Shown here: positions 1 through 64,000 of the stretch, in pieces | Numbering within the stretch: the first letter of the stretch is position 1 | Layout of the letters: the number at the start of each line of letters is the position of its first letter | Source: a virus | Reading direction: 5' to 3' (one strand) | Virus record (IMG/VR): IMGVR_UViG_2716884766_000001 | Coordinates: 32,001-96,000 of that record | Length of the DNA stretch: 64,000 nt | The notes under the pieces: model-generated | What the model was told of the DNA's origin: nothing | Database searches by the model: none | The model's input: only the letters and a program-made list of their open reading frames with translations | Translations under genes and position numbers: made by a program

Positions 1-1906
1 CATTGATTGCTCCATTAGCGATATTGTTTGATGTGACTCTTTCAATAGCAATTTGTCCTGAATTGGTGATTGAGGTAACTCTAACTTCATGAGATAAGTT
101 GTTGTTAGAGAATGCTAAGATGTCATTGATTCTTAACTGAGACACAAAGTTAGACAATGAAGCAGTTAAGGTAGCAGTTGTATTAGATGACTGACCTGAT
201 AATACGGGTGCGTTAGCAGCAACAGGTGCTTGTACATCAAGAATAAGATCAGCAGTAAAACCACTCTTATAGAATGATTTACAGTCAGTGAACTGATAGT
301 CTGTAACACCATCGTTGGCAGCATTATGAATTGTACCAATAGCTGCTGAGGGTGCTTCGTCTAAGGCAATTTGTTCATTATGAATGAATGTACCTGTAAC
401 ACCTTCAAATAGAATATTAGAAGCACTACCGTTTGTTCTAGAGTATCCAGTAGCACCTGATGACATACCAACATATTTCTTACCAGATACCATATTAACA
501 GAACCAGTTAAGATGATGTTTGTGTATAGATCAATGTCTGCTAGATTAACTTGATAAACTGTACTTGTGGTATTTCTATCCCCTGTATCAAATGAGAATC
601 CAAAGACTCTTGCTTGTCCTATAGCACCACCAGGAGCAGAACCACCACTAGAAATTTTTCTGTTTCTTAATTCGATTGTATCATATAACTGTACACCACC
701 ATATAGATTAGTAATTCTTACAAAGTTACCAAAGTCAGATGATATAGATTGTGAATCAGCAGCAGCAAATGTTCTTGGTTTGACTACATCTTTAAATGTG
801 TTAGCTAACTTCTCTGTTCTATAACCTGAAACGTATGCTGTACCTGGTGAGATCTGAACTGCTAGATGCTCCTCTACAGGAACGTTGCCATCTTGTGTAA
901 TTTGATCAGCAGTATATACACCATTATTAAATGCGTCGTTTAGATTCTCTCTTACATCTATACTAAATCTCTTGACATAGTAGTCACCAGACTCTTCTTT
1001 AGTTCTAGTTGCTAGTACATCATTAATAAATCCTAGATCACTACGTTCTACCTTGTTTTCAATAGCACCAATATTGGTACGTAGTAACTCGATAAAGTCA
1101 GCAGAGTTAGGGTCTGCTAAGTTCTTTTTAACCAGAGATAGATTGATTTTAAATCTATCAGCACCTGGTGCTGAGAAGTTTGTACTACCTATCGCATTAT
1201 CATACAGAGTAGCATCTTCGTCAGCAGTTATAATTCTTTCTTCTACCTTTAGACCAACCTTGTATGATGGAGTATTAGAATACTGATCTAATACAAGTGT
1301 TTGTTCTTGTACAGGTACAAAATATCCACGAACAAAATATACACCTTTACCTACGTTAGCAGTAGACCCTGTTGCTGTACTATTAGAGTTAAGTAACTGA
1401 GCAAGAGGTGTACCAGCTACGATAGTAGATGTACTGTAAGTTATATCTTCTTCACAAGTTAATATTTCGCCAGCTTGGAATACACTGGTTGAGTTGTCAT
1501 CTGCTTTTGTTAGATATGTCAAATAAAATGACACATATCCACGAGTAGATTGTGTAGCACTAATAGAGAAATTGACTCTAGCACGGATGTTTGAAGTGGC
1601 ACCCTTCACAACCTTGCCATTAAGTGCTTCTCTGTATAATTCTACAGGTAAGTTAAGATAATTATTTTGAACTAATACTACTGGATAATTTCTATTCAGC
1701 GTGATACCGCCAGGTACCACCATACTACCTTCCTTGTAGACACCTTGACCAAATGTATCAATTTGGTTTTGTAAAAGTGACTGGAGGGTAGTAAGTTCTC
1801 TTGCCTGTACTGGAAAGCCAGGTTTAAATAATACTTTTAGAAATCCCTTATCATCATCGAAATCGTCGAAATAAGGAGATATATTCAGGTTAGTATTCTG
1901 TGCCAT
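1..1906 (-). CDS. Large virion structural protein, VrlC/DUF4815-like (5' part; continues past the window start)
   Basis: Not in the ORF track. ATG at 1906 overlaps the gp8 stop (TAATG) and reads MAQNTNLNISPYFDDFDDDKGFLKVLFKPGFPVQARELTTLQSLLQNQI, the typical N-terminus of this family. Lies downstream of gp8. Confidence 0.8.
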   Translation of the reverse strand, partial: MAQNTNLNISPYFDDFDDDKGFLKVLFKPGFPVQARELTTLQSLLQNQIDTFGQGVYKEGSMVVPGGITLNRNYPVVLVQNNYLNLPVELYREALNGKVVKGATSNIRARVNFSISATQSTRGYVSFYLTYLTKADDNSTSVFQAGEILTCEEDITYSTSTIVAGTPLAQLLNSNSTATGSTANVGKGVYFVRGYFVPVQEQTLVLDQYSNTPSYKVGLKVEERIITADEDATLYDNAIGSTNFSAPGADRFKINLSLVKKNLADPNSADFIELLRTNIGAIENKVERSDLGFINDVLATRTKEESGDYYVKRFSIDVRENLNDAFNNGVYTADQITQDGNVPVEEHLAVQISPGTAYVSGYRTEKLANTFKDVVKPRTFAAADSQSISSDFGNFVRITNLYGGVQLYDTIELRNRKISSGGSAPGGAIGQARVFGFSFDTGDRNTTSTVYQVNLADIDLYTNIILTGSVNMVSGKKYVGMSSGATGYSRTNGSASNILFEGVTGTFIHNEQIALDEAPSAAIGTIHNAANDGVTDYQFTDCKSFYKSGFTADLILDVQAPVAANAPVLSGQSSNTTATLTASLSNFVSQLRINDILAFSNNNLSHEVRVTSITNSGQIAIERVTSNNIANGAIN

Positions 1907-3429
1907 TAGAATTCAATTACTACTTTGAGCTCTTCGTTTTGATCCGCAGATCTTGTTATTGGGTTCCTATTGTCTATGTAGAGGATTTCTCCAGAGTTGA
2001 TTTCAACTTCCCCGTTAGCATATCCTTCGATAAATGACAGTCCTAATTCATAGACAGAAACACCGATAGTGATTTGAGTCAAAGGTACTGAAGATGTACC
2101 AAAGTTCGCATCAGGTGTAGCAGTTACAATATCAGAAGATGTAATTTCATAATTACCCGCAAATTCTACGACGTTACCAGAGGTGACACCATCATTTGAA
2201 TCTTGATAGTATCTCATCACTTTAGTTGTAGAGTCATAAGAAACAACGTATCCTTTCGCACCTGTTGTGGTTTGAGTGATAGTTGTGCCAGGTGAAAATG
2301 TTCCACTAGGTGTACCAGTTCCAGACTGAGGGAAGATCAATGCTTTTACAGCAGACCTTGTGTTCTGATCTGAAATAGAGGTTGTATTATAATCAAATGG
2401 ATTAAGAACCAGACCAACTCTACGGAATGTAAGGTCAGTTGGGAAATCTACAAATGCTGTTGATGTTTCTAGTTTAGAAGCAAACATGAGACGGTAAGCA
2501 CCTATCTCTCTTGTAGCATCTGAACCATGTCCACCGTTAGGAGGAATGATGATATCGAGAACAGCACCCGATCCACCAGAACCGATGTTAGGAATCAATC
2601 CTACATCTATTGTTGCGAAACTATAGTTAGAACCTGAGTTAGTAACAGTAACGTTAACAACAGATCCAGACTCTACAGTCACAGAACAAAAACCTTGAGT
2701 ACCACCATTTATTTGCCAGTCACCACGAATAGGTACGTTGGTGTAGGTATCATTATTATATCCTTGACCTTGATTCTCGATAACAACTGTATCAATAGAA
2801 CCAGGTCCAGCAGCAGCCTGTACTAAACTATTCTCAAGTACAGGTATAAACTCTGTAGTAACAAATTTTAGAATATTATCAGCATCAATAGTATACATAT
2901 ACTTCCAACGATACTTGTACTCAGATGAGTCGTTGGTTTCAATAACTGTTGTTGATGTTCCTGTTGGTTCAACCAGTGAAGGTCTACCTCTAGGATATGT
3001 GGGAGACTGACCGTTGTACAAACACTTGTACACGTTGAAGTCAGAGTTCATCACATAAAAGTTTGAGTCATATAAACGAGTAGCACCATTAGCAGTAGTT
3101 TTAGCAGGACTATAGTCAGGTTTGTACATGGAATATGTACGACCAGTTCCACCAGTAGTCTCTGTCGGGTCTATCCAATCTACTCTAGGTACAACGAGAG
3201 AGGTATCAGTAATGTCTACTCTCTTAAACGCAACTGAATCTGCATATGCTAAACGATGATAGGTGAAACTATCAATAGGCTCGTTAGTAGGTGGAGAATC
3301 AGGTGAACCCCATTCTTTAGCACGTCCAACAAACAAATACACTTTATTTGCGTCCGAGCCAGTACTACCGAGAGTGTTGCGAAACGCTTCGGCTGCGTAA
3401 ATTCTAAATTTATCGGTTACAAGTGCCAT
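1906..3429 (-). CDS. gp8: Baseplate wedge subunit gp8
   Basis: Motifs YLFVGR..W, VVPRVDW, FYVMNSDFNVYKCLYN, WKYMYTI and C-terminal ILYIDNR.PITRS.DQ.EELKVVIEF; gp6-gp7-gp8 order. Confidence 0.9.
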   Translation of the reverse strand: MALVTDKFRIYAAEAFRNTLGSTGSDANKVYLFVGRAKEWGSPDSPPTNEPIDSFTYHRLAYADSVAFKRVDITDTSLVVPRVDWIDPTETTGGTGRTYSMYKPDYSPAKTTANGATRLYDSNFYVMNSDFNVYKCLYNGQSPTYPRGRPSLVEPTGTSTTVIETNDSSEYKYRWKYMYTIDADNILKFVTTEFIPVLENSLVQAAAGPGSIDTVVIENQGQGYNNDTYTNVPIRGDWQINGGTQGFCSVTVESGSVVNVTVTNSGSNYSFATIDVGLIPNIGSGGSGAVLDIIIPPNGGHGSDATREIGAYRLMFASKLETSTAFVDFPTDLTFRRVGLVLNPFDYNTTSISDQNTRSAVKALIFPQSGTGTPSGTFSPGTTITQTTTGAKGYVVSYDSTTKVMRYYQDSNDGVTSGNVVEFAGNYEITSSDIVTATPDANFGTSSVPLTQITIGVSVYELGLSFIEGYANGEVEINSGEILYIDNRNPITRSADQNEELKVVIEF

Positions 3430-3449
3430 TAGTATAGGGCTTTATAGGT

Positions 3450-3457
3450 TATTTATA
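3450..3457 (-). promoter_or_regulatory. T4-type late promoter TATAAATA upstream of gp8
   Basis: Exact TATAAATA on the minus strand ~20 nt before the gp8 ATG, overlapping the gp7 stop. Confidence 0.75.
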
Positions 3458-6400
3458 CTGTATAAACACGGATAGTTGGAAGGATCTCCATTGTACCCGT
3501 TGCTGTCAAAGATACTGGTAAAGATATGCTGAACGCAGTGTCACTCGCACGAGTAATCTTATACGTTCCATTTAATGATCCTGTAGGCCAATTTCCAATA
3601 GCAGATGTAAATCTGATGAATCTCTCCATACCAGTTTGGAGATTATGATTAGAACCCATTGTGATCACACAGTTAGTTCCACTACTATTGAAGTTTCCAG
3701 ATTCAGGTCCGTTAGCGTAACCAAATCCAAGAGCAGTTCCTGTATTTTTGAATCCTCTACCGTTTGTAGTAACAGTAAATGTCTCTGCTGCGTAATCTAC
3801 AGAACCATATAAGATTCTTTCACAACCCCATGTTGATGTTGAGGCATTCCAGAAAGGAATTAACAACTCACCGTTAGTTGGGAATCCAACTCCATTATTA
3901 TAGTATGCGTCAAGAACAGGAATAGTAGCAGTCTGCTGACCGATAGCACCAGTTAATTGTGTGGTGTATAGGAATGTACCATTAGATACTGCTCTGTCTC
4001 TCTGTGTCCTCTCTAAAGCGATTGGATGATATGGTGTGACAGAAGGAGGAGTATTGTAATTAGAACCACCTTTTAGGTTCTTGATGCCAATAACTCTACC
4101 ACTACCTTGCTCAATAATAGTCTCAGCAAATGCTCCAGATCCACCGCCACCACTAAAGATTAGGAATGGGGCAACCTCATAGTTAGATCCAGAATCAATT
4201 ATATTGACTTGTACAACAACACCGTTAACTACAACAGATTGGAATATAGCAACATTCGGTTTTAGACCTGTATACTCATATGTATCTAAGGAGGAAGAAC
4301 TAGCAATAGTAGCAAGTCTTCTGATGTCTCCTTCTGACTGTACCTGTAGTAAGTCGCCAGGATCAAGAGCAGAATATGTATCCTCAATTACAATATCAAG
4401 ATCAGAACCAGTGTAGATGTATATTAATACTTCACTACCAGCTCTAGGTGCTTCACTAAACTCAAGAATAGAACCATCCAATGTGTATGATACTTCAGGT
4501 TCCTGATAAACACCGTTCAAGAACATGATAAGGTTGTTAGCAGGGATAACCTGAGTAGAATCAGATTCTAGTGAGAATGGTTGGTCATTCTTCTTAAGTA
4601 TGAATGTCTTCTTCGTACCGTTCATGAATGGTGCGATAGAGTCCATATCTTGTAACTGTCCCACATAGAAACAGTAGAAGTCCATATTACCCTTTGGTGC
4701 TTCAGTAAAGTTAATTGTAGAAGGTGTGCCAGAGTAACTATATGCTGTACCTAACTCCTGTATGTGTGAGTTCAAGAATAATAGGAACCTGTCGTTAGCA
4801 GGAAGTGTATATCCTGATCCACCTACAGTAGCAGCAAAACCAGTTGTTGTTCCGTTGAATGTAACTGTCTCTACTTCAACTTGGAATGAGTTACCCACTG
4901 TACCACCTACGTCAGCAGCATCTACACCAAGTACGTCTGTGTTCTTATATCCGTCTCCACCACTGACTAAGCTTACACCTGTAACAGCACCTGTAGTTCT
5001 TGCTATAGGAGCACTGAGTGTACCAGCTGCTGTAGAAGCACTACCACCTGTGAGAGATAAGGTAGGTGTAGAAGCATATCCTACTCCTGTCTCTTGTACG
5101 ACTATTCTTTCTAAATGTCTACCTACAATAGCAGCTGCGGTAGCAGTTGTAGTTATTGTGTCGGCAGGATTCGCAATAATCTCAATAGTGACATCGTTAT
5201 ATCCAAATCCACCTTCATCAACTGTAATACCAGTGAGAGCCCCACCAGACACAGTAGCGGTAGCAGCAGCATTAAACCCAGTCTTTGATGTAATCTTAAC
5301 TGTTGGTACATTAGTATATCCGACTCCTCCGACGATAATTCCGATTGATTTGACATAACCTCTTTCTGCTAATACTGGTACATAGGATCCTGCTGTTGTT
5401 GGAGATCCACCAGAGATCTGAACTGTAGGAGCTGTCTCATATCCATCACCATGATTACCAACTGTTCTAGTTATACCAGAGAAGTTACCTTGGTTCAAAG
5501 CTGTATATGCTAGATCCATCAAGGTATCAACAGTTGCTTGTACAGCAGTACACGCTTCTCTAACTCCATAACCTTGCTTCACAGCATTAGGAGTAGCACT
5601 CAAGAATGTATGTGTATAGTTTCCACCAATAGTAAGAGCATTGGTTAGAGATGATGAGTATACATGTGTTGAAGCATTAGTAGCAGCAATACCAACGTTA
5701 ACTGTAATCCTGTCAATAGAAGATCTTACAATACTTAATGGTTGATCATATGCCTGATCCTTCTTCTGTTTCAATCCATTTGATGTAGCAGATACGAAAG
5801 CATGTGTTGTTGTGTTTGTAGAAGGTATAAAGTCTAATACTCTAACTTTAAATGTATCTGTGGTTACATTTCTAATCCTTAACCATTTGCCACTCACAGG
5901 GTCTGTAGAACGTGGATATGTATGGTTACTACCATTACCATCCTCAGCACAAGTAAAGGTCAATGAGTCATCGTCAAACTTAACGTAGTCACCCTTTCTC
6001 ATAGAGTGCCCAACTACAGTAACTACCATGTCACCGTCAGCAGGAGTGTATACAGCGTTGGTGACTGTGTGGTTGACTATATCTGTTCTTGGATATGAGT
6101 GAGTAGAACTGCTACTTCCTGCTATACCAACGTCAACTGTAATAGTTGTTGCTGATACTGCTGTGATTGCTTCAGCAACACCTGATGATGGGTCGCTAGC
6201 CCTAGGGTATGCATGATTAGTTGCGTGATTATCAGCAGCACAAGTAAATGTAACTGAATTATCAGCAAAGGTTACTGTGTTAGATGTGGTCAAACTATGT
6301 GTACCTATCTCAACTTCCATAAGACCTGTGAGTGGATCATAGGTTGTACCTGTCGCTGCTGTGAATGTTCCTGACGCTCCATTACCCGCTGTGATACCGT

Positions 6401-9400
6401 TTGTAGTACCAGATACGAATGTGTGAGTTCCAACTGCAGCATCACAAGTAAATGTGATACCACCATCAGAGATCTTAAGAGTTGTGCCTCTAACATGTAG
6501 ATTATATGCTACTGCTGCCTTGAATATGTGATCAGTTGTGTTAGTAGATGGAGCTGTGTTTAATACTTGTACTTTAAATGTATTTCTAGTTACATCTGTA
6601 ATAGGTTGCCATAGTTCACTGATAGGATCACTGCCTCTAGGATAAGCATGGTCACTAGCATGACTATCTTCCTGACATGTGAAGATAAGTGAGTTGTCAT
6701 CTATGATAATCTCATCTGTAGGTGTCAAACCATGATTCTCACAAGTTACAGTCATGATACCTGTAGTAGGATTATAGTCAGCACTGTCTATGCTGAGTGT
6801 TCTTTCAGATCTTAGTCCATGAGGTATAACAACAGCACCAGTAACAGCAGTTTGGAAGGTATGAGTATGTCCACCACCACTCTGTACAGCATCATTAGCA
6901 ACATAACCTGGTTTCCATCTGTGAGTAGATGTATTAGTAGATGGTGTAGAACTTAATGACTGGATAGTTATAGATGTGTCTGTAACAGCAGTAATTGTTA
7001 GAGCAGCTCCACTAGCAGGGTCACTAGGTCTTGGATATGAGTGGTCTGTCTGATAGAAGTCCATCAAACACTGATATACAAGAGAGTTATCTGTAATTGT
7101 AATAGCATCACCAACCTTGAGGATGTGATTGCCGATAGTTAACTCAACAAGACCTGTAACTGGATCGTAGTTTGAACCTGTGACAGTATGATTGACTAAA
7201 GGACTAGGTCCTACGTTAACTGTGATTGTATTATTTGTCTTCGCAATAATCTTAAGTGCTTTATCATAGAATGGATCTTTTCCAAATCTAGGATACATCT
7301 TAGTAGCATTGTTACCGTCCATTGAGCATTTGAATCCCAATGACTCAGGTCTGAACATAATCTCTTCACCTATCTCCATGCTGTGTGAACCAATGTTCAC
7401 TGTCATAGAACCTGTATTAGCATTATAGGTAGCAGCAGATACATTGAACTGTGTGTTATAGACTTCCATGTCCATATCACCAGTAGCAGGGTCATAGGTG
7501 GCATCTGTAATCTGATAGTTTACAGTAGGAGACTCTCCGACATACAATGTGATCGTAGTTCCTGTCTTAGAAAGGATAGGAAGTGACTTACGGTATGCCC
7601 AGTCTGTAGATCTAGGATATTTGTGATGTGTAACACTACCATCTTGAGCACACTTGAATGTCAATGACATATCATCAAGTTTAACTCTTGTTCCTACCTC
7701 TAGACTATGAGATCCTATTGTTATCTCTACTTGTCCTGATGTGGCAGTGTATACAGCGTTAGTTACGTTGTACTGAGTAGCATCAGTGCTCTGATATGCT
7801 GTAATTGTAGGATCTTTATACTGTGACTTGTCTGTAAGGTTAAGATGTGAGTATGTCTCGAATGATTCCTGTTGTATTGCCTTCAATACCATCTGACGTG
7901 CTTCTTCAAACACATAAAGTGTCTCTGCCTCTTCTCCTGCCACATGACTTCCTACGAAATACATGTTCAGTGTGTCATATAGAGTATGGTTACCACCATA
8001 TGCCACGTTAGTAGCAACTGCGTTCAATACATCTCTTGTATCAGACTTACATTGTCCATCACCCAAGCCAGGTGCGTTAAATCCAGTAGGAGCAGTCCTC
8101 GTAAAGGCACTCATAGTGTTAGTATCTACTGCTACCTCGACAATATTCATTAAAGTGTGTATTGTTGCTCTAGCACTAGCACATTGATTATCAGACCTAG
8201 TAATACCACCATCATACTTCTGTATCTCACCGTGATCACCAACTACAGTCACCGCTTCGTTAGCAATAACCTGTCTGGCTATCTTGTCAGCCTCACGGAA
8301 GGCATAAATCGTATGAATCTCTTCACCTGCTACATGAGCACCATCAACATAGTACTTGGCAGCATCGTATACCTCACTATTACCACCAAACTTAGCATTG
8401 ATAGCAACTGCCTCTAATACATCTCTTACATCATCAACACAGTCCTCATCATTGCCTGTTGGTTCTACAAATAGAGTTGGTTCTGTCTTATTGACATGGA
8501 TCATCAAGTCAGTATTGATAGCAGTAACAACAATATCAACAAACGTACTGATAGCGGACTTAGCACTAGCACAGCCGTCGTATATGTAAGTAACGTCTTC
8601 AAAGTATTGTTCATAACCATGATCTCCTGCGATTGATACTGTCTCATTCAAGATTACCTTGTCCATCAGACCTTTCATCTGATTAACAGCTGCTATTGTC
8701 TGCTGTTCTTCACCTTGTATTACACTACCAGAACTATATGCTGATGTGTAGTAGAAGGAAGCATCATATACCTTATTATTAGCACCAAATAGTAAGTTGA
8801 AAGCAATCGCTTCCAATATATCCATCAAGTCATCTCTACAGTCTTGTTCTGTGTATCCCTGAGCATGTGTATAACCAGGATAGTCAATAGTCTTGAATAG
8901 GTAGTATGCTTCCCAGACAATAAAGTCTTTGTTTGCCATAATCAAGTTATAGGCATCAAAGTGTCTCTTGTTAGCAATAGTATATGGTATATCAGCATGC
9001 ATCCTATCCACTGCTTCTCTAGCAATGAAGTCCTTATTCATTAAGATAAGGTTAGCTGCGTCTGCTACCTTGTTATCTACAGGTGTACCATACTTATTCA
9101 TCAGTCCCACAGCAATGTCTGCTATGACTCCTGCGTTGTTGTCAATCAGTGTTCTAGCATCAGCATATTTGTTATCGGTGACAAAAGTAGCACTATCGAG
9201 GACATTTGTTACAACTATGTTACCAGTTGCCCCCGATCCGTCTGATAATTTGTTAGTGAATGGAACGTTGTTGTATGTACCCGCAGTATAGCCTGTACCT
9301 TGATATACTCCATCAGTTGTATTCAGGGCGGTGATAACATCACCAAACTGATCTAACTGGAAGTTTCCAGATATATCAGATCTCTTGAAGTACATTATGA

Positions 9401-12400
9401 TAACTGATGAGTTCCTCATTGGAGGTTCTAAGAATGTTATCGTACTGCCTGAAAGAGTGTATGATGTAGGGTTCTGTACAATACCGTTGATAGTAACCAT
9501 CAACTGATTCTTATTTGTAGGTACAGTTGCTGTACCTCTAGTTCTTAACTGGAAGTTTCTATTAACATCATCAAATTCTACAGTTAGTTGATGCTGTGAG
9601 TCTGTTGATAGTGCTGTAATGTCTACAGTAGTATCAGCAACACCAACATTGATTGTTACATCATTACCAACTACATTAGTGATTGCTAGTGGTGTGTTGT
9701 AGGCAGGGTCTGTTGAACGTGGATAAGCATGAGTAGTAGCATGGTTATCTCCCGCACAAGTAAAGGTAAAGGCACCTAATCCTAATGTAATTGTATGACT
9801 GGTAGTCATTGTATTACTAGAAACTGTAAATGTTAGGTCACCTGTTACGGGGTTGTATGTCGCAGCAGAAGGTGTGCCAGTAAATCCATTACTACCTGTG
9901 ATTGGTAAGGCACTTACAAATGTATGAACAGATCCACCTGTTGTGGTAGATAGTTTAAAGTTATCATCATCTACACGAGTGACATAGTACGTACCTACTG
10001 GTAAACCACCTAGAGTTATACCTTCTCTAACATAAGGATAGTTACCTACATTCTGAGTTGGAATGTTGCCTGGATTGTCAATCGCATCCCAAACAATTTG
10101 AGCTAACACAGTTATAGCAGATTGTACATCAGCACATCCACCAGGATCTTGTGTGATTGTGACATCAGTGAATGGTAATAGGTTTTGAATTGCTTGTATG
10201 GCTAAGTCTCTAGCATACTGTATAGCAGCTATAGTCTCAACTGTCTCACCAACGATATAGTCTATAGCACCACCAACAACATAAGACTCAGCAGCATCTA
10301 CAGAGAATTTGTTACCACCATAGCGTAAATCATTACACCATGCGATAACTATAAGTCTTAGGTCTCTAGCACATGTGTCTGCGTTGTAATCTGGTTTAGT
10401 ACCATCAGTTAAGTTAGGATAACTCTGCTCTAACCATGTAATAGTAGTAGCAATGATATAATCTAAGTTGCCTAGTATTAAATTACGGGCATCTTGGAAT
10501 CTATCACCTTGTACAAGGTAAGATACTCTCTGATTTGATATTAGTCCGTGGTTGGCAAATGTAATCTGCTCATTTGATATATCTACGACATTACTATCTG
10601 TACCATTGAAGGTAATAGTCCTCTCATTGATAGGATCCATCTTATCAACAACAGCAGATAATATCTTTCTAACGTCAAGTAACTGTTTACCAACAACCTG
10701 AATGTTAGTTGGAACTGTTGCTGTGTAATCTGGTTTACCAAGTACAAAGTTCTCGATACGAGCTAACTTACCTGTGTTAGACGCGGATGGTTTAGGTACA
10801 AAGAAGGTTGTGCCATTAAATGACTTATTCTCATCACCAAATCTTTGTTCCCACCAGTCATTAGGATCTGGATTAGCACCATTGTAATATGATCTACGTT
10901 GATATCTCTTAAAGGCTGATTGTGATACGACCTGTGTACCTAATACCCTGAAACCAGCTGGGTGAGCAGAATTCTTAAATTGGTTCTTCCAGTCCCGTAC
11001 GTTGATTGGCGAGTTGACCACGTATGAGAACTCTTGGTATCTGTCACTATCGTATAGACGCTGATCGTTAAGATCAAGTATACCAGTAGTACGCTTAAAC
11101 TCAGCAGTAGCAGTGGCAATAGGTGATACAGTAAAGTTAGCGACTGATCTGTCAAAGTCATGTATTTCTCCAAAGGCATTAGACTGTAAACCGAAGACTG
11201 GTTGGTTAAGAGCAAACTCTCCTACCTCTACTTCAACAGATAGGACTCTACCTTTAGAATCCCATGCTTTTACTATACCCTGAGCAGAGAATGAAGCTAC
11301 AGATGAACCTTGATATACTTTCTCACCGATAGCAAATGACGCAGGAGTCATTGATACAGTAATCTGATCTCCTAAGTCTGTGGTTGTTAGGTTAAAGGTT
11401 GCTGTTCCTCCACTACCAATAGAAGGTTGACCTGTTATTGTTATTGATGATCCTGCCAAAGCATTTGCTAGTGTTGTTGCCATCTTGAGCTGGTTACTAG
11501 CAAGACCATTAGCAAGTGAAGGTGCTATAGCATAATATGTGACATTTGCTTGAAGAGGAGCTGGTAATGTACCATCTATCTCTAATAATTGTACTTTTGT
11601 ACCTAAAGGTATCTTAGTATCGTATGGGAAGTTAAGTGTACTGTTAGATTGTAGAGGAACGAATGAGTGAGTAATTCTTGCTTGTACAGCAGGAGTAGAT
11701 GAGTAACCTCTACCTGCATTTGCTATTGTAATTGCCTGAATAACTTCGTTGTCAATAATAGCATCCATAACGGCACCGCTTCCACCTCCACCAATGAGTT
11801 CGATGGTTGGTTTGGTAACGAAGGATCCACCACCGTTTGTAACAGTGAAGAAGTCAACGATTTGAGTTCGTGTGAGCTGTAAATTATAGTTTGTATTAAC
11901 GCTTGGTTTGAGGGTTCTATCATGACTGTAATTGTACGTGATATTGTCTCCACCAAGACTGATGATCTTACCTAGATCACTAGACTTGAGTAGTATGGAA
12001 GCACCATTTCCTGTACCCTGCTTAACTGTAATAATAGGAGGATTTTGGAATCTAGTTCCTGCGTTTTCAATAACAATAGAACTTACAGTCTCATCTATGA
12101 TCTCAGCACGTAGTACAGCATCTATACCTGTACCACCAGAGATCTGAACTTCAGGAGCAGATAAGAAACCTGATCCAGAGTTAGATACAATAACCTGATC
12201 AATAGAAGCATCTATAGTTGTACCTGTGACTGCCTTACGAACAAAGTCAAGTGAGTCAACTCTAAGAACAAAGTCATCTGCTGAACTACCACCTGTAATA
12301 TCCTCACCACGAATAGTAATAAGGTCACCTAGTGAATAGTTTGCTCCACCCGCTAATACATTAGCAGTTGTTACGTCTTGATTGGACGCAGAAATGATAA

Positions 12401-15400
12401 CTTGAATTGATACCCCACTACCACCTGTAGGAGCTACAGATTCCTGTGATACGGTATATGTACCTGGCGTAAAGTTAGCAGAACTATTCTGACTATTGAC
12501 GCTAAGAGTAGCTACACCACCGTAGTATGGGTCATCAATAAAGATTTCAGGGGCAGTACGGTAATTACTACCTCCATCACCATTTATAGCTATATTACTT
12601 ATAGTTCCTATCTCAGGACCTGATGAAGGAACGATAGCAGCAACGTTTGCTTGCTCACCACCAACTGCTGTTATTTTTGCTTGGTTTGATCCTGCGTATA
12701 TCTTATTAGTAGCAGCAATAGCAGTGGTAAACATGATGAAACCACGAGTAGCAGCACCTGGTAGATTATTACGTAATGGTTGTACTCTAAGTGTAGATGT
12801 ATTTGGATCCCAACTGATTACCTTACCTCTAGCAGTATCACCGTCAAGAACTAACTTAGATGCTATAACGTCACCTGGATTAAAGTCACCAAAGATCTCA
12901 TCTAGTGTCAAATCTACAAAGTCTGGCATAGAGCAGACAACAGCAGGAGGATTAGCACCATCATATCCAATACCCGCTTCTAATACTGATACGTCTTCTA
13001 GTTTACCTGAGATAGTAGCAAATGCTTGAGCACCACCACCTGACCTTTCTACACCTGTAAATTTAGGGAATGTAGAATAGTTTCTGCCTGGATCACCTAT
13101 GTTGATACTAGCAATACCACCTGAAGGGAATATAGAGTTAGTAGAGTATGAAATCAGATTAGCAGCTGTATAGTTATTCTCTGGTTCTCTTGCTAATATA
13201 AAGTTAATTGTAGTTGTAGTAGGAATTGCTGTGACTGTGTTCGCTCCTAGGAATGGATCGTTAACTACGCTCAGGTAGCTACCAGATACACCACCATTGA
13301 TATCAAAGTAGAATAATGTGCCAGGTACATCATCTAGTGATATAGTAATTGATATTTGTTCTCCTGTAACTGGATCATTCTCTGATCCAACAATATTTTT
13401 ATATGTGAATACATTAGTATTCTCTTTATCAAAGGTAAACTCTAGTCTCTTACCAGTATTAGATGAGTCAGTGGTGTTAAACTTATAAAGGTGACCGTTG
13501 ATAAGATCTAACTTAGGTTCTTTGACATACACTACACATGCTGTAGTAATAGCAGTATCAGTTATAATACCAACTGCTTTCTTGAACTGGAATCTTCTTC
13601 CTGTGCTTATACCTGTAACTGTGAACGTACCATCATAGTCAACTGGGTTAGTTCCTGTAATAATAACCTCATCACCTATCTTCACTTGATGGGCAGCTGT
13701 ACCTCTAGCAGTAAACTCTTGATTTATCTTACTAGGAGTGATGTAGAATCCATTAACACCACCAATATCGCTAGTAACAATAGGATCTAACTGCTCATTG
13801 TTGTAGTAACCACTACCTTCCTTTGTTAGAGTGACAGATGTTACCTCACCACTATTACCAACGACAATAGTAAACTCAGCACCTTCACCTGAAGAGGCAG
13901 AACTATTAGCAAGAGGAACGTTAGTATATGTGCCAGGTGTACCACCACTACCAGCTAACATTGTCCATTCATCTTGTACTATACCACCAGTCTTTTTGAC
14001 ATTACCAATATCTACAGAGAAGTTTTGACCTGTATTACCAATATTAGAGATATTGGCAGTTAGTACATCTCCATTGCTGTAATTCTTACCTGTATTCTGT
14101 ATAGAGACAGATGTGACCGTATTTCCACTTACGATGATATCAGCAGAAGCATTTTGCCCTGTACCGCCAATTAGAGGTACATTCGAGTAATTACCATCTG
14201 TGAGTCCTGTACCGCCAGTAATCGAGATATTAGCTTGTAATATCCTACCCTTTGAACTAATGATGAAATTAGTCAAATCAAAGTATTTAAAGTGATATTT
14301 GTCGTTTACAACCTTTACATCAATCTCACGGGTGTATTGGTTGTCTCCAATCGCAATATCAACACTATCGCCAATTTTTAAGAAATGATCAGTCGCTGTA
14401 GTGATAGTTCCAGTAATTACGTCTGTAGTCGAGTTTACAGAAGAAACAATCGCAGATGTGCCAGATCCAGAGATTTTAGACACTCTAGCGGAAACACCAC
14501 TTCCTCCAGTGCCTGTTTCGTCAAATATGAGTCTATCGTTAACTTTATAGTTGAAACCTGGACCTTCGATCAGATATTGGTCTAATCCACTTGAGAAGTA
14601 CCTATTTGTCGCAGATACGAATAATGAGTCAACAGAACCACCCTGAATGCTTGGGAAGAAGTCAAAGTACCCAATACCGACAGTTACGAAGCCAATGAAG
14701 GATTCATCGTTTTCTAAGACAATAGGAGTCGTAGAATCTTCCATAGCGAGTATATACTCGACTGGGTTGCCTTTATTCTTTCTTCTTACTAATGCTGTGT
14801 CTGTAGCAACATATGGACGTTTATAGCGAACTGCGTCTTCTGTAAAGTTTCTTTGGAGTCCATTTCCCTTCCAGTTGACATCTTCTGCCTGAGAGTAGTA
14901 ATTAGGTCCTACAAAGTAAGGAAACTTCGGATTTCCAGTTGTTCCGTCTAATGCTGTGAAATATGCGTATATACCAGCTGGATATTCGGGAGTTACGCAG
15001 AATCGACCATTATACTGATCTAAGTCGCCTAATCCTTCAACATATTCGTAATCTTCGATATATGTCCCCATCTTGTCGATTTGTGCCAAATCATTACCAA
15101 CTAACGCATCTCTTTCCGTTCTGATGCGATATGAGCTGATCATTTGCTTGATCTGGTTATATGGGTTCTTATTCTCTCTATCTGCGTATCCGTAAGGTCC
15201 GTAAATGGGATGTCCGTCAAATGACCATCCTAAGATCGGTGAATGCCTTGTTGGGTTTAATTCTGCGTATGTTGTGTCACTTACGTTATCTCCAAGTAAG
15301 AAACGCAACTTTTTGGGATTATATAAGTATCCGTACTCTCCACCATAGATTCCGAAGTTAGCACCTTTGATTGATACACCATTATTACTATCTGCTATTT

Positions 15401-18275
15401 TAGGTGATACAAACAGTGGATCTCCGACTTCATCCGCACTAGCAGCTAAGTTCTGCGTCAATATAGGTAATTCGACTTGGAAGGTAGCTCCAGAACCAGG
15501 ATACACGATATCAACAGTTGTTATACCAGAAGTGTAACCTACACCTCCATTAGTGACTGTAATACCCGTAACTTGCTGTGTACCAGAATCTATACTCGCA
15601 AAAGCAACCGCACCGACTCCATCACCACTAATAACAACGTCAGGAGCACCATAGTAGTTACTACCACCAAATGTCAAGATAATAGATACAATCTTACCAT
15701 TTACGATAGATGGGTAAGCAACAGCACCAGATCCAGATACTAGAGTGATATTTGGTCTTTGATTGTAGTTTGTACCATTGTTTGTGATTGTTATGCCTTC
15801 AGCTTCTAATCCACCACGAACAACCGCTGTACCAGTCGCACCTTGTCCACCACCACCAGATATTACCACTGTAGGTATAGATTGGTATCCTGAGCCAGGT
15901 GCGGACACGGATATAGCAGTTACGACTCCTGCGGTGATTGTAGCAGTCGCAGATGCTTCAACTGTAGGACTTCCACCCACAATACCAACTGTAGGAGCTT
16001 CCGTATAACCAGATCCTCCGTTTTCTACGTTTACCGCAAATAATGAACCAGATACGCTTACAGTAGCTTCAGCAGACAATCCTTCGTATTCCCAGAGGCA
16101 ACCACCGTCTTGTACTGGATCTGGAGTTGTATGTGTAGGTTCTTGTCCTAATTCTGCGGTTTTACCGCTTCCTAAGTTCTTATATCTGTATCCTAGACTA
16201 TTTCTGATTCTTTGGTTAAGAAAGAAGGATGTACCCTTTCTATGGATTGGTTCAAACTCTACAATCGGTGGATTAGTGATATCATACCCAGATCCCGCAT
16301 TTAGAACCGTAATTGACTTTACACCACCAAATAGTTTCGTTTCTACTGATTTATAGGAGAACATTGGTACTCCATTCACAGCAAACCCAACTTGACCCAC
16401 AGGAGTCGGAGTTTTGATAGATTTAGTAGTTGTTTCGAGAGGAATGCGTTTTAGATATCTCTGGTTGCCAGGATCTAGGTCTCCGCTGCCAAAAGGTCCT
16501 ATTTCATGACCAGGTACACCTGGTGACGCAATTATCGCATATTCTGAAGATCTGTAGACATTCTGTACATCAGATGGTGTATCCTCTAATCCTAAACGTA
16601 TAGATGTGTCAACTGACGTAGTTTTCGCAAATTCACGTGTAACTAGGAATGGTACGTCCACACCACGGATAGGAGTGCTAGGAATTAAGATACTAAACTC
16701 AAAATTGTTACTTACACCAAGTACAGTGAATGATGAGTTATATACGTCCTCTGGAGCGTTCAAAATGACAACTCTGTCTTCTCTTCTTAATCCGTGCTCT
16801 TGTTCAGTCGTAATATTCGCTACAACACTACCATCTGCCTTCGGAACGTCTAAAACTAGCAATGTTCCGTTTAGGAGCTTCTTAACGTTGTATACGAAGC
16901 TTTCCCAGATAGGATCTAACGCATCAAAGCCTGGTTCTGATGGTGTGGTGACTTTTGAGTCTTGTAAGTAATATTTACCGCCACTTACGATGTCTATTCC
17001 TCTTGTACCGCCAAATACCTTTAAACTGATCTTAGATTCGTCTCTATTGCTGTATCCAAAGATTTCATAGGAAGAAGTTACCTCAGATCCTGCAATATGG
17101 GGTGCATTGACTGTATCTTGTCTCGCACGGGTACATCCTAGGAACTGGGTGACTGTTTTGTCTGTATAGTTGATAATCTCGTCATCTATACGAATAGAGC
17201 CGTTCTGTTCTGGCCATCCAATAGTAGAGTCGACTGTTACGACGTTTTCCGTAAGGTTAGAACTTAGATCTTCAGAAAGGAGCGTTTTATACGGAGTTGT
17301 GAAACTTCCATCGCCATTTTCCGTATCTACATCTAATTCATAGATCTTTCCGTCTTCGGTAAACACCTCAACTACGGATTTTACGTATATACGTGCGGAA
17401 TTGACAAGAGGGTCGTTTGGATCGTTCTCTTGGAATAATACTTCACCTGTAAGTTCCACAGGGTTTCCGCTTATCGCTGTAGCACGAATAATCTCCCTTA
17501 CAGTGTAAAATGCGTCACTAGGTTTGAATATTCTTTCTTTAGGGTACTCAATAACTGCTTCTACACCAAAGAGCACTCTCATCAAGTACTTAAATGACCT
17601 TGATGTACCTTTAGCAGCGTAAAAGTCCTTAAGACGCTTAGTAACTGTTGATTGTTGGATTTGGGGGTCAAACTTAGAAGGGAATGACTCAGCAAACTGA
17701 TCTCTGAACCTCTGTAGTAAGAATAGAGGTAAAAGGTTGTTTAGGTTGACTACTGTAGCACCAAAAGCATGTGTAGCTGCTACAGATGTTGAAAATGTGT
17801 ACTCTGATAGTAAACCTATCTTGGTAGTGGCATGAAATCCTCTAACACACTCTTGAAACTGTGTTTGGGACTTACTCTTGTAGTATATGATCTCTTCGTC
17901 TATCATTAAGAGACCTTCCTTTGGAAAATCTCTAGTATTTCCTACGTCAATGACTGTTGAGTCTAAAGTCACCCCAGAGGACGCTGTAGTCGACTCTACG
18001 AGGTCATTTAGCTTGTCTATGTTATAATATTCATCTATGTTCTGTATTATGTCAACAGGGTTACCCTTTAGTTCAAGTGATTTAAAGTAATACTTGACAA
18101 ATTGTATAAAGTCAGGATAATCCTCTTGGATAAACTGAGGCATTTGCTCCTCAAGTCTATCCGAGACTTTAGATTTAGATTCTGGCGAAACCGAAGCGTC
18201 AATCGGGTCAACTGTGACCTCAGTTTGAGGTGTGACCCACGACGCAACTCTCCACGACGACTGCTCAGCTGGCAT
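3453..18275 (-). CDS. gp7: Baseplate wedge initiator gp7, giant multi-repeat form (4940 aa)
   Basis: N-terminal PQFIQEDYPDFIQFVKYYF and KDFYAAKGTSRSFKYL; YQEFSYVV...HPAGF core; many GxGY...P.V.I.GGGG repeats; a YHYH-like segment (HSPILGWSFDGHPIYGPYG...LDQYNGRFCVTPEYP); lies between gp6 and gp8. Confidence 0.85.
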   Translation of the reverse strand: MPAEQSSWRVASWVTPQTEVTVDPIDASVSPESKSKVSDRLEEQMPQFIQEDYPDFIQFVKYYFKSLELKGNPVDIIQNIDEYYNIDKLNDLVESTTASSGVTLDSTVIDVGNTRDFPKEGLLMIDEEIIYYKSKSQTQFQECVRGFHATTKIGLLSEYTFSTSVAATHAFGATVVNLNNLLPLFLLQRFRDQFAESFPSKFDPQIQQSTVTKRLKDFYAAKGTSRSFKYLMRVLFGVEAVIEYPKERIFKPSDAFYTVREIIRATAISGNPVELTGEVLFQENDPNDPLVNSARIYVKSVVEVFTEDGKIYELDVDTENGDGSFTTPYKTLLSEDLSSNLTENVVTVDSTIGWPEQNGSIRIDDEIINYTDKTVTQFLGCTRARQDTVNAPHIAGSEVTSSYEIFGYSNRDESKISLKVFGGTRGIDIVSGGKYYLQDSKVTTPSEPGFDALDPIWESFVYNVKKLLNGTLLVLDVPKADGSVVANITTEQEHGLRREDRVVILNAPEDVYNSSFTVLGVSNNFEFSILIPSTPIRGVDVPFLVTREFAKTTSVDTSIRLGLEDTPSDVQNVYRSSEYAIIASPGVPGHEIGPFGSGDLDPGNQRYLKRIPLETTTKSIKTPTPVGQVGFAVNGVPMFSYKSVETKLFGGVKSITVLNAGSGYDITNPPIVEFEPIHRKGTSFFLNQRIRNSLGYRYKNLGSGKTAELGQEPTHTTPDPVQDGGCLWEYEGLSAEATVSVSGSLFAVNVENGGSGYTEAPTVGIVGGSPTVEASATATITAGVVTAISVSAPGSGYQSIPTVVISGGGGQGATGTAVVRGGLEAEGITITNNGTNYNQRPNITLVSGSGAVAYPSIVNGKIVSIILTFGGSNYYGAPDVVISGDGVGAVAFASIDSGTQQVTGITVTNGGVGYTSGITTVDIVYPGSGATFQVELPILTQNLAASADEVGDPLFVSPKIADSNNGVSIKGANFGIYGGEYGYLYNPKKLRFLLGDNVSDTTYAELNPTRHSPILGWSFDGHPIYGPYGYADRENKNPYNQIKQMISSYRIRTERDALVGNDLAQIDKMGTYIEDYEYVEGLGDLDQYNGRFCVTPEYPAGIYAYFTALDGTTGNPKFPYFVGPNYYSQAEDVNWKGNGLQRNFTEDAVRYKRPYVATDTALVRRKNKGNPVEYILAMEDSTTPIVLENDESFIGFVTVGIGYFDFFPSIQGGSVDSLFVSATNRYFSSGLDQYLIEGPGFNYKVNDRLIFDETGTGGSGVSARVSKISGSGTSAIVSSVNSTTDVITGTITTATDHFLKIGDSVDIAIGDNQYTREIDVKVVNDKYHFKYFDLTNFIISSKGRILQANISITGGTGLTDGNYSNVPLIGGTGQNASADIIVSGNTVTSVSIQNTGKNYSNGDVLTANISNIGNTGQNFSVDIGNVKKTGGIVQDEWTMLAGSGGTPGTYTNVPLANSSASSGEGAEFTIVVGNSGEVTSVTLTKEGSGYYNNEQLDPIVTSDIGGVNGFYITPSKINQEFTARGTAAHQVKIGDEVIITGTNPVDYDGTFTVTGISTGRRFQFKKAVGIITDTAITTACVVYVKEPKLDLINGHLYKFNTTDSSNTGKRLEFTFDKENTNVFTYKNIVGSENDPVTGEQISITISLDDVPGTLFYFDINGGVSGSYLSVVNDPFLGANTVTAIPTTTTINFILAREPENNYTAANLISYSTNSIFPSGGIASINIGDPGRNYSTFPKFTGVERSGGGAQAFATISGKLEDVSVLEAGIGYDGANPPAVVCSMPDFVDLTLDEIFGDFNPGDVIASKLVLDGDTARGKVISWDPNTSTLRVQPLRNNLPGAATRGFIMFTTAIAATNKIYAGSNQAKITAVGGEQANVAAIVPSSGPEIGTISNIAINGDGGSNYRTAPEIFIDDPYYGGVATLSVNSQNSSANFTPGTYTVSQESVAPTGGSGVSIQVIISASNQDVTTANVLAGGANYSLGDLITIRGEDITGGSSADDFVLRVDSLDFVRKAVTGTTIDASIDQVIVSNSGSGFLSAPEVQISGGTGIDAVLRAEIIDETVSSIVIENAGTRFQNPPIITVKQGTGNGASILLKSSDLGKIISLGGDNITYNYSHDRTLKPSVNTNYNLQLTRTQIVDFFTVTNGGGSFVTKPTIELIGGGGSGAVMDAIIDNEVIQAITIANAGRGYSSTPAVQARITHSFVPLQSNSTLNFPYDTKIPLGTKVQLLEIDGTLPAPLQANVTYYAIAPSLANGLASNQLKMATTLANALAGSSITITGQPSIGSGGTATFNLTTTDLGDQITVSMTPASFAIGEKVYQGSSVASFSAQGIVKAWDSKGRVLSVEVEVGEFALNQPVFGLQSNAFGEIHDFDRSVANFTVSPIATATAEFKRTTGILDLNDQRLYDSDRYQEFSYVVNSPINVRDWKNQFKNSAHPAGFRVLGTQVVSQSAFKRYQRRSYYNGANPDPNDWWEQRFGDENKSFNGTTFFVPKPSASNTGKLARIENFVLGKPDYTATVPTNIQVVGKQLLDVRKILSAVVDKMDPINERTITFNGTDSNVVDISNEQITFANHGLISNQRVSYLVQGDRFQDARNLILGNLDYIIATTITWLEQSYPNLTDGTKPDYNADTCARDLRLIVIAWCNDLRYGGNKFSVDAAESYVVGGAIDYIVGETVETIAAIQYARDLAIQAIQNLLPFTDVTITQDPGGCADVQSAITVLAQIVWDAIDNPGNIPTQNVGNYPYVREGITLGGLPVGTYYVTRVDDDNFKLSTTTGGSVHTFVSALPITGSNGFTGTPSAATYNPVTGDLTFTVSSNTMTTSHTITLGLGAFTFTCAGDNHATTHAYPRSTDPAYNTPLAITNVVGNDVTINVGVADTTVDITALSTDSQHQLTVEFDDVNRNFQLRTRGTATVPTNKNQLMVTINGIVQNPTSYTLSGSTITFLEPPMRNSSVIIMYFKRSDISGNFQLDQFGDVITALNTTDGVYQGTGYTAGTYNNVPFTNKLSDGSGATGNIVVTNVLDSATFVTDNKYADARTLIDNNAGVIADIAVGLMNKYGTPVDNKVADAANLILMNKDFIAREAVDRMHADIPYTIANKRHFDAYNLIMANKDFIVWEAYYLFKTIDYPGYTHAQGYTEQDCRDDLMDILEAIAFNLLFGANNKVYDASFYYTSAYSSGSVIQGEEQQTIAAVNQMKGLMDKVILNETVSIAGDHGYEQYFEDVTYIYDGCASAKSAISTFVDIVVTAINTDLMIHVNKTEPTLFVEPTGNDEDCVDDVRDVLEAVAINAKFGGNSEVYDAAKYYVDGAHVAGEEIHTIYAFREADKIARQVIANEAVTVVGDHGEIQKYDGGITRSDNQCASARATIHTLMNIVEVAVDTNTMSAFTRTAPTGFNAPGLGDGQCKSDTRDVLNAVATNVAYGGNHTLYDTLNMYFVGSHVAGEEAETLYVFEEARQMVLKAIQQESFETYSHLNLTDKSQYKDPTITAYQSTDATQYNVTNAVYTATSGQVEITIGSHSLEVGTRVKLDDMSLTFKCAQDGSVTHHKYPRSTDWAYRKSLPILSKTGTTITLYVGESPTVNYQITDATYDPATGDMDMEVYNTQFNVSAATYNANTGSMTVNIGSHSMEIGEEIMFRPESLGFKCSMDGNNATKMYPRFGKDPFYDKALKIIAKTNNTITVNVGPSPLVNHTVTGSNYDPVTGLVELTIGNHILKVGDAITITDNSLVYQCLMDFYQTDHSYPRPSDPASGAALTITAVTDTSITIQSLSSTPSTNTSTHRWKPGYVANDAVQSGGGHTHTFQTAVTGAVVIPHGLRSERTLSIDSADYNPTTGIMTVTCENHGLTPTDEIIIDDNSLIFTCQEDSHASDHAYPRGSDPISELWQPITDVTRNTFKVQVLNTAPSTNTTDHIFKAAVAYNLHVRGTTLKISDGGITFTCDAAVGTHTFVSGTTNGITAGNGASGTFTAATGTTYDPLTGLMEVEIGTHSLTTSNTVTFADNSVTFTCAADNHATNHAYPRASDPSSGVAEAITAVSATTITVDVGIAGSSSSTHSYPRTDIVNHTVTNAVYTPADGDMVVTVVGHSMRKGDYVKFDDDSLTFTCAEDGNGSNHTYPRSTDPVSGKWLRIRNVTTDTFKVRVLDFIPSTNTTTHAFVSATSNGLKQKKDQAYDQPLSIVRSSIDRITVNVGIAATNASTHVYSSSLTNALTIGGNYTHTFLSATPNAVKQGYGVREACTAVQATVDTLMDLAYTALNQGNFSGITRTVGNHGDGYETAPTVQISGGSPTTAGSYVPVLAERGYVKSIGIIVGGVGYTNVPTVKITSKTGFNAAATATVSGGALTGITVDEGGFGYNDVTIEIIANPADTITTTATAAAIVGRHLERIVVQETGVGYASTPTLSLTGGSASTAAGTLSAPIARTTGAVTGVSLVSGGDGYKNTDVLGVDAADVGGTVGNSFQVEVETVTFNGTTTGFAATVGGSGYTLPANDRFLLFLNSHIQELGTAYSYSGTPSTINFTEAPKGNMDFYCFYVGQLQDMDSIAPFMNGTKKTFILKKNDQPFSLESDSTQVIPANNLIMFLNGVYQEPEVSYTLDGSILEFSEAPRAGSEVLIYIYTGSDLDIVIEDTYSALDPGDLLQVQSEGDIRRLATIASSSSLDTYEYTGLKPNVAIFQSVVVNGVVVQVNIIDSGSNYEVAPFLIFSGGGGSGAFAETIIEQGSGRVIGIKNLKGGSNYNTPPSVTPYHPIALERTQRDRAVSNGTFLYTTQLTGAIGQQTATIPVLDAYYNNGVGFPTNGELLIPFWNASTSTWGCERILYGSVDYAAETFTVTTNGRGFKNTGTALGFGYANGPESGNFNSSGTNCVITMGSNHNLQTGMERFIRFTSAIGNWPTGSLNGTYKITRASDTAFSISLPVSLTATGTMEILPTIRVYTV

Positions 18276-18277
18276 TA

Positions 18278-20152
18278 CTAACTATAACTTGATTCTGGTA
18301 CGACACCTGTTCCAGAAGTGTTTGAACCACTGGAAATCTCATCATCAATTACATTTACGACTAGATTATCTATACCCAATGTCAGATAGGTCTCTCTGAG
18401 AGAAACAATGTCATTAGATTCTGGAACTACGGAGAATTGTAAAATATTATCAGTAGCATTGACTACTTCAGTGATTACTAAGTCGTTAATAGTAATTTCT
18501 CCCATTGTATAGTCGATAGTTCCCCAGTTACCACCAATGTACTGTTTAGAACCATCTGCGTTAACATAATAAAGACGGATAGTTCCTAATCCATCATCAT
18601 TCAAGTAAAATACCTGATTACCGCCATCAGCACGTTTGAAACCATTAGTTTCCAAAGTTGGTGTATCTAATTGTGCGTTAATTCTGTTACCGAAGCAAAT
18701 TTTGTAATTGAATCTCTGATTTAGAGAAACAGGTACATTTTTACGCATTCTCACTTTTGTAATGTTGGATGTGATAGCTGGTTCCGCATCATCAATGATC
18801 TTTCCGACCTTAGAGTACTTAAACTTACCACCAAACTTGTTAAACTCAGCGGAAGCGTTTAATGTCTCCATTGTACGGTAAATAATTTGCTTTATATCTT
18901 CTTGACTTCTTCTAGTGTCGTTTGGGTTGAAATAAACATAAGAAACGAGGTCAATAAACAAAACAGATGGATCCATGATCTTGGGTTCTACCGCACCTAC
19001 TGAATATGAACGTATTTTCTTCGATACTGCATCTTTTTCAGATATAGAAAGACGATCTGCGTTCTTAGGTTTGATAACAACGATCACTTTACCGTATTCG
19101 GGTGGATCTGCCTCTTCACCACCAAAAGCAACGATAGATTGTACGTTAGGATAGATCTGAGGTATGATTGCTTCATAGTCCTTAGTAGTTACTGCTCTAC
19201 CGAAGGCAGAATAGAACTTAGGAGCAGAATATTTGATAGCATCAATGCTTTCTGGAGCCGCACCGCCATCTGGGACTGCTGTAAGGTCTAAAGTGATGCC
19301 AGAAGTGATAGGAGTGTTCCTAGAGTCTTTAACAGTACCCGCAAATGAGTATCCTGATAATCCATTAGGTCCTGTACCTATAGATGTTGGGTACTTTACT
19401 TCAATTACGTCACCATTAACTAATCCTTCGCCAAGGATACCATCACCGAAGATTATTTCGGGTCTCCTTGTCTCTGCTTCTTCTAAAAAGAAGACTTTAC
19501 TTATATTGTTTACTGTTGTTATATCTGTTGCCTGCAAATATGCATCAGTGACAGTTCCACGTGTTACTTCCACAGTCATAGCTGACGTATCAGCATTAAG
19601 GTTGCCTAAGATGAACCTCTGTCTTTCTGATTCTGTTTTTACGAACGTGTCAGTGATGAATATTCCTTCGTATGCTACTACATCTGTAAATGTTGCTTTA
19701 CCATCTAATGTATTAACTGATACGATCAAATCTTTAGGTATGGAGAAGATATAGTTCTCTCCACTCTCTCCAGTGAATGATGTAAACACCCCTTTATTGA
19801 TTTGTACTGATTCTGGGTATCCTCTACCATTCGCCCCTGTGCCATATATCGTCTGTACGACCACTGTAAAGGTCGCACGGGCACTTCTAGCACTCCTTGG
19901 GGTATATCCTATTAGTTTAGCTAACTTTACTACGTTTTCTCTTAGAACTGCAGTGTCTAAGAAGTTCTCGTTGATTGCTAGGTTGGCATTAACCGCTGAA
20001 TAGTAACTATTATAAGCAAGTACGTCTAAAAGAGTTGACAGAGAGGATCCTTCAAAGTCATAATCCGAAAATTCAGACTGTCCCTGTAGATATGCTTTTA
20101 GTTGTGCCTTAATCTCGTGAAATTCTAACGAGTTAACTTGGGTTAGTGCCAT
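18278..20152 (-). CDS. gp6: Baseplate wedge subunit gp6
   Basis: LEFHEIKAQLKAYL...FSDYDFEGS.LSTLLDVLAYN and RAVTTKDY motifs; follows gp25. Confidence 0.92.
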   Translation of the reverse strand: MALTQVNSLEFHEIKAQLKAYLQGQSEFSDYDFEGSSLSTLLDVLAYNSYYSAVNANLAINENFLDTAVLRENVVKLAKLIGYTPRSARSARATFTVVVQTIYGTGANGRGYPESVQINKGVFTSFTGESGENYIFSIPKDLIVSVNTLDGKATFTDVVAYEGIFITDTFVKTESERQRFILGNLNADTSAMTVEVTRGTVTDAYLQATDITTVNNISKVFFLEEAETRRPEIIFGDGILGEGLVNGDVIEVKYPTSIGTGPNGLSGYSFAGTVKDSRNTPITSGITLDLTAVPDGGAAPESIDAIKYSAPKFYSAFGRAVTTKDYEAIIPQIYPNVQSIVAFGGEEADPPEYGKVIVVIKPKNADRLSISEKDAVSKKIRSYSVGAVEPKIMDPSVLFIDLVSYVYFNPNDTRRSQEDIKQIIYRTMETLNASAEFNKFGGKFKYSKVGKIIDDAEPAITSNITKVRMRKNVPVSLNQRFNYKICFGNRINAQLDTPTLETNGFKRADGGNQVFYLNDDGLGTIRLYYVNADGSKQYIGGNWGTIDYTMGEITINDLVITEVVNATDNILQFSVVPESNDIVSLRETYLTLGIDNLVVNVIDDEISSGSNTSGTGVVPESSYS

Positions 20153-20550
20153 TATCGTTTCAATATAACTTCTAGGTTATCAATAACATTAGGCAAGCCA
20201 GTAATTAGATAATAAATCTCTACTCTCATATCATTGTCTCTTTCAATGAACTCTGATCTGACAGCATAACAAACCACACGTGGTTCATACTGGTTTATAC
20301 AATTTTGTATCTGTGCTTCTACAGCAGTAGACTGCCCACTCTGATACAATTCAAACAAAGCACCAATAATGTTCCCACCGTACTGAGGTAGGAATGGTTT
20401 CTCATAAAAGTTGTATCGAACAATGTTCTTTACAGACTCTTTGATTGCTTCTTCGTTTTTTAATGTATTAACGTCATTCGTTATTGGATTTCTTCTAAAA
20501 GTTAGATCAAAATCCTTAAACGCTCGACTTGGTAGGGCACCTTTTGCCAT
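20152..20550 (-). CDS. gp25: Baseplate wedge subunit gp25
   Basis: FKDFDLTF..NPITND, AIKESVKNI, EKPF.P..G and YEPRV motifs. Confidence 0.92.
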   Translation of the reverse strand: MAKGALPSRAFKDFDLTFRRNPITNDVNTLKNEEAIKESVKNIVRYNFYEKPFLPQYGGNIIGALFELYQSGQSTAVEAQIQNCINQYEPRVVCYAVRSEFIERDNDMRVEIYYLITGLPNVIDNLEVILKR

Positions 20551-20577
20551 ACTATACCTACGTATTCGACCTAGAAG

Positions 20578-20748
20578 TTATTTAGACACGTTTTCAAAGG
20601 GTTTTCTCTTCTTTCTTGGTCTATCTGATCTAGGATCGGTAATTAGGTATCTACAATACTCATTTCCATGGTCATAAAAGTGATCTGACATGTCAACGGG
20701 TATATTTGCGTTCCTTTTTCCGTCTACAATTCTATTTGCCTTGGCCAC
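20578..20748 (-). CDS. Small hypothetical protein (probable GTG start at 20748)
   Basis: ORF ending VDMSDHFYDHGNEYCRYLITDPRSD...; the longer track ORF overlaps the neighbouring gene. Confidence 0.55.
   Translation of the reverse strand: MAKANRIVDGKRNANIPVDMSDHFYDHGNEYCRYLITDPRSDRPRKKRKPFENVSK
20579..20585 (-). promoter_or_regulatory. Late promoter variant (CTAAATA) upstream of gp25
   Basis: CTAAATA on the minus strand ~30 nt before the gp25 start. Confidence 0.55.
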
Positions 20749-20869
20749 GATACATTTTCCTCGCTTTATTTCGGGATGTAGCAGAGTATTTAGAATGTTG
20801 TCCTTTACCCTGTCTTGTTTTCTTTGGTTTTGATTCAATACTGTTTCCAGTGTTCCATGTTACTGCCAT
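20732..20869 (-). CDS. Small basic protein (MAVTWNTG...KKTRQGKGQHSKYSATSRNKARKMYRGQGK)
   Basis: K/R-rich 45-aa ORF between PAAR and gp25; resembles a small protein I recall at this position in cyanomyoviruses. Confidence 0.7.
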   Translation of the reverse strand: MAVTWNTGNSIESKPKKTRQGKGQHSKYSATSRNKARKMYRGQGK

Positions 20870-20877
20870 AATTTTTG

Positions 20878-21165
20878 TTATCCTGCAAATACGTTTGATG
20901 ATCCTGCTGCGACTGATGTACAACCGCCTAATCCGTCTCCTACTCTACCACAACCTTTGCCATTGACAAAGACTGTACCACTTCCACTTGAAATAGAAGC
21001 AGAATGAGGTGGACATGGATTACCAGGTTTTAAGTGTGTGGTGTTCTTATCTCCTTGACGAGAAATAGGTCTACCATTAGCAAAGACGTTACCTGAACCC
21101 TGTGCTCTAGACATTCCAGAACAATGGGCTACATCTGCGTCTCCAACTCTTGTTACTGCGGGCAT
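20878..21165 (-). CDS. PAAR-domain spike tip protein (gp5.4-like)
   Basis: MPAVTRVGD..HC...GSGNVFANGRPISRQGD...H...GSGTVFVNGKGCGRVGD...GSSNVFAG repeats; start set at ATG 21165. Confidence 0.9.
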   Translation of the reverse strand: MPAVTRVGDADVAHCSGMSRAQGSGNVFANGRPISRQGDKNTTHLKPGNPCPPHSASISSGSGTVFVNGKGCGRVGDGLGGCTSVAAGSSNVFAG

Positions 21166-21169
21166 GTGT

Positions 21170-21667
21170 TTAATAGTAATTTGAAATGAAGGAACGTATA
21201 CCTTCCCACTCATTATATATCTTCAATTCGAGAGTGAAGGTTGCGGGACTCTGTGCTGTCATGTTACCAGACGGTCCTGATTCCCATTGGACTGTGATAT
21301 CAAAGAACTCAGAGACATAATTACTGCCATCTTGGTTCAGATCGTAAAGAACCTTATCATCAGGCATGTTATCAGTGCCTTCTACTGTTGTTGGAGTAGA
21401 GTTAAGGTTAGTTTTGCCCTGTTCGACGTATGTAAAGAAGTCTGAAAAGGGATCTGCGAGCGTTCCTGTGATTGAAACGCTTGTTGTACCAGGTGTTATT
21501 ACTAAATTCGGTTGATTACCCTGTACAGTGGCATTGACATTCGTTACAGCACACTGATTCGGACTCGATACACTACATGAAGCACTCACTGAGGTGTTCA
21601 TAGTGAAGTTTGGTCGGGTTATATCGGGTAATCCTGTTATTACGTCGGGTGATATTGATACACTCAC
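21170..21667 (-). CDS. Hypothetical, probably structural (S/T-rich beta protein)
   Basis: 165-aa ORF tightly packed between neighbours in the late operon. Confidence 0.6.
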   Translation of the reverse strand: MSVSISPDVITGLPDITRPNFTMNTSVSASCSVSSPNQCAVTNVNATVQGNQPNLVITPGTTSVSITGTLADPFSDFFTYVEQGKTNLNSTPTTVEGTDNMPDDKVLYDLNQDGSNYVSEFFDITVQWESGPSGNMTAQSPATFTLELKIYNEWEGIRSFISNYY

Positions 21668-21882
21668 TTCTGTTCTCTTGCTTGAAGCATAGTTAGGAAG
21701 TTTACCATGTTCTCCATCAACGCATGGTCGTTAATATCATGCGGTGGGTCTGGATACTTAGGCATAAACTTAATTAAATGGTCAAATTTATCGGGAATAT
21801 CAGAAATTTTATGATACTCTATCAATTCTGTGCCCTGACGAACAACAAAATCGCCTTCGAGGGATAAAAATTGTGCTTCCAT
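21664..21882 (-). CDS. Hypothetical protein
   Basis: 72-aa ORF (DIPDKFDHLIKF.P.YP.PPH) preceded by late-type ATAAATA at 21898-21904. Confidence 0.65.
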   Translation of the reverse strand: MEAQFLSLEGDFVVRQGTELIEYHKISDIPDKFDHLIKFMPKYPDPPHDINDHALMENMVNFLTMLQAREQK

Positions 21883-21897
21883 GATGTTTTTTACAAA

Positions 21898-21936
21898 TAT
21901 TTATCCCGTCGTGCGGATGCAACGACGCGATTTTTT
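21898..21936. terminator. Hairpin with a plus-strand T-tract, next to a minus-strand late promoter ATAAATA (21898-21904)
   Basis: CGTCGT-GC-GGAT-GC-A-ACGACG followed by CGATTTTTT; sits at the junction of the accessory and late regions. Confidence 0.45.
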
Positions 21937-21941
21937 GTATT

Positions 21942-22145
21942 TCAGTACGAAGTATCAGTAATCGCTAGATTATCGTCTTCGTCTAGGGTAATTTCTACGT
22001 AATTTAACTCCGTATTATAGGTCCACATGAGTTTTTCCCAGATTCCGTGGAAATCTTCCTCATCTACACCTCTCATTATACATCTATCTTCCCAATAGAG
22101 GTGATAAATCTTAGAGTTTTTCGATAGAGTTGAGTCTTTTGTCAT
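21942..22145 (-). CDS. Hypothetical protein
   Basis: 67-aa ORF in a minus-strand run; start uncertain. Confidence 0.55.
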   Translation of the reverse strand: MTKDSTLSKNSKIYHLYWEDRCIMRGVDEEDFHGIWEKLMWTYNTELNYVEITLDEDDNLAITDTSY

Positions 22146-22290
22146 GTTCGAGTACTACGTCTACTAATTTTTCATAATTTTCCTTATTTGGTCGCTTCAT
22201 TAGAAGCTCCATACTATTAAGGCGGGTCTCCAACGCTTCAATTTGTGATTTGAGAGCGTAGAGACAGTCAGATATCTCTTGCTGAGTCAT
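22111..22290 (-). CDS. Small coiled-coil hypothetical protein (59 aa)
   Basis: Not in track; reads MTQQEISDCLYALKSQIEALETRLNSMELL...; ATGA overlap with the upstream ORF. Confidence 0.6.
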   Translation of the reverse strand: MTQQEISDCLYALKSQIEALETRLNSMELLMKRPNKENYEKLVDVVLEHDKRLNSIEKL

Positions 22291-22460
22291 TCTTCTATAT
22301 CAAAACTCCATTGTATAGACTTAATATAGTCAAAAGTACATGATATGTCTTTATCACAGTCAATATCATACTTACGATCACAAAGAAATTTACGTAATTC
22401 GTAAATCCCAGAGAACTTTCCCTGTTTTTCTTGCTTCTCGTCGTATAGAATGTACTTCAT
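22287..22460 (-). CDS. Small hypothetical protein (57 aa)
   Basis: Not in track; reads MKYILYDEKQEKQGKFSGIYELRKFLCDRKY...; first gene after a sigma70-type promoter. Confidence 0.6.
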   Translation of the reverse strand: MKYILYDEKQEKQGKFSGIYELRKFLCDRKYDIDCDKDISCTFDYIKSIQWSFDIEE

Positions 22461-22487
22461 ACCCTCTAGCTAGTTGTCTTCCTTCTA

Positions 22488-22515
22488 ATTATAACACATA
22501 TTATCAGCAAGTCAA
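22488..22515 (-). promoter_or_regulatory. Host sigma70-type promoter
   Basis: TTGACT-N16-TATAAT with an extended TGn -10, minus strand. Confidence 0.7.
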
Positions 22516-22718
22516 CACAAATTCACAAATTCTTTAGGTTCTTTTAAGGATTTCTCCATATGAGCATCGTTCCAATGACGTATATTACCCGCTACGATGA
22601 AACAATTAGTGACTATGAGTTGTATGAAGATAAAAGTACGTATCCCCGCTATGATATCTGCCTCTCGATCAGACTTTCCAGACTTCTCTCCGAGTGCTTT
22701 TGCCCAAATTCGCCACAT
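22512..22718 (-). CDS. Small membrane protein (MWRIWAKALGEK...)
   Basis: One hydrophobic segment; TAATG coupling to the upstream gene. Confidence 0.65.
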   Translation of the reverse strand: MWRIWAKALGEKSGKSDREADIIAGIRTFIFIQLIVTNCFIVAGNIRHWNDAHMEKSLKEPKEFVNLC

Positions 22719-23305
22719 TAACAGTTCTTATTCAAGTCTTCTGCCATATTACCACCGATCTCTGCTCCCTGTTCTCCACCAAACATAGCTATCCACCCTG
22801 CTGCTACCCATCCTACGAATGGTATAGTACTCACTGTAGGTGCTGCTGCTGCTCCAACGCTTGTTCCGACAAGTCTCCCAGTGCCTTCAGCACTACCTAC
22901 TGCCTTAATACATGCTAAATCTTTGTCTGAGAGTTCGGGATTACTGTCAGTAAACTCTTGGTAAGGTGCTAACCAACTTCTTTTGTTACTTACTGCTCCA
23001 CCTTGGTTGGTCTTACCATCCATGAAGTACTCTTCAACTGTCTTAGTTGTCTCTGTTGCTAGTCCTAAGAATCCTCCCTTCTCTTTCACGTCCTTAGTAA
23101 TGTATGCTGTCTTAGGATCGTTTGCCTTATAAGAGATTCTATATCTATCTGGTTCTACTTCTGCTTGGAAAGTACCGTAATCACCATCTGGGATATTGAC
23201 TACTGGTAAGCTTCTCTCTTGTTTGTTCGTTGCTATCATTCCAATCATAGCAATATGAGAGACTCCTACGAGTACTCCCAATGATAATCCAATCCACTTA
23301 ATCAT
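22718..23305 (-). CDS. Membrane protein with C-terminal glycine-zipper-like helices
   Basis: N-terminal TM segment; GRLVGTSVGAAAA...GWVAAGWIAMFGG.QGAEIGG. Confidence 0.65.
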   Translation of the reverse strand: MIKWIGLSLGVLVGVSHIAMIGMIATNKQERSLPVVNIPDGDYGTFQAEVEPDRYRISYKANDPKTAYITKDVKEKGGFLGLATETTKTVEEYFMDGKTNQGGAVSNKRSWLAPYQEFTDSNPELSDKDLACIKAVGSAEGTGRLVGTSVGAAAAPTVSTIPFVGWVAAGWIAMFGGEQGAEIGGNMAEDLNKNC

Positions 23306-23510
23306 TTTCTTCTTTAGTATAAGGAGTGAAGACTATTAACTCTTCGCCATCCTTAACTTCCTTCATCTCTGGGTGTATATTATAAGATGTTTTAGGTTTT
23401 GTGTCAAGTGACATGAGTACAGATGACATGCTTCGCCACATAAACGCAAAAGATGCTCCTAGCACTGCTGCGAAGCATATAAAATATACGAATATGGTTA
23501 TGTCATTCAT
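23298..23510 (-). CDS. DUF2973-like small membrane protein
   Basis: N-terminal TM followed by the HPEM...EELIVF pattern I associate with cyanobacterial DUF2973. Confidence 0.5.
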   Translation of the reverse strand: MNDITIFVYFICFAAVLGASFAFMWRSMSSVLMSLDTKPKTSYNIHPEMKEVKDGEELIVFTPYTKEEND

Positions 23511-23581
23511 CTGAAGAGTCCTTCCCTGTATAGTATCTATAATACTCTATCTCTAAGAGTCTACAGAGTTCTTCAAACTCT

Positions 23582-23815
23582 TCATCCGTCAGTAGGTCTA
23601 AATTCACGTTTCTCGTAATCGTAGTTGGGGTGGGGTTGAGCAGAGATCACAGGATCCTTAGTTTTGTTCTTAATCACAATAAATCTATCAGCAGCAAAGG
23701 TTCCTGCCAGTTGTACCACTACCTCATCTCCATCCTTCCAATTAATACTGCCATCCTTCTTGGTATGTAGCATTGCTTCCTGTATCTGATCAATTAACTC
23801 TTGTGTGAGTTTCAT
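23582..23815 (-). CDS. Hypothetical protein
   Basis: 77-aa ORF (MKLTQELIDQIQEAMLHTKKDGSINWKDGDEV...). Confidence 0.65.
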   Translation of the reverse strand: MKLTQELIDQIQEAMLHTKKDGSINWKDGDEVVVQLAGTFAADRFIVIKNKTKDPVISAQPHPNYDYEKREFRPTDG

Positions 23816-23898
23816 TTCTTAAATGCTCCGAGTTTAGTTAATACGTATAATCCGAGTACAACCCAGAATATAAGTTCAAGTGCGTAGTTAGTCGTCAT
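23812..23898 (-). CDS. 28-aa single-TM microprotein
   Basis: MTTNYALELIFWVVLGLYVLTKLGAFKK; its stop overlaps the next ATG (ATGA). Confidence 0.45.
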   Translation of the reverse strand: MTTNYALELIFWVVLGLYVLTKLGAFKK

Positions 23899-24127
23899 GA
23901 TCATCCCAAGGGTCGGCAAGTCCTTTGTTAGCAAAGAAAGCTTTGTATACACCAAACCCTGCCAAGAGTGTGGTAATCACTGCTACTGATATCCCAAACG
24001 TGATGTTGGGGTTAGCATTATAGTGAGGTATGAGTGCGTTACACTTCGTCCAAGTACCTGGCAGTGTATACACAGGGGGGCACGATAACAGCATATCTCT
24101 TATCGCATACATTTCAGATCCAATCAT
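23888..24127 (-). CDS. psbN: PsbN-like photosystem assembly factor with N-terminal extension
   Basis: TM helix followed by GFGVYKAF...LADPWDDHDD, matching the PsbN pattern GY..Y.AFG...L.DPFEEH.D. Confidence 0.7.
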   Translation of the reverse strand: MIGSEMYAIRDMLLSCPPVYTLPGTWTKCNALIPHYNANPNITFGISVAVITTLLAGFGVYKAFFANKGLADPWDDHDD

Positions 24128-24250
24128 AGGGGGGTTTTACCTCAGAAAAAATTTTTAAATATTTTTGAAACGCACGTACCCACTTTTGTAGGTTAGCTGC
24201 GTGGGACTCTTTTATAACGGGGGGGCGGGGGCGACTGCCCCAACCACTGC
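24128..24250. other. Non-coding locus with an AT-rich tract, G-runs and a GC hairpin
   Basis: AAAAAATTTTTAAATATTTTT tract, CCCAC...GTGGG stem, G7-C-G5 run and GGGGC-GACT-GCCCC hairpin. Confidence 0.5.
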
Positions 24251-24259
24251 CTTTGCGAC

Positions 24260-24451
24260 TCACCCGTGAAAGAGTGGTCGCATATAGTCTTTGAACTTCT
24301 CACGCATGTCATCAGCAAGAACCCATAATTGCTCTTCTGATAGAGCGTTCTTGGCATCTGCTAACTGTATAGTTAGTTCGTCATAGCATGCCTGAGAGAT
24401 GCCCTTATTAGTTAGGTCATACTTATGTAGTTCAACATGATTAAAGAACAT
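24260..24451 (-). CDS. Hypothetical protein
   Basis: 63-aa ORF in the early-region run. Confidence 0.6.
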   Translation of the reverse strand: MFFNHVELHKYDLTNKGISQACYDELTIQLADAKNALSEEQLWVLADDMREKFKDYMRPLFHG

Positions 24452-24454
24452 GAT

Positions 24455-24697
24455 TTAAAATCCTCCGTTAAGTGAATCGTTTAATTTCTCAATGTAATCA
24501 GCATATGTGTCATGCTGATTGCCTAGACGTGTAATCCAGTTGTTATACCAATAACAATTAGATCCGTCCTCTAGGATAGGATCAGCGGTTAACTCACCGC
24601 CTACCTTACGTGTGAGAGTGGGGGTTGCTACCTCACTCTGTGTATATCCTTTCTGTGCTAACTGTGGATAGAATTCGTTGAAATCTGAATTGTTCAT
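24455..24697 (-). CDS. Hypothetical protein
   Basis: 80-aa ORF downstream of a minus-strand TATAAT at 24725-24730. Confidence 0.6.
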   Translation of the reverse strand: MNNSDFNEFYPQLAQKGYTQSEVATPTLTRKVGGELTADPILEDGSNCYWYNNWITRLGNQHDTYADYIEKLNDSLNGGF

Positions 24698-24769
24698 AAT
24701 GTGTAATTAACTGTGTATAACCCTATTATAGTACGTACTGTATATAAACGGGGGGGTTATCTGTGAACG

Positions 24770-24955
24770 TTAACAATTCGTTACACTATAATCCCACGGA
24801 GCAGGTTCGCATATCTTCTCTGTGAGAGAATCAAACGCATCTTCCGATGCGTCATCTATCCACCCCATGTCTATAAAATAGGTTGCCATCTTCACTAGAA
24901 CTGCTTCCTCTGGTTCGGTAACATTTAGGGTGCGTTCCCATACTGCCTTAGTCAT
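24770..24955 (-). CDS. Hypothetical acidic protein
   Basis: 61-aa ORF, TAATG-coupled to the upstream gene. Confidence 0.6.
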   Translation of the reverse strand: MTKAVWERTLNVTEPEEAVLVKMATYFIDMGWIDDASEDAFDSLTEKICEPAPWDYSVTNC

Positions 24956-25140
24956 TAATGATACCCTCCCTTAGATTCAAATACATCTTCGTTCCAGTGT
25001 TCATGCTCTTCTAGAATGCCAAGGTTGATTGCTATCTGGTCATAGCATTCCATAGCACTGCGGGACATACGACCCGCTGTATAGTCCCAACCTAAATCAG
25101 CGAAGTCGTCATAGAGTTTTTTAACGTTTACAGGTTTCAT
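24955..25140 (-). CDS. Hypothetical acidic protein
   Basis: 61-aa ORF, TAATG-coupled on both sides. Confidence 0.6.
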   Translation of the reverse strand: MKPVNVKKLYDDFADLGWDYTAGRMSRSAMECYDQIAINLGILEEHEHWNEDVFESKGGYH

Positions 25141-25322
25141 TAGTTAACCTCCATCCATTTGATGTCTGCCTTAGTGCCTACCTTGAAAATACAGACGCGA
25201 TCCATGGTATCGGTTGCCATGTCAAGTGCTGTGTCCTCAGCGGATGCGAAGTCGTTTTTAAATTCAGCACCTATCAAAACTTGGTTTCCCCAGTGTGAAG
25301 GTTGGATTGCCCATGTTGTCAT
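25140..25322 (-). CDS. Hypothetical protein (start MTTWAIQPS)
   Basis: ATG at 25322 with GGAG upstream; the longer track ORF runs through the promoter element. Confidence 0.6.
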   Translation of the reverse strand: MTTWAIQPSHWGNQVLIGAEFKNDFASAEDTALDMATDTMDRVCIFKVGTKADIKWMEVN

Positions 25323-25352
25323 GTTGGATTGCTCCTGTGTTTGTATAGTACT

Positions 25353-25411
25353 ATTGTAGTCTATTTTGTTGGAAAAAATAGCATTGATTGTGACACAAAT
25401 AATATTGTCAC
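25353..25411 (-). promoter_or_regulatory. Palindrome-promoter element, copy 1
   Basis: GTGACA-N10-TGTCAC at 25390-25411; minus-strand TACAAT at 25353-25358. Confidence 0.65.
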
Positions 25412-25447
25412 ACCAGACCGCGACGGTCTGGGCGGCTCGTTTGACGC

Positions 25448-25603
25448 TCAAGTAACAGACCTCCTAAACTCTAGACATATCTCTTTGAAATAGTCCATGT
25501 CCTCTGCTGACACATAGTCTGCTCCGTCCTCTCCAAAATAAGAGAATGTTTCATTCACTCTCTTAATAAAGGTAAGCAATGCGATTTCGTTTGGTGTATA
25601 CAT
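25448..25603 (-). CDS. Hypothetical protein (start MYTPNE)
   Basis: 51-aa ORF immediately after the previous stop. Confidence 0.55.
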   Translation of the reverse strand: MYTPNEIALLTFIKRVNETFSYFGEDGADYVSAEDMDYFKEICLEFRRSVT

Positions 25604-25605
25604 GA

Positions 25606-25773
25606 TTAGTGCCTGTCTGAGATGTACCATACCCCATAGTTGTTTATTCTTTGGGGTTCAAAGTTTCTCTTTGACATTTCAAAGAGTGCTGCCTTAACAA
25701 CTGGATTGTTAATTGCTGTTTCGTTAGCAAGTACCTTTCCGTCGTAGATAGGTCTTAATTGAGAGTCAAACAT
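25606..25773 (-). CDS. Hypothetical protein (start MFDSQLR)
   Basis: First ATG after the minus-strand TATAAT at 25798-25803. Confidence 0.6.
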   Translation of the reverse strand: MFDSQLRPIYDGKVLANETAINNPVVKAALFEMSKRNFEPQRINNYGVWYISDRH

Positions 25774-25797
25774 AGTTTTCTTGTTTGTTACTCTTCT

Positions 25798-25891
25798 ATT
25801 ATAGTTCGGATTACACATAATAATGACAATAAAGGACACTAATATAAGTGGCACACTGCCAGCTTAAAATTCCAGAGCTACATGCTATAAT
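25798..25891. promoter_or_regulatory. Bidirectional palindrome-promoter element, copy 2
   Basis: Minus-strand TATAAT (25798-25803), 28 bp, AAGGACAC-TAATATAA-GTGGCAC (25832-25854), 31 bp, plus-strand TATAAT (25886-25891) preceded by TGC. Confidence 0.8.
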
Positions 25892-25902
25892 GAAGGTAGA
25901 GC

Positions 25903-26142
25903 TCATTTCCCTACCCCCTTTTTAAAATCACATTTCATGTAGTCTTTGATCTCTTCCACCACTTCATCATAGCTATCGTCCCAATAGTTGCGAGCTTCCT
26001 CGATGAACTCATGCTCACCCAGTTTATCGAAGTAATTAAACAAGTCGTTGGATACATACTCCTCTAGGTCTTTGGTGGACATATTGTCCACCATTCTCTC
26101 TGTTAAGAACTCTTTGAGTTCTAGTAGTAATTCTCTATCCAT
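25903..26142 (-). CDS. Hypothetical acidic helical protein
   Basis: 79-aa ORF directly after the previous stop. Confidence 0.65.
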   Translation of the reverse strand: MDRELLLELKEFLTERMVDNMSTKDLEEYVSNDLFNYFDKLGEHEFIEEARNYWDDSYDEVVEEIKDYMKCDFKKGVGK

Positions 26143-26655
26143 TTATAGATACCCTGCTACTTCACATCCTGGTTCATCATAGAACCACGATACAGACAAA
26201 TCGTCAAACTGTTCACGGATTGCGTAACAAATCTCTTCGGGTGGCGACCATGCTGTATCGAATGTTACTTGAAATCCATGTGGCATGTCAGAGTCCTCTA
26301 TATCCACACAGTAGCAATCCCACTTCGTTCCCCAGTTATGGACTCTCCAGTTGTACCATCTATCATCATTTACATCAGTGCTAGGGAAATATAAACCCCT
26401 GCCAAAACCTTTGTCTTTATATACTGGCAACTCACCGACCTCACCTCTAGGGTTAGAGAATGAATATTCTTTGACATCACTCTCAGCAAGTGGAACTTTA
26501 GACCAGTCTGGTTCGGGTATGAATGATCCAAACACTGTGTCAACTGGTTCTTTAAGTTCATCAGCAAGTGCCTTGTTAAAGATTGCGTGTAGTTTGAGAA
26601 TTGCTGTTGTATCCTCTGAGTAGAATTCTACTCTGTTGTGACAATGATTAGGCAT
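26143..26655 (-). CDS. DUF1281/YubB-like (ferredoxin-like fold) protein
   Basis: MPNHCHN start; WYNWRVHNWGTKWD, FDTAWSPP and WFYDEPG motifs. Confidence 0.7.
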   Translation of the reverse strand: MPNHCHNRVEFYSEDTTAILKLHAIFNKALADELKEPVDTVFGSFIPEPDWSKVPLAESDVKEYSFSNPRGEVGELPVYKDKGFGRGLYFPSTDVNDDRWYNWRVHNWGTKWDCYCVDIEDSDMPHGFQVTFDTAWSPPEEICYAIREQFDDLSVSWFYDEPGCEVAGYL

Positions 26656-26678
26656 AAACTCCTTAGTTGTATAATACA

Positions 26679-26772
26679 ATTATACTGCCACAGGTGACAG
26701 TATGGTGAAAAAATGGACACTAATATAAGTGGCACATAGCCACGTGAAAAGAAGCATGGTCCTTGCTATAAT
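26679..26772. promoter_or_regulatory. Bidirectional palindrome-promoter element, copy 3
   Basis: Minus-strand TATAAT (26679-26684), 28 bp, ATGGACAC-TAATATAA-GTGGCAC (26713-26735), 31 bp, plus-strand TATAAT preceded by TGC. Confidence 0.8.
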
Positions 26773-26783
26773 GGGGGTAGAGC

Positions 26784-26951
26784 TCATAATTCCTCTATGT
26801 CCTCTATGACCCATTCACCTGCATATTCGTCCTCAACATCGAATGCATTTACATTCTTATGCAGGAGCTCTTCGGCTTCCTGCATTGTTTCTGCTTCGAC
26901 TAGCACGGTGAAGTAATTCACCTCGCTGCACTGGATTCTAAATTGATTCAT
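26784..26951 (-). CDS. Small acidic hypothetical protein (55 aa)
   Basis: Not in track; reads MNQFRIQCSEVNYFTVLVEAETMQEAEELL...; ATGA coupling. Confidence 0.6.
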   Translation of the reverse strand: MNQFRIQCSEVNYFTVLVEAETMQEAEELLHKNVNAFDVEDEYAGEWVIEDIEEL

Positions 26952-27139
26952 TCGGGTTTCATTGTAAAGTGTAAATCATTGACTAGGAACCCGCTGCTAG
27001 CGGTTAATTGTTCGCAGAGGTCTTGAAGGTCTGTTGCTTCCCAGATCCCCCAATGATCCTCTGTTATTGCTTCGCGGTTAGTCTTTGAGATCCACTCCTC
27101 ATCGAATGCGAAATTGACTTGAGTTACGAAATATTTCAT
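26948..27139 (-). CDS. Hypothetical protein (start MKYFVTQ)
   Basis: ATGA-coupled to neighbours on both sides. Confidence 0.6.
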   Translation of the reverse strand: MKYFVTQVNFAFDEEWISKTNREAITEDHWGIWEATDLQDLCEQLTASSGFLVNDLHFTMKPE

Positions 27140-27438
27140 TTGAATGAAACCTCCCTCATGTCGCATGAGTACATTACAGAGTCTTGACGAAATGCTCTTT
27201 TGTATGCTTCACCCACTTCAAATAATGCGTCCTCATACTGTCTACCAGTAACAGAGAAACAAACTATTGCTTCCATTGTTCCTTTGTAGATCCCCATACC
27301 GTGAGTAATTGTGGCATACTCAAGACGGGTGAGCACTTCATCTTTGATGAACTGTTCTAACATCTGATTGGTGACAGTTCCCTCGTCTCCGATGTTTCTG
27401 CCGACTGTTAGTGTGGTTGTCTCCAAGGTTAACCTCAT
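27136..27438 (-). CDS. Hypothetical protein, possibly DUF3574-like
   Basis: L.VGRNI...FIKDEV...T...GIYKG..E...YKRAFRQDSVM pattern. Confidence 0.5.
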   Translation of the reverse strand: MRLTLETTTLTVGRNIGDEGTVTNQMLEQFIKDEVLTRLEYATITHGMGIYKGTMEAIVCFSVTGRQYEDALFEVGEAYKRAFRQDSVMYSCDMREVSFK

Positions 27439-27452
27439 TGATTGATATCTCT

Positions 27453-27549
27453 ATAATAGTTCCTAGCCCTGACTAATACAAGTGATAGTGTGCACTAATA
27501 AAAGTGGCACACTCAATGCACTATACGGTGCAGGATTTGCTATTATAAT
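27453..27549. promoter_or_regulatory. Bidirectional palindrome-promoter element, copy 4 (between divergent genes)
   Basis: Minus-strand TATTAT (27453-27458), GTGTGCAC-TAATAAAA-GTGGCAC (27488-27510), plus-strand TGCTATTATAAT just before ATG 27553. Confidence 0.75.
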
Positions 27550-27552
27550 AAT

Positions 27553-27756
27553 ATGAAAAACTTCCAAGAATTCATCGACTACTGCCTAGACTTCTACGGG
27601 TGGAATGGTCTATACGACCAAGGTCGAACACGTGAGCAAATTGCTTACGCTACTCTATACTACCTTGACTCATGTAATGATCAAATTACTTGGGGATATG
27701 GTGACTCACTCGACAGAGAAAGAGTCCGTGACATTATGAACGAGTTGTACGACTAA
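27553..27756 (+). CDS. Hypothetical protein (possibly leaderless mRNA)
   Basis: 67-aa plus-strand ORF starting a few nt after the -10 box; DSLDRERVRD motif. Confidence 0.65.
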   Translation: MKNFQEFIDYCLDFYGWNGLYDQGRTREQIAYATLYYLDSCNDQITWGYGDSLDRERVRDIMNELYD

Positions 27757-27989
27757 TGGCATATTGTGACGTTTGCGGTAACTTTGATGATTCTCATTTT
27801 GAGGATCTCAAAGAGACCTATCAAGACATACCCAAAGATGCACATCAGCCTGATTTGTATTATTATTGGGATGCACCCATAGAAGAGGACTATTCCTGGC
27901 GAGATGCACACCCACACGTAGACTGCATGTGTGAAATCTGCTTTGATATAGCTAATCATGATAAACAAATAATATGGGCTGATCATTAA
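27756..27989 (+). CDS. Small CxxC...CxxC putative zinc-binding protein
   Basis: CDVC and CMCEIC; TAATG-coupled. Confidence 0.6.
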   Translation: MAYCDVCGNFDDSHFEDLKETYQDIPKDAHQPDLYYYWDAPIEEDYSWRDAHPHVDCMCEICFDIANHDKQIIWADH

Positions 27990-28050
27990 TGAAACTAAAA
28001 AAGAAACCAAAGAGACCAGGACCAATGCCTGTAGTCATCACCCCAGACAG

Positions 28051-28110
28051 TGTGACACTTACACAAACTGTCCACACATGTCCCAAATGCGGTTTTACCG
28101 CTGCTATAAT
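28051..28110 (+). promoter_or_regulatory. Palindrome-promoter element, copy 5 (inverted orientation)
   Basis: GTGACAC-N9-CTGTCCAC (28052-28075), 29 bp, plus-strand TATAAT preceded by TGC. Confidence 0.75.
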
Positions 28111-28136
28111 AGAAAAGTAAACAACCGAGGTAAACC

Positions 28137-28367
28137 TTGAAATTAAACTCAATCGCTAAAAACCAAACTGAAGTCACCCTCTCAAATGGTGATCAGGTAT
28201 TTTTCAGTTACAGGACCCCAGTCGCGTGTTACATTGCTAAAAAGGGACGCTATGCAAGAACTGATGCATGGTACTCATCAACCACTACAAGACATATTAA
28301 CAAGTGGTTGGGCAATCTTGAGTACGACGTAATCCCCCAATCATACCTAGACGAGATCACCCTCTGA
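28137..28367 (+). CDS. Conserved-looking phage hypothetical protein
   Basis: TTG start with GAGG upstream; FSYRTPVA...YSSTTTRHINKWL. Confidence 0.65.
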   Translation: MKLNSIAKNQTEVTLSNGDQVFFSYRTPVACYIAKKGRYARTDAWYSSTTTRHINKWLGNLEYDVIPQSYLDEITL

Positions 28368-28388
28368 TCTCCTAGGTATCAAATGATA

Positions 28389-28425
28389 CAACAAAACCCC
28401 GACAGGTCATCCTGTGCGGGGTTAT
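28389..28425 (-). terminator. Intrinsic terminator between convergent genes
   Basis: AACCCCG-ACAGG-TCAT-CCTGT-G-CGGGGTT stem; U-tract on the minus strand. Confidence 0.7.
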
Positions 28426-28444
28426 CCCAGTGCAACTTGACAAA

Positions 28445-28639
28445 CTACTTGCAGGGCACCTGGTAACAGAGTCCTTCGAGTACATAATAATCTGCCAGCT
28501 CGTAGAGCTCTGGATACTGCTCGATTAGATCCGTATCCAGTAGAAATTGGACGATTTCCACTGTGTCACACGGTGATAGCGTCCCGCTGTGATATTCTGC
28601 TATAATATCCTTATAGTTCATAGAATTAATAGTCTTCAT
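28445..28639 (-). CDS. Hypothetical protein
   Basis: 64-aa ORF; ATAAATA at 28642-28648 just upstream. Confidence 0.55.
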   Translation of the reverse strand: MKTINSMNYKDIIAEYHSGTLSPCDTVEIVQFLLDTDLIEQYPELYELADYYVLEGLCYQVPCK

Positions 28640-28787
28640 GGTATTTATTCTTACTTTGAGACTTAATCCTCTTACTATTAGATATCATATCACCATAGCC
28701 ACTTCTCTCTAGATCCTCAATATCATTCATTTCTCTCATTTTCTGTGAGAATGACTCTTTTTTGTATCTTTTGCTACTTTTTCCCAT
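28626..28787 (-). CDS. Small charged hypothetical protein (53 aa)
   Basis: Not in track; reads MGKSSKRYKKESFSQKMREMNDIEDLERSGYG.... Confidence 0.5.
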   Translation of the reverse strand: MGKSSKRYKKESFSQKMREMNDIEDLERSGYGDMISNSKRIKSQSKNKYHEDY

Positions 28788-28789
28788 TC

Positions 28790-29089
28790 CTATACTATTT
28801 GAGATAAAGTACCATTTCTTACCAGTTCATTAAATTTCTTCCCTAGTGAGAGATGTTGCTCCTTTACAAACTTTTCTATCTCTTTCACAAATTCTGAGAG
28901 GTTCTCAGTATAGTTATAGAAATATTCAGTATCTCTACCTTGGAAGATTATTCCCACTTTCCCATCTTTTATTTGAATCTGGTTAATAGCTGTACTTATC
29001 TCAGAAATGTCAAAAACGACATCTTTTACCACTTTCCGCGACTTTCTGCGTTTTGTAGCGGTTTTTACCTTTTTCGCAGTTTCTGCCAT
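28790..29089 (-). CDS. Hypothetical protein, weakly KTSC-like, with a basic N-terminus
   Basis: STAINQI....V.IIF.....Y.Y...SLGKKFN pattern. Confidence 0.45.
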   Translation of the reverse strand: MAETAKKVKTATKRRKSRKVVKDVVFDISEISTAINQIQIKDGKVGIIFQGRDTEYFYNYTENLSEFVKEIEKFVKEQHLSLGKKFNELVRNGTLSQIV

Positions 29090-29114
29090 GTTCCTTTGTT
29101 TTTGTTATATTCTA

Positions 29115-29208
29115 ATTATATCAGAGATTCTCGGAGAAAATACCAAAAGTGGACAGTTTTATTTCTGGCACACTCTCGCTTGACTTTCGAGTGACCGCAG
29201 GCTAAGAC
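29115..29208. promoter_or_regulatory. Bidirectional palindrome-promoter element, copy 6
   Basis: Minus-strand TGATATAAT, 28 bp, GTGGACAG-TTTTATTT-CTGGCAC (29149-29171); plus-strand TTGACT-N17-TAAGAC. Confidence 0.7.
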
Positions 29209-29295
29209 AGCAATTCCTCCGCACATTCTGGAGGTATTCTGTACATATTCTAAGGTCACTCTATTCTCACTCTAGTTCTCTCAGATACATTTATT

Positions 29296-29502
29296 TTAAC
29301 ATTTAATTAAACTACGATTTATAGTCCCATGCTCTGAATAAGTAGAAGCATCGTCCAACAAAACAGTTAAGTTCTTGAAAGGACCATAGAATCTGTTAGA
29401 GTTATCATAACTCCAAAAGTGCCCCTTCCGCGTGTTCTTCGTAACTATGGTCACTGATCCCTTTGAGGTTGAGATCACTGTCTTCGATGCTTGATTCCAC
29501 AT
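29296..29502 (-). CDS. Hypothetical protein (start MWNQ; overlaps the upstream ORF)
   Basis: GHFWSY...FYGPFK motif; ~100-nt overlap with 29405-29728. Confidence 0.4.
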   Translation of the reverse strand: MWNQASKTVISTSKGSVTIVTKNTRKGHFWSYDNSNRFYGPFKNLTVLLDDASTYSEHGTINRSLIKC

Positions 29503-29728
29503 AGGATTTAATAAGTTTAACTGATGACCAGAGATGACGATAGATACAAACATTGACTTGTCTGTCTCTACTACTCTCTGTTCCCTCTATTGTTAAAGTG
29601 AAGTATGATGTTGGTGTATGCTTATGTAGATGATTAGGTGTTGCTATACAAATACAATTTACATAGCCTCTATACCCATCTACCTCTACTAAATCCCCTT
29701 GCTTGAACTGTAGTGGCATAGCATCCAT
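29405..29728 (-). CDS. Hypothetical protein (SH3/KOW-like N-terminus)
   Basis: FKQGDLVEVDGYRGYVNCIC; CTAAATA late-type motif ~15 nt upstream. Confidence 0.55.
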   Translation of the reverse strand: MDAMPLQFKQGDLVEVDGYRGYVNCICIATPNHLHKHTPTSYFTLTIEGTESSRDRQVNVCIYRHLWSSVKLIKSYVESSIEDSDLNLKGISDHSYEEHAEGALLEL

Positions 29729-29749
29729 ATCAATACTGACTCTATTTAG

Positions 29750-29818
29750 ATTGGGTGCGAGAAAACAAAACGGTCTGGATACACACAGTTAAAGTATCCA
29801 AGTGGTTTGTTTTCCCTG
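29750..29818 (-). ncRNA. Putative structured small RNA or 5' leader: a long hairpin starting at the predicted TSS
   Basis: GGGAAAACAAA pairs with UUUGUUUUCUC and UUGGAUAC pairs with GUAUCCAG; begins ~7 nt after a consensus -10 box. Confidence 0.6.
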
Positions 29819-29823
29819 AGTAT

Positions 29824-29852
29824 ATTATAGTCTGTTAGTGTGTATGTGTCAA
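29824..29852 (-). promoter_or_regulatory. Consensus sigma70 promoter
   Basis: Exact TTGACA-N17-TATAAT on the minus strand. Confidence 0.85.
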
Positions 29853-30418
29853 CCCATGTGTGATGGTTTATTATCTGTCCATGATAATGGTATATTGTCC
29901 ATGTTTACTGTTAAATTAAATGATAATACTGTTCTACGTTGTTCACTTGTGTGTGGATGTGTATAGTGGTGTAAGAAACTAGGAAATAGAATAAGGTCAC
30001 CTTCCTCTACCTCTGGTTCATATGTTAACTGCTCTCCTGTAATGAAGTGGTCGTATGGTGCGATGAAGTTAGTAGGTCTATGATACTTGGAGTTGTACTC
30101 AATGTATAATACTGCTGAGTATCCACCATGTCCATGATTATGTGTTGGATGATACATGTATGGGAGTGCTCGTTCATACCATGCTCTTACAATACGTGGA
30201 TCACAATTATAGTCATGTGCGAACCAACTTAGTTCATCATGTAGTATATCTGATATGTCATTGATATAATTATTGTCACCACGATAGTCAGAGAGTACTT
30301 GTTCGTCTCCCTGTACCATGTCCAGTGTGTCTATGTGTCTCAATAGCCTTTGTTTCTTCTGTTCCCACCAACTACACTTGTAGTGTGTCAGTGGTATATG
30401 AAACATGTTTATATCCAT
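29849..30418 (-). CDS. 2OG-Fe(II) oxygenase-like protein (TIGR02466-type)
   Basis: HPTHNH, YSAVLYI, EGDLILFPSFLHH and RTVLSFN. Confidence 0.8.
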   Translation of the reverse strand: MDINMFHIPLTHYKCSWWEQKKQRLLRHIDTLDMVQGDEQVLSDYRGDNNYINDISDILHDELSWFAHDYNCDPRIVRAWYERALPYMYHPTHNHGHGGYSAVLYIEYNSKYHRPTNFIAPYDHFITGEQLTYEPEVEEGDLILFPSFLHHYTHPHTSEQRRTVLSFNLTVNMDNIPLSWTDNKPSHMG

Positions 30419-31644
30419 GCTGTTGCGGGTTTACCATGCTTGAAGATAGTATCAACTGTGCGTTGTACTCTCTTTGCTGTTGCCTTACCATAGTTATTAT
30501 ATACAGGTATACTTATGAACCCTGTTGGTTTGTTGTAGTTATGGTATGCTCTAGGTCTCAATGTACCATTGCTGATATTGTTTCTATCCTGTGTGTCAAG
30601 TCGAATTACACGTCCGATAGTCTGTGCCATTTCAACTGTCGATAGGTTACGTAACAGTACAACATTAGTCAGACCAGATACATTGATACCTTCTGACAAT
30701 ATACTGTAATGAAACAGTACGAACTTCTGACCAGTAGCACTGAATGTGTCCAACTGTGTGAAGAACTGACTACGTGATACCTTCTTACCATTGATGATAG
30801 CACCATGCTTAGATGTAATAGTCATGACATTATAGTCTGCTTGACGTAGATCACGGAATAGATCTGTGAATGCCATCATAGCATTGATAATACGTGCTGA
30901 CGGTGCTGATACTAATACTCTCTCAGCATCATCAGCATTAATGACTCTTAATACTGTCTCAGCATCAATGTCTGCTACCTCTTCACGTGTCCTTACAGTG
31001 TCCACTGTGTGTACATTTACTGTCGGAGGAAGTATAGCACCACAATCAAGTAATTCATCTGCTGATACTGTGATTAGATTATTACCATATACATCCTCAT
31101 TGTTCATGCCACGTTCATGTTTAGCACTCATTTTAGGTGTAGCAGTGAAGAAGTACTTACGTCTGCTCTGCTGTGACACAATAGATGTAGCCTCAAAAAA
31201 ATTGCGTTGCGTAGTGTTGTGTGCTTCGTCACAATAGAAAGTGTCTACGAAGAACTGGTTATTTGCTATCTTGTGAAGACTATGATATGTAGTGAATAGT
31301 ATTACATGAGCACCGAATGTATGTGCTGAAGATACGAACCTCATGATGTCATCCTGTGAGGTCACAGAATAGAATGGAGAGTCACCACTGTGTACACTAC
31401 CAATCTTGTAGTTAGATACACTGTTAAGTATCTCATTGAACTCATTAGCAAGTTGTAGTGCTAACATAATACGTGGAGCAGCAACTACAGTAAGTGTAGG
31501 ATAGTCACTCTGAACTAACTGAGTACGTAAGTCCTCAATCATACAAATAGTCTTACCACCACCTGTAGGAATATACACTGTGCCATGCTCATTGTTGTAT
31601 AGAGCGTCGATAGTGCGTTCTTGATGTGGTCTGAGTGATAACAT
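30409..31644 (-). CDS. Superfamily 2 helicase/ATPase (Res-subunit-like)
   Basis: LRPHQ, PTGGGKT, DEAH, FTATP, LSEGIN and QTIGRVIR; start set at ATG 31644. Confidence 0.85.
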   Translation of the reverse strand: MLSLRPHQERTIDALYNNEHGTVYIPTGGGKTICMIEDLRTQLVQSDYPTLTVVAAPRIMLALQLANEFNEILNSVSNYKIGSVHSGDSPFYSVTSQDDIMRFVSSAHTFGAHVILFTTYHSLHKIANNQFFVDTFYCDEAHNTTQRNFFEATSIVSQQSRRKYFFTATPKMSAKHERGMNNEDVYGNNLITVSADELLDCGAILPPTVNVHTVDTVRTREEVADIDAETVLRVINADDAERVLVSAPSARIINAMMAFTDLFRDLRQADYNVMTITSKHGAIINGKKVSRSQFFTQLDTFSATGQKFVLFHYSILSEGINVSGLTNVVLLRNLSTVEMAQTIGRVIRLDTQDRNNISNGTLRPRAYHNYNKPTGFISIPVYNNYGKATAKRVQRTVDTIFKHGKPATAWI

Positions 31645-31665
31645 AGTTGCTTCGTTGTTATCACT

Positions 31666-31723
31666 ATTATAATGTAATTTGATAGTCAATTCATGTAATA
31701 GTGTACAGTTATTCTATTGTCAC
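31666..31723 (-). promoter_or_regulatory. Palindrome-promoter element, copy 7
   Basis: Minus-strand TATAAT (31666-31671), 29 bp, GTGTACAG-TTATTCTA-TTGTCAC. Confidence 0.7.
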
Positions 31724-32170
31724 AACCCCTTCGTAGATTGCCCTGTTAGCAATATATCTCTCCCATGCTCTAGCATCTATCTCCCATGGTTCATCCCAAT
31801 ACTTAGTGAAGGGAGATACTATTTGCTTATGCCATGTGCTACTACCGTCTCTCTTCTGTCCCCACTCTCCCTTGACACGTTGTTTCACGTGTACCATTTC
31901 ATGTGCGAGTGTGACTAGGTAGTCCCATTTACTGAGACCATTATGTATTTGTATCTCAAAGAATCGTGGACGTGTAGCACTGTCCAGACATAGCATCTGT
32001 CCGTACAAGCACTCTCTCTTTAATCCCTTGGTTACAATATGGAAGTCCAGTTTATACCGTTTACCGATATATTTGTCCACGAACCAATCAATGAAGGAGT
32101 CTGTGATAGTGACTCTGCGATGATAACCCGAATAGAAGATAGAATGAGACATGACCAGTGTAAAAACCAA
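31709..32170 (-). CDS. Putative zinc metallopeptidase (HExxH)
   Basis: TLAHEMVHVKQ...PWEIDA. Confidence 0.75.
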   Translation of the reverse strand: MVFTLVMSHSIFYSGYHRRVTITDSFIDWFVDKYIGKRYKLDFHIVTKGLKRECLYGQMLCLDSATRPRFFEIQIHNGLSKWDYLVTLAHEMVHVKQRVKGEWGQKRDGSSTWHKQIVSPFTKYWDEPWEIDARAWERYIANRAIYEGVVTIE

Positions 32171-32203
32171 ATGAGTGAAACGACGAAAGCTAATTTCATA
32201 TAT

Positions 32204-32353
32204 CTAAGCATACTCCCCCTTCAATATAACTAACTTCTTGTATAGTTCAACCCCATCAATGTCCTTGGGTTCCTCTGCTTCCATCATTAGACCAAGCAGA
32301 TAGTCTATTTCGTCAGGTGCTAGTGGGTTCCTGATTACCATAGGTGTGATCAT
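32204..32353 (-). CDS. Small hypothetical protein (49 aa)
   Basis: Not in track; reads MITPMVIRNPLAPDEIDYLLGLM...; follows promoter copy 8. Confidence 0.5.
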   Translation of the reverse strand: MITPMVIRNPLAPDEIDYLLGLMMEAEEPKDIDGVELYKKLVILKGEYA

Positions 32354-32368
32354 AATAAAAATCCGTTG

Positions 32369-33256
32369 TTAGTTTAATTGTAACGTATTAAAGTCCAGTG
32401 GTGTGAACTCAGTGGGCACTTCAGCAACTGAACACCTCTCCTCTGCTATTCTAACATACTCTGGTTCTTTTTCAATACCTATGAATGAACGTTCAGTAGG
32501 TAGAGCAGCAACACCAGTAGTTCCTGATCCGCAGAATGGATCCAGTATAGTTCCCTTCTCAGGGCAGTATATCTTGACTAACCACTCCATCAATGCTACT
32601 GGTTTAACAGTAGGATGGTTGTTGTTGTCTCCCTTCTCCTTACGTGTAGCACGTGGAGCATAGAAATACTTCTGGTGTGGTGCCTGTACCTCACCAACTA
32701 TATTACTTGGGTATCTGCCTTTTGGATTAGCATCCTTAGTACCAAACTCCTTCTGTGTGCCTGTTGTCTTACCATCCTTACCGAATGTCCTACGCTTGAC
32801 ACCTCCTGCTACCCACCCTGTTGGTGGTTTACCATCCCAAGGTACACGTGCGTCCTCTATATTGATCTTACCTACACCATACTTGGCATAGTTCTTCTCA
32901 ATACTACCTTCACATGGTTTCTGTGCTACCACAATAGGTTCATGTGCGGGTTTGAGTCTGTTAGTCTTAGGCATCTTGGTAGTTACCATCCACATGATCT
33001 GATCTTTGATCTCAAATCCTGCGTCCTCTACGTTCACTGCCATCCTATGATATAGTTGTGGACTACAAAATGATAGCAGGAAAGCACCAGGTTTCAGTGT
33101 CCTGTATACTTCTTGCCATAGTTCTTTTGTAGGTACACTGTAGTCCCAGTGTTCCATACCCATACCATATGGAGGGTCAGTGATACAACAATCGAATGAC
33201 ATGTCATCCCAACTGTCCAAAGCTTCTAGAGCATCACTTGAAGAAATTAAATACAT
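32369..33256 (-). CDS. DNA amino-methyltransferase, beta class (DPPY)
   Basis: ITDPPYG, HPTVKPVALM, ILDPFCGSGTT and GIE motifs; start set at ATG 33256. Confidence 0.9.
   Translation of the reverse strand: MYLISSSDALEALDSWDDMSFDCCITDPPYGMGMEHWDYSVPTKELWQEVYRTLKPGAFLLSFCSPQLYHRMAVNVEDAGFEIKDQIMWMVTTKMPKTNRLKPAHEPIVVAQKPCEGSIEKNYAKYGVGKINIEDARVPWDGKPPTGWVAGGVKRRTFGKDGKTTGTQKEFGTKDANPKGRYPSNIVGEVQAPHQKYFYAPRATRKEKGDNNNHPTVKPVALMEWLVKIYCPEKGTILDPFCGSGTTGVAALPTERSFIGIEKEPEYVRIAEERCSVAEVPTEFTPLDFNTLQLN
32377..32435 (-). promoter_or_regulatory. Palindrome-promoter element, copy 8 (inside the 3' end of the MTase gene)
   Basis: Minus-strand TACAAT (32377-32382), 29 bp, GTGGGCAC-TTCAGCAA-CTGAACAC. Confidence 0.6.
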
Positions 33257-33800
33257 TCTGTTCGCATGTAGGTCTGTCCTTATGTGTAAAGTAATCAGTA
33301 TACTCTGCTGTACCACTCTGTGTGTACATCTCTCTCAGGTAGAAATCAAATCCTCTCTCGTCTTGCCACTCTGGTAGTGCCTGATAACGAACGAGTACAT
33401 CTTTCATCTCTAATAACATTCTATCATATAATTCTCTTTTGTCCAAGGTGAGTACGTCATCACCCCAAAACAATGTAGTCTCGTTGTACTTCTTACTTGT
33501 GAATACATACAGACCTCCTGCGTGTGGTCTACCACTGTTATACATTGGTTTAGCATTCTGACTACTCTTACACTCTAAGTTGATAGTACCCCATCGTGTA
33601 GGTATTTCATAGTCAGGGAAGTTTTGAGTACCATTAGGTTGATAGGTATAGACTATACCATATTCATCTAGCATCTCACCCACTCTCTTTTCATGGTCAT
33701 CACCATTTGCCCAAGGCAGATTCTTGAGTTTAGTCAAGAGATCTGCCATCCTATTAGCATCAAGTAATGGAGATACGAAACCTATATCATTTAGTTTCAT
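33234..33800 (-). CDS. PD-(D/E)xK nuclease, restriction-endonuclease-like
   Basis: E...QPNGTQNFPDY...NLECKS catalytic pattern; overlaps the MTase start. Confidence 0.65.
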   Translation of the reverse strand: MKLNDIGFVSPLLDANRMADLLTKLKNLPWANGDDHEKRVGEMLDEYGIVYTYQPNGTQNFPDYEIPTRWGTINLECKSSQNAKPMYNSGRPHAGGLYVFTSKKYNETTLFWGDDVLTLDKRELYDRMLLEMKDVLVRYQALPEWQDERGFDFYLREMYTQSGTAEYTDYFTHKDRPTCEQNVFNFFK

Positions 33801-34057
33801 GAGTATGGACTCACTATTGTATCGCCCTTACGAGGATATGCTGCTACCTCTGGGTCTGGGTCTAACCACTTGACATACTCTCTGTCTTCAATACAACAAT
33901 CTAGTTGTGCTTGACTATCAAGATAATACATGTCGTAGTATCTCTTCTGTATGTCATTGAACTTTTGGATACGGAAGTCAGGTGCTCCGTTCTCTTCTAA
34001 CAATCCCTTCTGTACAAAACGATAGGGATATCTCTCTAGAATTACTTCTGTCTTCAT
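33797..34057 (-). CDS. Hypothetical protein
   Basis: 86-aa ORF, ATGA-coupled on both sides. Confidence 0.65.
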   Translation of the reverse strand: MKTEVILERYPYRFVQKGLLEENGAPDFRIQKFNDIQKRYYDMYYLDSQAQLDCCIEDREYVKWLDPDPEVAAYPRKGDTIVSPYS

Positions 34058-34197
34058 GATTTGTTGTCCTCGTTGAATGGTGAATTGAAATACTTGCGGT
34101 TAGCAATATACAACACTGCTAGTGCTGTGATGATGCCGAAGAATCCGATGATAAGAATCGGACTCTGTGGGAAATCGTATGTTGGAATGTTGTTCAT
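34054..34197 (-). CDS. Small single-TM protein (47 aa)
   Basis: Not in track; reads MNNIPTYDFPQSPILIIGFFGIITALAVLYIANRKYF.... Confidence 0.55.
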   Translation of the reverse strand: MNNIPTYDFPQSPILIIGFFGIITALAVLYIANRKYFNSPFNEDNKS

Positions 34198-34203
34198 TTG
34201 GAA

Positions 34204-34635
34204 TTACCTCATGTATAAGTGACCACCTGTCCAATTAATCTTGTCAGGGTTGTGTAAGAACTCTCTGTCCTTGATGATTCTCATGTCAAATCTGACATGT
34301 TTGGCAGGGTTCTGCCATGATGCTGCTTTGTATACCTCACCAGTTTTCTTGTCAATGAATGCGTGTACTGAACCATTTCTGAATCTGTTGTCGTCTTCAT
34401 CAAATGTTTGGTATACAATCTTGTAGTACTTCTTACCTTCGATTGCTTTCCATGTGTAGAGATATCTTGCGTCTCTAGTCTTGATCTCTCTTAGTTTATC
34501 AAGAGCATGGTCTGTGTATCTGTCATCAGCAACCATTCTCTGATATGAGTCAACCTGTTCGTTGTAGAAGTTATCATTGAGAGCAGTAATGTAGTCTGCT
34601 GTCCATTCTTTAACTCTGTCTTGTAAGTTAGGCAT
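34204..34635 (-). CDS. Conserved phage hypothetical protein (start MPNLQ)
   Basis: KKYYKIV...SVHAFIDKKTGEVYKAASW..PAKHVRF; AAGGAG RBS upstream. Confidence 0.7.
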   Translation of the reverse strand: MPNLQDRVKEWTADYITALNDNFYNEQVDSYQRMVADDRYTDHALDKLREIKTRDARYLYTWKAIEGKKYYKIVYQTFDEDDNRFRNGSVHAFIDKKTGEVYKAASWQNPAKHVRFDMRIIKDREFLHNPDKINWTGGHLYMR

Positions 34636-34660
34636 GTGCTCCTTTGTTTTGTATATCCTA

Positions 34661-34727
34661 ATTATAGAGCCATGTGGTACGAATAGTGAAAATAGTGGAC
34701 ACTTTTTTAACTGTCCACTCGTGTCAC
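34661..34727 (-). promoter_or_regulatory. Palindrome-promoter element, copy 9 (near-perfect arms plus an extra half-site)
   Basis: Minus-strand TATAAT (34661-34666), 28 bp, GTGGACAC-TTTTTTAA-CTGTCCAC, then GTGTCAC. Confidence 0.8.
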
Positions 34728-35659
34728 ATATCAAATGGCAACTTCGTAGGTATAGCCTTAAGCCTCTTTTGGATCAGTGATCCGTAATCTTCATGGAGCT
34801 CACACCCGATATAACTGCGATCATGTTGCTTAGCCACCATAGCTGTAGTTCCTGATCCCATAAATGGATCCAGAATTACGTCGCCTTTCCTGCTTCCTGC
34901 TAATATACATGGTTCAATCAAATCAGGAGGGAAACAAGCAAAGTGTGCTCCCTTGTATGGTTTGTTGGTTATGCTCCAAACATCTCGTTTATTTTTCCGT
35001 TCATAAGACTTGGTAAGACCACTATGAGGTTGAAGGCCAGTGCCAGGATTGTGATACTTACCCGCATCGCGGTTCCTTGTTCCCCAGTCTTGCTTGACTG
35101 GTTCTTTAATTGCTTCATTGTCATAATAATACTTTTTGTTCTTTGATAGCAGGAAGATATACTCATGTGACTTGGTACACCTGTCCTTAACTGACTCTGG
35201 CATAGGATTTGGTTTATGCCATATAATATCCTGTCTAAGATACCATCCATCTGCCCGCAATGCGAAAGCGAGCATCCATGGTATACCTATCAGGTCTTTC
35301 TCTTTCAATCCATCTAACTTATTTGCTCTCCTATTACACTGTGTAGGTAGGTCTTGTGATGTTCTACTTACTGTTTGTTTAGGTAATCCACCTGTGCCTG
35401 GTCTGTAATTATAATAGCTATCACCTATGTTCAACCACAGTACACCATCATCCTTGAGTACATCACGTACCTCACGAAATACTTCTACTAGGTTGTTAAC
35501 GAACTCTTCTGGTGTTTCTTCCTGTCCTATTTGATTTGCTTCACCACCATAGTCACGTAGTCCATAGTAAGGAGGAGAGGTGACACACATTTGAGCACTG
35601 CCACGTGGAAACTGTTTGAGTGTCTCTTTACAGTCTCCAAATAATATAAGATCTACCAT
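34724..35659 (-). CDS. DNA amino-methyltransferase, beta class (SPPY; possibly N4-cytosine)
   Basis: VTSPPYYG, LRQDIIWHKPNPMPESVKDR, HFACFP and ILDPFMGSGTT. Confidence 0.9.
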   Translation of the reverse strand: MVDLILFGDCKETLKQFPRGSAQMCVTSPPYYGLRDYGGEANQIGQEETPEEFVNNLVEVFREVRDVLKDDGVLWLNIGDSYYNYRPGTGGLPKQTVSRTSQDLPTQCNRRANKLDGLKEKDLIGIPWMLAFALRADGWYLRQDIIWHKPNPMPESVKDRCTKSHEYIFLLSKNKKYYYDNEAIKEPVKQDWGTRNRDAGKYHNPGTGLQPHSGLTKSYERKNKRDVWSITNKPYKGAHFACFPPDLIEPCILAGSRKGDVILDPFMGSGTTAMVAKQHDRSYIGCELHEDYGSLIQKRLKAIPTKLPFDM

Positions 35660-35907
35660 ATCTCTTCGTCATCCGTCCATGTGTACCTGTAGCATTCTTC
35701 ATCCTCCCAGTCAAATTCTGCCTTGTCATACTGCATCATGCGATATCCCTGCTCAGATCCAGCCCTGATATTGCTGTCTCCTTCATTCATAGACCACACC
35801 CATTGTAACCACTCTGTGATTTCATGGTCTGGGAGTGTCTCCATCATATGATCTAATAGAAATTCAAACTGAGCACGGTTGAGGTGCTTACGTTTAATCC
35901 TTGGCAC
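35653..35907 (-). CDS. Hypothetical protein
   Basis: 84-aa ORF overlapping both neighbours by a few nt. Confidence 0.55.
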   Translation of the reverse strand: MPRIKRKHLNRAQFEFLLDHMMETLPDHEITEWLQWVWSMNEGDSNIRAGSEQGYRMMQYDKAEFDWEDEECYRYTWTDDEEIW

Positions 35908-36574
35908 GTCGTTCTTTCAATAGTATTTGTTTATTGACCCACATATTGACATAATCATTTAATGACTCTTCAATATTGATATCATCTAACCAGAATTCTA
36001 CCACATATCCTGAGTGTAGCAACTTTAGTTTACCTGTCCGTTGTACGAGATATGGTTGTCCTGCTTTTACGATGTCCCCATCATACCACATATCTTGCGT
36101 TGCGACAAGTAGTCTGTCAGTACGGTCAAATATTATATCTGCGTCTATCTTATGTACTGTCCTATTATAGTATCCTATATCCTTATCAGGATCAGGACCT
36201 ATACAAATAGCACTGGCATTATCAGTCAGTGCTGTCAGTCTGGTCATACCAGCCATCTTAAAATTTAGATATGTACCTGGCTTATTGATTAATGCGTGTG
36301 GTACTCCTGCTGTCTCACTCATCCATACACCACTAGGAAATAACAGACACCTGTTGTGTAGGTAAAACTTATCTAAGTATGCTTCAGCTGGCATGTCAGA
36401 ATCCAGCCCTGAGACATTATTATTCTTATATACTCTATCTCTTACATCTTTAGGAATAGGTATCACCTTACCTTCAGGGTCATCACCGATGAACTTGAAT
36501 CCTTTTTCTACGTTGTAATAATATAATATGGTAACACCATGACCTGAGTCTTGGATTACTTTTTCACTATGCAC
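35894..36574 (-). CDS. Hypothetical protein, paralog of 36567-37328
   Basis: Shared colinear motifs (see findings). Confidence 0.7.
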   Translation of the reverse strand: MHSEKVIQDSGHGVTILYYYNVEKGFKFIGDDPEGKVIPIPKDVRDRVYKNNNVSGLDSDMPAEAYLDKFYLHNRCLLFPSGVWMSETAGVPHALINKPGTYLNFKMAGMTRLTALTDNASAICIGPDPDKDIGYYNRTVHKIDADIIFDRTDRLLVATQDMWYDGDIVKAGQPYLVQRTGKLKLLHSGYVVEFWLDDINIEESLNDYVNMWVNKQILLKERRAKD

Positions 36575-37328
36575 TAAATCCCTCTGCGTATCCGTCCCAT
36601 TTATATTCTTTAGGCACTCTGTCTACGAACTCAATCAATCCATCCTCAAACTGTTGTAACCATGCTCTTCCTGCTTCAGCTGCGTTAACTTCATTAGTAG
36701 TGAACTCAATGAGATATGTAGGCTTAGTTACATTGAATGATTGCCAGTCAGTCACTGTGCATTTGAATGCGAAGTGCTTCTTCAATAGAAATCCTTGAAT
36801 GTAACAGTCTTCTGTTGGTACTATTATACTTCCTTCTGTCTCTGGTTTAAATCTACCACTCTCTGCCCAATAATATACTTTTCTCTGATAGTTCTTAGCA
36901 TCTACAGGTCCAACACACACTGAGGATCCATCTTTGACCATGCTTGTGAGTCTAGTTACACCTGGCATTTTATATCCAGAGTGACTACCCGCATGATGTA
37001 ATAGACTGTGGTTAGGCATATTTAATGCGTCTGCCTTCCAGTCTGAGGTGAATAGTATAGATCTATGGTGAATGATAGCATCATCATAACCATACTTACG
37101 TAGCAATGCTTCGTTCTCAGCCACCTTACCACTAGGATTCTTCTCTATCCAGTCAGCTAACACATCGAAATCAGGTTTCACCTCTGTTATGTCAGGGTCA
37201 TTACCAAATATCTTTTTGCCTAGTCTAGCACTCACACATGATAATATTTCAAACCCATGCTGTTCGATTTTCTTACCGAACCCATGAGCAGCGATGTCAT
37301 ATGATTTGTTCTCAGTTATGTCAAACAT
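36567..37328 (-). CDS. Hypothetical protein, paralog of 35894-36574
   Basis: Shared colinear motifs (see findings). Confidence 0.7.
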   Translation of the reverse strand: MFDITENKSYDIAAHGFGKKIEQHGFEILSCVSARLGKKIFGNDPDITEVKPDFDVLADWIEKNPSGKVAENEALLRKYGYDDAIIHHRSILFTSDWKADALNMPNHSLLHHAGSHSGYKMPGVTRLTSMVKDGSSVCVGPVDAKNYQRKVYYWAESGRFKPETEGSIIVPTEDCYIQGFLLKKHFAFKCTVTDWQSFNVTKPTYLIEFTTNEVNAAEAGRAWLQQFEDGLIEFVDRVPKEYKWDGYAEGFSA

Positions 37329-37777
37329 TATTCAGTCAAGTTTTCAAATTGGAAGTCGAAGTCGTCTTCATGGAATATAGTTGTAATCCTAGTCTCTGTG
37401 AGTAGTGGATCGAAGTGATTAGCAGTCTGTTTGTGCATCTCTGTTAGATGTGTCTCTAACTCTGTAGCTGTACATGTCTGCTCTTGATTCTTTATAGTAT
37501 TACACTGAGTCAGCTGACTTGAGCTGTCTCCCTCTCTATTCTTCTGTAATAATACAGCATCGAATGCTAGTTTTGCTATCTGTAACCTGATTGGTTCAGT
37601 AGGATTTAGATTCCATGCATCAATTAATAGATCATCTGGTTGAGTTGATAACTCACTACAGTTGATTGATACATGTATTTGTTGAGCATCATCATCAACT
37701 TCAGTTATGGTGAACTTCACTGAGTCCGCACCTAATATTTTGAATTGAGGCTCTTGTGTTACGTCTGATTGTGCCAT
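37328..37777 (-). CDS. Hypothetical protein downstream of the adhesin (possible fibre chaperone)
   Basis: 149-aa acidic ORF; function inferred from position only. Confidence 0.55.
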   Translation of the reverse strand: MAQSDVTQEPQFKILGADSVKFTITEVDDDAQQIHVSINCSELSTQPDDLLIDAWNLNPTEPIRLQIAKLAFDAVLLQKNREGDSSSQLTQCNTIKNQEQTCTATELETHLTEMHKQTANHFDPLLTETRITTIFHEDDFDFQFENLTE

Positions 37778-37782
37778 TGTTG

Positions 37783-38706
37783 TTAGTTTGCTGAACGACC
37801 TCTACGGTCACCTGTTGCTACCCACGAGTATATGTAGGACGCTCCATCTATATATCTCCCTGAGACACCATTCTGACCTGAGTTACCACCTGAAGCATCC
37901 TGACCAGGATTACCACCTTTGGCTCCTGAGTTGGATCCACATCCATTTCCTGCTCCACCATTACCACCTGAGTTGTAGGAACCATTGTTCCCACCATTAT
38001 TACCACCTGAGCCAGCAGGGATACCAGCTCCACCACCACCTCCACCGCCATTAGCGGGGTTGTAATTATATCCTGTTCCCTGTTGGTAACAGTTCTTACC
38101 ACAGTTAAAATTATAATAGTATGTACCTACACACTGTCCGTTCTGACCTCCACGGCCACCACCGCCACCTCCCCACATGTTTCCATTGTTCTCAATGAAT
38201 ACACCTGTACGAGTATACAATGCTGTACCACCTGCAGATCCACCACTTCCTACATTTCCTGCGTTACCACCACGTCCTGCTATTCTAGCACCACTGTTAA
38301 CCTTGATGTACACACGTGACTGACCACCAAAGTTACCTATGTTGATGCCAGGATTACCTCCTGCGTTACCAGTGACATGTATCACACCACGTATTCTATC
38401 GTTATTATTATATGTCCTGCCCAGTGAAGGAGAGACATAACCACTTGTAGTCAGCCATGTGTTTAAATTAAATGTGGAGGTTCGTGTACCACTGAGAGTT
38501 ACATAGAATGTAAATACATTCTCTGTGTCGTGCCACTTTCTCCATGAGCCACCAGATTTAACCCATGCTTGTTTGACTGTACGCCATGAATTACTGTGTT
38601 TGACTGACAGTTGGTCAACCCAACGCCATGTACCACCAGATTTTATGCGTGAATGATATTTTGGACTGAGATAGTTTGCTATCCCTGCGTCATAAGGTAA
38701 TCCCAT
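37783..38706 (-). CDS. gp38-like polyglycine tail-fibre adhesin (receptor-binding protein)
   Basis: Trp-rich N-terminal repeats (KSGGTWR/KSGGSWR); RIAGRGGNAG, IENNGNMWGGGGGG and GGGGGGAG segments; directly after the long fibre gene. Confidence 0.7.
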   Translation of the reverse strand: MGLPYDAGIANYLSPKYHSRIKSGGTWRWVDQLSVKHSNSWRTVKQAWVKSGGSWRKWHDTENVFTFYVTLSGTRTSTFNLNTWLTTSGYVSPSLGRTYNNNDRIRGVIHVTGNAGGNPGINIGNFGGQSRVYIKVNSGARIAGRGGNAGNVGSGGSAGGTALYTRTGVFIENNGNMWGGGGGGRGGQNGQCVGTYYYNFNCGKNCYQQGTGYNYNPANGGGGGGGAGIPAGSGGNNGGNNGSYNSGGNGGAGNGCGSNSGAKGGNPGQDASGGNSGQNGVSGRYIDGASYIYSWVATGDRRGRSAN

Positions 38707-38708
38707 AA

Positions 38709-41700
38709 TTAATATCTATACCATATATCTCCATTATTACCACCACTAGGGTTGTTAGTAGAGATTGTACGTGCTCCGTATGCGTTGGATCCTGATCCAA
38801 TAGTTAGTGTCAATACACCAGTTGATGCGTTCAATGATATACTTGAACCACCTGATACTGACAGTGATCTAACACCTGTGTTAGAAATACTTATACTGTT
38901 AGCACCATTGCTAACACTGATACCATTACCAGCTGATATATTTGCTAGTGCGAATCCACTTGACGAACCTATAAGTAACTGACCGTTAGATATGGTTGAG
39001 GTGTTTATACCTGTACCACCGTATGCTCTGTTAATTATACTTGCTGTCCAAGTACCTGTACTAATAGTACCTATTGTACTCAATGATGACGCTGAAGTCA
39101 AGTTGCTGAGTGTGTCTATAGCACCCTCGATAGTTGCTTCTGTTGTAGCATCTATACTATCAATACCTTTAAGTGAGCAACTACCACCACTGTCTGAGAT
39201 AACATTAGTTGAGCCGACTGTTAAGTCACCACCACTAATAGTCAAGTCACCAGTCAGTGAGAAGTTATTTCTTATGGTTGTAGTACCACTGGTAGAACCA
39301 AGGTTTAAGCTAGTTGCTGCTCCACCTATGTTTAGTGTGGATGCTGTGCTGTTGATTAGGTTGAATGTGCTCTGGTTAGTTGTGATGTCACCACCATTGA
39401 CTGCTACGTCAGATGATGCTGTAATATTATTTGTGACTGACAGTGTGCCACCTAGTGTGGTAGCCCCTGAGTTTACATTAAGTGTACCTGTTGACTGTAT
39501 GTCCAGTCCAAGCCCACTCTTCAACTGCATGTCACCAGTTGCATCAGAGTTACCTGACCCACCTGTAATAGTAATATTACCTGTGTCTGTTAGTCCATGC
39601 TTGACCCAATAGTTACCATCCCAGTACCATCCTGTGTACTCACCACGTGTAGGTAGTTCTTTTAGTTTCCAGTCACCATCGTTGGCTGAACCTGAGCCTG
39701 GTGAGTTAGCAACAACGTCAATGTTTTTACTTCTTTCACCAGTCTTACCAATAGTAATATCAGCACAAGTGACTCTATCATTGATTGTAGTCTCACCCTG
39801 TACAAGGAACTTACCTTTAAATTCTGTTGTTAGAGTATTACTCTCAATGGTTATCTTATCCCTGACGATTATCTCATCAAATGTAGGACGTAAGTTTGCT
39901 GTCTCACCAACAACTGATAACACTGGAGTGTCTAGTGATTCTTCCTCACCTGTAACTGAGCTGATCTTGGTGTTACCTATGAATAGGTCACCATTACTGT
40001 TCAGTCCAGAGTAGAATGCGATACCACCCTCTTCCTTCTGTGACTGTGCTAATAGTATCTCATCACTTGTAAGAACTCTGTTCTGTACTGAAGGTAGACC
40101 AGTTGAATAGTTACCTGGTCCGAAACCAACGTATTCAAATGTGTGGTTACCAGATCTTAAGATACTAGGTCGTCTAACTTCTAGGTCTGTACCACCTGTA
40201 CTGTTTAGTGGTATCATTCTGACTGCTAGGTCTAGTTCTTCTGCGTCACCATCTCTAGCCTCTAGTGTGATGTAGTTAGCAGTCGCTGAGTCAGCTGAAG
40301 CATAGTTTGTATAGTTATTCTTCTGCTCCATGATAAACTCTGAGGTTATCTCTCTTGTAATAGAACGAGAGAGATCCTCAGTACCACCACCATCAGTCGT
40401 AGTAACAAGTCCAACAATAGTATTAGATGCCACTGAAGTTGCTAACAATGGATCTTCTGTTGGGTTGTCCTTATCTAACTGTGGATATAGGTTGTTAATA
40501 TTCTGAGAGAACGCAAAGTTACTGAGGTTACCGTTGGATGGGCTGATCTTACCATTTAACATGGTTAGATAGTAGATACCATTTTGAGCACCTGACTGTA
40601 GTGTTTGTACCTTCTCAATATCGTAGATATAATATACTTTCTCGTATGACTGACCAGTAGCAACGTTTCTGGGCTGAATAATATAACCGTTGATTGGGTC
40701 TCTTGATAGAACTGAGCTGTCTACAACATATCTGAATCTATATGTCCTGTCTCTAGATGACCTGTTGTCAGGTATCCTCATCATATATGATGCACCAGTG
40801 AATAGTGACGTTGCATAAAATGCTTCATTACCTAGATGATAGTGTACACCATAGGATGAGTTACTACTTGTTGCTGCTGTGATTCTTACATACCAACATC
40901 CTAGCTGATCATCAAACTGTAGTGGATGATTAGGGTCACCTGGTACAAAATTTTGTGTAGTTATATTTGTGAAATCATTGTCAGATACACTGCTGCTACC
41001 TGTTGGTGTGACATTAGCATAGTATATTTGAGGTGTTGATCCATTGATCAATGACACATATAATACATCATTGATACGAGCACCAAGGTTGTAACCTTGT
41101 AGTTTATATGGAGGTTTAGTTGCCTCTGAGTTATATCCATAGAGATATAATCTGGTGTCTACTGCTCCAATATATGACCACGTGACTCCTCCATCAGATG
41201 CCGAACCTGAAACGTGTGTGGGAGCTGTGCTACCAGTAGTACCACCAACAGCAGTATAATACGCATTGCCATTGTAAATAACACTTGTTCCTGCAGATAC
41301 TGTGGTGCTTCCTCCCCATGTTGGTTTGGGTGTGCCCACTGTCCTGCTGCTATTATATTTTATTTTTTGTACGTCTAGGGCTATGTAACCAACAGGTATC
41401 TCATCTATACTACCACTGTAGACTACAGAACCACTGGTATTTGATCCACGATAACCTCTGTTCAGTGTGATAGTACCATTAGTTGCTACACTCTCAATCA
41501 TATATGATTCAGTAGCATCAATAGCACCAATACGAATGAATTGGTTAGCGACCAGTCCATGACTAGAATTTAGTGGACTAGGTGTGACTGTCTTATTATT
41601 AAGATTAGCAGTAAATGTATATCCTGCTACTGCTGTGTATGTACGAGCTAACTTCTTAGGAGGTATAATATGTGTGACCTTACCCGCCTTGTCCTGCGTA

Positions 41701-43226
41701 AATGGTAAAGTCTTAAATCCTTTCGCTCTTAGAGCTGTTGATCCGAAGTTAGAGTTAGAGTTGGTAATTGACTGGTCGCCACCGCTAAGGGCAACGAAAT
41801 GATCAGCAAAACCAACAGCGAAAACAGAAACTGCCTGAATAACTGCGTCATTAGAGCATTTAACGTGGAAGTTTCGGTAGCTCGGTCTGTATATACTGTC
41901 GCCATCTGTATGATTACCTTGTATGTACGTTGAACCATCCCATTTGATGAACGCATTGTCATCTTTCTGCAGTGATACTCCAGTGAACTGAGCAACAACC
42001 ATAGATTTGAAACCAGTTGACTTACTACCATCAGCATGCATACCACATGTACCCCACGTTGAACGTAGAGATATGTTGAATATGTATGGTGACGCTGAGT
42101 CAACGTTGTCAATCTCAACTCGTACTGTAGAACCAGTAGCAGTTGGGTTGTTAGCAGGAGCAGCCTGATTGGGATCCTTTATTATGTATCTGAAGGTTGT
42201 TGTGGTTGGTACTTCTGTAATAAAATATGAACCGTTAAATCTACCAGCCACAGCCCCTGAGACACCTTCGATCTGAACTGGGGTTCCGTTAGAAAATCCA
42301 TGTGGTGTTGTGGTTGTTACCTCTGCTGTTGTAGTATACACACCACTGTTGATGTAGTCTGTGACTATACTACTGATAGTAATAGGACCTGAGGTATTAG
42401 GACCTACAATTCTATTTTCCTCAACTCTCTTCTGGAACTCGTCTGCTGCGACAACACCAGTAGTGTCAGGGATATCATCAAATGCCTTCGCTACCTTCTG
42501 GTAGTATAGGTCTAAGTCAGTGATAGTAAGAGCATTACCAGCTGTGTCGTTGACACTGCTCAGAATATTTTTACCATCAGCATATTCAAAGCAACACAAT
42601 TTGTGATGAGAATATGTTGGAGGTGTTGATGCACTGGGCTGAGCTGGGTCAGTATATACACCTGTCTTAGGACCATCAAAGAATGAGAACTGCCAGAAAT
42701 AACATCCACCAGTTACACGAAATATTGCTGCTCTGTCGATTGCTCCTGCTGTTGGATCAGGAACATATAATGGTCTTAGCTTAGTCTTTCTAAGATCCAT
42801 ACCCACGAGGGATGTACCTCTTGGGATGATGATACCACCCTCTACACTATTAAATTTGTATAGTATATTGTCAGGGTTAGGTGTACCATCAGAATTTTGT
42901 AAGTCTAGGTCTGTGCTAGAGTTTAGTATGGGTATATCATCGTCTACAAATGCCTGTCCAGATGTATTAGTACCTGGTCTGTTGTCTAGTACATAATCAG
43001 AGGGATATAATACTATCGTAAATGACTCGAAAGCATCGTTGAACTGTCCAGTACGATATGAGAATCGTGCTGACTCAACCAGTGCTCTTTGAATTGACTT
43101 GAATGGTCTGTTAGGACTATTACCTCTATTATCAAAAGAATCCGAAGCATCAAAATCGTCAGGGTTGACGTAGATACAACGGCCTGTCTTCGAGGTAAAG
43201 ACATTCTTTAGTCTTGTTAGTGCCAT
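38709..43226 (-). CDS. Long tail fibre / structural protein (1505 aa)
   Basis: N-terminal MALTRLKN...IYVNP.DFDASD...PFKSIQRAL, RRPSILRSGNHTFEYVGFGPGNYSTGLP, beta-strand repeats and a C-terminal PSGGNNGDIWYRY. Confidence 0.8.
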   Translation of the reverse strand: MALTRLKNVFTSKTGRCIYVNPDDFDASDSFDNRGNSPNRPFKSIQRALVESARFSYRTGQFNDAFESFTIVLYPSDYVLDNRPGTNTSGQAFVDDDIPILNSSTDLDLQNSDGTPNPDNILYKFNSVEGGIIIPRGTSLVGMDLRKTKLRPLYVPDPTAGAIDRAAIFRVTGGCYFWQFSFFDGPKTGVYTDPAQPSASTPPTYSHHKLCCFEYADGKNILSSVNDTAGNALTITDLDLYYQKVAKAFDDIPDTTGVVAADEFQKRVEENRIVGPNTSGPITISSIVTDYINSGVYTTTAEVTTTTPHGFSNGTPVQIEGVSGAVAGRFNGSYFITEVPTTTTFRYIIKDPNQAAPANNPTATGSTVRVEIDNVDSASPYIFNISLRSTWGTCGMHADGSKSTGFKSMVVAQFTGVSLQKDDNAFIKWDGSTYIQGNHTDGDSIYRPSYRNFHVKCSNDAVIQAVSVFAVGFADHFVALSGGDQSITNSNSNFGSTALRAKGFKTLPFTQDKAGKVTHIIPPKKLARTYTAVAGYTFTANLNNKTVTPSPLNSSHGLVANQFIRIGAIDATESYMIESVATNGTITLNRGYRGSNTSGSVVYSGSIDEIPVGYIALDVQKIKYNSSRTVGTPKPTWGGSTTVSAGTSVIYNGNAYYTAVGGTTGSTAPTHVSGSASDGGVTWSYIGAVDTRLYLYGYNSEATKPPYKLQGYNLGARINDVLYVSLINGSTPQIYYANVTPTGSSSVSDNDFTNITTQNFVPGDPNHPLQFDDQLGCWYVRITAATSSNSSYGVHYHLGNEAFYATSLFTGASYMMRIPDNRSSRDRTYRFRYVVDSSVLSRDPINGYIIQPRNVATGQSYEKVYYIYDIEKVQTLQSGAQNGIYYLTMLNGKISPSNGNLSNFAFSQNINNLYPQLDKDNPTEDPLLATSVASNTIVGLVTTTDGGGTEDLSRSITREITSEFIMEQKNNYTNYASADSATANYITLEARDGDAEELDLAVRMIPLNSTGGTDLEVRRPSILRSGNHTFEYVGFGPGNYSTGLPSVQNRVLTSDEILLAQSQKEEGGIAFYSGLNSNGDLFIGNTKISSVTGEEESLDTPVLSVVGETANLRPTFDEIIVRDKITIESNTLTTEFKGKFLVQGETTINDRVTCADITIGKTGERSKNIDVVANSPGSGSANDGDWKLKELPTRGEYTGWYWDGNYWVKHGLTDTGNITITGGSGNSDATGDMQLKSGLGLDIQSTGTLNVNSGATTLGGTLSVTNNITASSDVAVNGGDITTNQSTFNLINSTASTLNIGGAATSLNLGSTSGTTTIRNNFSLTGDLTISGGDLTVGSTNVISDSGGSCSLKGIDSIDATTEATIEGAIDTLSNLTSASSLSTIGTISTGTWTASIINRAYGGTGINTSTISNGQLLIGSSSGFALANISAGNGISVSNGANSISISNTGVRSLSVSGGSSISLNASTGVLTLTIGSGSNAYGARTISTNNPSGGNNGDIWYRY

Positions 43227-43230
43227 TTAA

Positions 43231-44226
43231 TTAACTAATAGTTACGCTTTCTTCAAATCCTATAAAATTAAATGCTACGCCAGCTGATGCACTCACGTAT
43301 AGATTCTGCCACTGTTCAAGTACCAGACCTGTCAAACTCACTTCAGAATTGTTTGGAATTGGGTATGATTTTAAGATCTTGTTCTGATCATTACTGTATG
43401 CTACGGAAGCAATAATAACTTCTGGTTGAGTAGCAGTCGTCATCTTCCACTCAGCAGTCACGTTAGTACCACTGGTATTACTAGAGTTATACAGTGTTAC
43501 AGTTGATAATGAGGGTAACCACTCATAACCTCTTGATGAGATTGATAGTTGTCCTGCTCCACCGATACCAGACACCCTTTGTAGTGTTGGCTCAGTATAA
43601 TACTGTGACTTCACGTTGTTAAACAGTGAGTCATTTTGGAATAACAGTGTACCTGTGAGTCTGTCATAGAATACAACTCTACCACTGGTTCCAACATATG
43701 AGTCAGTAATAGTTCCACTACCACCACCAGCTCCTGCTATTGTCAATGTAGCAGCTGTCACTGGCCATGATCCAACAGGTAACTCATACCATACTTTAAG
43801 GTTAGAAGCGTCCCATGCTATACATTTTGCTGTCTGAGTTCCAGTCAAACTACCACCAGTGATAGTAAGTGTTTCACCTGGTACATATGCTGTACCATTG
43901 TGACCTGAGATAATAACATATGATGATGTTACCTTATCATTAGGAGCGAAACTAAACTCTGAGAAGTTAGATACAGTAGGAGACTGTGAGCCAGGAGCAG
44001 CGAATTGAATTGCTTCTGTGTAGTCTTGGATAGCAACATCTACAGTTGCTGTAGCACCAGTCGTATTCATCATCCTAAGTGAACCACTTGTAAGTGTAGC
44101 ACTAGGAGTTGTGTACATAGGAAAATCAGCACGAACTAGACCATTTGGGTTAGCTGACTGGTCAACGTATGCATGTGAATATTTTGTTGTAGCGGACTGA
44201 TAGGACGCTAGTACACCGTTTGCCAT
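43231..44226 (-). CDS. Putative virion structural protein
   Basis: MANGVLA start, C-terminal FIGFEE, S/T/G-rich; lies between fibre genes. Confidence 0.6.
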   Translation of the reverse strand: MANGVLASYQSATTKYSHAYVDQSANPNGLVRADFPMYTTPSATLTSGSLRMMNTTGATATVDVAIQDYTEAIQFAAPGSQSPTVSNFSEFSFAPNDKVTSSYVIISGHNGTAYVPGETLTITGGSLTGTQTAKCIAWDASNLKVWYELPVGSWPVTAATLTIAGAGGGSGTITDSYVGTSGRVVFYDRLTGTLLFQNDSLFNNVKSQYYTEPTLQRVSGIGGAGQLSISSRGYEWLPSLSTVTLYNSSNTSGTNVTAEWKMTTATQPEVIIASVAYSNDQNKILKSYPIPNNSEVSLTGLVLEQWQNLYVSASAGVAFNFIGFEESVTIS

Positions 44227-44230
44227 TTAT

Positions 44231-45994
44231 TTAAGAATATGCGTGGAAAATAACTTTTGTTCTGCTTGTAGCAGAGATAGTATCAGCAGTAATAGTCTGT
44301 ACTGCACCGTTTAAGTCAGTTAACTTTAGACGTTTAGCATATATAGCACCGCCTATTTTGTTGACTGGATCTGTTTCAGTAACATAGAAGTCACCATCAA
44401 CATTACTATCACCTGTGACATCTAATCGTTTAGCAGGAGTCTTAGCGATACCCACATTACCATTAGAGTCAATCATCATCTCAGTGGTTCCATCAAATTT
44501 GTTGAACCTGATAGGAGTAGCATCTAATCTCCTTTGGAGTACAAATGCTGAGGAATCACCACCAATAAGTTGACCACCTGTAAAGTATATATCTCCTCCG
44601 ACTTCGAGCTTATATGCTGTGGGAGTTATATCTATACCTACACGATCATTTGTGTCATCTAATATGAATGTACCATCATCAAAGTTGACTGATCCAGTAG
44701 TAACTAGGTTACTAACCGCACCGATCTGACTGATTAGACTGAGGTTACCTGTGTGGATAATCTCGTTCTTTGTCTCTGTAGATGAACCATAATCATATTG
44801 TCTATACTGTAGTGCTCCACCAGATGTCGTAAACTCGATAGCAGCAGTAGTATAGTCTTGTCCTCCTGCGTCAATAGTAACAGATGAGAGAGCACCATTA
44901 ACTACAACTGGAGTAACAAGTGCATCAGAACCATCACCAGTGATGACTGCTGTCATTGCCTTAGATATATTAGCACCTGGATTGACGATAGTAAATCCTG
45001 AGACAGCACCGTTTGTAATATTAACTACTACAGAGGGCATTGTATAACCGATACTCGCTATTCTCATACCATATGAGTAATTGGTAGATGAGTAGTCTGT
45101 ATCTCTATCATAATATGCTAAATCAAGATACCTTGATGCTGAATCAGTTGAGACTGCTAAGTCACCAGCTAATTTACCTGCATTGGTATCTTGACTTGTG
45201 TCAAAAAACTTTAACTTCTTGTATGTACCAGTACTACTGATCTGATTAAGTGTGATGTCATCAGTAGCAGTTGTAGTAGCATTGATAGTTACTGGGTTGT
45301 TCGCAGTTAGATTTGCGTTCAACGTTGTAACAGCAGCAACTGTTAGTGTATCAGTATTGTCAGATCCTATGGTTGAGTTACCATCAACCTGTAAGTCACC
45401 AGATAATGTGAGGTTAACACCTGTCAAATCACCTGAGAATATAGGAGATACCAGTGTCTTACTGGTTAGAGTCTGAGTAGATGATGTAGTTACTATAGTA
45501 TCAATGTCAACTCCTGCATCAGGGAAGACAAATGTTCTAGTAGTACCTGTGGGTAATTGAGTGGCAGAAAATTTTATTATCTTACTGTTGTCCGAACTGT
45601 TGGGTACAGTGAACACCGAGTCATTGATAGCAATGGTAGAGTTGAATCTAATTAATCCAGTACCTAGTGCCTGTAGTGTCAGGTCTAAGTTGGAGTCTGC
45701 AGAGTCTCTAGCAGATAGAACTAATGAAGTAGATTGCTTTTCAAGCAATAGTTTAGAGTCACCAAGTGATATACCTAGTTCTCCTTGAGTTGTTGAATAC
45801 AGCCCTGTCGCTGTCTTCTGATCGAATGCCAAGCCAGGTTGGTTCTGTGATCCACCAGGCACTGCCTTAAAAATGGATCCTACTTCGCTCTTTTTATTTG
45901 TATCTACTGGGTCAGAATTATCAAGCAACAGAAGGGTATCTGAAGGTGATACTGTAGTCAGTAGAGTCAGGTCTGATATCTTACGAGTTGCCAC
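44231..45994 (-). CDS. Tail fibre-like protein
   Basis: RKISDL N-terminus; TQTLTSKTL, RVGI..P...LEVGG and GNVGI..TP...LDVTG fibre motifs. Confidence 0.75.
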   Translation of the reverse strand: MATRKISDLTLLTTVSPSDTLLLLDNSDPVDTNKKSEVGSIFKAVPGGSQNQPGLAFDQKTATGLYSTTQGELGISLGDSKLLLEKQSTSLVLSARDSADSNLDLTLQALGTGLIRFNSTIAINDSVFTVPNSSDNSKIIKFSATQLPTGTTRTFVFPDAGVDIDTIVTTSSTQTLTSKTLVSPIFSGDLTGVNLTLSGDLQVDGNSTIGSDNTDTLTVAAVTTLNANLTANNPVTINATTTATDDITLNQISSTGTYKKLKFFDTSQDTNAGKLAGDLAVSTDSASRYLDLAYYDRDTDYSSTNYSYGMRIASIGYTMPSVVVNITNGAVSGFTIVNPGANISKAMTAVITGDGSDALVTPVVVNGALSSVTIDAGGQDYTTAAIEFTTSGGALQYRQYDYGSSTETKNEIIHTGNLSLISQIGAVSNLVTTGSVNFDDGTFILDDTNDRVGIDITPTAYKLEVGGDIYFTGGQLIGGDSSAFVLQRRLDATPIRFNKFDGTTEMMIDSNGNVGIAKTPAKRLDVTGDSNVDGDFYVTETDPVNKIGGAIYAKRLKLTDLNGAVQTITADTISATSRTKVIFHAYS

Positions 45995-46019
45995 ACGTAC
46001 CCTACATTAAGTTCTCCAT

Positions 46020-46445
46020 TTATTTATACGCTTTATCAAAGATAAAAGGTCCGTAACGACTGCCCCATGTCTGTTTCCCATCTTTATCGTATCCTCTGTC
46101 CACCACTGTGTACTTATCTTTCTCTAATATTGCTTCAGATCTGAGGTATCCACCGTTAACCCATGGACTTTTGAAGTTACGTCCGATATACTTATCACCA
46201 TCCTTGATGAAGTGTATATCTGCTACTGGATTAAGAGCTATGATCTCTCCATCTCTCTCTATTATCTCTATCTCCTTACGTCTATACTCCTCATTATTAT
46301 ATTTGTATCGTTGATGTGATAGGAACTTTGTACCCTCTGTCCTCTCATGTGTCAGTAGTACATGAGCATAGTAAGACGGCCAACTGGATGCTTGTCCCCA
46401 GTTGTTATACTCTCCCTCAAACCACTCAAGAAATTCTTCAAGCAT
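46020..46445 (-). CDS. cpeT: CpeT/CpcT-like phycobiliprotein lyase
   Basis: GEYNNWGQA...P..YAHV...H, Q.Y.....YR and DRGYD.DGKQ.WGS..GPF.F. Confidence 0.8.
   Translation of the reverse strand: MLEEFLEWFEGEYNNWGQASSWPSYYAHVLLTHERTEGTKFLSHQRYKYNNEEYRRKEIEIIERDGEIIALNPVADIHFIKDGDKYIGRNFKSPWVNGGYLRSEAILEKDKYTVVDRGYDKDGKQTWGSRYGPFIFDKAYK
46021..46028 (-). promoter_or_regulatory. T4-type late promoter TATAAATA for the fibre operon
   Basis: Exact motif overlapping the cpeT stop, 26 nt before the fibre start. Confidence 0.75.
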
Positions 46446-46968
46446 TGAACTTGATTGCTAACGTAAATCTATACAATGGAGCAGCAAACGATTGCTGTCG
46501 TGCTGCGTGTGGTATAGTGCTGTCAAATATAATTATTCTACCAGGCTTATATGGTGTACAAAATTCTATTTCTTGTGCGTCATCACCTAACAGTATAGTT
46601 TCACCACCCCACTCATGCTTCCACTCTCTATTCATATAGTATAGCAGAGTCTTATCTCCTTTGCGTGAACTGTCCACGTGTACATCAGGACTCTCACTGT
46701 GTATACCACAGTTGATGTATGCTGTCTCCACATTCGCAGGAACATAGTCATCGAGGAACCCTGCGATACCATCAGTAAAGAAGTTCTCTACCACCCATTT
46801 CTGATCCACATATGCTACTGGTTTCTGTGTCTTTATATCTTGTATGTCATACTTATTGCTGCCTACCAATCTATATGGCAGTGAACATGCTTCTACATAT
46901 AGGTTAATCTGTTGCTGTAGAGGTATCAGATCATCAATGATAACTACCTCACCATTAGATAGTTTCAT
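46438..46968 (-). CDS. 2OG-Fe(II) oxygenase (prolyl-hydroxylase-like)
   Basis: HVD, TLLYYMN.EW...WGGET, PGRIIIFDSTIPH and RFTLAIKF. Confidence 0.85.
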   Translation of the reverse strand: MKLSNGEVVIIDDLIPLQQQINLYVEACSLPYRLVGSNKYDIQDIKTQKPVAYVDQKWVVENFFTDGIAGFLDDYVPANVETAYINCGIHSESPDVHVDSSRKGDKTLLYYMNREWKHEWGGETILLGDDAQEIEFCTPYKPGRIIIFDSTIPHAARQQSFAAPLYRFTLAIKFNA

Positions 46969-47528
46969 CGGAACTTTAAATTAAATCCTATGCTGATACG
47001 ATCTTCGTTAGTATTATTCTTCTCCACTTTGTGTCTAAGATGAGCAGGGAAGATTAAGCATCGACCTGGTGTAGGATGAAACCATACTGAATCATGGATC
47101 GTTAGATCCTCTTTGATCTCATCATCTATCTTCCAGTTATATCTGAATCTTGCGTTCTCATCTTCAAATACTATATCACCACAATTCATAGGTGCTTGTA
47201 AATACAAGACACCAGAAAAATCCACACCCGCATGAATGTGGGAATAATTATAGTCGCCAGGTCTATTGACACTTGCCCACATTGATTGAACAGTAAATGG
47301 GGCTTCACTTATCTCTCGTAACGAGTGAGCAATATGTGCGTATATTAATAGAAAATGCTCTAAGAATGATTGATCTTCGTGTAGTGTATATTTCGAGTGC
47401 CACCCACATGATGAGGAGTTAGCGTCATGCTCTCCTGTCCTATAATATTCTTTGACCCAATTTAATAGTTTGGGTTTAACATCAAACTCACTGTGTAATA
47501 GTGGTGTCGGAAATAACGAAACGATCAT
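46965..47528 (-). CDS. 2OG-Fe(II) oxygenase-like protein (TIGR02466-type)
   Basis: WASVN.PGDYN.SHIH, SGVLYL, IFPAHLRH.V and RISIGFN. Confidence 0.85.
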   Translation of the reverse strand: MIVSLFPTPLLHSEFDVKPKLLNWVKEYYRTGEHDANSSSCGWHSKYTLHEDQSFLEHFLLIYAHIAHSLREISEAPFTVQSMWASVNRPGDYNYSHIHAGVDFSGVLYLQAPMNCGDIVFEDENARFRYNWKIDDEIKEDLTIHDSVWFHPTPGRCLIFPAHLRHKVEKNNTNEDRISIGFNLKFR

Positions 47529-47653
47529 TCTTTAGTCTTCTTCAATCTCTTACGAATCATTTTAGCATAGAGTCTCTCAGCGAGAGACCAGTGCTCTTTG
47601 TCTTTAATAATTTTCTTGGCGGTTTTTCGGATGTCTTTCTCCGAGTCTAGCAT
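47525..47653 (-). CDS. Small basic protein (42 aa)
   Basis: Not in track; reads MLDSEKDIRKTAKKIIKDKEHWSLAERLYAKMIRKRLKKTKE; coupled on both sides. Confidence 0.55.
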   Translation of the reverse strand: MLDSEKDIRKTAKKIIKDKEHWSLAERLYAKMIRKRLKKTKE

Positions 47654-47955
47654 TAGTATCGTTTTGGTATTTTGTGATATGGTGAATCATCTTCATTGTC
47701 ATCATATAAGTCGTCGTTGATATCCTCTAGGAGAATATCCAACTCAAATCCCTCTTCTAAAAGGTATGAACTACCTCTATATAGGTCTTCATTTGTGAAA
47801 TGAGGTTTCTCTTCAGCAGTAACAACACTCTTTATATTGTCAGGAGTGTCATCTTCATCGAATGAGAATGGGATGCCATTTATAAAGTATACCTTACAAA
47901 CCCCCACTCCGTCAATGGTACGGAACTCTTTGTATAGTTGGGTTATCTCTTCCAT
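47653..47955 (-). CDS. Hypothetical acidic protein
   Basis: YFINGIPFSFDE...LYRGSSYLLEEG. Confidence 0.6.
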   Translation of the reverse strand: MEEITQLYKEFRTIDGVGVCKVYFINGIPFSFDEDDTPDNIKSVVTAEEKPHFTNEDLYRGSSYLLEEGFELDILLEDINDDLYDDNEDDSPYHKIPKRY

Positions 47956-48680
47956 AAAAAATCAAAAGGGCATTTGTTTTCTTCTTCCTCTTCTTTCCTC
48001 AATCTTTCTTTGATGAGGTTCCACGAGTAGTTTTTGTGCCAGTCTTTGAGCCACAAGCTTTGTAGTTGTCGCTTAAGCACTTTTTTAGGGATGGATCGCT
48101 TTTCAAGTGTGAATTTGACATCTCTTGTTCTTTGGCTAGAGAATCTAACATAGCAAAGCGGGGATCCTTTTTCGAGCCAGATGTTTGAGTCATAGTTCTT
48201 GATTGTAAATCCTAAATTAATAGGTCTTGTCCAAACTGATAGTGGGAAAGTGCCAGACACTACGTCTAGTCCTCTCCTTGTCATGTCGGGATGTTGGAAC
48301 TGTTCAATCCATACGTCACTGTCCTCTGTCCAAAAACAATAACCTTGTTTGAATTGTATCTCTGGGTGTTCTCCCTCTGTCCAACCATCACCAAGCATGA
48401 CATACTCATCGAACACATCTTGTCCAAGATTAGTCTCTAAGTATTGTTCGGCAGATTTATATAGGAGACCAAGTGGGAAGCATTGCTTCATCACCCATGT
48501 GTTCCTGTAATATTCTTTAAAGGCAGGGCACTTAGAATGTCTATACTCTGGGTATCCTTTGAGGGCAGGAGTTGGTGCCTCAAAGTAATCATCAGCGAAG
48601 AAATCGAGTTCCCCTTCATCAAGGAAACTCTCTTCACTTCCACCCATTACATAGTTGTAAAATATTTTTTTAGTCTTCAT
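47943..48680 (-). CDS. Hypothetical protein with two KCP motifs (possible dUTPase-like beta fold)
   Basis: SKCPAF near the N-terminus, [18 protein letters not shown] and a C-terminal KCPF. Confidence 0.5.
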
Positions 48681-49095
48681 CTAACGCTTTGTCGATGTCA
48701 GCATCGAGTTGTGCTTGTTTCTCTGCCCTCGCTGTTGTTTGTTCAGCGAATGACTTACTGACCTTTCTCTTGTTAACCTTACGTGGTTTTCCTGCTTTGT
48801 TCTCTTTGATGATCGTGATAGCATCACCTACGGTGACTATCTCTCCTGCCTGTTCATCTCGTATTTCTACGCTGAAGCATTCCTCAAGGAACATCACCAA
48901 CTCAACTGTATCCAGTGAGTCTAGTCCAAGGTCATCATTTATTTTGCTGTCCCAGTTAATAGGTTCAACATTTCTTTCACCAAGAGTCTCAGCAATAGCG
49001 AGTGATGCTACTTCTAATAGCACCTCGTCTGTTACTGGTTTAGGGGCATTACGTAAGATGTCTTTGATCTTTAGGTACGTAACTGAATGTGACAT
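48670..49095 (-). CDS. Acyl carrier protein with N- and C-terminal extensions
   Basis: [40 protein letters not shown], with an intact phosphopantetheine Ser. Confidence 0.85.
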
Positions 49096-49097
49096 AA

Positions 49098-49271
49098 TTA
49101 ATACTTGTACGATACTTCATTTACTTCGCACGTTGCTCTGACAAATTCTAGTACCCTCATGAATTGATCAGAATCATCACATACCAGTTTCTCAACTTGT
49201 GATTGGTCACTGATAATAGTAAATGTACGTGCAGGGATATCCACCTCACACTGTTTTAAGAAGTCTTCCAT
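49098..49271 (-). CDS. Small hypothetical protein (57 aa)
   Basis: Not in track; reads [22 protein letters not shown]...[15 protein letters not shown]. Confidence 0.6.
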
Positions 49272-49540
49272 GGGTCTCCAAAATCACTATCCTTATGATA
49301 AGGCAGTGGGTAAGCATTTGGGGTTGACATTGTGCCACTATGACATCTGGCATACTTGATGATGTCATCAGCATAGTGTTTGATGTCCTCCAGATCAGCA
49401 TGAATCTCTTTATAGATCTTCATAGCATTCTTCTGGTTGGGTATCCCCTTAACTTTCTCCTCTATGTAGTTTGCTTTCTCTGCGTTAATAAAGTCAACGA
49501 GAGTTTTAGCCTGACTAGAAGAAATTGTCATACCAAACAT
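49256..49540 (-). CDS. Hypothetical protein
   Basis: 94-aa ORF, first after a sigma70 promoter. Confidence 0.6.
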   Translation of the reverse strand: MFGMTISSSQAKTLVDFINAEKANYIEEKVKGIPNQKNAMKIYKEIHADLEDIKHYADDIIKYARCHSGTMSTPNAYPLPYHKDSDFGDPWKTS

Positions 49541-49554
49541 GTGTTTGTTCCTTT

Positions 49555-49583
49555 ACTATAGTACATTCAAGTCAGAATGTCAA
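49555..49583 (-). promoter_or_regulatory. Host sigma70-type promoter
   Basis: TTGACA-N17-TATAGT on the minus strand. Confidence 0.75.
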
Positions 49584-50500
49584 TTAAGGTATATTCCGTT
49601 ATTACAGGTAATTCTAAATTCAGAACCAGATGCACTCATCTGCACAGTCCCCTGTGCTTGTAATCTAAAATCGGTTGTGTTTATTTTTGCGTCTGATCCC
49701 TTTGTATCGAGTTCCCACCCTGTACCGTAACTCTTGTTTACGTCCATTCCAGAGGGTGCTCCACCCTCGATACATTCAATACCTTCGCCATGAGTAGTAG
49801 TTTTCATACTACCTTGGACTTCTGTAAAACTGTTTCTGCCAACTTTGTTATAGTGGCACCCATCGACATTGAAACGAAGATCACCCGCTGATTCTATAGC
49901 GAACGTTCCTCCTTCTTTATTCATTCTGATCACACGGTTACCATTGATAATCTCTGTCAACTGACCGCCATCCTCCATGTTTAATTTCTTGAAGGTGCAT
50001 TTCTCGTTGATAGAGTTAGCTATCATTCTGAGTTCATTAGCAACATTGATACCAAGATTAGATGAGGAATCTATCATCATAGTTCCACCAACCTTTAATT
50101 GGTACTCACCATTTACTCTGTCATATCTGTTTCCCTCTACCTCTGTGTGTAAGTCTCCTTCCACATTAAGGTGAGCGTCACCGATAACCTGAATAATAAG
50201 TTTGTCCTGTTTTTTATCTTTACCGACCTTCAGGGTGGTCGTTGCTTCACTATTTAGGTTTAAATCTCTTGAACTGATGACATATGTGTCTTTTTCTTCG
50301 TCCATTTCGATCAAAGAACCAGTCTTACCATTGATTAATCTGATTCTTTCACCGTCTTCTGTATTGTCAAACTCCAGTACATGACCAGCTGAGGTCACTG
50401 TTATCCAGTTCTTTGGATAGTTGGTGATATGTTGAGGATTTTCATTCTCCTGCTGATCACCTTGAAATAGATTTACGTTGCTTGTATCTTGTCTAGCCAT
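49580..50500 (-). CDS. gp5 C-terminal-like beta-helix spike protein
   Basis: YPKN.....SAGHVLEFDNTEDGERIRL...TGS.IE followed by V.G repeats. Confidence 0.75.
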   Translation of the reverse strand: MARQDTSNVNLFQGDQQENENPQHITNYPKNWITVTSAGHVLEFDNTEDGERIRLINGKTGSLIEMDEEKDTYVISSRDLNLNSEATTTLKVGKDKKQDKLIIQVIGDAHLNVEGDLHTEVEGNRYDRVNGEYQLKVGGTMMIDSSSNLGINVANELRMIANSINEKCTFKKLNMEDGGQLTEIINGNRVIRMNKEGGTFAIESAGDLRFNVDGCHYNKVGRNSFTEVQGSMKTTTHGEGIECIEGGAPSGMDVNKSYGTGWELDTKGSDAKINTTDFRLQAQGTVQMSASGSEFRITCNNGIYLN

Positions 50501-53021
50501 TTGGATGTCCTACGCAGTCAATATATGATTGAGACTCAAAGATCTCGCTGAACTTACTTGGACCTACGTACTGGTATGTAGGTATGATTCTAGCACCATA
50601 TCCGTTTGGATCTTCAATCACTGGTCTCATGAATCCTATAGTTTTAGTAGTAATAATAGGTGTCAGTAACCTACCCTGTGTGTCAACTGAAACAGTACCG
50701 ATCTCTTCATCACCAACTTTGATCTTAGGATCTTCATATCCTTTACCCACGTTAGTTATGTCAATAGTATCAAGGACTGGTATGATGTCATCGCAATTAG
50801 CATATAACGCTGTTGCGTTCTCAGGTATAGCAAGGTCAAAGAATACTTGATCAGGATTTAATTCAAACATATATGTGCCACCTGATGTCTGTAGTTTTAG
50901 ACCAGATGGAACATATGCGTTCTTGTCTAGTGTAGCAAGAGCAACTTTGTTAGTATTATTATAGTTGAAGTCCATAATCTGTAGAATGCCTTCGTTTGGA
51001 TCACCATCTGCTTCCTGATAGAAAATGATATCACCTGGCTCTGCGTAATCATTTAACTCTACATTGTCTATGAGGAAGAACTTCTGTTCTTTCGGGCAGT
51101 ATGTGTTGTCTGGATCTAATCCATAACCTATACCTGGTTTGTCAACTCTTATCTTCTCAATACTTCCGTTCTTGATGATAGGTGTAAGTTTAGCACCTGT
51201 ACCCTCTGGTTCGTTACAAGTGAACATTGCTCTTACTCTAGCAGTTGTGTTGATGTTGGATCCTTTATTCCTCATCAATACACCAACCATGGAACCTATG
51301 TCATCAATGATAGGTAATGCCTTAATAATACTTGTGGACTGTGCATTGTCAAAAATTAATTCTGGGAAGCAAGGTTTCTTACGTGTGTTTTCTGGTGAGC
51401 AATTAACAGTATCGTAGTTGATAGTACCATCTGAAGCACGTATAGGATATACACTGTCAAATTTCTCTACTAAGCTCTTACCCTTCTCAAATGACCTATC
51501 AGTCACACCTGTGCCAGGTGCTCCAACTTCTGCGAACTCACCACTCCTAGTGTTAAATGCTTTCTTAACAGGTTTGCCATTCTCATACGAAGTGACTGGA
51601 ACCCAACCACGTGAGTTCGGCTTACCTGAGCCAACTACCTGAGTCTTACCACTCTTCAATGCACCCTTTGCTGCATCACTGTACTGACTAATCTGTTTCT
51701 TTTGCTTATCTGCCTCACCTTCCTTACCTCCTGCTCCTGTCTCGAATGTAGATAATCCAAGAGCACAAGATAGGTCACCATCACAAACCATGTCGATTAA
51801 TTCAAGAACTTTGTTAGCGATACCTTGAATTAGATCTGCTGCTCCTTTAATAGCACTTATCGCACCCTTAAGAATACCCAAGGCAGTATCAATACCAGCC
51901 ATGAGTTTTTCCATGAGACCACCAAATAGCTCTTGGAATAGATCTTGAACTAAACATAACGCAGCATCAAGCACTTGACTGAGAAGATCCATCAACAGTC
52001 CACCGATGACATCAAGCATCTCCTCAAATATTTGTTTGAATAGACAGTCAATGAGATCTCCTATATCCTTGAGTTTATCAACAGTAGGATCTAATAAATC
52101 TGGATCAGGATTCTTGATGTCATTAATTTCTTTCTCGATCTCTTTCTGAACCTCCTTCATTATGGTTCCTTTGACGTTACTCAGAACACCACCCATGAAT
52201 CCCTGCATTCTGTTCTGCATCAATTCTATTTCATCAGCTACGTCTGCTATATCACCAGTCTGTTTGTCAATGAACTCACCTATCTCATTCTGTTCTATAC
52301 CTCTAGCAAACTTTAAGAACTCAGCAGTAGCACCCTTCATCTTTACGTCAGCAGGAGTACCACACTTACCATTACCTACATGTACTGTATACTTCTTTCT
52401 CTTGTCTGCTGCTTTCTGGGCATCTGTTTGTTGGGATGCCTTACCACGTTCATTGACAGTAGATACAGTCTTCTTATCATCACTACCTCCCTGTTCTTCT
52501 TCTCCTCCTATGTTTGTATTATTACCGTTCTTGTCTTTCTCTGTTGTATCAGCAGTACCACCAGGTGTACTACCACCATCCCCATGTAGTTTTGGATTGT
52601 AGTCTGGGGCAAATATCTGTTGATAACCTCTATTCTTATCTGTTGGTTCCTTCGAGTATGTTCCTTCTGGGTTCTGGTCACTAATACTACCCATAATAAT
52701 AGGTATCTGTGCCGATGCACCATCCATAAAGAATCCAACTACCCAACTGGTAACCTGTAACTGTTGAACAGAACCCATACCACTTCTTTGAGCATATACT
52801 ACAGGCATCACACAAGATGCCCATGGCAAGTCTGCTGTAGGTAGAATTGTTTTATCTGGGTTATGATACCCAACTATCCTTACCTTAACCTTTCCTGTAT
52901 AATCGTAATCTTTTGCGTTCGCACCAGTATACTCTGGATCAGACCCATCGTTTTCGATTTGTCCGATCCACCAATTCATTCCATCTTTACCGATGGCGTG
53001 TGCAGCACTCTCTATGTTCAT
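50493..53021 (-). CDS. gp5: Baseplate hub gp5 (N-terminal OB-fold part; no evident lysozyme domain)
   Basis: WWIGQIE...KVKVRIVGYH...LPWA...WVVGFFMDG..AQ.PIIMG. Confidence 0.85.
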   Translation of the reverse strand: MNIESAAHAIGKDGMNWWIGQIENDGSDPEYTGANAKDYDYTGKVKVRIVGYHNPDKTILPTADLPWASCVMPVVYAQRSGMGSVQQLQVTSWVVGFFMDGASAQIPIIMGSISDQNPEGTYSKEPTDKNRGYQQIFAPDYNPKLHGDGGSTPGGTADTTEKDKNGNNTNIGGEEEQGGSDDKKTVSTVNERGKASQQTDAQKAADKRKKYTVHVGNGKCGTPADVKMKGATAEFLKFARGIEQNEIGEFIDKQTGDIADVADEIELMQNRMQGFMGGVLSNVKGTIMKEVQKEIEKEINDIKNPDPDLLDPTVDKLKDIGDLIDCLFKQIFEEMLDVIGGLLMDLLSQVLDAALCLVQDLFQELFGGLMEKLMAGIDTALGILKGAISAIKGAADLIQGIANKVLELIDMVCDGDLSCALGLSTFETGAGGKEGEADKQKKQISQYSDAAKGALKSGKTQVVGSGKPNSRGWVPVTSYENGKPVKKAFNTRSGEFAEVGAPGTGVTDRSFEKGKSLVEKFDSVYPIRASDGTINYDTVNCSPENTRKKPCFPELIFDNAQSTSIIKALPIIDDIGSMVGVLMRNKGSNINTTARVRAMFTCNEPEGTGAKLTPIIKNGSIEKIRVDKPGIGYGLDPDNTYCPKEQKFFLIDNVELNDYAEPGDIIFYQEADGDPNEGILQIMDFNYNNTNKVALATLDKNAYVPSGLKLQTSGGTYMFELNPDQVFFDLAIPENATALYANCDDIIPVLDTIDITNVGKGYEDPKIKVGDEEIGTVSVDTQGRLLTPIITTKTIGFMRPVIEDPNGYGARIIPTYQYVGPSKFSEIFESQSYIDCVGHPNG

Positions 53022-54301
53022 CCTAAGTTATCCCTGTACAGAGTTACTCTAGTAGACATCATGTCTCTCTCAGATAAGAATTGTCTGTATATCTTGCCTA
53101 CTATGTATTTACCACTAATGACAGGTTCCTTTTTACCAGTTCTTGCATTGTACTTATTGACTTGAACAACCTGTCCGATCTTTAGATCTTGCATGCCCTC
53201 ATATTCAAAGGTAGCAGACTGATTAAAAAATAGTTGATTCCTTATCATAGACTGTGAAAGTTGTTTTGTCAAGTCTTGTGTGTATGTACCCTCTGTGTAC
53301 ATAGCAGTATCTAAAACCTTAGACATAATTCTAGTAGGTCTACCACCAGTCTCCTCACTACCAAATCTTTCGTAGAAGCTTGGCAATTCTCTTGGGTTTA
53401 ACTTCTTCATTGTTGGATAGAAGTCCTTGATAAAGAAGGGTATCTCTTCATACTTAAAGTCCTTCATGTTTAAAGTAAAGGTTGTACTAGCATAACTACC
53501 TAGATTGATACCACGAAACAAATCACTGGTCTCACTGACACTAAATCCAAAGATGTGTATATCCTTCATCTCTTCATCATCCCCATCCTCATTATCTGGA
53601 GCATAGTTGACATTTATATCTCTTGATGGTGCTTGCTGAGTTAAAGCATCCATAGATCTGAAGAAATAACCGTCAACATTTTCATAGAACAGATATCCCG
53701 CACTCTTTTTACCACTACCACCTTCCTCTATTGATCTCCAAGCTAACCAACTAATAATTGTATAAGGATCCCAGTATGGACTCACGAATGACAATTTAGT
53801 TGTGGATTTATCCACTACAAGTGGTCTGCTAGATGCTAGATCTTTCTTTAACAGTTCATCTACCATCTCATTTGTAAACTGTCCTCCACCTTTACCAAAT
53901 CTCCTTGATATCTTTGTAGCACTATTTCTTACCGCATCTATACTGATACAGTATAAGGTTGCTTGTGACTGTTTACCATCTTTTATCATACGATCTTTAA
54001 TATCATATACAACTAATGATTGTTTTATCACATTACCTTCCATACCCTCACTAAGAGAGTCATCTGTCCATATCAGTTCGACTGGATCCATACCTACCAG
54101 AGAATCCAACACTCCACTTCCACTATCATTAATCTTTAACATGATAAGGAGGTTTGACTTGGTGATGTCCTCAATATAATGTAACTCTATCAAGTGATTA
54201 GATGATAGAGAAACAACAAGGAATCCCTGATCACCAGACTCCTCACTCTTGGTAGAGATACCTATATCAAGTTGAATTAATCGGAAATTAGTTTGCTTCA
54301 T
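53018..54301 (-). CDS. Putative baseplate hub protein (gp27-like)
   Basis: YIEDI, P..IISWL, YLFYEN..GYFFRS and SGKYIV; immediately upstream of gp5. Confidence 0.55.
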   Translation of the reverse strand: MKQTNFRLIQLDIGISTKSEESGDQGFLVVSLSSNHLIELHYIEDITKSNLLIMLKINDSGSGVLDSLVGMDPVELIWTDDSLSEGMEGNVIKQSLVVYDIKDRMIKDGKQSQATLYCISIDAVRNSATKISRRFGKGGGQFTNEMVDELLKKDLASSRPLVVDKSTTKLSFVSPYWDPYTIISWLAWRSIEEGGSGKKSAGYLFYENVDGYFFRSMDALTQQAPSRDINVNYAPDNEDGDDEEMKDIHIFGFSVSETSDLFRGINLGSYASTTFTLNMKDFKYEEIPFFIKDFYPTMKKLNPRELPSFYERFGSEETGGRPTRIMSKVLDTAMYTEGTYTQDLTKQLSQSMIRNQLFFNQSATFEYEGMQDLKIGQVVQVNKYNARTGKKEPVISGKYIVGKIYRQFLSERDMMSTRVTLYRDNLG

Positions 54302-55842
54302 ACTACATCATGTGGGGTTTGACCACCGTCTACTGCTGTTATGTTGGCAAGAAGATACTTACTGACTTCTAGTTCAGTGGGTGCGACTGCTGCCTTCATG
54401 TCCATAGTTATACCATTACCCATAGCCATTTTTGATGTCAGTGCCTTTACCTTAGATGTAAACTCATCTTCTTGGTTCTGATCCATAGTATCAGGGACTA
54501 CGAGAGTATTCAGCTCTGCCATTGATACTTCATTTAACTCAATAACTTGATTGGTCAAACTGTTGATGTCTTGATCATTTGTCTGAGCACCAATATCAGC
54601 CTTAAATACTCCACCTAAAATCTGGTTTAGTATACTAGCACCCTTATTGATTATTTTACCAGCTGTTGTACTCTTGAATATGCTCTTAGCAGACTCAGCT
54701 ATATTTGTGATAGCAGTTTTAGTCTGATCATAATGAGTATTTGCTGAAGCATATATCTTATCTGGAGGTGAACCATCTAGAGAAGGTCCTCCAGTTCCAT
54801 TTAACATCTCAATCAATCTATCATTCTGCATTCTACGGTTTTGTATTCCCGTAACAGCAGCACCCATAGGAGTGTCTCCAGATACTTTATGATCCTTGTC
54901 CTTAGCAAGTCCCATTAAGTTTGTGATAGTAGAGAAGAATCCACCACCAGCTATGAGTTGTTCTTTCTTACTCTCAACGTTCTTGGTAGACTCACTTGAC
55001 TCACTACCCATGTCAGGTTTCGGTAAGTCGAATGCGTCAGTAATATTGCTTATCTGTGACTTTGCTGCCATAAACTCTGGTGAGTCAGGCATATTCAAAG
55101 CACTTAATAATCCACCTAGACCAGCTGCCACTGCTTTCAATGGTAATCCCATAGCAGCTGCTAGAGCAGTCTTATACTTATCAAGTCCAAGATCTCCCGC
55201 AAATTCAGAAGCGACGTTAGAATCACCATCAAGTCCTAAATCCTCAAGTGGCGTGATACCACCTGATTTTTTCTGCTTTTGAGGTTGCAGAGAATTGAAC
55301 ATAGGACTAGCAGTAGCACCTGGAACATATCCACCTTTTGCTAGTTTAGTATCAGGTGTCTGACTAGGAGTGGTAGTTAGATCCTTACCAGTATTGCTAG
55401 GAGGTTGTATTTTAGTTTCACCATCCTTACCTGGCGGACCAGGTTGACCATCGACTCCATCTGTACCATCTTCTCCATCTCTACCCTCTACAATTTCTTC
55501 TTCATCCTCTTCATCCATGCCATCATCAAGATCAATCGGTGCATCGAGATCCATTATTGGCAATGATGCAGGATTGATGAAGTTAGCAAACTTCCTCATC
55601 GTGGTCTGAGCTTTGAGTATCTCATAACCATTAGCTAAATCTTGTTTTATTCCACCTTTTCTAGAATCATCTCTATTATCTGCCTCTATCATTGACTGAA
55701 TATTTTCTGCCAATAGGAAGTCCTTATACTTGTCCTCCTTCATCATAGTGTGAAGCATCGCATTGCGATCTTCAAAGAGATTGGTCAGATCACTCAGTAT
55801 TACATGTACATCTTCTAAAGTGGGAAACTCTTTACTATCCAT
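54298..55842 (-). CDS. Tape-measure-like / virion protein with a short collagen-like repeat
   Basis: Helical composition, GRDGEDGTDGVDGQPGPPGKDG and LAKGG motifs; lies downstream of gp51. Confidence 0.5.
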   Translation of the reverse strand: MDSKEFPTLEDVHVILSDLTNLFEDRNAMLHTMMKEDKYKDFLLAENIQSMIEADNRDDSRKGGIKQDLANGYEILKAQTTMRKFANFINPASLPIMDLDAPIDLDDGMDEEDEEEIVEGRDGEDGTDGVDGQPGPPGKDGETKIQPPSNTGKDLTTTPSQTPDTKLAKGGYVPGATASPMFNSLQPQKQKKSGGITPLEDLGLDGDSNVASEFAGDLGLDKYKTALAAAMGLPLKAVAAGLGGLLSALNMPDSPEFMAAKSQISNITDAFDLPKPDMGSESSESTKNVESKKEQLIAGGGFFSTITNLMGLAKDKDHKVSGDTPMGAAVTGIQNRRMQNDRLIEMLNGTGGPSLDGSPPDKIYASANTHYDQTKTAITNIAESAKSIFKSTTAGKIINKGASILNQILGGVFKADIGAQTNDQDINSLTNQVIELNEVSMAELNTLVVPDTMDQNQEDEFTSKVKALTSKMAMGNGITMDMKAAVAPTELEVSKYLLANITAVDGGQTPHDVV

Positions 55843-56750
55843 TATAACGCACCATATTTACCTGAGAATGGACTAACACCCAATACCACCTTTCTCTCTA
55901 CCTTCTTCTCTATGACTCTATTAACAGGGAAGGGGACGGGATTATAATATGGGAGTGGAACGAACATTAATTGTGGTTTTGTGACAGCAACAGTTGAGTT
56001 TTCATTAGGTATCAGTCCTGATGCCTTAGCAGGAGAGAAAGAAGCACCTCCCATTGCTCCGTTACTACTTGGCCACTTAACTGTATTAGTTAATGGATAA
56101 CCGTAACTGGGACCTCCTGTACCCTCCTCTGATGGAGGTTCAAAGTTACCTAACTTTATTAGAGGTGCGAATGGAAGTGGATCTCCTGCTCCACCATATC
56201 TAGTTGAGTCTTTCTTATCATCGTATTCAAAGTGCAAATGAGGACCTGTAGAATTACCTGCACCAGGATCTCCCTTAGCACCACCAGTCTTTGCGAGAAC
56301 CTCTCCCGCTAAAAATTCCCCAGATTTTTTTACGAAGGAACTTAAATGAGCAATACGCATTTGTATTCCAGTATTAGGTAGCCATACGTCCATCATGTTA
56401 CCATAACCACCATATCTTCCTGCTGCCAATATCTCACCACCTTCAGAAAAACCTACGGGTGTACCTGTGGGAGTAGCAACGTCCACACCACCATGAGGTC
56501 TTGTTCTATTCTCTGTTGAACCATAGTAATCAGTGATGTTAAAATTAGATACCATTGTTTTATCACCCTGTATGGTTGTGGTAGCAGTATCAGCAGTGTT
56601 AACAGCAGAGCTAGCAATTTGTGTAACCATGTCTGGTTGAGCCATCACTGGTCTCTTCAATATATTCATAATCAATCCAGCTATAGGATTAGCAGCTGTA
56701 AATGCTCTCCTTGCTGTGCCAATCAGTTTATTTGTAATCTTTTTTACCAT
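55842..56750 (-). CDS. M23 family peptidase (virion-associated peptidoglycan hydrolase)
   Basis: HGGVD, GYGN, AHL and STGPHLHFE. Confidence 0.85.
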   Translation of the reverse strand: MVKKITNKLIGTARRAFTAANPIAGLIMNILKRPVMAQPDMVTQIASSAVNTADTATTTIQGDKTMVSNFNITDYYGSTENRTRPHGGVDVATPTGTPVGFSEGGEILAAGRYGGYGNMMDVWLPNTGIQMRIAHLSSFVKKSGEFLAGEVLAKTGGAKGDPGAGNSTGPHLHFEYDDKKDSTRYGGAGDPLPFAPLIKLGNFEPPSEEGTGGPSYGYPLTNTVKWPSSNGAMGGASFSPAKASGLIPNENSTVAVTKPQLMFVPLPYYNPVPFPVNRVIEKKVERKVVLGVSPFSGKYGAL

Positions 56751-58086
56751 TGAAAATCTTTGGAATCACACCGCCAGGAAATAGTCCACCTAACTTATTT
56801 GCTTCTGATAATACTTTTTGTGTGTCTGAACTAGGAGTTGGTAGTGTAGTAAGGAATCCTTTAGTGATGCCAAGCATCATAGCACCTACTTCCTTGAATA
56901 GACTAGACATTACCTTACCCATCTTAGAGTGAGGTATAACCAGTTCTCCTTCACCACCTTCACCGATTAACGCTTTAGTAGGACGTGTGACTTGTCCACC
57001 TTCTGAGAAAGGGAGTACTCCCTTCTGACTCTTGCCACTATAAGTGCCAGTATTTTCATCAAATGCTGCGTATGGATCTTGTCCACTAAGAACTTGAACA
57101 AGTTCAAATATTGTCAATCCCCATCCCGCAATCTGTGAGACAACTTGAGCGATAGCTGGAACAGCAGCACCTACACCAGTGACAGATGCAGGAGCAGTTC
57201 CTAGAGTTGTTGCGTCAGCACCCATGTCTAGAGCAGCAAGAGCAGTGCCGAGCCATCCTTTCCAACCACCTATTTTCTGATAACGAACCATATCATTAGC
57301 TGACAGTGCCATACTTGCTACTGGAATTGCTCGTCCAGAACCTTTCGCCATAACTTTGGAAAGGTTCTTGAACATCTTAGAGTTCTTTAGAGTTTTAACT
57401 ACTGACTTCGCATTATCAACCATCATTGGTGCTTTCTTCCACAAGTCTTTTATCCTCTTGATGCCACCGTCCATCATGGCACCGCTGACATTTTTGACTC
57501 TAGTAGCACCTCCAACTATTTTCTTCTTCAAGAAACTTCCTGCACTGGTTAATTTCTTACCCGCATAGTTGATGCCCTGCATCCCTTTTTTTGCTATCCA
57601 CTTTCCACCTTGTTTTACTTTATTTCCAGCTGCTATACCTTTATCTTTTATCTTATTTCCAATTCTTGCTATATTTCTAGGATTAAGAAACTTAAGCGGA
57701 CCTCTATATACTGCTTTCTTTCCTAAAGCAGGTGCACCACCAAGTCTTAATGCTCTCGCTCTTATACCACGAGCAAATCTACCTATCTTACTGCCCTTAC
57801 CGAAACTTTTAAACCTAAGTCTCTTCTTTTTCTTAAGGAATCTTCTATTTCTGGGTATACCAAAACCACCACCATCACCACCGTCTGCGTCTCTATCCCT
57901 CTTTCTTCCACCAACTACAACTCTTTGCTGTAGCAAGTTCGTCATTATGAAGAACTTCTTTCTATTCCTGAGATAGTCGATGTACTCCATCTCAGTGTCG
58001 AGCATATTCTTGGCTGTACGAGTCATCTTACCTGATACAGGTAAGAGTTTAACTCCTAACATCTTAGAGATAGCACGACGATTCAT
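56728..58086 (-). CDS. Tape-measure-like, highly basic protein
   Basis: K/R-rich N-half, hydrophobic helices and FSEGG...IGEGGEGELVIP; its ATG overlaps the gp51 stop. Confidence 0.5.
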   Translation of the reverse strand: MNRRAISKMLGVKLLPVSGKMTRTAKNMLDTEMEYIDYLRNRKKFFIMTNLLQQRVVVGGRKRDRDADGGDGGGFGIPRNRRFLKKKKRLRFKSFGKGSKIGRFARGIRARALRLGGAPALGKKAVYRGPLKFLNPRNIARIGNKIKDKGIAAGNKVKQGGKWIAKKGMQGINYAGKKLTSAGSFLKKKIVGGATRVKNVSGAMMDGGIKRIKDLWKKAPMMVDNAKSVVKTLKNSKMFKNLSKVMAKGSGRAIPVASMALSANDMVRYQKIGGWKGWLGTALAALDMGADATTLGTAPASVTGVGAAVPAIAQVVSQIAGWGLTIFELVQVLSGQDPYAAFDENTGTYSGKSQKGVLPFSEGGQVTRPTKALIGEGGEGELVIPHSKMGKVMSSLFKEVGAMMLGITKGFLTTLPTPSSDTQKVLSEANKLGGLFPGGVIPKIFNGKKDYK

Positions 58087-58289
58087 CTTCTCTTACGTGA
58101 TTGACGTTCCTTTTCTATACGTTCCCTTTCATCGTTTAACCACTTAGAAAGCATATTGACGTAAATGTCACGCTCCCAAGGGATCATATTCTCTATGTCA
58201 CTCAAGGTATATTTATGGTGTTGAACCAAGGCAAAATTCGTCTGATAGAACCTTGCTAACCCTTCTTGGAATAGGGCTATCCGAAAAAA
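58083..58289 (-). CDS. gp51: Baseplate hub assembly protein gp51-like, in the -1 frame relative to gp26
   Basis: Not in track; reads ...FYQTNFALVQHHKYTLSDIENMIPWERDIYVNML...; no ATG/GTG ahead of the conserved segment. Confidence 0.8.
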   Translation of the reverse strand, partial: FFRIALFQEGLARFYQTNFALVQHHKYTLSDIENMIPWERDIYVNMLSKWLNDERERIEKERQSRKRR

Positions 58290-58975
58290 TTGACTAATCC
58301 TTCGATGACACTAGAAGTTTTGACACCTGTGTTAGGATTAGTAACTGTAAGCTCATGGCGAAGAGTAGGCATAGTATCAAAGAACTTTTGGATACTTTCA
58401 AACTGATCAGTAGTAAGTTGCTCAAGCCAGTCTTGAGCCTCTTTAGGTGTGAACGATCCACAATCTTCTTCTCCTTGGTAAACTCTGTCGATGCATGTAG
58501 ATACCAATTCATATGGATCTACCTCTTCCTCAGTGAAATTAATCTTTGTAAAGTATTCTAGGTTAGGATACTTCATCACCACTGTCACACTCTCGTTAAC
58601 TTTGATTGTATTGTTATGTCCTTCTGGGAAGTTAACCTTAATCTGATCAACGGGAATAGTCACGGGGACTTTCGTCTTTGGATCATCTTCACATGGTACT
58701 TCTATTTCAATGGTTTCTTGAATAGACCTACCACGTAGTTGTAAAAAGATATACTCAACGTCAAAGATAGACAAGTCATCCATCTTAAATCTAGTATTGA
58801 TACAACTCTTAAATATAGTCTTTATTGCTTCTAGTATCTGTGAGGTATTGTTTTCCTCTAATGCTAGGATCAGAACCTTCTGTTCTTTAACTAAAAAGGG
58901 GCGATATTTTAGTTTCTTTTTGGTTGATGGTACTACCAACTCATACGTTGGCGTAACAAGTTCAGGTAATGGCAT
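58277..58975 (-). CDS. gp26: Baseplate hub subunit/chaperone gp26
   Basis: MPLP....PTYEL..PST...KYRPFLVKEQKVL, FDVEYIFLQLRGRS.E and a C-terminal EGL.NFF. Confidence 0.9.
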   Translation of the reverse strand: MPLPELVTPTYELVVPSTKKKLKYRPFLVKEQKVLILALEENNTSQILEAIKTIFKSCINTRFKMDDLSIFDVEYIFLQLRGRSIQETIEIEVPCEDDPKTKVPVTIPVDQIKVNFPEGHNNTIKVNESVTVVMKYPNLEYFTKINFTEEEVDPYELVSTCIDRVYQGEEDCGSFTPKEAQDWLEQLTTDQFESIQKFFDTMPTLRHELTVTNPNTGVKTSSVIEGLVNFFG

Positions 58976-59002
58976 AATAAGTTAGTCAGTATATATTATA
59001 TA

Positions 59003-59695
59003 TCAAGCTTCTACAGAGATACTTTTTGAGCCAGCATCTAGTAATTCAGAGTACTCATAGTACATACCTACGCTTAGTTTAACAACTCCTGATCCACCAG
59101 AACTATATGGTATAGATGAAACCATATATGGATAAGAGTTAATTAGTTTTACTGTCCACACATGGTACTGCTCGTTTGAATTATTTGTTGTTACTGCCCC
59201 TCCTGCTTGTGGATCATACTTTTCAAACTTCTTGATTATAGTATCACATACGTATGACTTATAGTAGTGCTGTACATATGCTCTGTCATATACTCTACCT
59301 TGAGCAACAAAGTCTATGTTAGCAGGATTACCTGTTATAAAATCTTGCCATCCTCTGAAAAATTTATATGCTTCTGACTGAATATCAAGTATAAACGACA
59401 TATCCATCTCATTGAACACCTTTGCCATAGCTGGTTTCATGTTGATACCTTTATGTATTCCCTTGACATCCTGAGACACCATTGATACACCTGGTATCTG
59501 GATCTCGTTTGCCATATCAACCATCAACTTATTAAAGGAGTTGTTTTTGACTCCATATGATTCTAACCACTTAGCTAATTCGCCATTGACTCCCGCAGGA
59601 TCAATACCGAACTGCAGATCATATTGGTTAGTAGAGGACGGACCTCCACTGAACTTTAGATCAGTTAAAAATTTTGTAACGCTCTTCAGTGCCAT
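59003..59695 (-). CDS. Tail tube-like protein (gp54/gp19 family)
   Basis: IPG.S, FFRGWQD.I, L.NSYP and L.V...YEY pattern; start set at ATG 59695. Confidence 0.6.
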   Translation of the reverse strand: MALKSVTKFLTDLKFSGGPSSTNQYDLQFGIDPAGVNGELAKWLESYGVKNNSFNKLMVDMANEIQIPGVSMVSQDVKGIHKGINMKPAMAKVFNEMDMSFILDIQSEAYKFFRGWQDFITGNPANIDFVAQGRVYDRAYVQHYYKSYVCDTIIKKFEKYDPQAGGAVTTNNSNEQYHVWTVKLINSYPYMVSSIPYSSGGSGVVKLSVGMYYEYSELLDAGSKSISVEA

Positions 59696-59728
59696 AAATA
59701 CACTACATGGGGTGGTATTTTTATTTAT
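59694..59728. promoter_or_regulatory. Pair of face-to-face late promoters (ATAAATA on each strand)
   Basis: Plus-strand ATAAATA at 59694-59700 and minus-strand ATAAATA at 59722-59728. Confidence 0.65.
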
Positions 59729-60200
59729 GTCTCTAAAACAAGGAAAGTTCAAACCCAAGAACTATAAGAAATATAAAGGGGATCCAACTAACGTATTTTA
59801 CAGGTCTGGTTGGGAACTTAAGTTCATGAACTGGTGTGATAGTGACAGATCAGTGCTTAGTTGGTCATCGGAAGAGATAATAATTCCATACAAATGTCCT
59901 ACCGATAACAGAGTACACAGGTATTTCCCAGACTTCTGGGTTAAGATACAGGAGTCAACAGGAGTTAAACAGTATCTTGTAGAGGTCAAACCTCTAAAAC
60001 AGACACAAGTACCCAAACCTCAGAAACGTCAAACCCAAAGGTATCTAACGGAGGTTATGACCTATGCTAAAAACGATGCAAAGTGGAGGGCAGCTCAGGA
60101 ATTCTGCGACGACAGAGGATGGAAGTTCAGACTCATCACAGAACGAGAACTCAGAATTAACTACACTGCTCCTAAACCTAAAAGGAAGCAAGGTAAGTAG
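59727..60200 (+). CDS. gp4: Head completion nuclease gp4
   Basis: GKFKPKN.KKYKGDP....YRS.WELKFM.WCD, HRYFPDF, EVKP and N.AKW.AA; start set at ATG 59727. Confidence 0.9.
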   Translation: MSLKQGKFKPKNYKKYKGDPTNVFYRSGWELKFMNWCDSDRSVLSWSSEEIIIPYKCPTDNRVHRYFPDFWVKIQESTGVKQYLVEVKPLKQTQVPKPQKRQTQRYLTEVMTYAKNDAKWRAAQEFCDDRGWKFRLITERELRINYTAPKPKRKQGK

Positions 60201-60558
60201 AGGTCAACTGAGAGAAAAAATATTTGAAGCACTCTACGACAATGCCACAGAACAACCAGAGGTAGGTAAGTGGTATTTCTTTGAATATGACCCGAAATGG
60301 AAAGATATATTAAAGGTATGGGATGAGTACCCATTAATAAAACTCATGGAAATTAAAAGCGATAGACTACTTGGTGCGAATATACATTACCTTAAACCAA
60401 GAGCTAGGTTAGGGTCACTAAATAGTCAGGAAGCCCCTATGTCTACGCTTCACTACTATATACCTAAGAATGCCGACAACCTTTTCTTCGAGGTCGGTGA
60501 AGAAGATGTCGCAGCAATGAGTCAATTACCACTAGAAAAATTTCATAGACAGAGATGA
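60064..60558 (+). CDS. DNA end protector gp2-like protein (start uncertain)
   Basis: GKWYFFEYDPK.K..L..WDEYPL...GANIHYL. Confidence 0.65.
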   Translation: MLKTMQSGGQLRNSATTEDGSSDSSQNENSELTTLLLNLKGSKVSRGQLREKIFEALYDNATEQPEVGKWYFFEYDPKWKDILKVWDEYPLIKLMEIKSDRLLGANIHYLKPRARLGSLNSQEAPMSTLHYYIPKNADNLFFEVGEEDVAAMSQLPLEKFHRQR

Positions 60559-61769
60559 ATAAATATAAAAAAATCTATGGAAGTGGAGCATCCTATCCAG
60601 TAGGAGTGTCTAATATTAGATATGCATCCTACTTAGAGATAACAAAATATAAGTATAACTCAGGATTGAAAGCAGCCTATGACAATGGTCAGAGAGACGT
60701 TGCTGCTTCATTTGGTCAGAACTCTATTGTTCAGGCTGCTAGAAAAGTTGTTAATGAATCAGGTAAAGGATTATTTGGAGGTCTTGATGAGACTGACTAT
60801 GACCTATCCAAATTAAATGCTGATATAATAAAGGATATAAAGGAAAGCGATGCTTTCAATAAAGAAGAGAGAAAACAGATAAGAAAAAACATAGCAAACG
60901 GAGACTATAGTCATATATTTAAAGATGGCAATGAAATTACATTACAAAATGGTGATGTAATTAAAAACGCAGAACAATTACAAGCAATTAAAAGGGAAGC
61001 AAAGTCAGCAATAGGTCAAGAGTCTGCTATCTTTAACTTACCCATGCCTCAAGAGTTTAGTTACAACTACAGTGCTGACTGGTCTAATGAGTTCAAGATG
61101 GGAACCATGGCTAGACTCATGGATGACTTCGCAGGAGGTCTAGGTCAGATGGTTACAACAGGAGCATTCTCGGTAGGAACTGAACTAGCAAATATAACAG
61201 GAAAACTTGCTGTAGGAGGTTTTGCTGAAGGTGCTGGCTTTGATGGAGGAAGATTTGAAAATGTGATTGGAGCAGCATTTAAAGGAGCAACTAACCCACT
61301 AGGTAGTACTGACGCATTAGATATTAATAGAATGTTAGGACTGGCTGGACTAGCACCTAATGAGAATGCTATTAACTTCTTTAAGAAGATGCAGAACAGA
61401 AAGTTCACTGTATCATTTGACTTCTTTGCTCGTAGTCCAGAGGAAGGAACTAATATAGATGAGATCATATACGCATTCAAAGGAGGAATGCATCCATCAG
61501 CAAGTCAAAAAGGAACTGGTGGAGTTCTTGGTTTCCCAGACTTATTCGTTCTTAAACCAATGTTTGTTGAAGCAGATCAGACTAAGATTAGACATCCAAT
61601 GATGCCTAAGTCTAAGATGTGTGCTTTGACTGACCTACAGATAAATACTACACCATCAAATAACTTTGTAACAACCAAAGATGGTAAGATCCCATTACAG
61701 TCAGTTACAATGATGTTTGAAGAGATAACAGCAATGACTCAATCAGATATAAAGGCAGGAGATTTCTAA
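60555..61769 (+). CDS. gp48: Baseplate tail tube cap gp48
   Basis: YP, LPMP......Y..W, PN....F....R.F...F.F..RS.EE and C.LT....N.TP pattern; precedes gp53. Confidence 0.75.
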   Translation: MNKYKKIYGSGASYPVGVSNIRYASYLEITKYKYNSGLKAAYDNGQRDVAASFGQNSIVQAARKVVNESGKGLFGGLDETDYDLSKLNADIIKDIKESDAFNKEERKQIRKNIANGDYSHIFKDGNEITLQNGDVIKNAEQLQAIKREAKSAIGQESAIFNLPMPQEFSYNYSADWSNEFKMGTMARLMDDFAGGLGQMVTTGAFSVGTELANITGKLAVGGFAEGAGFDGGRFENVIGAAFKGATNPLGSTDALDINRMLGLAGLAPNENAINFFKKMQNRKFTVSFDFFARSPEEGTNIDEIIYAFKGGMHPSASQKGTGGVLGFPDLFVLKPMFVEADQTKIRHPMMPKSKMCALTDLQINTTPSNNFVTTKDGKIPLQSVTMMFEEITAMTQSDIKAGDF

Positions 61770-62395
61770 TGTTATTTCAAAGAGGACCTAATGTCCTATA
61801 CAACTATACAGATAAACACCTAGATCCCAAGGTTTATACCGCAGCAAATCTATGGAGAAGGAATGACATCAAAGATGATTATCTTTCTTCTCTTGTCCTT
61901 ATGGATGAATATCTAATAAGATCTGGTGACACTCCTGAGTCAGTATCATTTGACTTCTATGGGAGAGTAGATTTTGGGTGGTGTATAATGGTAGCAAATG
62001 ATATTACTAGCTATCATGACCAGTGGCCAAGAACATCTACAGCATTGAGTGACTATGTTTATGCTAAGTATGAAAATCCTGCTGCTGTGATGATGTATGA
62101 AACTACTGAAGTTACAGATGCTTTAGGTCGTAAGATTGTTAAAGCAGGACTCAGAGTTCCATCTAACTATCAGGTCACATACTATGATGGCACAGCGTCT
62201 GCGGGTGTAACTGTCAATCCAGTATCACCAGTGACATACTATCAATATGAAGAGAGATTGAATAGTGAGAAAGAAAAAATAAACGTAATAAAACCCGCCT
62301 ACATAGAGGAGTTCGTAAGAGTTTACGTCTCGTCTCTACATCGGGCGGGTTCAACCGTTATTGGTCAGAGTAAAGCTGATATTAAAATAGACTAA
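61769..62395 (+). CDS. gp53: Baseplate wedge subunit gp53
   Basis: GDTPESVSFDFYG....W.I...N.I.....WP, YETTEV and YEERLNSEK.KI. Confidence 0.85.
   Translation: MLFQRGPNVLYNYTDKHLDPKVYTAANLWRRNDIKDDYLSSLVLMDEYLIRSGDTPESVSFDFYGRVDFGWCIMVANDITSYHDQWPRTSTALSDYVYAKYENPAAVMMYETTEVTDALGRKIVKAGLRVPSNYQVTYYDGTASAGVTVNPVSPVTYYQYEERLNSEKEKINVIKPAYIEEFVRVYVSSLHRAGSTVIGQSKADIKID
62287..62351 (-). terminator. Extended hairpin plus U-rich tail, probable terminator of the gp32-talC transcript
   Basis: Stacked stems AACCCGCC/GGCGGGUU, AUGUAGAG/CUCUAUGU, GAG/CUC and CGUAA/UUACG, followed by UUAUU. Confidence 0.6.
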
Positions 62396-63192
62396 GGATT
62401 AAATCCTACACCAGGATCAAAGTCACCAAAGTCGACAGTTCCCTGTGTCTCAGGTGTGTCGATGGTATAAGTAAATCCATCATCTATTCCTGTAGGAAAG
62501 TCATAAGATAGACCATCTAATCTATCCATATCGCCACCGACTCTTTCACTAGAGAAGGTGGTTTTGTGGTCTTCATCGAAGATTTTTAATCCTGCGTCTG
62601 TTAACACATGATCGTACATCTTAGTGAATACCTTTGGAGGTATGGTACAAATATGAGCACCATTCCAGAATGCGAGTGTAACCTTAGCAACGTCACGAAT
62701 AGATGCTGCTAATACCTCAGTATAGATACCATGCTTCTTGTAGATATCAACTATAGAACGAACAACTTCTACACCTGAGTGAGAGTTATCTTCTAGTCTA
62801 CCAACGAAAGGTGAGACATATGCTGCCCCTGCCTTTGCTGCTAGGATTGCTTGTGCTGTGCTGAATATAAGTGTTACGTTTACTCTAATTAATTCTTTTG
62901 AAAGAGTGTGACAAGCAAGGAGTCCGTCTGGTGTACACGGAACCTTGATTGTCGCACAGTCACCAAACTTTGCTTTCAATCTACGACCTTCGTTGATCAT
63001 AGTTTCAGCATTGCCTACGACTTCCATAGAGATATCACCGATTCCCATGTCCTTGAGTTTTTGGTACACCTTTTCTGGGTGTCTGCCACTCTTCATAATA
63101 AGGGTAGGGTTGGTTGTTACACCATCAATAAGACCTGTTTCGTATGCGTCTTTAATCGCCCATACGTCAGCGGAATCAATGAAGATCTTCAT
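62392..63192 (-). CDS. talC: Transaldolase TalC (FSA/MipB family) with an acidic C-terminal extension
   Basis: MKIFIDSAD, GVTTNPTL, TIKVP, NVTLIFS, YVSPFVGR and LAASIR. Confidence 0.95.
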   Translation of the reverse strand: MKIFIDSADVWAIKDAYETGLIDGVTTNPTLIMKSGRHPEKVYQKLKDMGIGDISMEVVGNAETMINEGRRLKAKFGDCATIKVPCTPDGLLACHTLSKELIRVNVTLIFSTAQAILAAKAGAAYVSPFVGRLEDNSHSGVEVVRSIVDIYKKHGIYTEVLAASIRDVAKVTLAFWNGAHICTIPPKVFTKMYDHVLTDAGLKIFDEDHKTTFSSERVGGDMDRLDGLSYDFPTGIDDGFTYTIDTPETQGTVDFGDFDPGVGFNP

Positions 63193-63194
63193 AG

Positions 63195-64000
63195 TTATTC
63201 GTTAGCAAGTTTAGCAAAGTAGGATAATGCGTCATCTTCTTCTTCTACTGGAGCAGATGCCGACTTGAAGGATGGAGCTGCGGATGCTGCTATCTCAGTA
63301 GCACCTTTTACCTCTCTATATTTTCCTTCTGACTCATCTTCCAACTCAGCGTCTGGTATTCTGCGAGTTGGTTGAGTACTAAGAACTGTCTGTAGACGAG
63401 TATCTAACTCTTCAAAAGTTTTAAACTTATCAGGAGCAGTAAAGTCAGTAAGACTATACTGTTGCTTCCAAAGAGTTTCTAACTCTGAATCACTAAATCC
63501 CTTAAGTGTGCTTGGTTCAGCAAACTCAGACTTGTCGTAGTTCCAATAACCTTCTACCTTTCTGATCTTCACCTTGAAGTCAGCACCCTTCCAGAAATCG
63601 AATGGGTTGATAGGGGTCTCATCAGCAAATGCAGGTTGCATTGCTTCGGTAAGTTTGTCAAAAATTTTCTTACCATACTTATAAAGGAATACTCTTCCTT
63701 CGTTCTGTGGATTAGCAGGGTCTTGTAAGACGTAGATATTACTGTAGTAAGATAACTTACGTTTTTGCTTACGAGCAATTTCTTTGTCAGCGTCACTACC
63801 GCTATTCCATAATGTCCTATTAAGATCCGATACTGGATCCTTCTTGCCTAAAGTTGTGAGAGAGTTCTCAATATACCATCCACCAGGACCTTGGAAGGCA
63901 TGACTCCAAACTTGTGCCCATGGAAGGTCTTCTCCATCGGGTGCGGGTAGGAATCTGATTACTGCGTAACCATTGCCCGCTTTGTCTACTTCTGGTTTCC
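63195..64000 (-). CDS. gp32: Single-stranded DNA-binding protein gp32 (3' part; start lies beyond the window)
   Basis: WKPEVDKAGNGYAVIRFLPAP...HAFQGPGGWYIENSLTT, KRKLSYYSNI, NYDKSEF and an acidic DALSYFAKLA tail. Confidence 0.95.
   Translation of the reverse strand, partial: KPEVDKAGNGYAVIRFLPAPDGEDLPWAQVWSHAFQGPGGWYIENSLTTLGKKDPVSDLNRTLWNSGSDADKEIARKQKRKLSYYSNIYVLQDPANPQNEGRVFLYKYGKKIFDKLTEAMQPAFADETPINPFDFWKGADFKVKIRKVEGYWNYDKSEFAEPSTLKGFSDSELETLWKQQYSLTDFTAPDKFKTFEELDTRLQTVLSTQPTRRIPDAELEDESEGKYREVKGATEIAASAAPSFKSASAPVEEEDDALSYFAKLANE

Follow-up and report, generated by a model that had tools for sequence, protein, structure and literature searches.

A promoter-proximal hairpin conserved among T4-like cyanophages is a candidate cis-acting 5' leader of messenger RNAs

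Here, we describe a real, conserved RNA element of T4-type phages, a promoter-proximal leader hairpin or regulatory cassette whose function we infer from its sequence. Judging by the copies collected, it forms a single-copy family across cyanomyovirus genera and is neither an orphan nor specific to one lineage. The family is apparently undescribed, being absent from Rfam 15 and from the searchable literature, in which the leader motif was not found in print. With about even confidence, we read the element as a cis-acting, 5'-terminal leader that would protect the end of the transcript and offer ribosomes a landing pad, with probable binding of a factor. The copy under study lies on the minus strand of a stretch of 64,000 nucleotides (the window), which covers positions 32,001-96,000 of the 189,106-bp phage contig C3. 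At 40% G+C, C3 differs from the other 31 contigs of its 1.6-Mb bin (27-37%), and a 426-aa helicase encoded near the element matched 419 records that belong only to Synechococcus, Prochlorococcus and marine cyanophages, with a best identity of 47-48%. The helicase matches and the G+C contrast together indicate that C3 is a T4-like cyanomyovirus co-binned with a low-GC host, and the helicase identity places it at a distance from every cultured isolate. C3 has the size of a complete T4-like cyanophage genome that was co-assembled or co-binned with its probable host and is not a prophage.

The promoter of the element is of the sigma-70 consensus, i.e., host, type. The exact TTGACA-N17-TATAAT noted in the original prediction is present on the minus strand at 29852-29824 and agrees with the consensus at 12 of 12 positions, with the -35 box at 29852-29847 and the -10 box at 29829-29824 separated by a 17-nt spacer. 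From this spacing, transcription is predicted to start at A29817, 7 nt past the -10 box. Exact promoters of the form TTGACA-N16-18-TATAAT occur five times in C3, all on the minus (coding) strand, against about 0.3 expected by a composition-based estimate (approximately 18-fold). The TGA stop codon of the upstream 189-aa gene is located inside the -35 hexamer, and the terminator scan found no terminator at this gene end in the window.

Directly behind A29817, the minus strand can form a 5'-terminal hairpin of 58 nt (29816-29759), which confirms the hairpin of about 65 nt that had been proposed at the expected start site. Its outer stem P1 pairs the 5' arm GGGAAAACAAAC (29816-29805) with the 3' arm GUUUUGUUUUCUC (29771-29759) and includes a G.U at pair 2 and one bulged U. 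A 3x3 internal loop, CAC opposite ACC, separates P1 from the 8-bp inner stem P2, in which UUGGAUAC (29801-29794) pairs with GUAUCCAG (29782-29775), and the hairpin is closed by an 11-nt apical loop, UUUAACUGUGU, that contains UUAACUGUG. The constant 7-nt spacing described below implies a start at A29817, in which case P1 would begin one nucleotide past it. The minus strand folds with a minimum free energy of -20.4 kcal/mol (z -3.6), and only one of 200 shuffled sequences folds equally well. The plus strand of the same region folds more weakly (z -1.85). As observed earlier, two G.U pairs are present in the transcribed orientation; one is the second pair of the outer stem, and the other opens the inner stem. 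The element was also correctly described as lacking an ORF; none of at least 30 aa is contained in it on the minus strand. A pairing of the apical loop with the downstream ORF was considered and rejected as chance, as it consists of a 6-nt match only and is missing in one of the closest relatives (L005).

These relatives were found by searching IMG/VR with the 107-aa protein encoded downstream of the element, which yielded five contigs (L002-L006). Their outer stem and the next nine bases are identical to the window letter for letter. P2 is wholly different in sequence yet paired in the relatives (e.g., L002, L004 and L005), and the loop UUAACUGUG is kept in four of the five, while in L003 a short loop of the CUUCGU type caps the stem instead. 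In a second step, IMG/VR was scanned with DNA patterns made from the conserved parts; one pattern gave more than 119 loci, and a second added variants of the tail that follows the hairpin. By a strict descriptor, the complete unit is present at no fewer than 128 IMG/VR loci, representing at least 65 distinct sequences of 40-130 nt. Among isolates, P-HM1, P-HM2, MED4-213 and S-SSM7 carry the unit and P-SSM2 a divergent copy; P-HM1 and P-HM2 are grown on Prochlorococcus MED4 and S-SSM7 on Synechococcus WH8109. Megablast and blastn searches of the 1.2-kb region against phages gave no matches. A short-query search at permissive E-value found the tail in P-HM1, MED4-213 and S-SSM7, and a covariance model (R1), built from an alignment of the family (A2), added P-HM2 (58 bits) and the divergent P-SSM2 copy (31 bits).

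The element occurs once per genome. C3, P-HM1, P-HM2, MED4-213 and S-SSM7 each contain one strong model match (55.9-66.3 bits) and P-SSM2 one weaker match. The tail pattern likewise occurs as a single copy in each of C3, P-HM1, MED4-213 and S-SSM7 and in a 105-kb UViG, and a 113-kb UViG has a single copy by both the tail pattern and the covariance model. Matches of the model in Syn9 and S-PM2 were unconvincing, and S-SZBM1 had none. A pattern scan of 596 Gb of cellular genomes returned 119 matches, which are at chance level except for one phage contig binned into a MAG, and the leader was thus not copied from host sequence. The original prediction could not assign the hairpin to a known cyanophage RNA family, and neither could we: across the whole window every Rfam 15 family, including manA, wcaG, PhotoRC-II and glnA, stayed below its gathering threshold, with only chance-level matches (E above 4) at 29600-29950. 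Rfam also had no match at the element in 15 related loci or for the long variants, and aragorn recognized no tRNA or tmRNA likeness in any variant. A full-length manA RNA (RF01745, 180 bits) is located about 1.2 kb upstream of one IMG/VR copy of the leader (L090:7762-7957).

P1 is the most constant part of the family. It comprises 12-13 bp, is A/U-rich and nearly invariant, has a G.U at pair 2 in 21 of 24 sequences (A-U in the rest), and its 3' arm always contains one more U than there are As opposite. Two alleles exist, AAAACAAA with UUUUGUUUU in the window and AAACAAAA with UUUUUGUUU in most copies, which differ by a C-G pair that is shifted by one position on both arms. In alignment A2, 94.2% of the P1 cells are paired compared with 82.5% in shuffled alignments, a value reached by none of 500 shuffles, and slid controls gave 42-76%. 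Four P1 pairs, including the shifted C-G pair, show compensatory (double) changes, and RNAalifold predicts the same outer stem unguided. In 49 of 56 variants among the matches listed, the sense strand folds into the more stable structure (mean difference from the antisense strand 2.8 kcal/mol), and G.U accounts for 10% of the pairs across variants. Strand bias and G.U pairs point to selection at the level of the RNA, or of the non-template strand that has the same sequence, rather than of a palindrome in the DNA.

The position of the stem relative to the promoter is equally constant. Among the matches listed, the -10 box, in the form of TATAAT, TATATT, TATTAT or similar hexamers, lies exactly 7 nt ahead of the stem in 62 of 65 unique variants, and an A directly precedes the stem in 42 of 54 variants. 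Sequence upstream of the -10 box is not conserved and promoter spacers differ between family members. Many IMG/VR copies have a G+C hairpin with a T run, the loop of which supplies the -35 box, and most of those listed have a GTGTCAC-like box that lies some 29 nt ahead of TATAAT and is often separated from it by a terminator hairpin; the window copy has a plain consensus -35 box instead of one borne by a terminator hairpin. Conservation has sharp edges, setting in at the predicted +1 and ending at the tail with no gradual decay. Onset of conservation at +1, covariation and strand bias together indicate that the RNA structure is functional and occupies the very beginning of the predicted transcript. 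The RNA-level structure put forward in the original prediction has therefore stood up to the collection of homologues and to their covariation.

Above P1, the family is highly variable. The apical part may be no more than a UACG or UUCG tetraloop or may comprise branched inserts of about 100 nt, and the smallest members, of 41 nt, consist of P1, one of these tetraloops and the tail, which implies that P1 and tail are the functional core. The 8-bp inner stem and loop of the window copy would, by comparison of the sequences, be an optional decoration common to its closest relatives; the apical loop of P-HM2, CUUAACUGU, is nearly the same as that of the window. Behind P1 follows the conserved single-stranded tail, which in the window is GCACCCAAU (29750-29758, minus strand). 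Most copies have GCACCCAAU or GCAUCCAAU, others variants such as GCACCUUAU, and the consensus is GCAYYYNAU. Endings such as CCCAAU, CCUUAU, CCCUAU and UUCAU show that the tail does vary, and its conservation may thus partly reflect composition.

A start codon follows the tail at a distance of mostly 9-19 nt, with a median of 16 nt in 71 sequence contexts among the matches listed. The spacer contains only 8% G and typically reads UAUCCCCUUAUUCCU or AUACAACCACCACAUUAUU; AGGAG is present in a few copies. This tight spacing, which is independent of the gene that follows, and the absence of a terminator behind the element indicate an mRNA leader and not a separate gene. They favor the cis-regulator that the original prediction had offered as one option and speak against its other option of an abundant stand-alone RNA serving as a decoy or antitoxin mimic. 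The other four consensus promoters of C3 are followed by an ATG about 14-32 nt from the -10 box without a 5' hairpin, so that tail and spacer in the window resemble an ordinary leader with a hairpin put in front.

In the window, a 21-nt spacer (29729-29749, minus strand) leads to an ORF of 107 aa (29405-29728, minus strand; phrog_522), the gene putatively served by the leader. The window tail possibly pairs weakly with the start-codon region, which is not general across the contexts whose spacers were inspected. The spacer includes the heptamer CTAAATA (29749-29743), described earlier as a late-type promoter directly after the hairpin. The heptamer is present as stated; its late-promoter label is less secure, since CTAAATA is not enriched on the minus strand of C3 (26 seen, about 29 expected). 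The spacer including CTAAATA is identical in L002-L004, and in L005 and L006 it is swapped for one that contains AATAAATA in the same place, a substitution compatible with a late promoter before the phrog_522 gene. CTAAATA is not part of the leader element, as other family members lack it. An ORF of 85 aa (29296-29553, minus strand) overlaps the 107-aa ORF by about 150 nt in a different frame; of the two, only the 107-aa ORF has relatives.

The genes that follow the leader belong to at least 12 unrelated families and encode proteins of 45 to 1,039 aa. In P-HM2, no spacer separates the tail from the annotated start of PHM2_048, and this gene was assigned to expression class 'Mid (B)' in both light and dark infections. 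Host-like promoters reportedly drive middle genes in T4-like cyanophages, with a novel element used for early genes, and the class of PHM2_048 would fit this division. Upstream of the window copy, ORF 29849-30418 (189 aa) encodes a 2OG-Fe(II) oxygenase (Pfam PF13759). It is the sole recurring neighbor common to the window, P-HM2 and S-SSM7, in which it is located directly, two genes and three genes upstream of the leader, respectively, and the same ORF family is found upstream in 22 of 84 IMG/VR loci among the matches listed. A DNA methylase, DUF7717 and small ORFs are neighbors common to 40-50 of these 84 loci; they are absent beside the window copy and were rejected as a conserved partner of the leader. 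In one hybrid contig (L114), a different leader type has taken the place of the 5' arm, and the two are joined within a common insert module. Judging from this contig, recombination at or inside the leader unit has clearly happened.

In the mechanism that we propose, host RNA polymerase would start at A29817 and the first 58 nt of the transcript would fold into the hairpin, with P1 as its near-invariant base and a top that could be freely replaced. A stem only one base from the 5' end might shield the transcript against 5'-end-dependent decay by RNase E or RNase J, and the closed hairpin might stop the leader from base-pairing to the coding sequence downstream, whichever gene that is. Between hairpin and gene, the constant, unpaired stretch rich in pyrimidines and A would then serve as a ribosome landing pad independent of a Shine-Dalgarno sequence, and the fixed sequence, G.U pair and bulged U could be recognized by a putative sequence-specific binder, either a protein or an RNase. 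As such a unit would work ahead of any gene, it would also mark the genome slot at which downstream genes are exchanged. 5'-terminal stem-loops are known to stabilize bacterial and phage mRNAs, such as ompA and those with the T7 phi10 leader. Translation in cyanobacteria often begins in an S1-dependent way that needs no Shine-Dalgarno sequence, and G-poor, pyrimidine/A-rich leaders support such initiation there. A cis-acting stabilizer, insulator and translation platform agrees best with this background; the start site and the effects on stability and translation are predictions. Two features fit less well. Neither a fixed sequence nor a single copy is needed for a generic stabilizer, which suggests a more specific role, and the elaborate apical modules of the long variants are not explained by a leader, which speaks against this reading.

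The fixed sequence, the G.U pair with the bulge and the single copy point to a specific binder, and a role in trans or in docking a factor is therefore kept as the main rival of the cis-acting leader. As a trans-acting small RNA, hairpin and tail would be released by cleavage of the mRNA within the A/U-rich spacer, or remain stable while the rest of the transcript decays, and would titrate a protein or act on targets in host or phage. We regard this as unlikely. One gene-like copy per genome would suit a small RNA, as would a sequence that is conserved independently of the following gene and more strongly than neighboring proteins (the helicase has 47% identity to the nearest isolates), and the A/U-rich stretch after the tail might provide an RNase E site. 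However, no terminator follows the element, for which the terminator scan made no call, and the tight spacing to the next start codon is unexpected for an independent gene. The tail, as the putative seed of such an RNA, varies, and the complement of its 9-mer shows no enrichment in the contigs of the co-binned host, where it occurs 7 times against an estimate of about 11, so that no host rRNA, tRNA or other RNA target stands out. It is likewise tentative to propose that the invariant stem with its G.U and bulged U and the GCAY tail constitute a docking site for a factor. In that case the unit would constitute a single-copy regulatory RNA gene in cyanomyoviruses and represent a new class of phage riboregulators, either released from the 5' end of the mRNA to act in trans or used as an 'expression slot' for accessory genes and RNA modules.

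A role at the DNA level is a still more doubtful explanation. The unit could be a recombination seam, like the promoter-early stem-loop (PeSL) cassettes of T4-type phages (Arbiol et al. 2010, PMC2839356; Comeau et al. 2014, PMC4122927) or an integron expression slot, or a promoter-primed replication origin, to which a single copy per genome would be suited. The many different downstream genes and the hybrid L114 with its junction inside the common insert module are consistent with a seam, and most of the IMG/VR copies listed have a terminator hairpin that overlaps the promoter, as in PeSLs (PMC4122927). Yet the sharp edges of conservation at transcript start and tail, the G.U pairs and sense-strand bias, and the preservation of pairing by compensatory changes are signals of an RNA and disfavor a purely DNA-level role; recombination is better taken as a consequence than as the cause of conservation. 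It is very improbable that the hairpin is a promoter-proximal attenuator, also named in the original prediction, which would end most transcripts at its U-rich 3' arm and thereby yield a short RNA and regulated read-through: the 3' arm does hold the U run UUUUGUUUU and, in the window, an 8-bp stem stands 4 nt ahead of it, but within the stem these U residues pair with a run of A, the minimal members are A/U-rich stems with UACG or UUCG caps and have no G+C-rich hairpin ahead of their U run, the terminator consensus scan does not recognize the site, and termination would leave the conserved CUC-GCAY after the U run unexplained.

PeSLs are the nearest described kind of element. Both combine a strong, near-consensus sigma-70-like promoter, here with 12 of 12 matches, with a stem-loop in a T4-like phage, and both are found among small variable genes at gene-exchange seams, as illustrated here by the at least 12 families of downstream genes and the hybrid L114. 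The likeness extends to the terminator hairpin with the -35 box in its loop that many IMG/VR copies of the leader have. Two defining features of PeSLs nevertheless fail, the position of the stem-loop and the copy number. The PeSL stem-loop is a terminator just upstream of the promoter (PMC4122927), whereas the conserved hairpin described here comes after the -10 box, where the transcript begins. PeSLs are present in many copies per genome that cluster in hyperplastic regions, in contrast to the one copy here, and their stems are conserved in type only, while the stem of the leader is fixed in sequence across genera. Outside the window, C3 contains an exact consensus promoter at 141212-141184 (minus strand) with a GGGGGA...TCCCC hairpin, the T run of which spans the -35 box and spacer, as in a compact terminator-promoter composite of the PeSL type.

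In the leaders of ompA and T7 phi10 (gene 10), as predicted for the element, a very strong promoter yields a transcript whose hairpin starts no more than one or two bases from the 5' end, an unstructured A/U-rich stretch then leads up to the start codon, and the arrangement works ahead of different genes. These leaders share no sequence relationship with the element, and their hairpins tolerate sequence change, whereas the element keeps its sequence, G.U and bulged U; a role as stabilizer is putative here. T4 phages employ translational operators such as the pseudoknot in the gene 32 leader, the gp43 operator hairpin and RegA sites. Like these, the element is a structured or specific RNA site in a 5' leader that could be recognized by a phage protein. 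T4 operators, however, belong to particular genes and serve autoregulation, while the downstream gene of the element differs between phages and its binder is putative. The Yfr2 (Cyano-1) small RNAs of cyanobacteria reportedly carry a GGAAACA motif in unpaired loops. Most members of the leader family begin with GGGAAACA, which contains this heptamer, and the host organisms are the same. In the leader, the heptamer is base-paired in the stem, in contrast to the unpaired loops of Yfr2, and no Rfam family, hence no Cyano-1 model, scored at the element even at E up to 10. The link to Yfr2 is a resemblance only.

T4-like cyanophages rank with the ocean's most abundant viruses, and to our knowledge almost nothing is known of their regulation at the RNA level beyond a few Rfam motifs. 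The element stands out by an unusual combination of compactness (41 nt at minimum), clear covariation and a single copy per genome, and its conservation spans phage genera whose proteins share less than 50% identity. If it acts only as a stabilizing leader, it would still be of use as an expression part taken from nature for marine picocyanobacteria, whose engineering is difficult. Binding of a specific factor would add a new regulatory axis to cyanophage infection, and the docking-site reading, if true, would establish a new class of phage riboregulators common to phages of Prochlorococcus and Synechococcus.

The apical insert modules of the long variants start with GGC and end with GUAAGUCC. 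Copies are found away from the leader as well, where another stem encloses them, where they adjoin the P-SSM2 leader on its 3' side, or where a different promoter and palindrome precede them, at L133:1201-1241 (MED4-213 75716-75756), L259:1671-1725 (P-SSM2), L066:6273-6326, L087:5444-5497 and L114:1481-1536. The dispersed modules had no match in Rfam and none in C3, and are possibly mobile or functional RNA modules. Between 24,700 and 34,700 of the window, the minus strand has an imperfect palindrome, GTGTGCCAC-N8-GTGTCC, about 28-33 nt upstream of a -10 box and without a -35 box, with examples at 25390, 25832, 26713, 27488, 29149, 31701 and 34695. The GTGTCAC-like box ahead of most IMG/VR copies of the leader is arranged in the same way. 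This layout is probably a phage-specific promoter type and may correspond to the 'novel early element' reported by Doron et al. 2016.

What the first reader, a model, noticed from the sequence alone, without database searches (positions are those of the whole stretch)
58083..58305. Probable programmed -1 frameshift fusing gp26 to a start-less gp51 (lambda G/GT-like)
Seen in sequence: gp26 ends AAT TTT TTC GGA TAG, which contains a canonical X XXY YYZ slippery heptamer, T TTT TTC (58289-58283, minus strand). The -1 frame is open from there to a TGA at 58083 that overlaps the next ATG, and it encodes the gp51 signature (NFALVQHHKY...IENMIPWERDIYV). That frame has a stop 8 codons upstream of the heptamer and no ATG/GTG before the conserved segment. 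A 7-bp hairpin (UAGCCCU/AGGGUUA, 58279-58257) begins 3 nt after the heptamer, and an SD-like AAGGA lies 8 nt before it. Established: lambda G/GT-type tail assembly chaperones use a -1 frameshift just upstream of the tape measure gene, and internal SD sequences and 3' hairpins stimulate -1 shifts (as in dnaX). Inference: the phage makes gp26 (232 aa) and a gp26-gp51 fusion (~297 aa), so cyanophage gp26/gp51 may be a G/GT-like pair. I am not aware of this being described for T4-like phages.
Basis: partly seen in the sequence, partly recalled or inferred. Interest (0 to 1): 0.88.

Follow-up and report, generated by a model that had tools for sequence, protein, structure and literature searches.

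The report
Frameshift in cyanophage tail-chaperone gene gp26/gp51
One tail-assembly gene of this T4-like cyanophage very probably makes a short (232 aa) and a long (297 aa) protein because some ribosomes slip back one base on a strictly conserved TTTTTTC, but the gp26/gp51 chaperone pair of T4-like phages and its poly-T slip signal appear to have been published in 2022, so this is a well-supported instance of a known thing that genome annotations still miss.

Summary
gp26 (58277-58975, minus) ends AAT TTT TTC GGA TAG. The -1 frame is open from the heptamer (58289-58283) to a TGA that overlaps the next ATG.

In 80 distinct related loci (gp26 identity 37-94%) the run is always exactly T6 and always in X_XXY_YYZ phase. 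The 'gp51' frame is always -1 and never has a start codon before codon 5. Its product aligns without gaps from its first residue. Only one PF12322 gene exists in this assembly.

T4 gp51 is a gp26-like domain plus the same C-terminal extension, so it has the architecture of the predicted fusion. The N-terminal ~90 residues of the gp26 model resemble solved tail assembly chaperones (Z 6.7-7.3). RNA structure is enriched just 3' of the heptamer: median z is -2.96, against -0.2 to -0.66 at control offsets.

It is probably not new. [quoted passage not shown] I could not read that paper.

This scan has noted the same thing at least 274 times in at least 243 other genomes. Follow-ups that said 'no paper' missed this reference.

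Ribosomal versus RNA-polymerase slippage is not settled. No GenBank record I inspected annotates the fusion.

The parts
58277..58975 (-). gp26 / short chaperone form (TAC-N), 232 aa, zero frame, stop TAG 58279-58277
   Evidence: the ORF listing. Pfam PF12322 T4_baseplate E 3e-63. phrog_150 'baseplate hub' positions 5-232 of 282. AF2 model pLDDT 85.6. It is the only PF12322 match in the whole assembly.
58283..58289 (-). Slippery heptamer T_TTT_TTC (X_XXY_YYZ); one sense codon (GGA), then the zero-frame stop
   Evidence: Sequence. In 80 of 80 distinct related loci the run is exactly T6, in this phase, and followed by C (54 loci) or A (26 loci). The preceding codon varies (GAT, AGT, AAT, GCT, TCT) but always ends in T.
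58083..58282 (-). -1 frame extension ('gp51', TAC-C part): 66 codons after the two Phe of the heptamer, plus stop TGA 58085-58083. The predicted long form is 231 + 66 = 297 aa.
   Evidence: No start codon before -1 codon 20 here and before codon 5 in any locus. Ungapped alignment conserved from residue 1. Entropy by codon position is 0.66/0.56/1.33 in codons 3-19. It aligns to T4 gp51 residues 200-246 and to phrog_150 positions 236-278.
58257..58279 (-). Hairpin 1 (UAGCCCU / AGGGUUA, 9-nt loop), 3 nt after the heptamer
   Evidence: Alone it is -7.5 kcal/mol, z about 0. It is kept in the window's close relatives with a compatible A-to-G change.
58231..58256 (-). Hairpin 2 (GCAAGGUUC / GAAUUUUGC), directly abutting hairpin 1
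   Evidence: strand folding: both hairpins together give -16.6 kcal/mol, z -2.83. It is kept in L004 and L006-L010 through G.U, G-C and A-U exchanges.
58298..58302 (-). SD-like AAGGA, 8 nt 5' of the heptamer (codons Glu-Gly of gp26)
   Evidence: GG is invariant but is the first two bases of a conserved Gly codon. Three loci have ACTGGA or TCTGGT. The signal cannot be separated from the protein constraint.
59003..59758 (-). Upstream tail-tube-like gene (probable real start ATG at 59695)
   Evidence: Pfam Phage_TTP_2 E 5e-12. phrog_45 'tail tube'. The same neighbour is present in KVP40, phiN3, phiAS5, LPCS28 and Milchi.
56728..58086 (-). Downstream tape-measure-like gene, 452 aa. Its ATG overlaps the TGA of the -1 extension (ATGA).
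   Evidence: the ORF listing. Weak matches to phrog_10093 'tail length tape measure protein' (E 2e-8) and phrog_11440. It is followed by an M23 peptidase ORF, 55842-56750.

Best explanation
gp26 is the tail (baseplate-hub) assembly chaperone gene of this T4-like cyanophage, and it is decoded in two ways. Most ribosomes read AAT TTT TTC GGA and stop, giving the 232-aa short form.

A minority slip back one base while tRNA-Phe occupies UUU in the P site and UUC in the A site. Both can re-pair with UUU. Translation then continues in the -1 frame for 66 more codons and gives a 297-aa long form, ...GLVNFF-RIALFQEG...

RNA structure directly 3' of the heptamer probably raises the slip rate. In this phage that structure is two abutting hairpins. 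The long form has the architecture of T4 gp51, and the short form that of T4 gp26. T4 encodes the same pair as two diverged genes.

By analogy with lambda gpG/gpGT, the shared part would hold the tape-measure-like protein encoded next. The helical extension would recruit a tube or hub partner.

What is shown: the sequence anatomy, its conservation, coding constraint in the -1 frame from the heptamer onward, homology to T4 gp51, and chaperone-like fold. What is inferred: that the shift happens on the ribosome, its efficiency, and the binding partners.
For: 1. In 80 of 80 distinct loci (gp26 identity 37-94%) the run is T6 in the same phase and the extension lies in the -1 frame.
2. No ATG, GTG or TTG lies between the upstream -1 stop (0-25 codons before the heptamer) and the heptamer in any locus. 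The first possible start is at codon 5 or later, and at codon 20 here.
3. The -1 product aligns without gaps from residue 1 (FFRIAL.HE.L...Y.TNF...). Arg is kept through CGN/AGR switches that change the zero-frame residue between Phe and Leu.
4. Third-position variability in -1 codons 3-19 is 1.33, against 0.66 and 0.56 at positions 1 and 2.
5. T4 gp51 residues 1-201 match PF12322 (E 4e-52), the family of gp26. Its residues 200-246 align to the extension from the heptamer Phe. phrog_150 is colinear with gp26 followed by the extension.
6. There is only one PF12322 gene in the assembly, so no separate long-form gene exists.
7. Distant myoviruses keep T_TTT_TTN plus a -1 extension: KVP40, phiAS5, LPCS28, phiN3, Melnitz, BUCT608, X1 and Milchi.
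8. The top three of 48,161 chains for the gp26 model are tail assembly chaperones or relatives: 3FGX Z 7.3, YqbN 3KLU Z 7.0, HK97 TAC 2OB9 Z 6.7. Each has about 85 aligned residues, and the next unrelated row has Z 4.0.
9. The 53 nt after the heptamer have median z -2.96, with 65% of loci below -2. Five control offsets give medians of -0.2 to -0.66 and 5-25% below -2. The window itself has z -2.83.
10. UUY A-site codons and all-pyrimidine heptamers are shift-prone in E. coli (PMC4066793).
11. Gene order is tube-like, gp26, extension, tape-measure-like, the same order as lambda V-G-T-H.
Against: There is no direct evidence of the long protein: no mass spectrometry, ribosome profiling or reporter assay.

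The 3' structure is not one conserved element. Hairpins sit in different registers in different clades, and about a third of loci show none. Covariation in the Synechococcus-phage clade is modest: 12 double-sided cells against 7.0 expected, 65% of cells paired.

The spacer to hairpin 1 is only 3 nt.

Thirteen other in-phase T_TTT_TTN sites occur in this phage's ORFs with no sign of avoidance. The heptamer is therefore either weakly slippery on its own or tolerated.

A one-U insertion by RNA polymerase on the same run would give the identical protein. [quoted passage not shown]
Confidence: 0.75

Rival explanations
1. Transcriptional slippage. The RNA polymerase adds one extra U on the T6 run in a few per cent of transcripts, and normal translation of those mRNAs gives the same 297-aa protein.
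For: The product is identical at the protein level. The conserved feature is a homopolymer, which lengthens to T7 in phiN3 and T8 in Melnitz. About a third of loci lack a detectable 3' hairpin. [quoted passage not shown] There is no avoidance of the heptamer elsewhere in the genome.
Against: The run is exactly 6 in 80 of 80 cyanophage-type loci. That is shorter than the RNA-DNA hybrid of 9-10 bp (PMC5009743). It is also below the 7-9 or more A/T usually needed by bacterial polymerases; that threshold is my own knowledge and was not tested here.

RNA structure is enriched downstream of the run. That is where it stimulates ribosomes. The known polymerase stimulators are nascent hairpins upstream of the run.

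PRFect's summary of the 2022 paper says the 'other mechanism' is separate short and long genes, not polymerase slippage.
Confidence: 0.13
2. gp51 is an independent small protein started at an internal TTG or ATG (codon 20, 28 or 34 here), as GenBank annotates it (30-55 aa). No fusion is made.
For: Database records annotate 30-aa, 44-aa and 55-aa 'gp51' ORFs. An ATG at -1 codon 34 is nearly universal. KVP40 and BUCT608 have an ATG at codon 4 overlapping the gp26 stop, which would allow coupled re-initiation.
Against: The 20-33 codons upstream of any start are conserved as protein, ungapped, with third-position wobble. Start positions differ between clades (codons 5, 10/11, 20/21) or are missing. 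The ATG at codon 34 encodes the Met of the conserved ENM.PWER motif. T4 gp51 and phrog_150 carry the segment fused to a gp26-like domain, with the junction exactly at the heptamer. Several records annotate nothing at all in this stretch.
Confidence: 0.06
3. Sequencing or assembly error in a homopolymer. The real gene has T7 and is a single fused ORF.
For: One Tara contig encodes an in-frame fusion of 300 aa (P0001).
Against: T6 is found in 80 of 80 distinct loci from many projects and platforms, including finished isolate genomes such as P-HM2, S-RSM4 and S-CAM4. Only one fused protein turned up in a 5.8-billion-protein catalogue.
Confidence: 0.01

Closest known systems
[quoted passage not shown]
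   Same: The same gene pair, gp26 and gp51. According to citing papers it reports a short and a long form, with some T4-like phages carrying separate short and long genes (PMC10274946). It is also credited with poly-T -1 frameshift signals in the TAC-N genes of T4-like phages (PMC12846349).
   Different: I could not read the paper. I therefore cannot say whether cyanophages, the strict T6 and phase rule, or the 3' RNA structure are covered, nor which 'other mechanism' it proposes. This particular uncultured phage is not in it.
Phage T4 gp26 (208 aa) and gp51 (249 aa), hub assembly chaperones (Leiman et al. 2010, PMC3004832)
   Same: Both are PF12322. gp51 is the gp26-like domain plus a roughly 48-aa extension homologous to the -1 product here. 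gp51 is required for hub assembly but is absent from the particle.
   Different: In T4 the two are separate, divergently transcribed genes that are only about 20% identical. There is no heptamer and no recoding.
Lambda gpG/gpGT and the conserved -1 frameshift of tail assembly chaperone genes (Levin 1993; Xu, Hendrix & Duda 2004; reviewed in PMC5009743)
   Same: A -1 shift near the 3' end of a chaperone gene that lies between the tube gene and the tape-measure gene. It gives a short and a long form sharing the N-terminal part, and neither is in the virion. The N-terminal fold resembles HK97 and YqbN chaperones.
   Different: The heptamer is T_TTT_TTC rather than G_GGA_AAG. gp26 is larger: a roughly 90-aa chaperone-like domain plus a further 140 aa. 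There is no detectable sequence similarity to gpG. The review states the G-T shift is conserved in long-tailed phages 'except T4'.
E. coli dnaX -1 frameshift (upstream SD plus 3' hairpin)
   Different: Here the SD-like bases are the codons of a conserved Glu-Gly and cannot be shown to be selected as RNA. The hairpin varies between clades. The shifted product is longer than the zero-frame product, not shorter.

Membership tests
Frameshifted tail assembly chaperone pair (lambda G/GT type) | Second ORF in the -1 frame, overlapping the 3' end of the first and lacking its own start | tested here: met
   -1 frame in 80 of 80 loci, and no start codon between the upstream stop and the heptamer in any locus.
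Frameshifted tail assembly chaperone pair (lambda G/GT type) | Conserved X_XXY_YYZ slippery heptamer in phase | tested here: met
   T_TTT_TT(C/A) in 80 of 80 loci. The preceding codon always ends in T although it encodes four different amino acids.
Frameshifted tail assembly chaperone pair (lambda G/GT type) | Position between the tail tube gene and the tape measure gene | tested here: met
   The upstream ORF matches Phage_TTP_2 and phrog_45 'tail tube'. The downstream 452-aa ORF matches tape-measure PHROGs only weakly (E 2e-8). The tube side is clear; the tape-measure side is tentative.
Frameshifted tail assembly chaperone pair (lambda G/GT type) | Fold of the shared part like solved tail assembly chaperones | tested here: met
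   the top three of 48,161 chains are 3FGX (Z 7.3, rmsd 4.1, 85 aligned), YqbN 3KLU (Z 7.0, rmsd 3.9, 85 aligned) and HK97 TAC 2OB9 (Z 6.7, rmsd 4.0, 84 aligned), all on model residues 1-95. The next unrelated row has Z 4.0. A Z below 8 is middling by the tool's own note, and Foldseek gave only weak rows (2OB9 E 1.0).
Frameshifted tail assembly chaperone pair (lambda G/GT type) | The long form is actually made, at a low fixed ratio | not testable with these tools
   This needs mass spectrometry, ribosome profiling or a reporter assay.
Frameshifted tail assembly chaperone pair (lambda G/GT type) | The shared part binds the tape measure protein and the extension binds the tube protein | not testable with these tools
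Pfam PF12322 T4_baseplate (gp26/gp51 family) | HMM score above the gathering cut-off | tested here: met
   213.8 bits against a cut-off of 24.5, covering profile positions 2-218 of 219.
T4 gp51-type long form | C-terminal extension homologous to T4 gp51 residues ~200-249, colinear with the gp26-like domain | tested here: met
   E 7e-7, 33% identity over 48 residues, starting at the heptamer Phe; phrog_150 positions 5-232 match gp26 and positions 236-278 match the extension.
Transcriptional slippage site | Long homopolymer run, usually 7-9 or more A/T for bacterial polymerases (threshold from my own knowledge) | tested here: not met
   the run is exactly 6 in 80 of 80 loci. This lowers the likelihood of polymerase slippage but does not exclude low-level slippage.
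dnaX-type stimulated -1 frameshift | Selected SD-like element 6-17 nt upstream | tested here: inconclusive
   AAGGA or GAGGG is present in most loci, but it coincides with conserved Glu-Gly codons and is absent in L002, L003 and L057.
dnaX-type stimulated -1 frameshift | Stable RNA structure a few nt 3' of the heptamer | tested here: met
   the window has z -2.83. The family median z is -2.96 at this offset, against -0.2 to -0.66 at controls. The structure is not universal, and about a third of loci lack it.

The most novel reading that the evidence does not exclude
The one-gene, -1 frameshift arrangement may be the ancestral and general state of the chaperone gene across Kyanoviridae, non-Tevenvirinae Straboviridae and other T4-related myoviruses, with T4's two genes being a derived duplication. 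Lineage-specific RNA structures 3' of an invariant T6 heptamer would then tune the short:long ratio. If the 2022 paper did not show this, or argued for a non-ribosomal mechanism in these phages, then the structure enrichment and the strict T6 and phase rule would be new evidence for true ribosomal frameshifting.
Probability: 0.3. Interest if true: 0.45.

Novelty: new member of a known kind. Interest (0 to 1): 0.3.

Why it matters
The frameshift closes the textbook exception that tail-chaperone frameshifting is conserved in long-tailed phages 'except T4' (PMC5009743). Relatives of T4 do it with one gene, and T4 itself has split the two forms into genes 26 and 51.

The practical point is annotation. 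All 15 GenBank or RefSeq records I opened either annotate a truncated 30-55-aa 'gp51' or leave the stretch blank. None joins it to gp26. tblastn finds the segment in 540 phage records.

The heptamer with clade-specific 3' structures is also a ready natural series for studying how frameshift efficiency is tuned in cyanobacterial hosts. Because the central idea seems to be published, the value here is confirmation and detail, not discovery.

Tried and rejected
- megablast of the region against INPHARED found nothing. Relatives are visible only at the protein level.
- Foldseek of the gp26 model against PDB gave no match with E at or below 0.001. The wide VIA-align search was needed.
- Pfam on the 66-aa extension gave only a sub-threshold Stealth_CR2 hit, which I dismissed.
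- An Rfam scan of 57900-58500 gave no match.
- A single consensus hairpin for all loci was rejected. The stems use different registers by clade (columns i+j = 67, 68 or 69 of alignment A1). I used per-sequence z-scores with control offsets instead.
- Genome-wide avoidance of the heptamer was not seen.
- A second in-phase T_TTT_TTA near an ORF end (window 47942-48680) is followed directly by an ATG, so it is an ordinary overlapping gene start.
- The 2022 Virology paper is not held, by DOI or by PubMed id.
- Sequencing error was rejected as an explanation (see rivals).
Full report
**What is in the sequence**

On the minus strand a 232-aa ORF (58277-58975) ends AAT TTT TTC GGA TAG. It is a full-length member of Pfam PF12322 T4_baseplate (E 3e-63) and of phrog_150 'baseplate hub'.

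The heptamer T_TTT_TTC occupies 58289-58283 in X_XXY_YYZ phase. From it the -1 frame reads FF-RIALFQEGLARFYQTNFALVQHHKYTLSDIENMIPWERDIYVNMLSKWLNDERERIEKERQSRKRR. It stops at a TGA (58085-58083) that overlaps the ATG of the next ORF.

That frame is closed 8 codons upstream of the heptamer. It has no start codon before a TTG at codon 20 and an ATG at codon 34.

**Is it more than chance?**

The heptamer alone is not. The 189-kb phage contig carries 14 in-phase T_TTT_TTN sites in 166 ORFs. The evidence is comparative.

tblastn of the 66-aa -1 product finds 540 phage records, and in most the similarity starts at query residue 1, inside the gp26 3' end. I fetched 80 IMG/VR loci plus isolate genomes. 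Among 80 distinct loci with gp26 identity from 37% to 94%:
- The T run is exactly six bases in all 80.
- It is always in the same phase.
- It is followed by C in 54 loci and by A in 26.
- The extension is always in the -1 frame.
- One sense codon precedes the zero-frame stop in 79 of the 80.

The codon before the run encodes Asp, Ser, Asn or Ala but always ends in T. The base after the run switches between C and A. That switch changes the zero-frame residue (Phe or Leu) but keeps Arg in the -1 frame (CGN or AGR). This is the signature of coding constraint in the -1 frame from the heptamer onward.

No locus has ATG, GTG or TTG between the upstream -1 stop and the heptamer. The -1 products align without a single gap from residue 1, with consensus FFriaL.he.l...y.tNF.l.QHhkYsLt..enM.PWERe.Y. 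In -1 codons 3-19, which lie after the gp26 stop and before the first start in most loci, variability is 0.66 and 0.56 at positions 1 and 2 and 1.33 at position 3.

**Independent support from T4**

In T4, genes 26 and 51 are divergently transcribed. T4 gp51 residues 1-201 match the whole PF12322 profile (E 4e-52), the family of gp26. Residues 200-246 align to the window's -1 product starting at the heptamer-encoded Phe (E 7e-7).

phrog_150 is colinear in the same way: gp26 matches positions 5-232 and the extension matches positions 236-278. T4 gp51 therefore has exactly the architecture of the predicted fusion.

This assembly contains only one PF12322 gene. A long form can therefore arise here only by recoding. 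A catalogue of 5.8 billion proteins yielded a single in-frame fusion (P0001, one short Tara contig), so the two-frame layout is actively maintained.

**Breadth**

The same T_TTT_TTN with a -1 extension is present in these phages:
- Vibrio phage KVP40
- Aeromonas phage phiAS5
- Cronobacter phage LPCS28
- Sinorhizobium phage phiN3 (T7)
- Methylophilales phage Melnitz (T8)
- Stenotrophomonas phage BUCT608
- Xanthomonas phage X1
- Pseudomonas phage Milchi

An Ackermannviridae phage (S117) has the extension in the -1 frame but only an ATT TTC tetramer. None of the 15 database records I opened joins the two ORFs. 'gp51' is annotated as a 30-55-aa ORF or not at all.

**Chaperone identity**

The AF2 model of gp26 (pLDDT 85.6) has no significant Foldseek match. 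In an exhaustive alignment against 48,161 chains the three best hits are 3FGX (Z 7.3), B. subtilis YqbN 3KLU (Z 7.0) and the HK97 tail assembly chaperone 2OB9 (Z 6.7). Each has about 85 residues aligned on model residues 1-95, and the first unrelated row has Z 4.0. That YqbN is an XkdN-type tail chaperone is my own knowledge. The Z values are middling, but the ranking is specific.

A model of the natural fusion P0001 shows the extension as three to four helices of lower confidence (pLDDT 54-72, rising to 92 at the C-terminus).

Gene order is tube-like gene, gp26, extension, tape-measure-like gene, which is the lambda V-G-T-H order. Leiman et al. list gp26 and gp51 as hub assembly chaperones and state that gp51 is not in the particle (PMC3004832).

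**Mechanism**

UUY A-site codons and all-pyrimidine heptamers are shift-prone in E. coli (PMC4066793).

A second hairpin abuts it (58256-58231). Together they give -16.6 kcal/mol and z -2.83. Both are kept in the window's nearest relatives through G.U, G-C and A-U exchanges.

Across 75 distinct loci the 53 nt after the heptamer have median z -2.96, with 65% below -2. Five control offsets in the same loci give medians of -0.2 to -0.66, with 5-25% below -2.

The structures differ by clade: GCCCUC/GAGGGC in the P-HM group, and GGACUAUC/GAUAGUCC or GGGCUCUC/GAGAGCCC in some Synechococcus-phage lineages. About a third of loci show none. Covariation within one clade is modest. I read this as facultative, lineage-specific stimulators, not one conserved element.

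The SD-like AAGGA cannot be separated from the conserved Glu-Gly codons.

A one-U insertion by RNA polymerase would give the same protein and cannot be excluded. The run of only six and the downstream rather than upstream position of the structure favour the ribosome.

**Prior knowledge**

My searches for gp26, gp51 and frameshift found nothing relevant. The Atkins review says the G-T frameshift is conserved in long-tailed phages 'except T4' (PMC5009743).

[quoted passage not shown]' (Virology 2022). It summarises that paper as saying some T4-like phages carry a short gene and a separate long fusion gene.

A 2025 paper credits the same reference with 'polyT-containing' -1 frameshift signals in the TAC-N genes of T4-like phages (PMC12846349). 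The paper itself is not held. I therefore treat the central idea as published and this locus as a further member.

**Earlier notes of this scan**

The scan's index holds 274 notes of the same kind in at least 243 genomes. Several follow-ups stated that no paper reports the slip, and that statement needs correcting. I reached the T4-paralogue and chaperone-fold conclusions from my own calls, and they agree with those notes.

Noticed in passing
whole assembly G000; the window is C3:32001-96000: The phage is a 189,106-bp contig of 40% GC. It sits inside a 1.6-Mb, 32-contig assembly whose other contigs are 27-37% GC and score about 95% complete. This looks like a picocyanobacterial single-cell or binned genome carrying an infecting or co-binned cyanomyovirus.
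   Followed up: partly
window 54298-58086 (-): The tape-measure-like region is three overlapping ORFs here: 452 aa, then a 302-aa M23 peptidase, then 514 aa with a short collagen-like stretch. P-HM2, S-CAM4 and S-RSM4 have one ORF of over 600 to about 1000 aa right after gp51.
   Followed up: no
protein P0001 (Tara contig, 1369 bp): This is the only in-frame gp26+extension fusion found (300 aa...GSTGFFRIAL...). Its precomputed Pfam list includes PF28602, which is absent from the local Pfam copy and may be a new family for the extension. I could not inspect the DNA.
   Followed up: partly
L084 (KVP40) 2322; L093 (BUCT608) 2232: In these two phages an ATG at -1 codon 4 overlaps the gp26 stop (TAATG, TGATG). 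Coupled re-initiation could therefore also give a free extension peptide, although the heptamer is still conserved.
   Followed up: partly
L092 (Salmonella phage S117, Ackermannviridae) 2244-2750: A gp51-like segment (…SYFVMCDELKAHGYSIFEISESMPWHLDLL…) lies in the -1 frame after gp26, in an unannotated 500-nt gap. The slip site is only ATT TTC, a U_UUC tetramer.
   Followed up: no
phage contig C3, 166 ORFs: Thirteen other in-phase T_TTT_TTN heptamers occur in ORFs, three of them T7, with no sign of avoidance. One lies at window 47942-48680 (-), six codons before the stop, and is followed directly by the ATG of the next gene.
   Followed up: partly
window 58083-58086: The stop of the -1 extension overlaps the start of the tape-measure-like gene (ATGA). 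Most related loci have ATGA or TAATG at the same place. Only frameshifted ribosomes terminate at that start codon.
   Followed up: no
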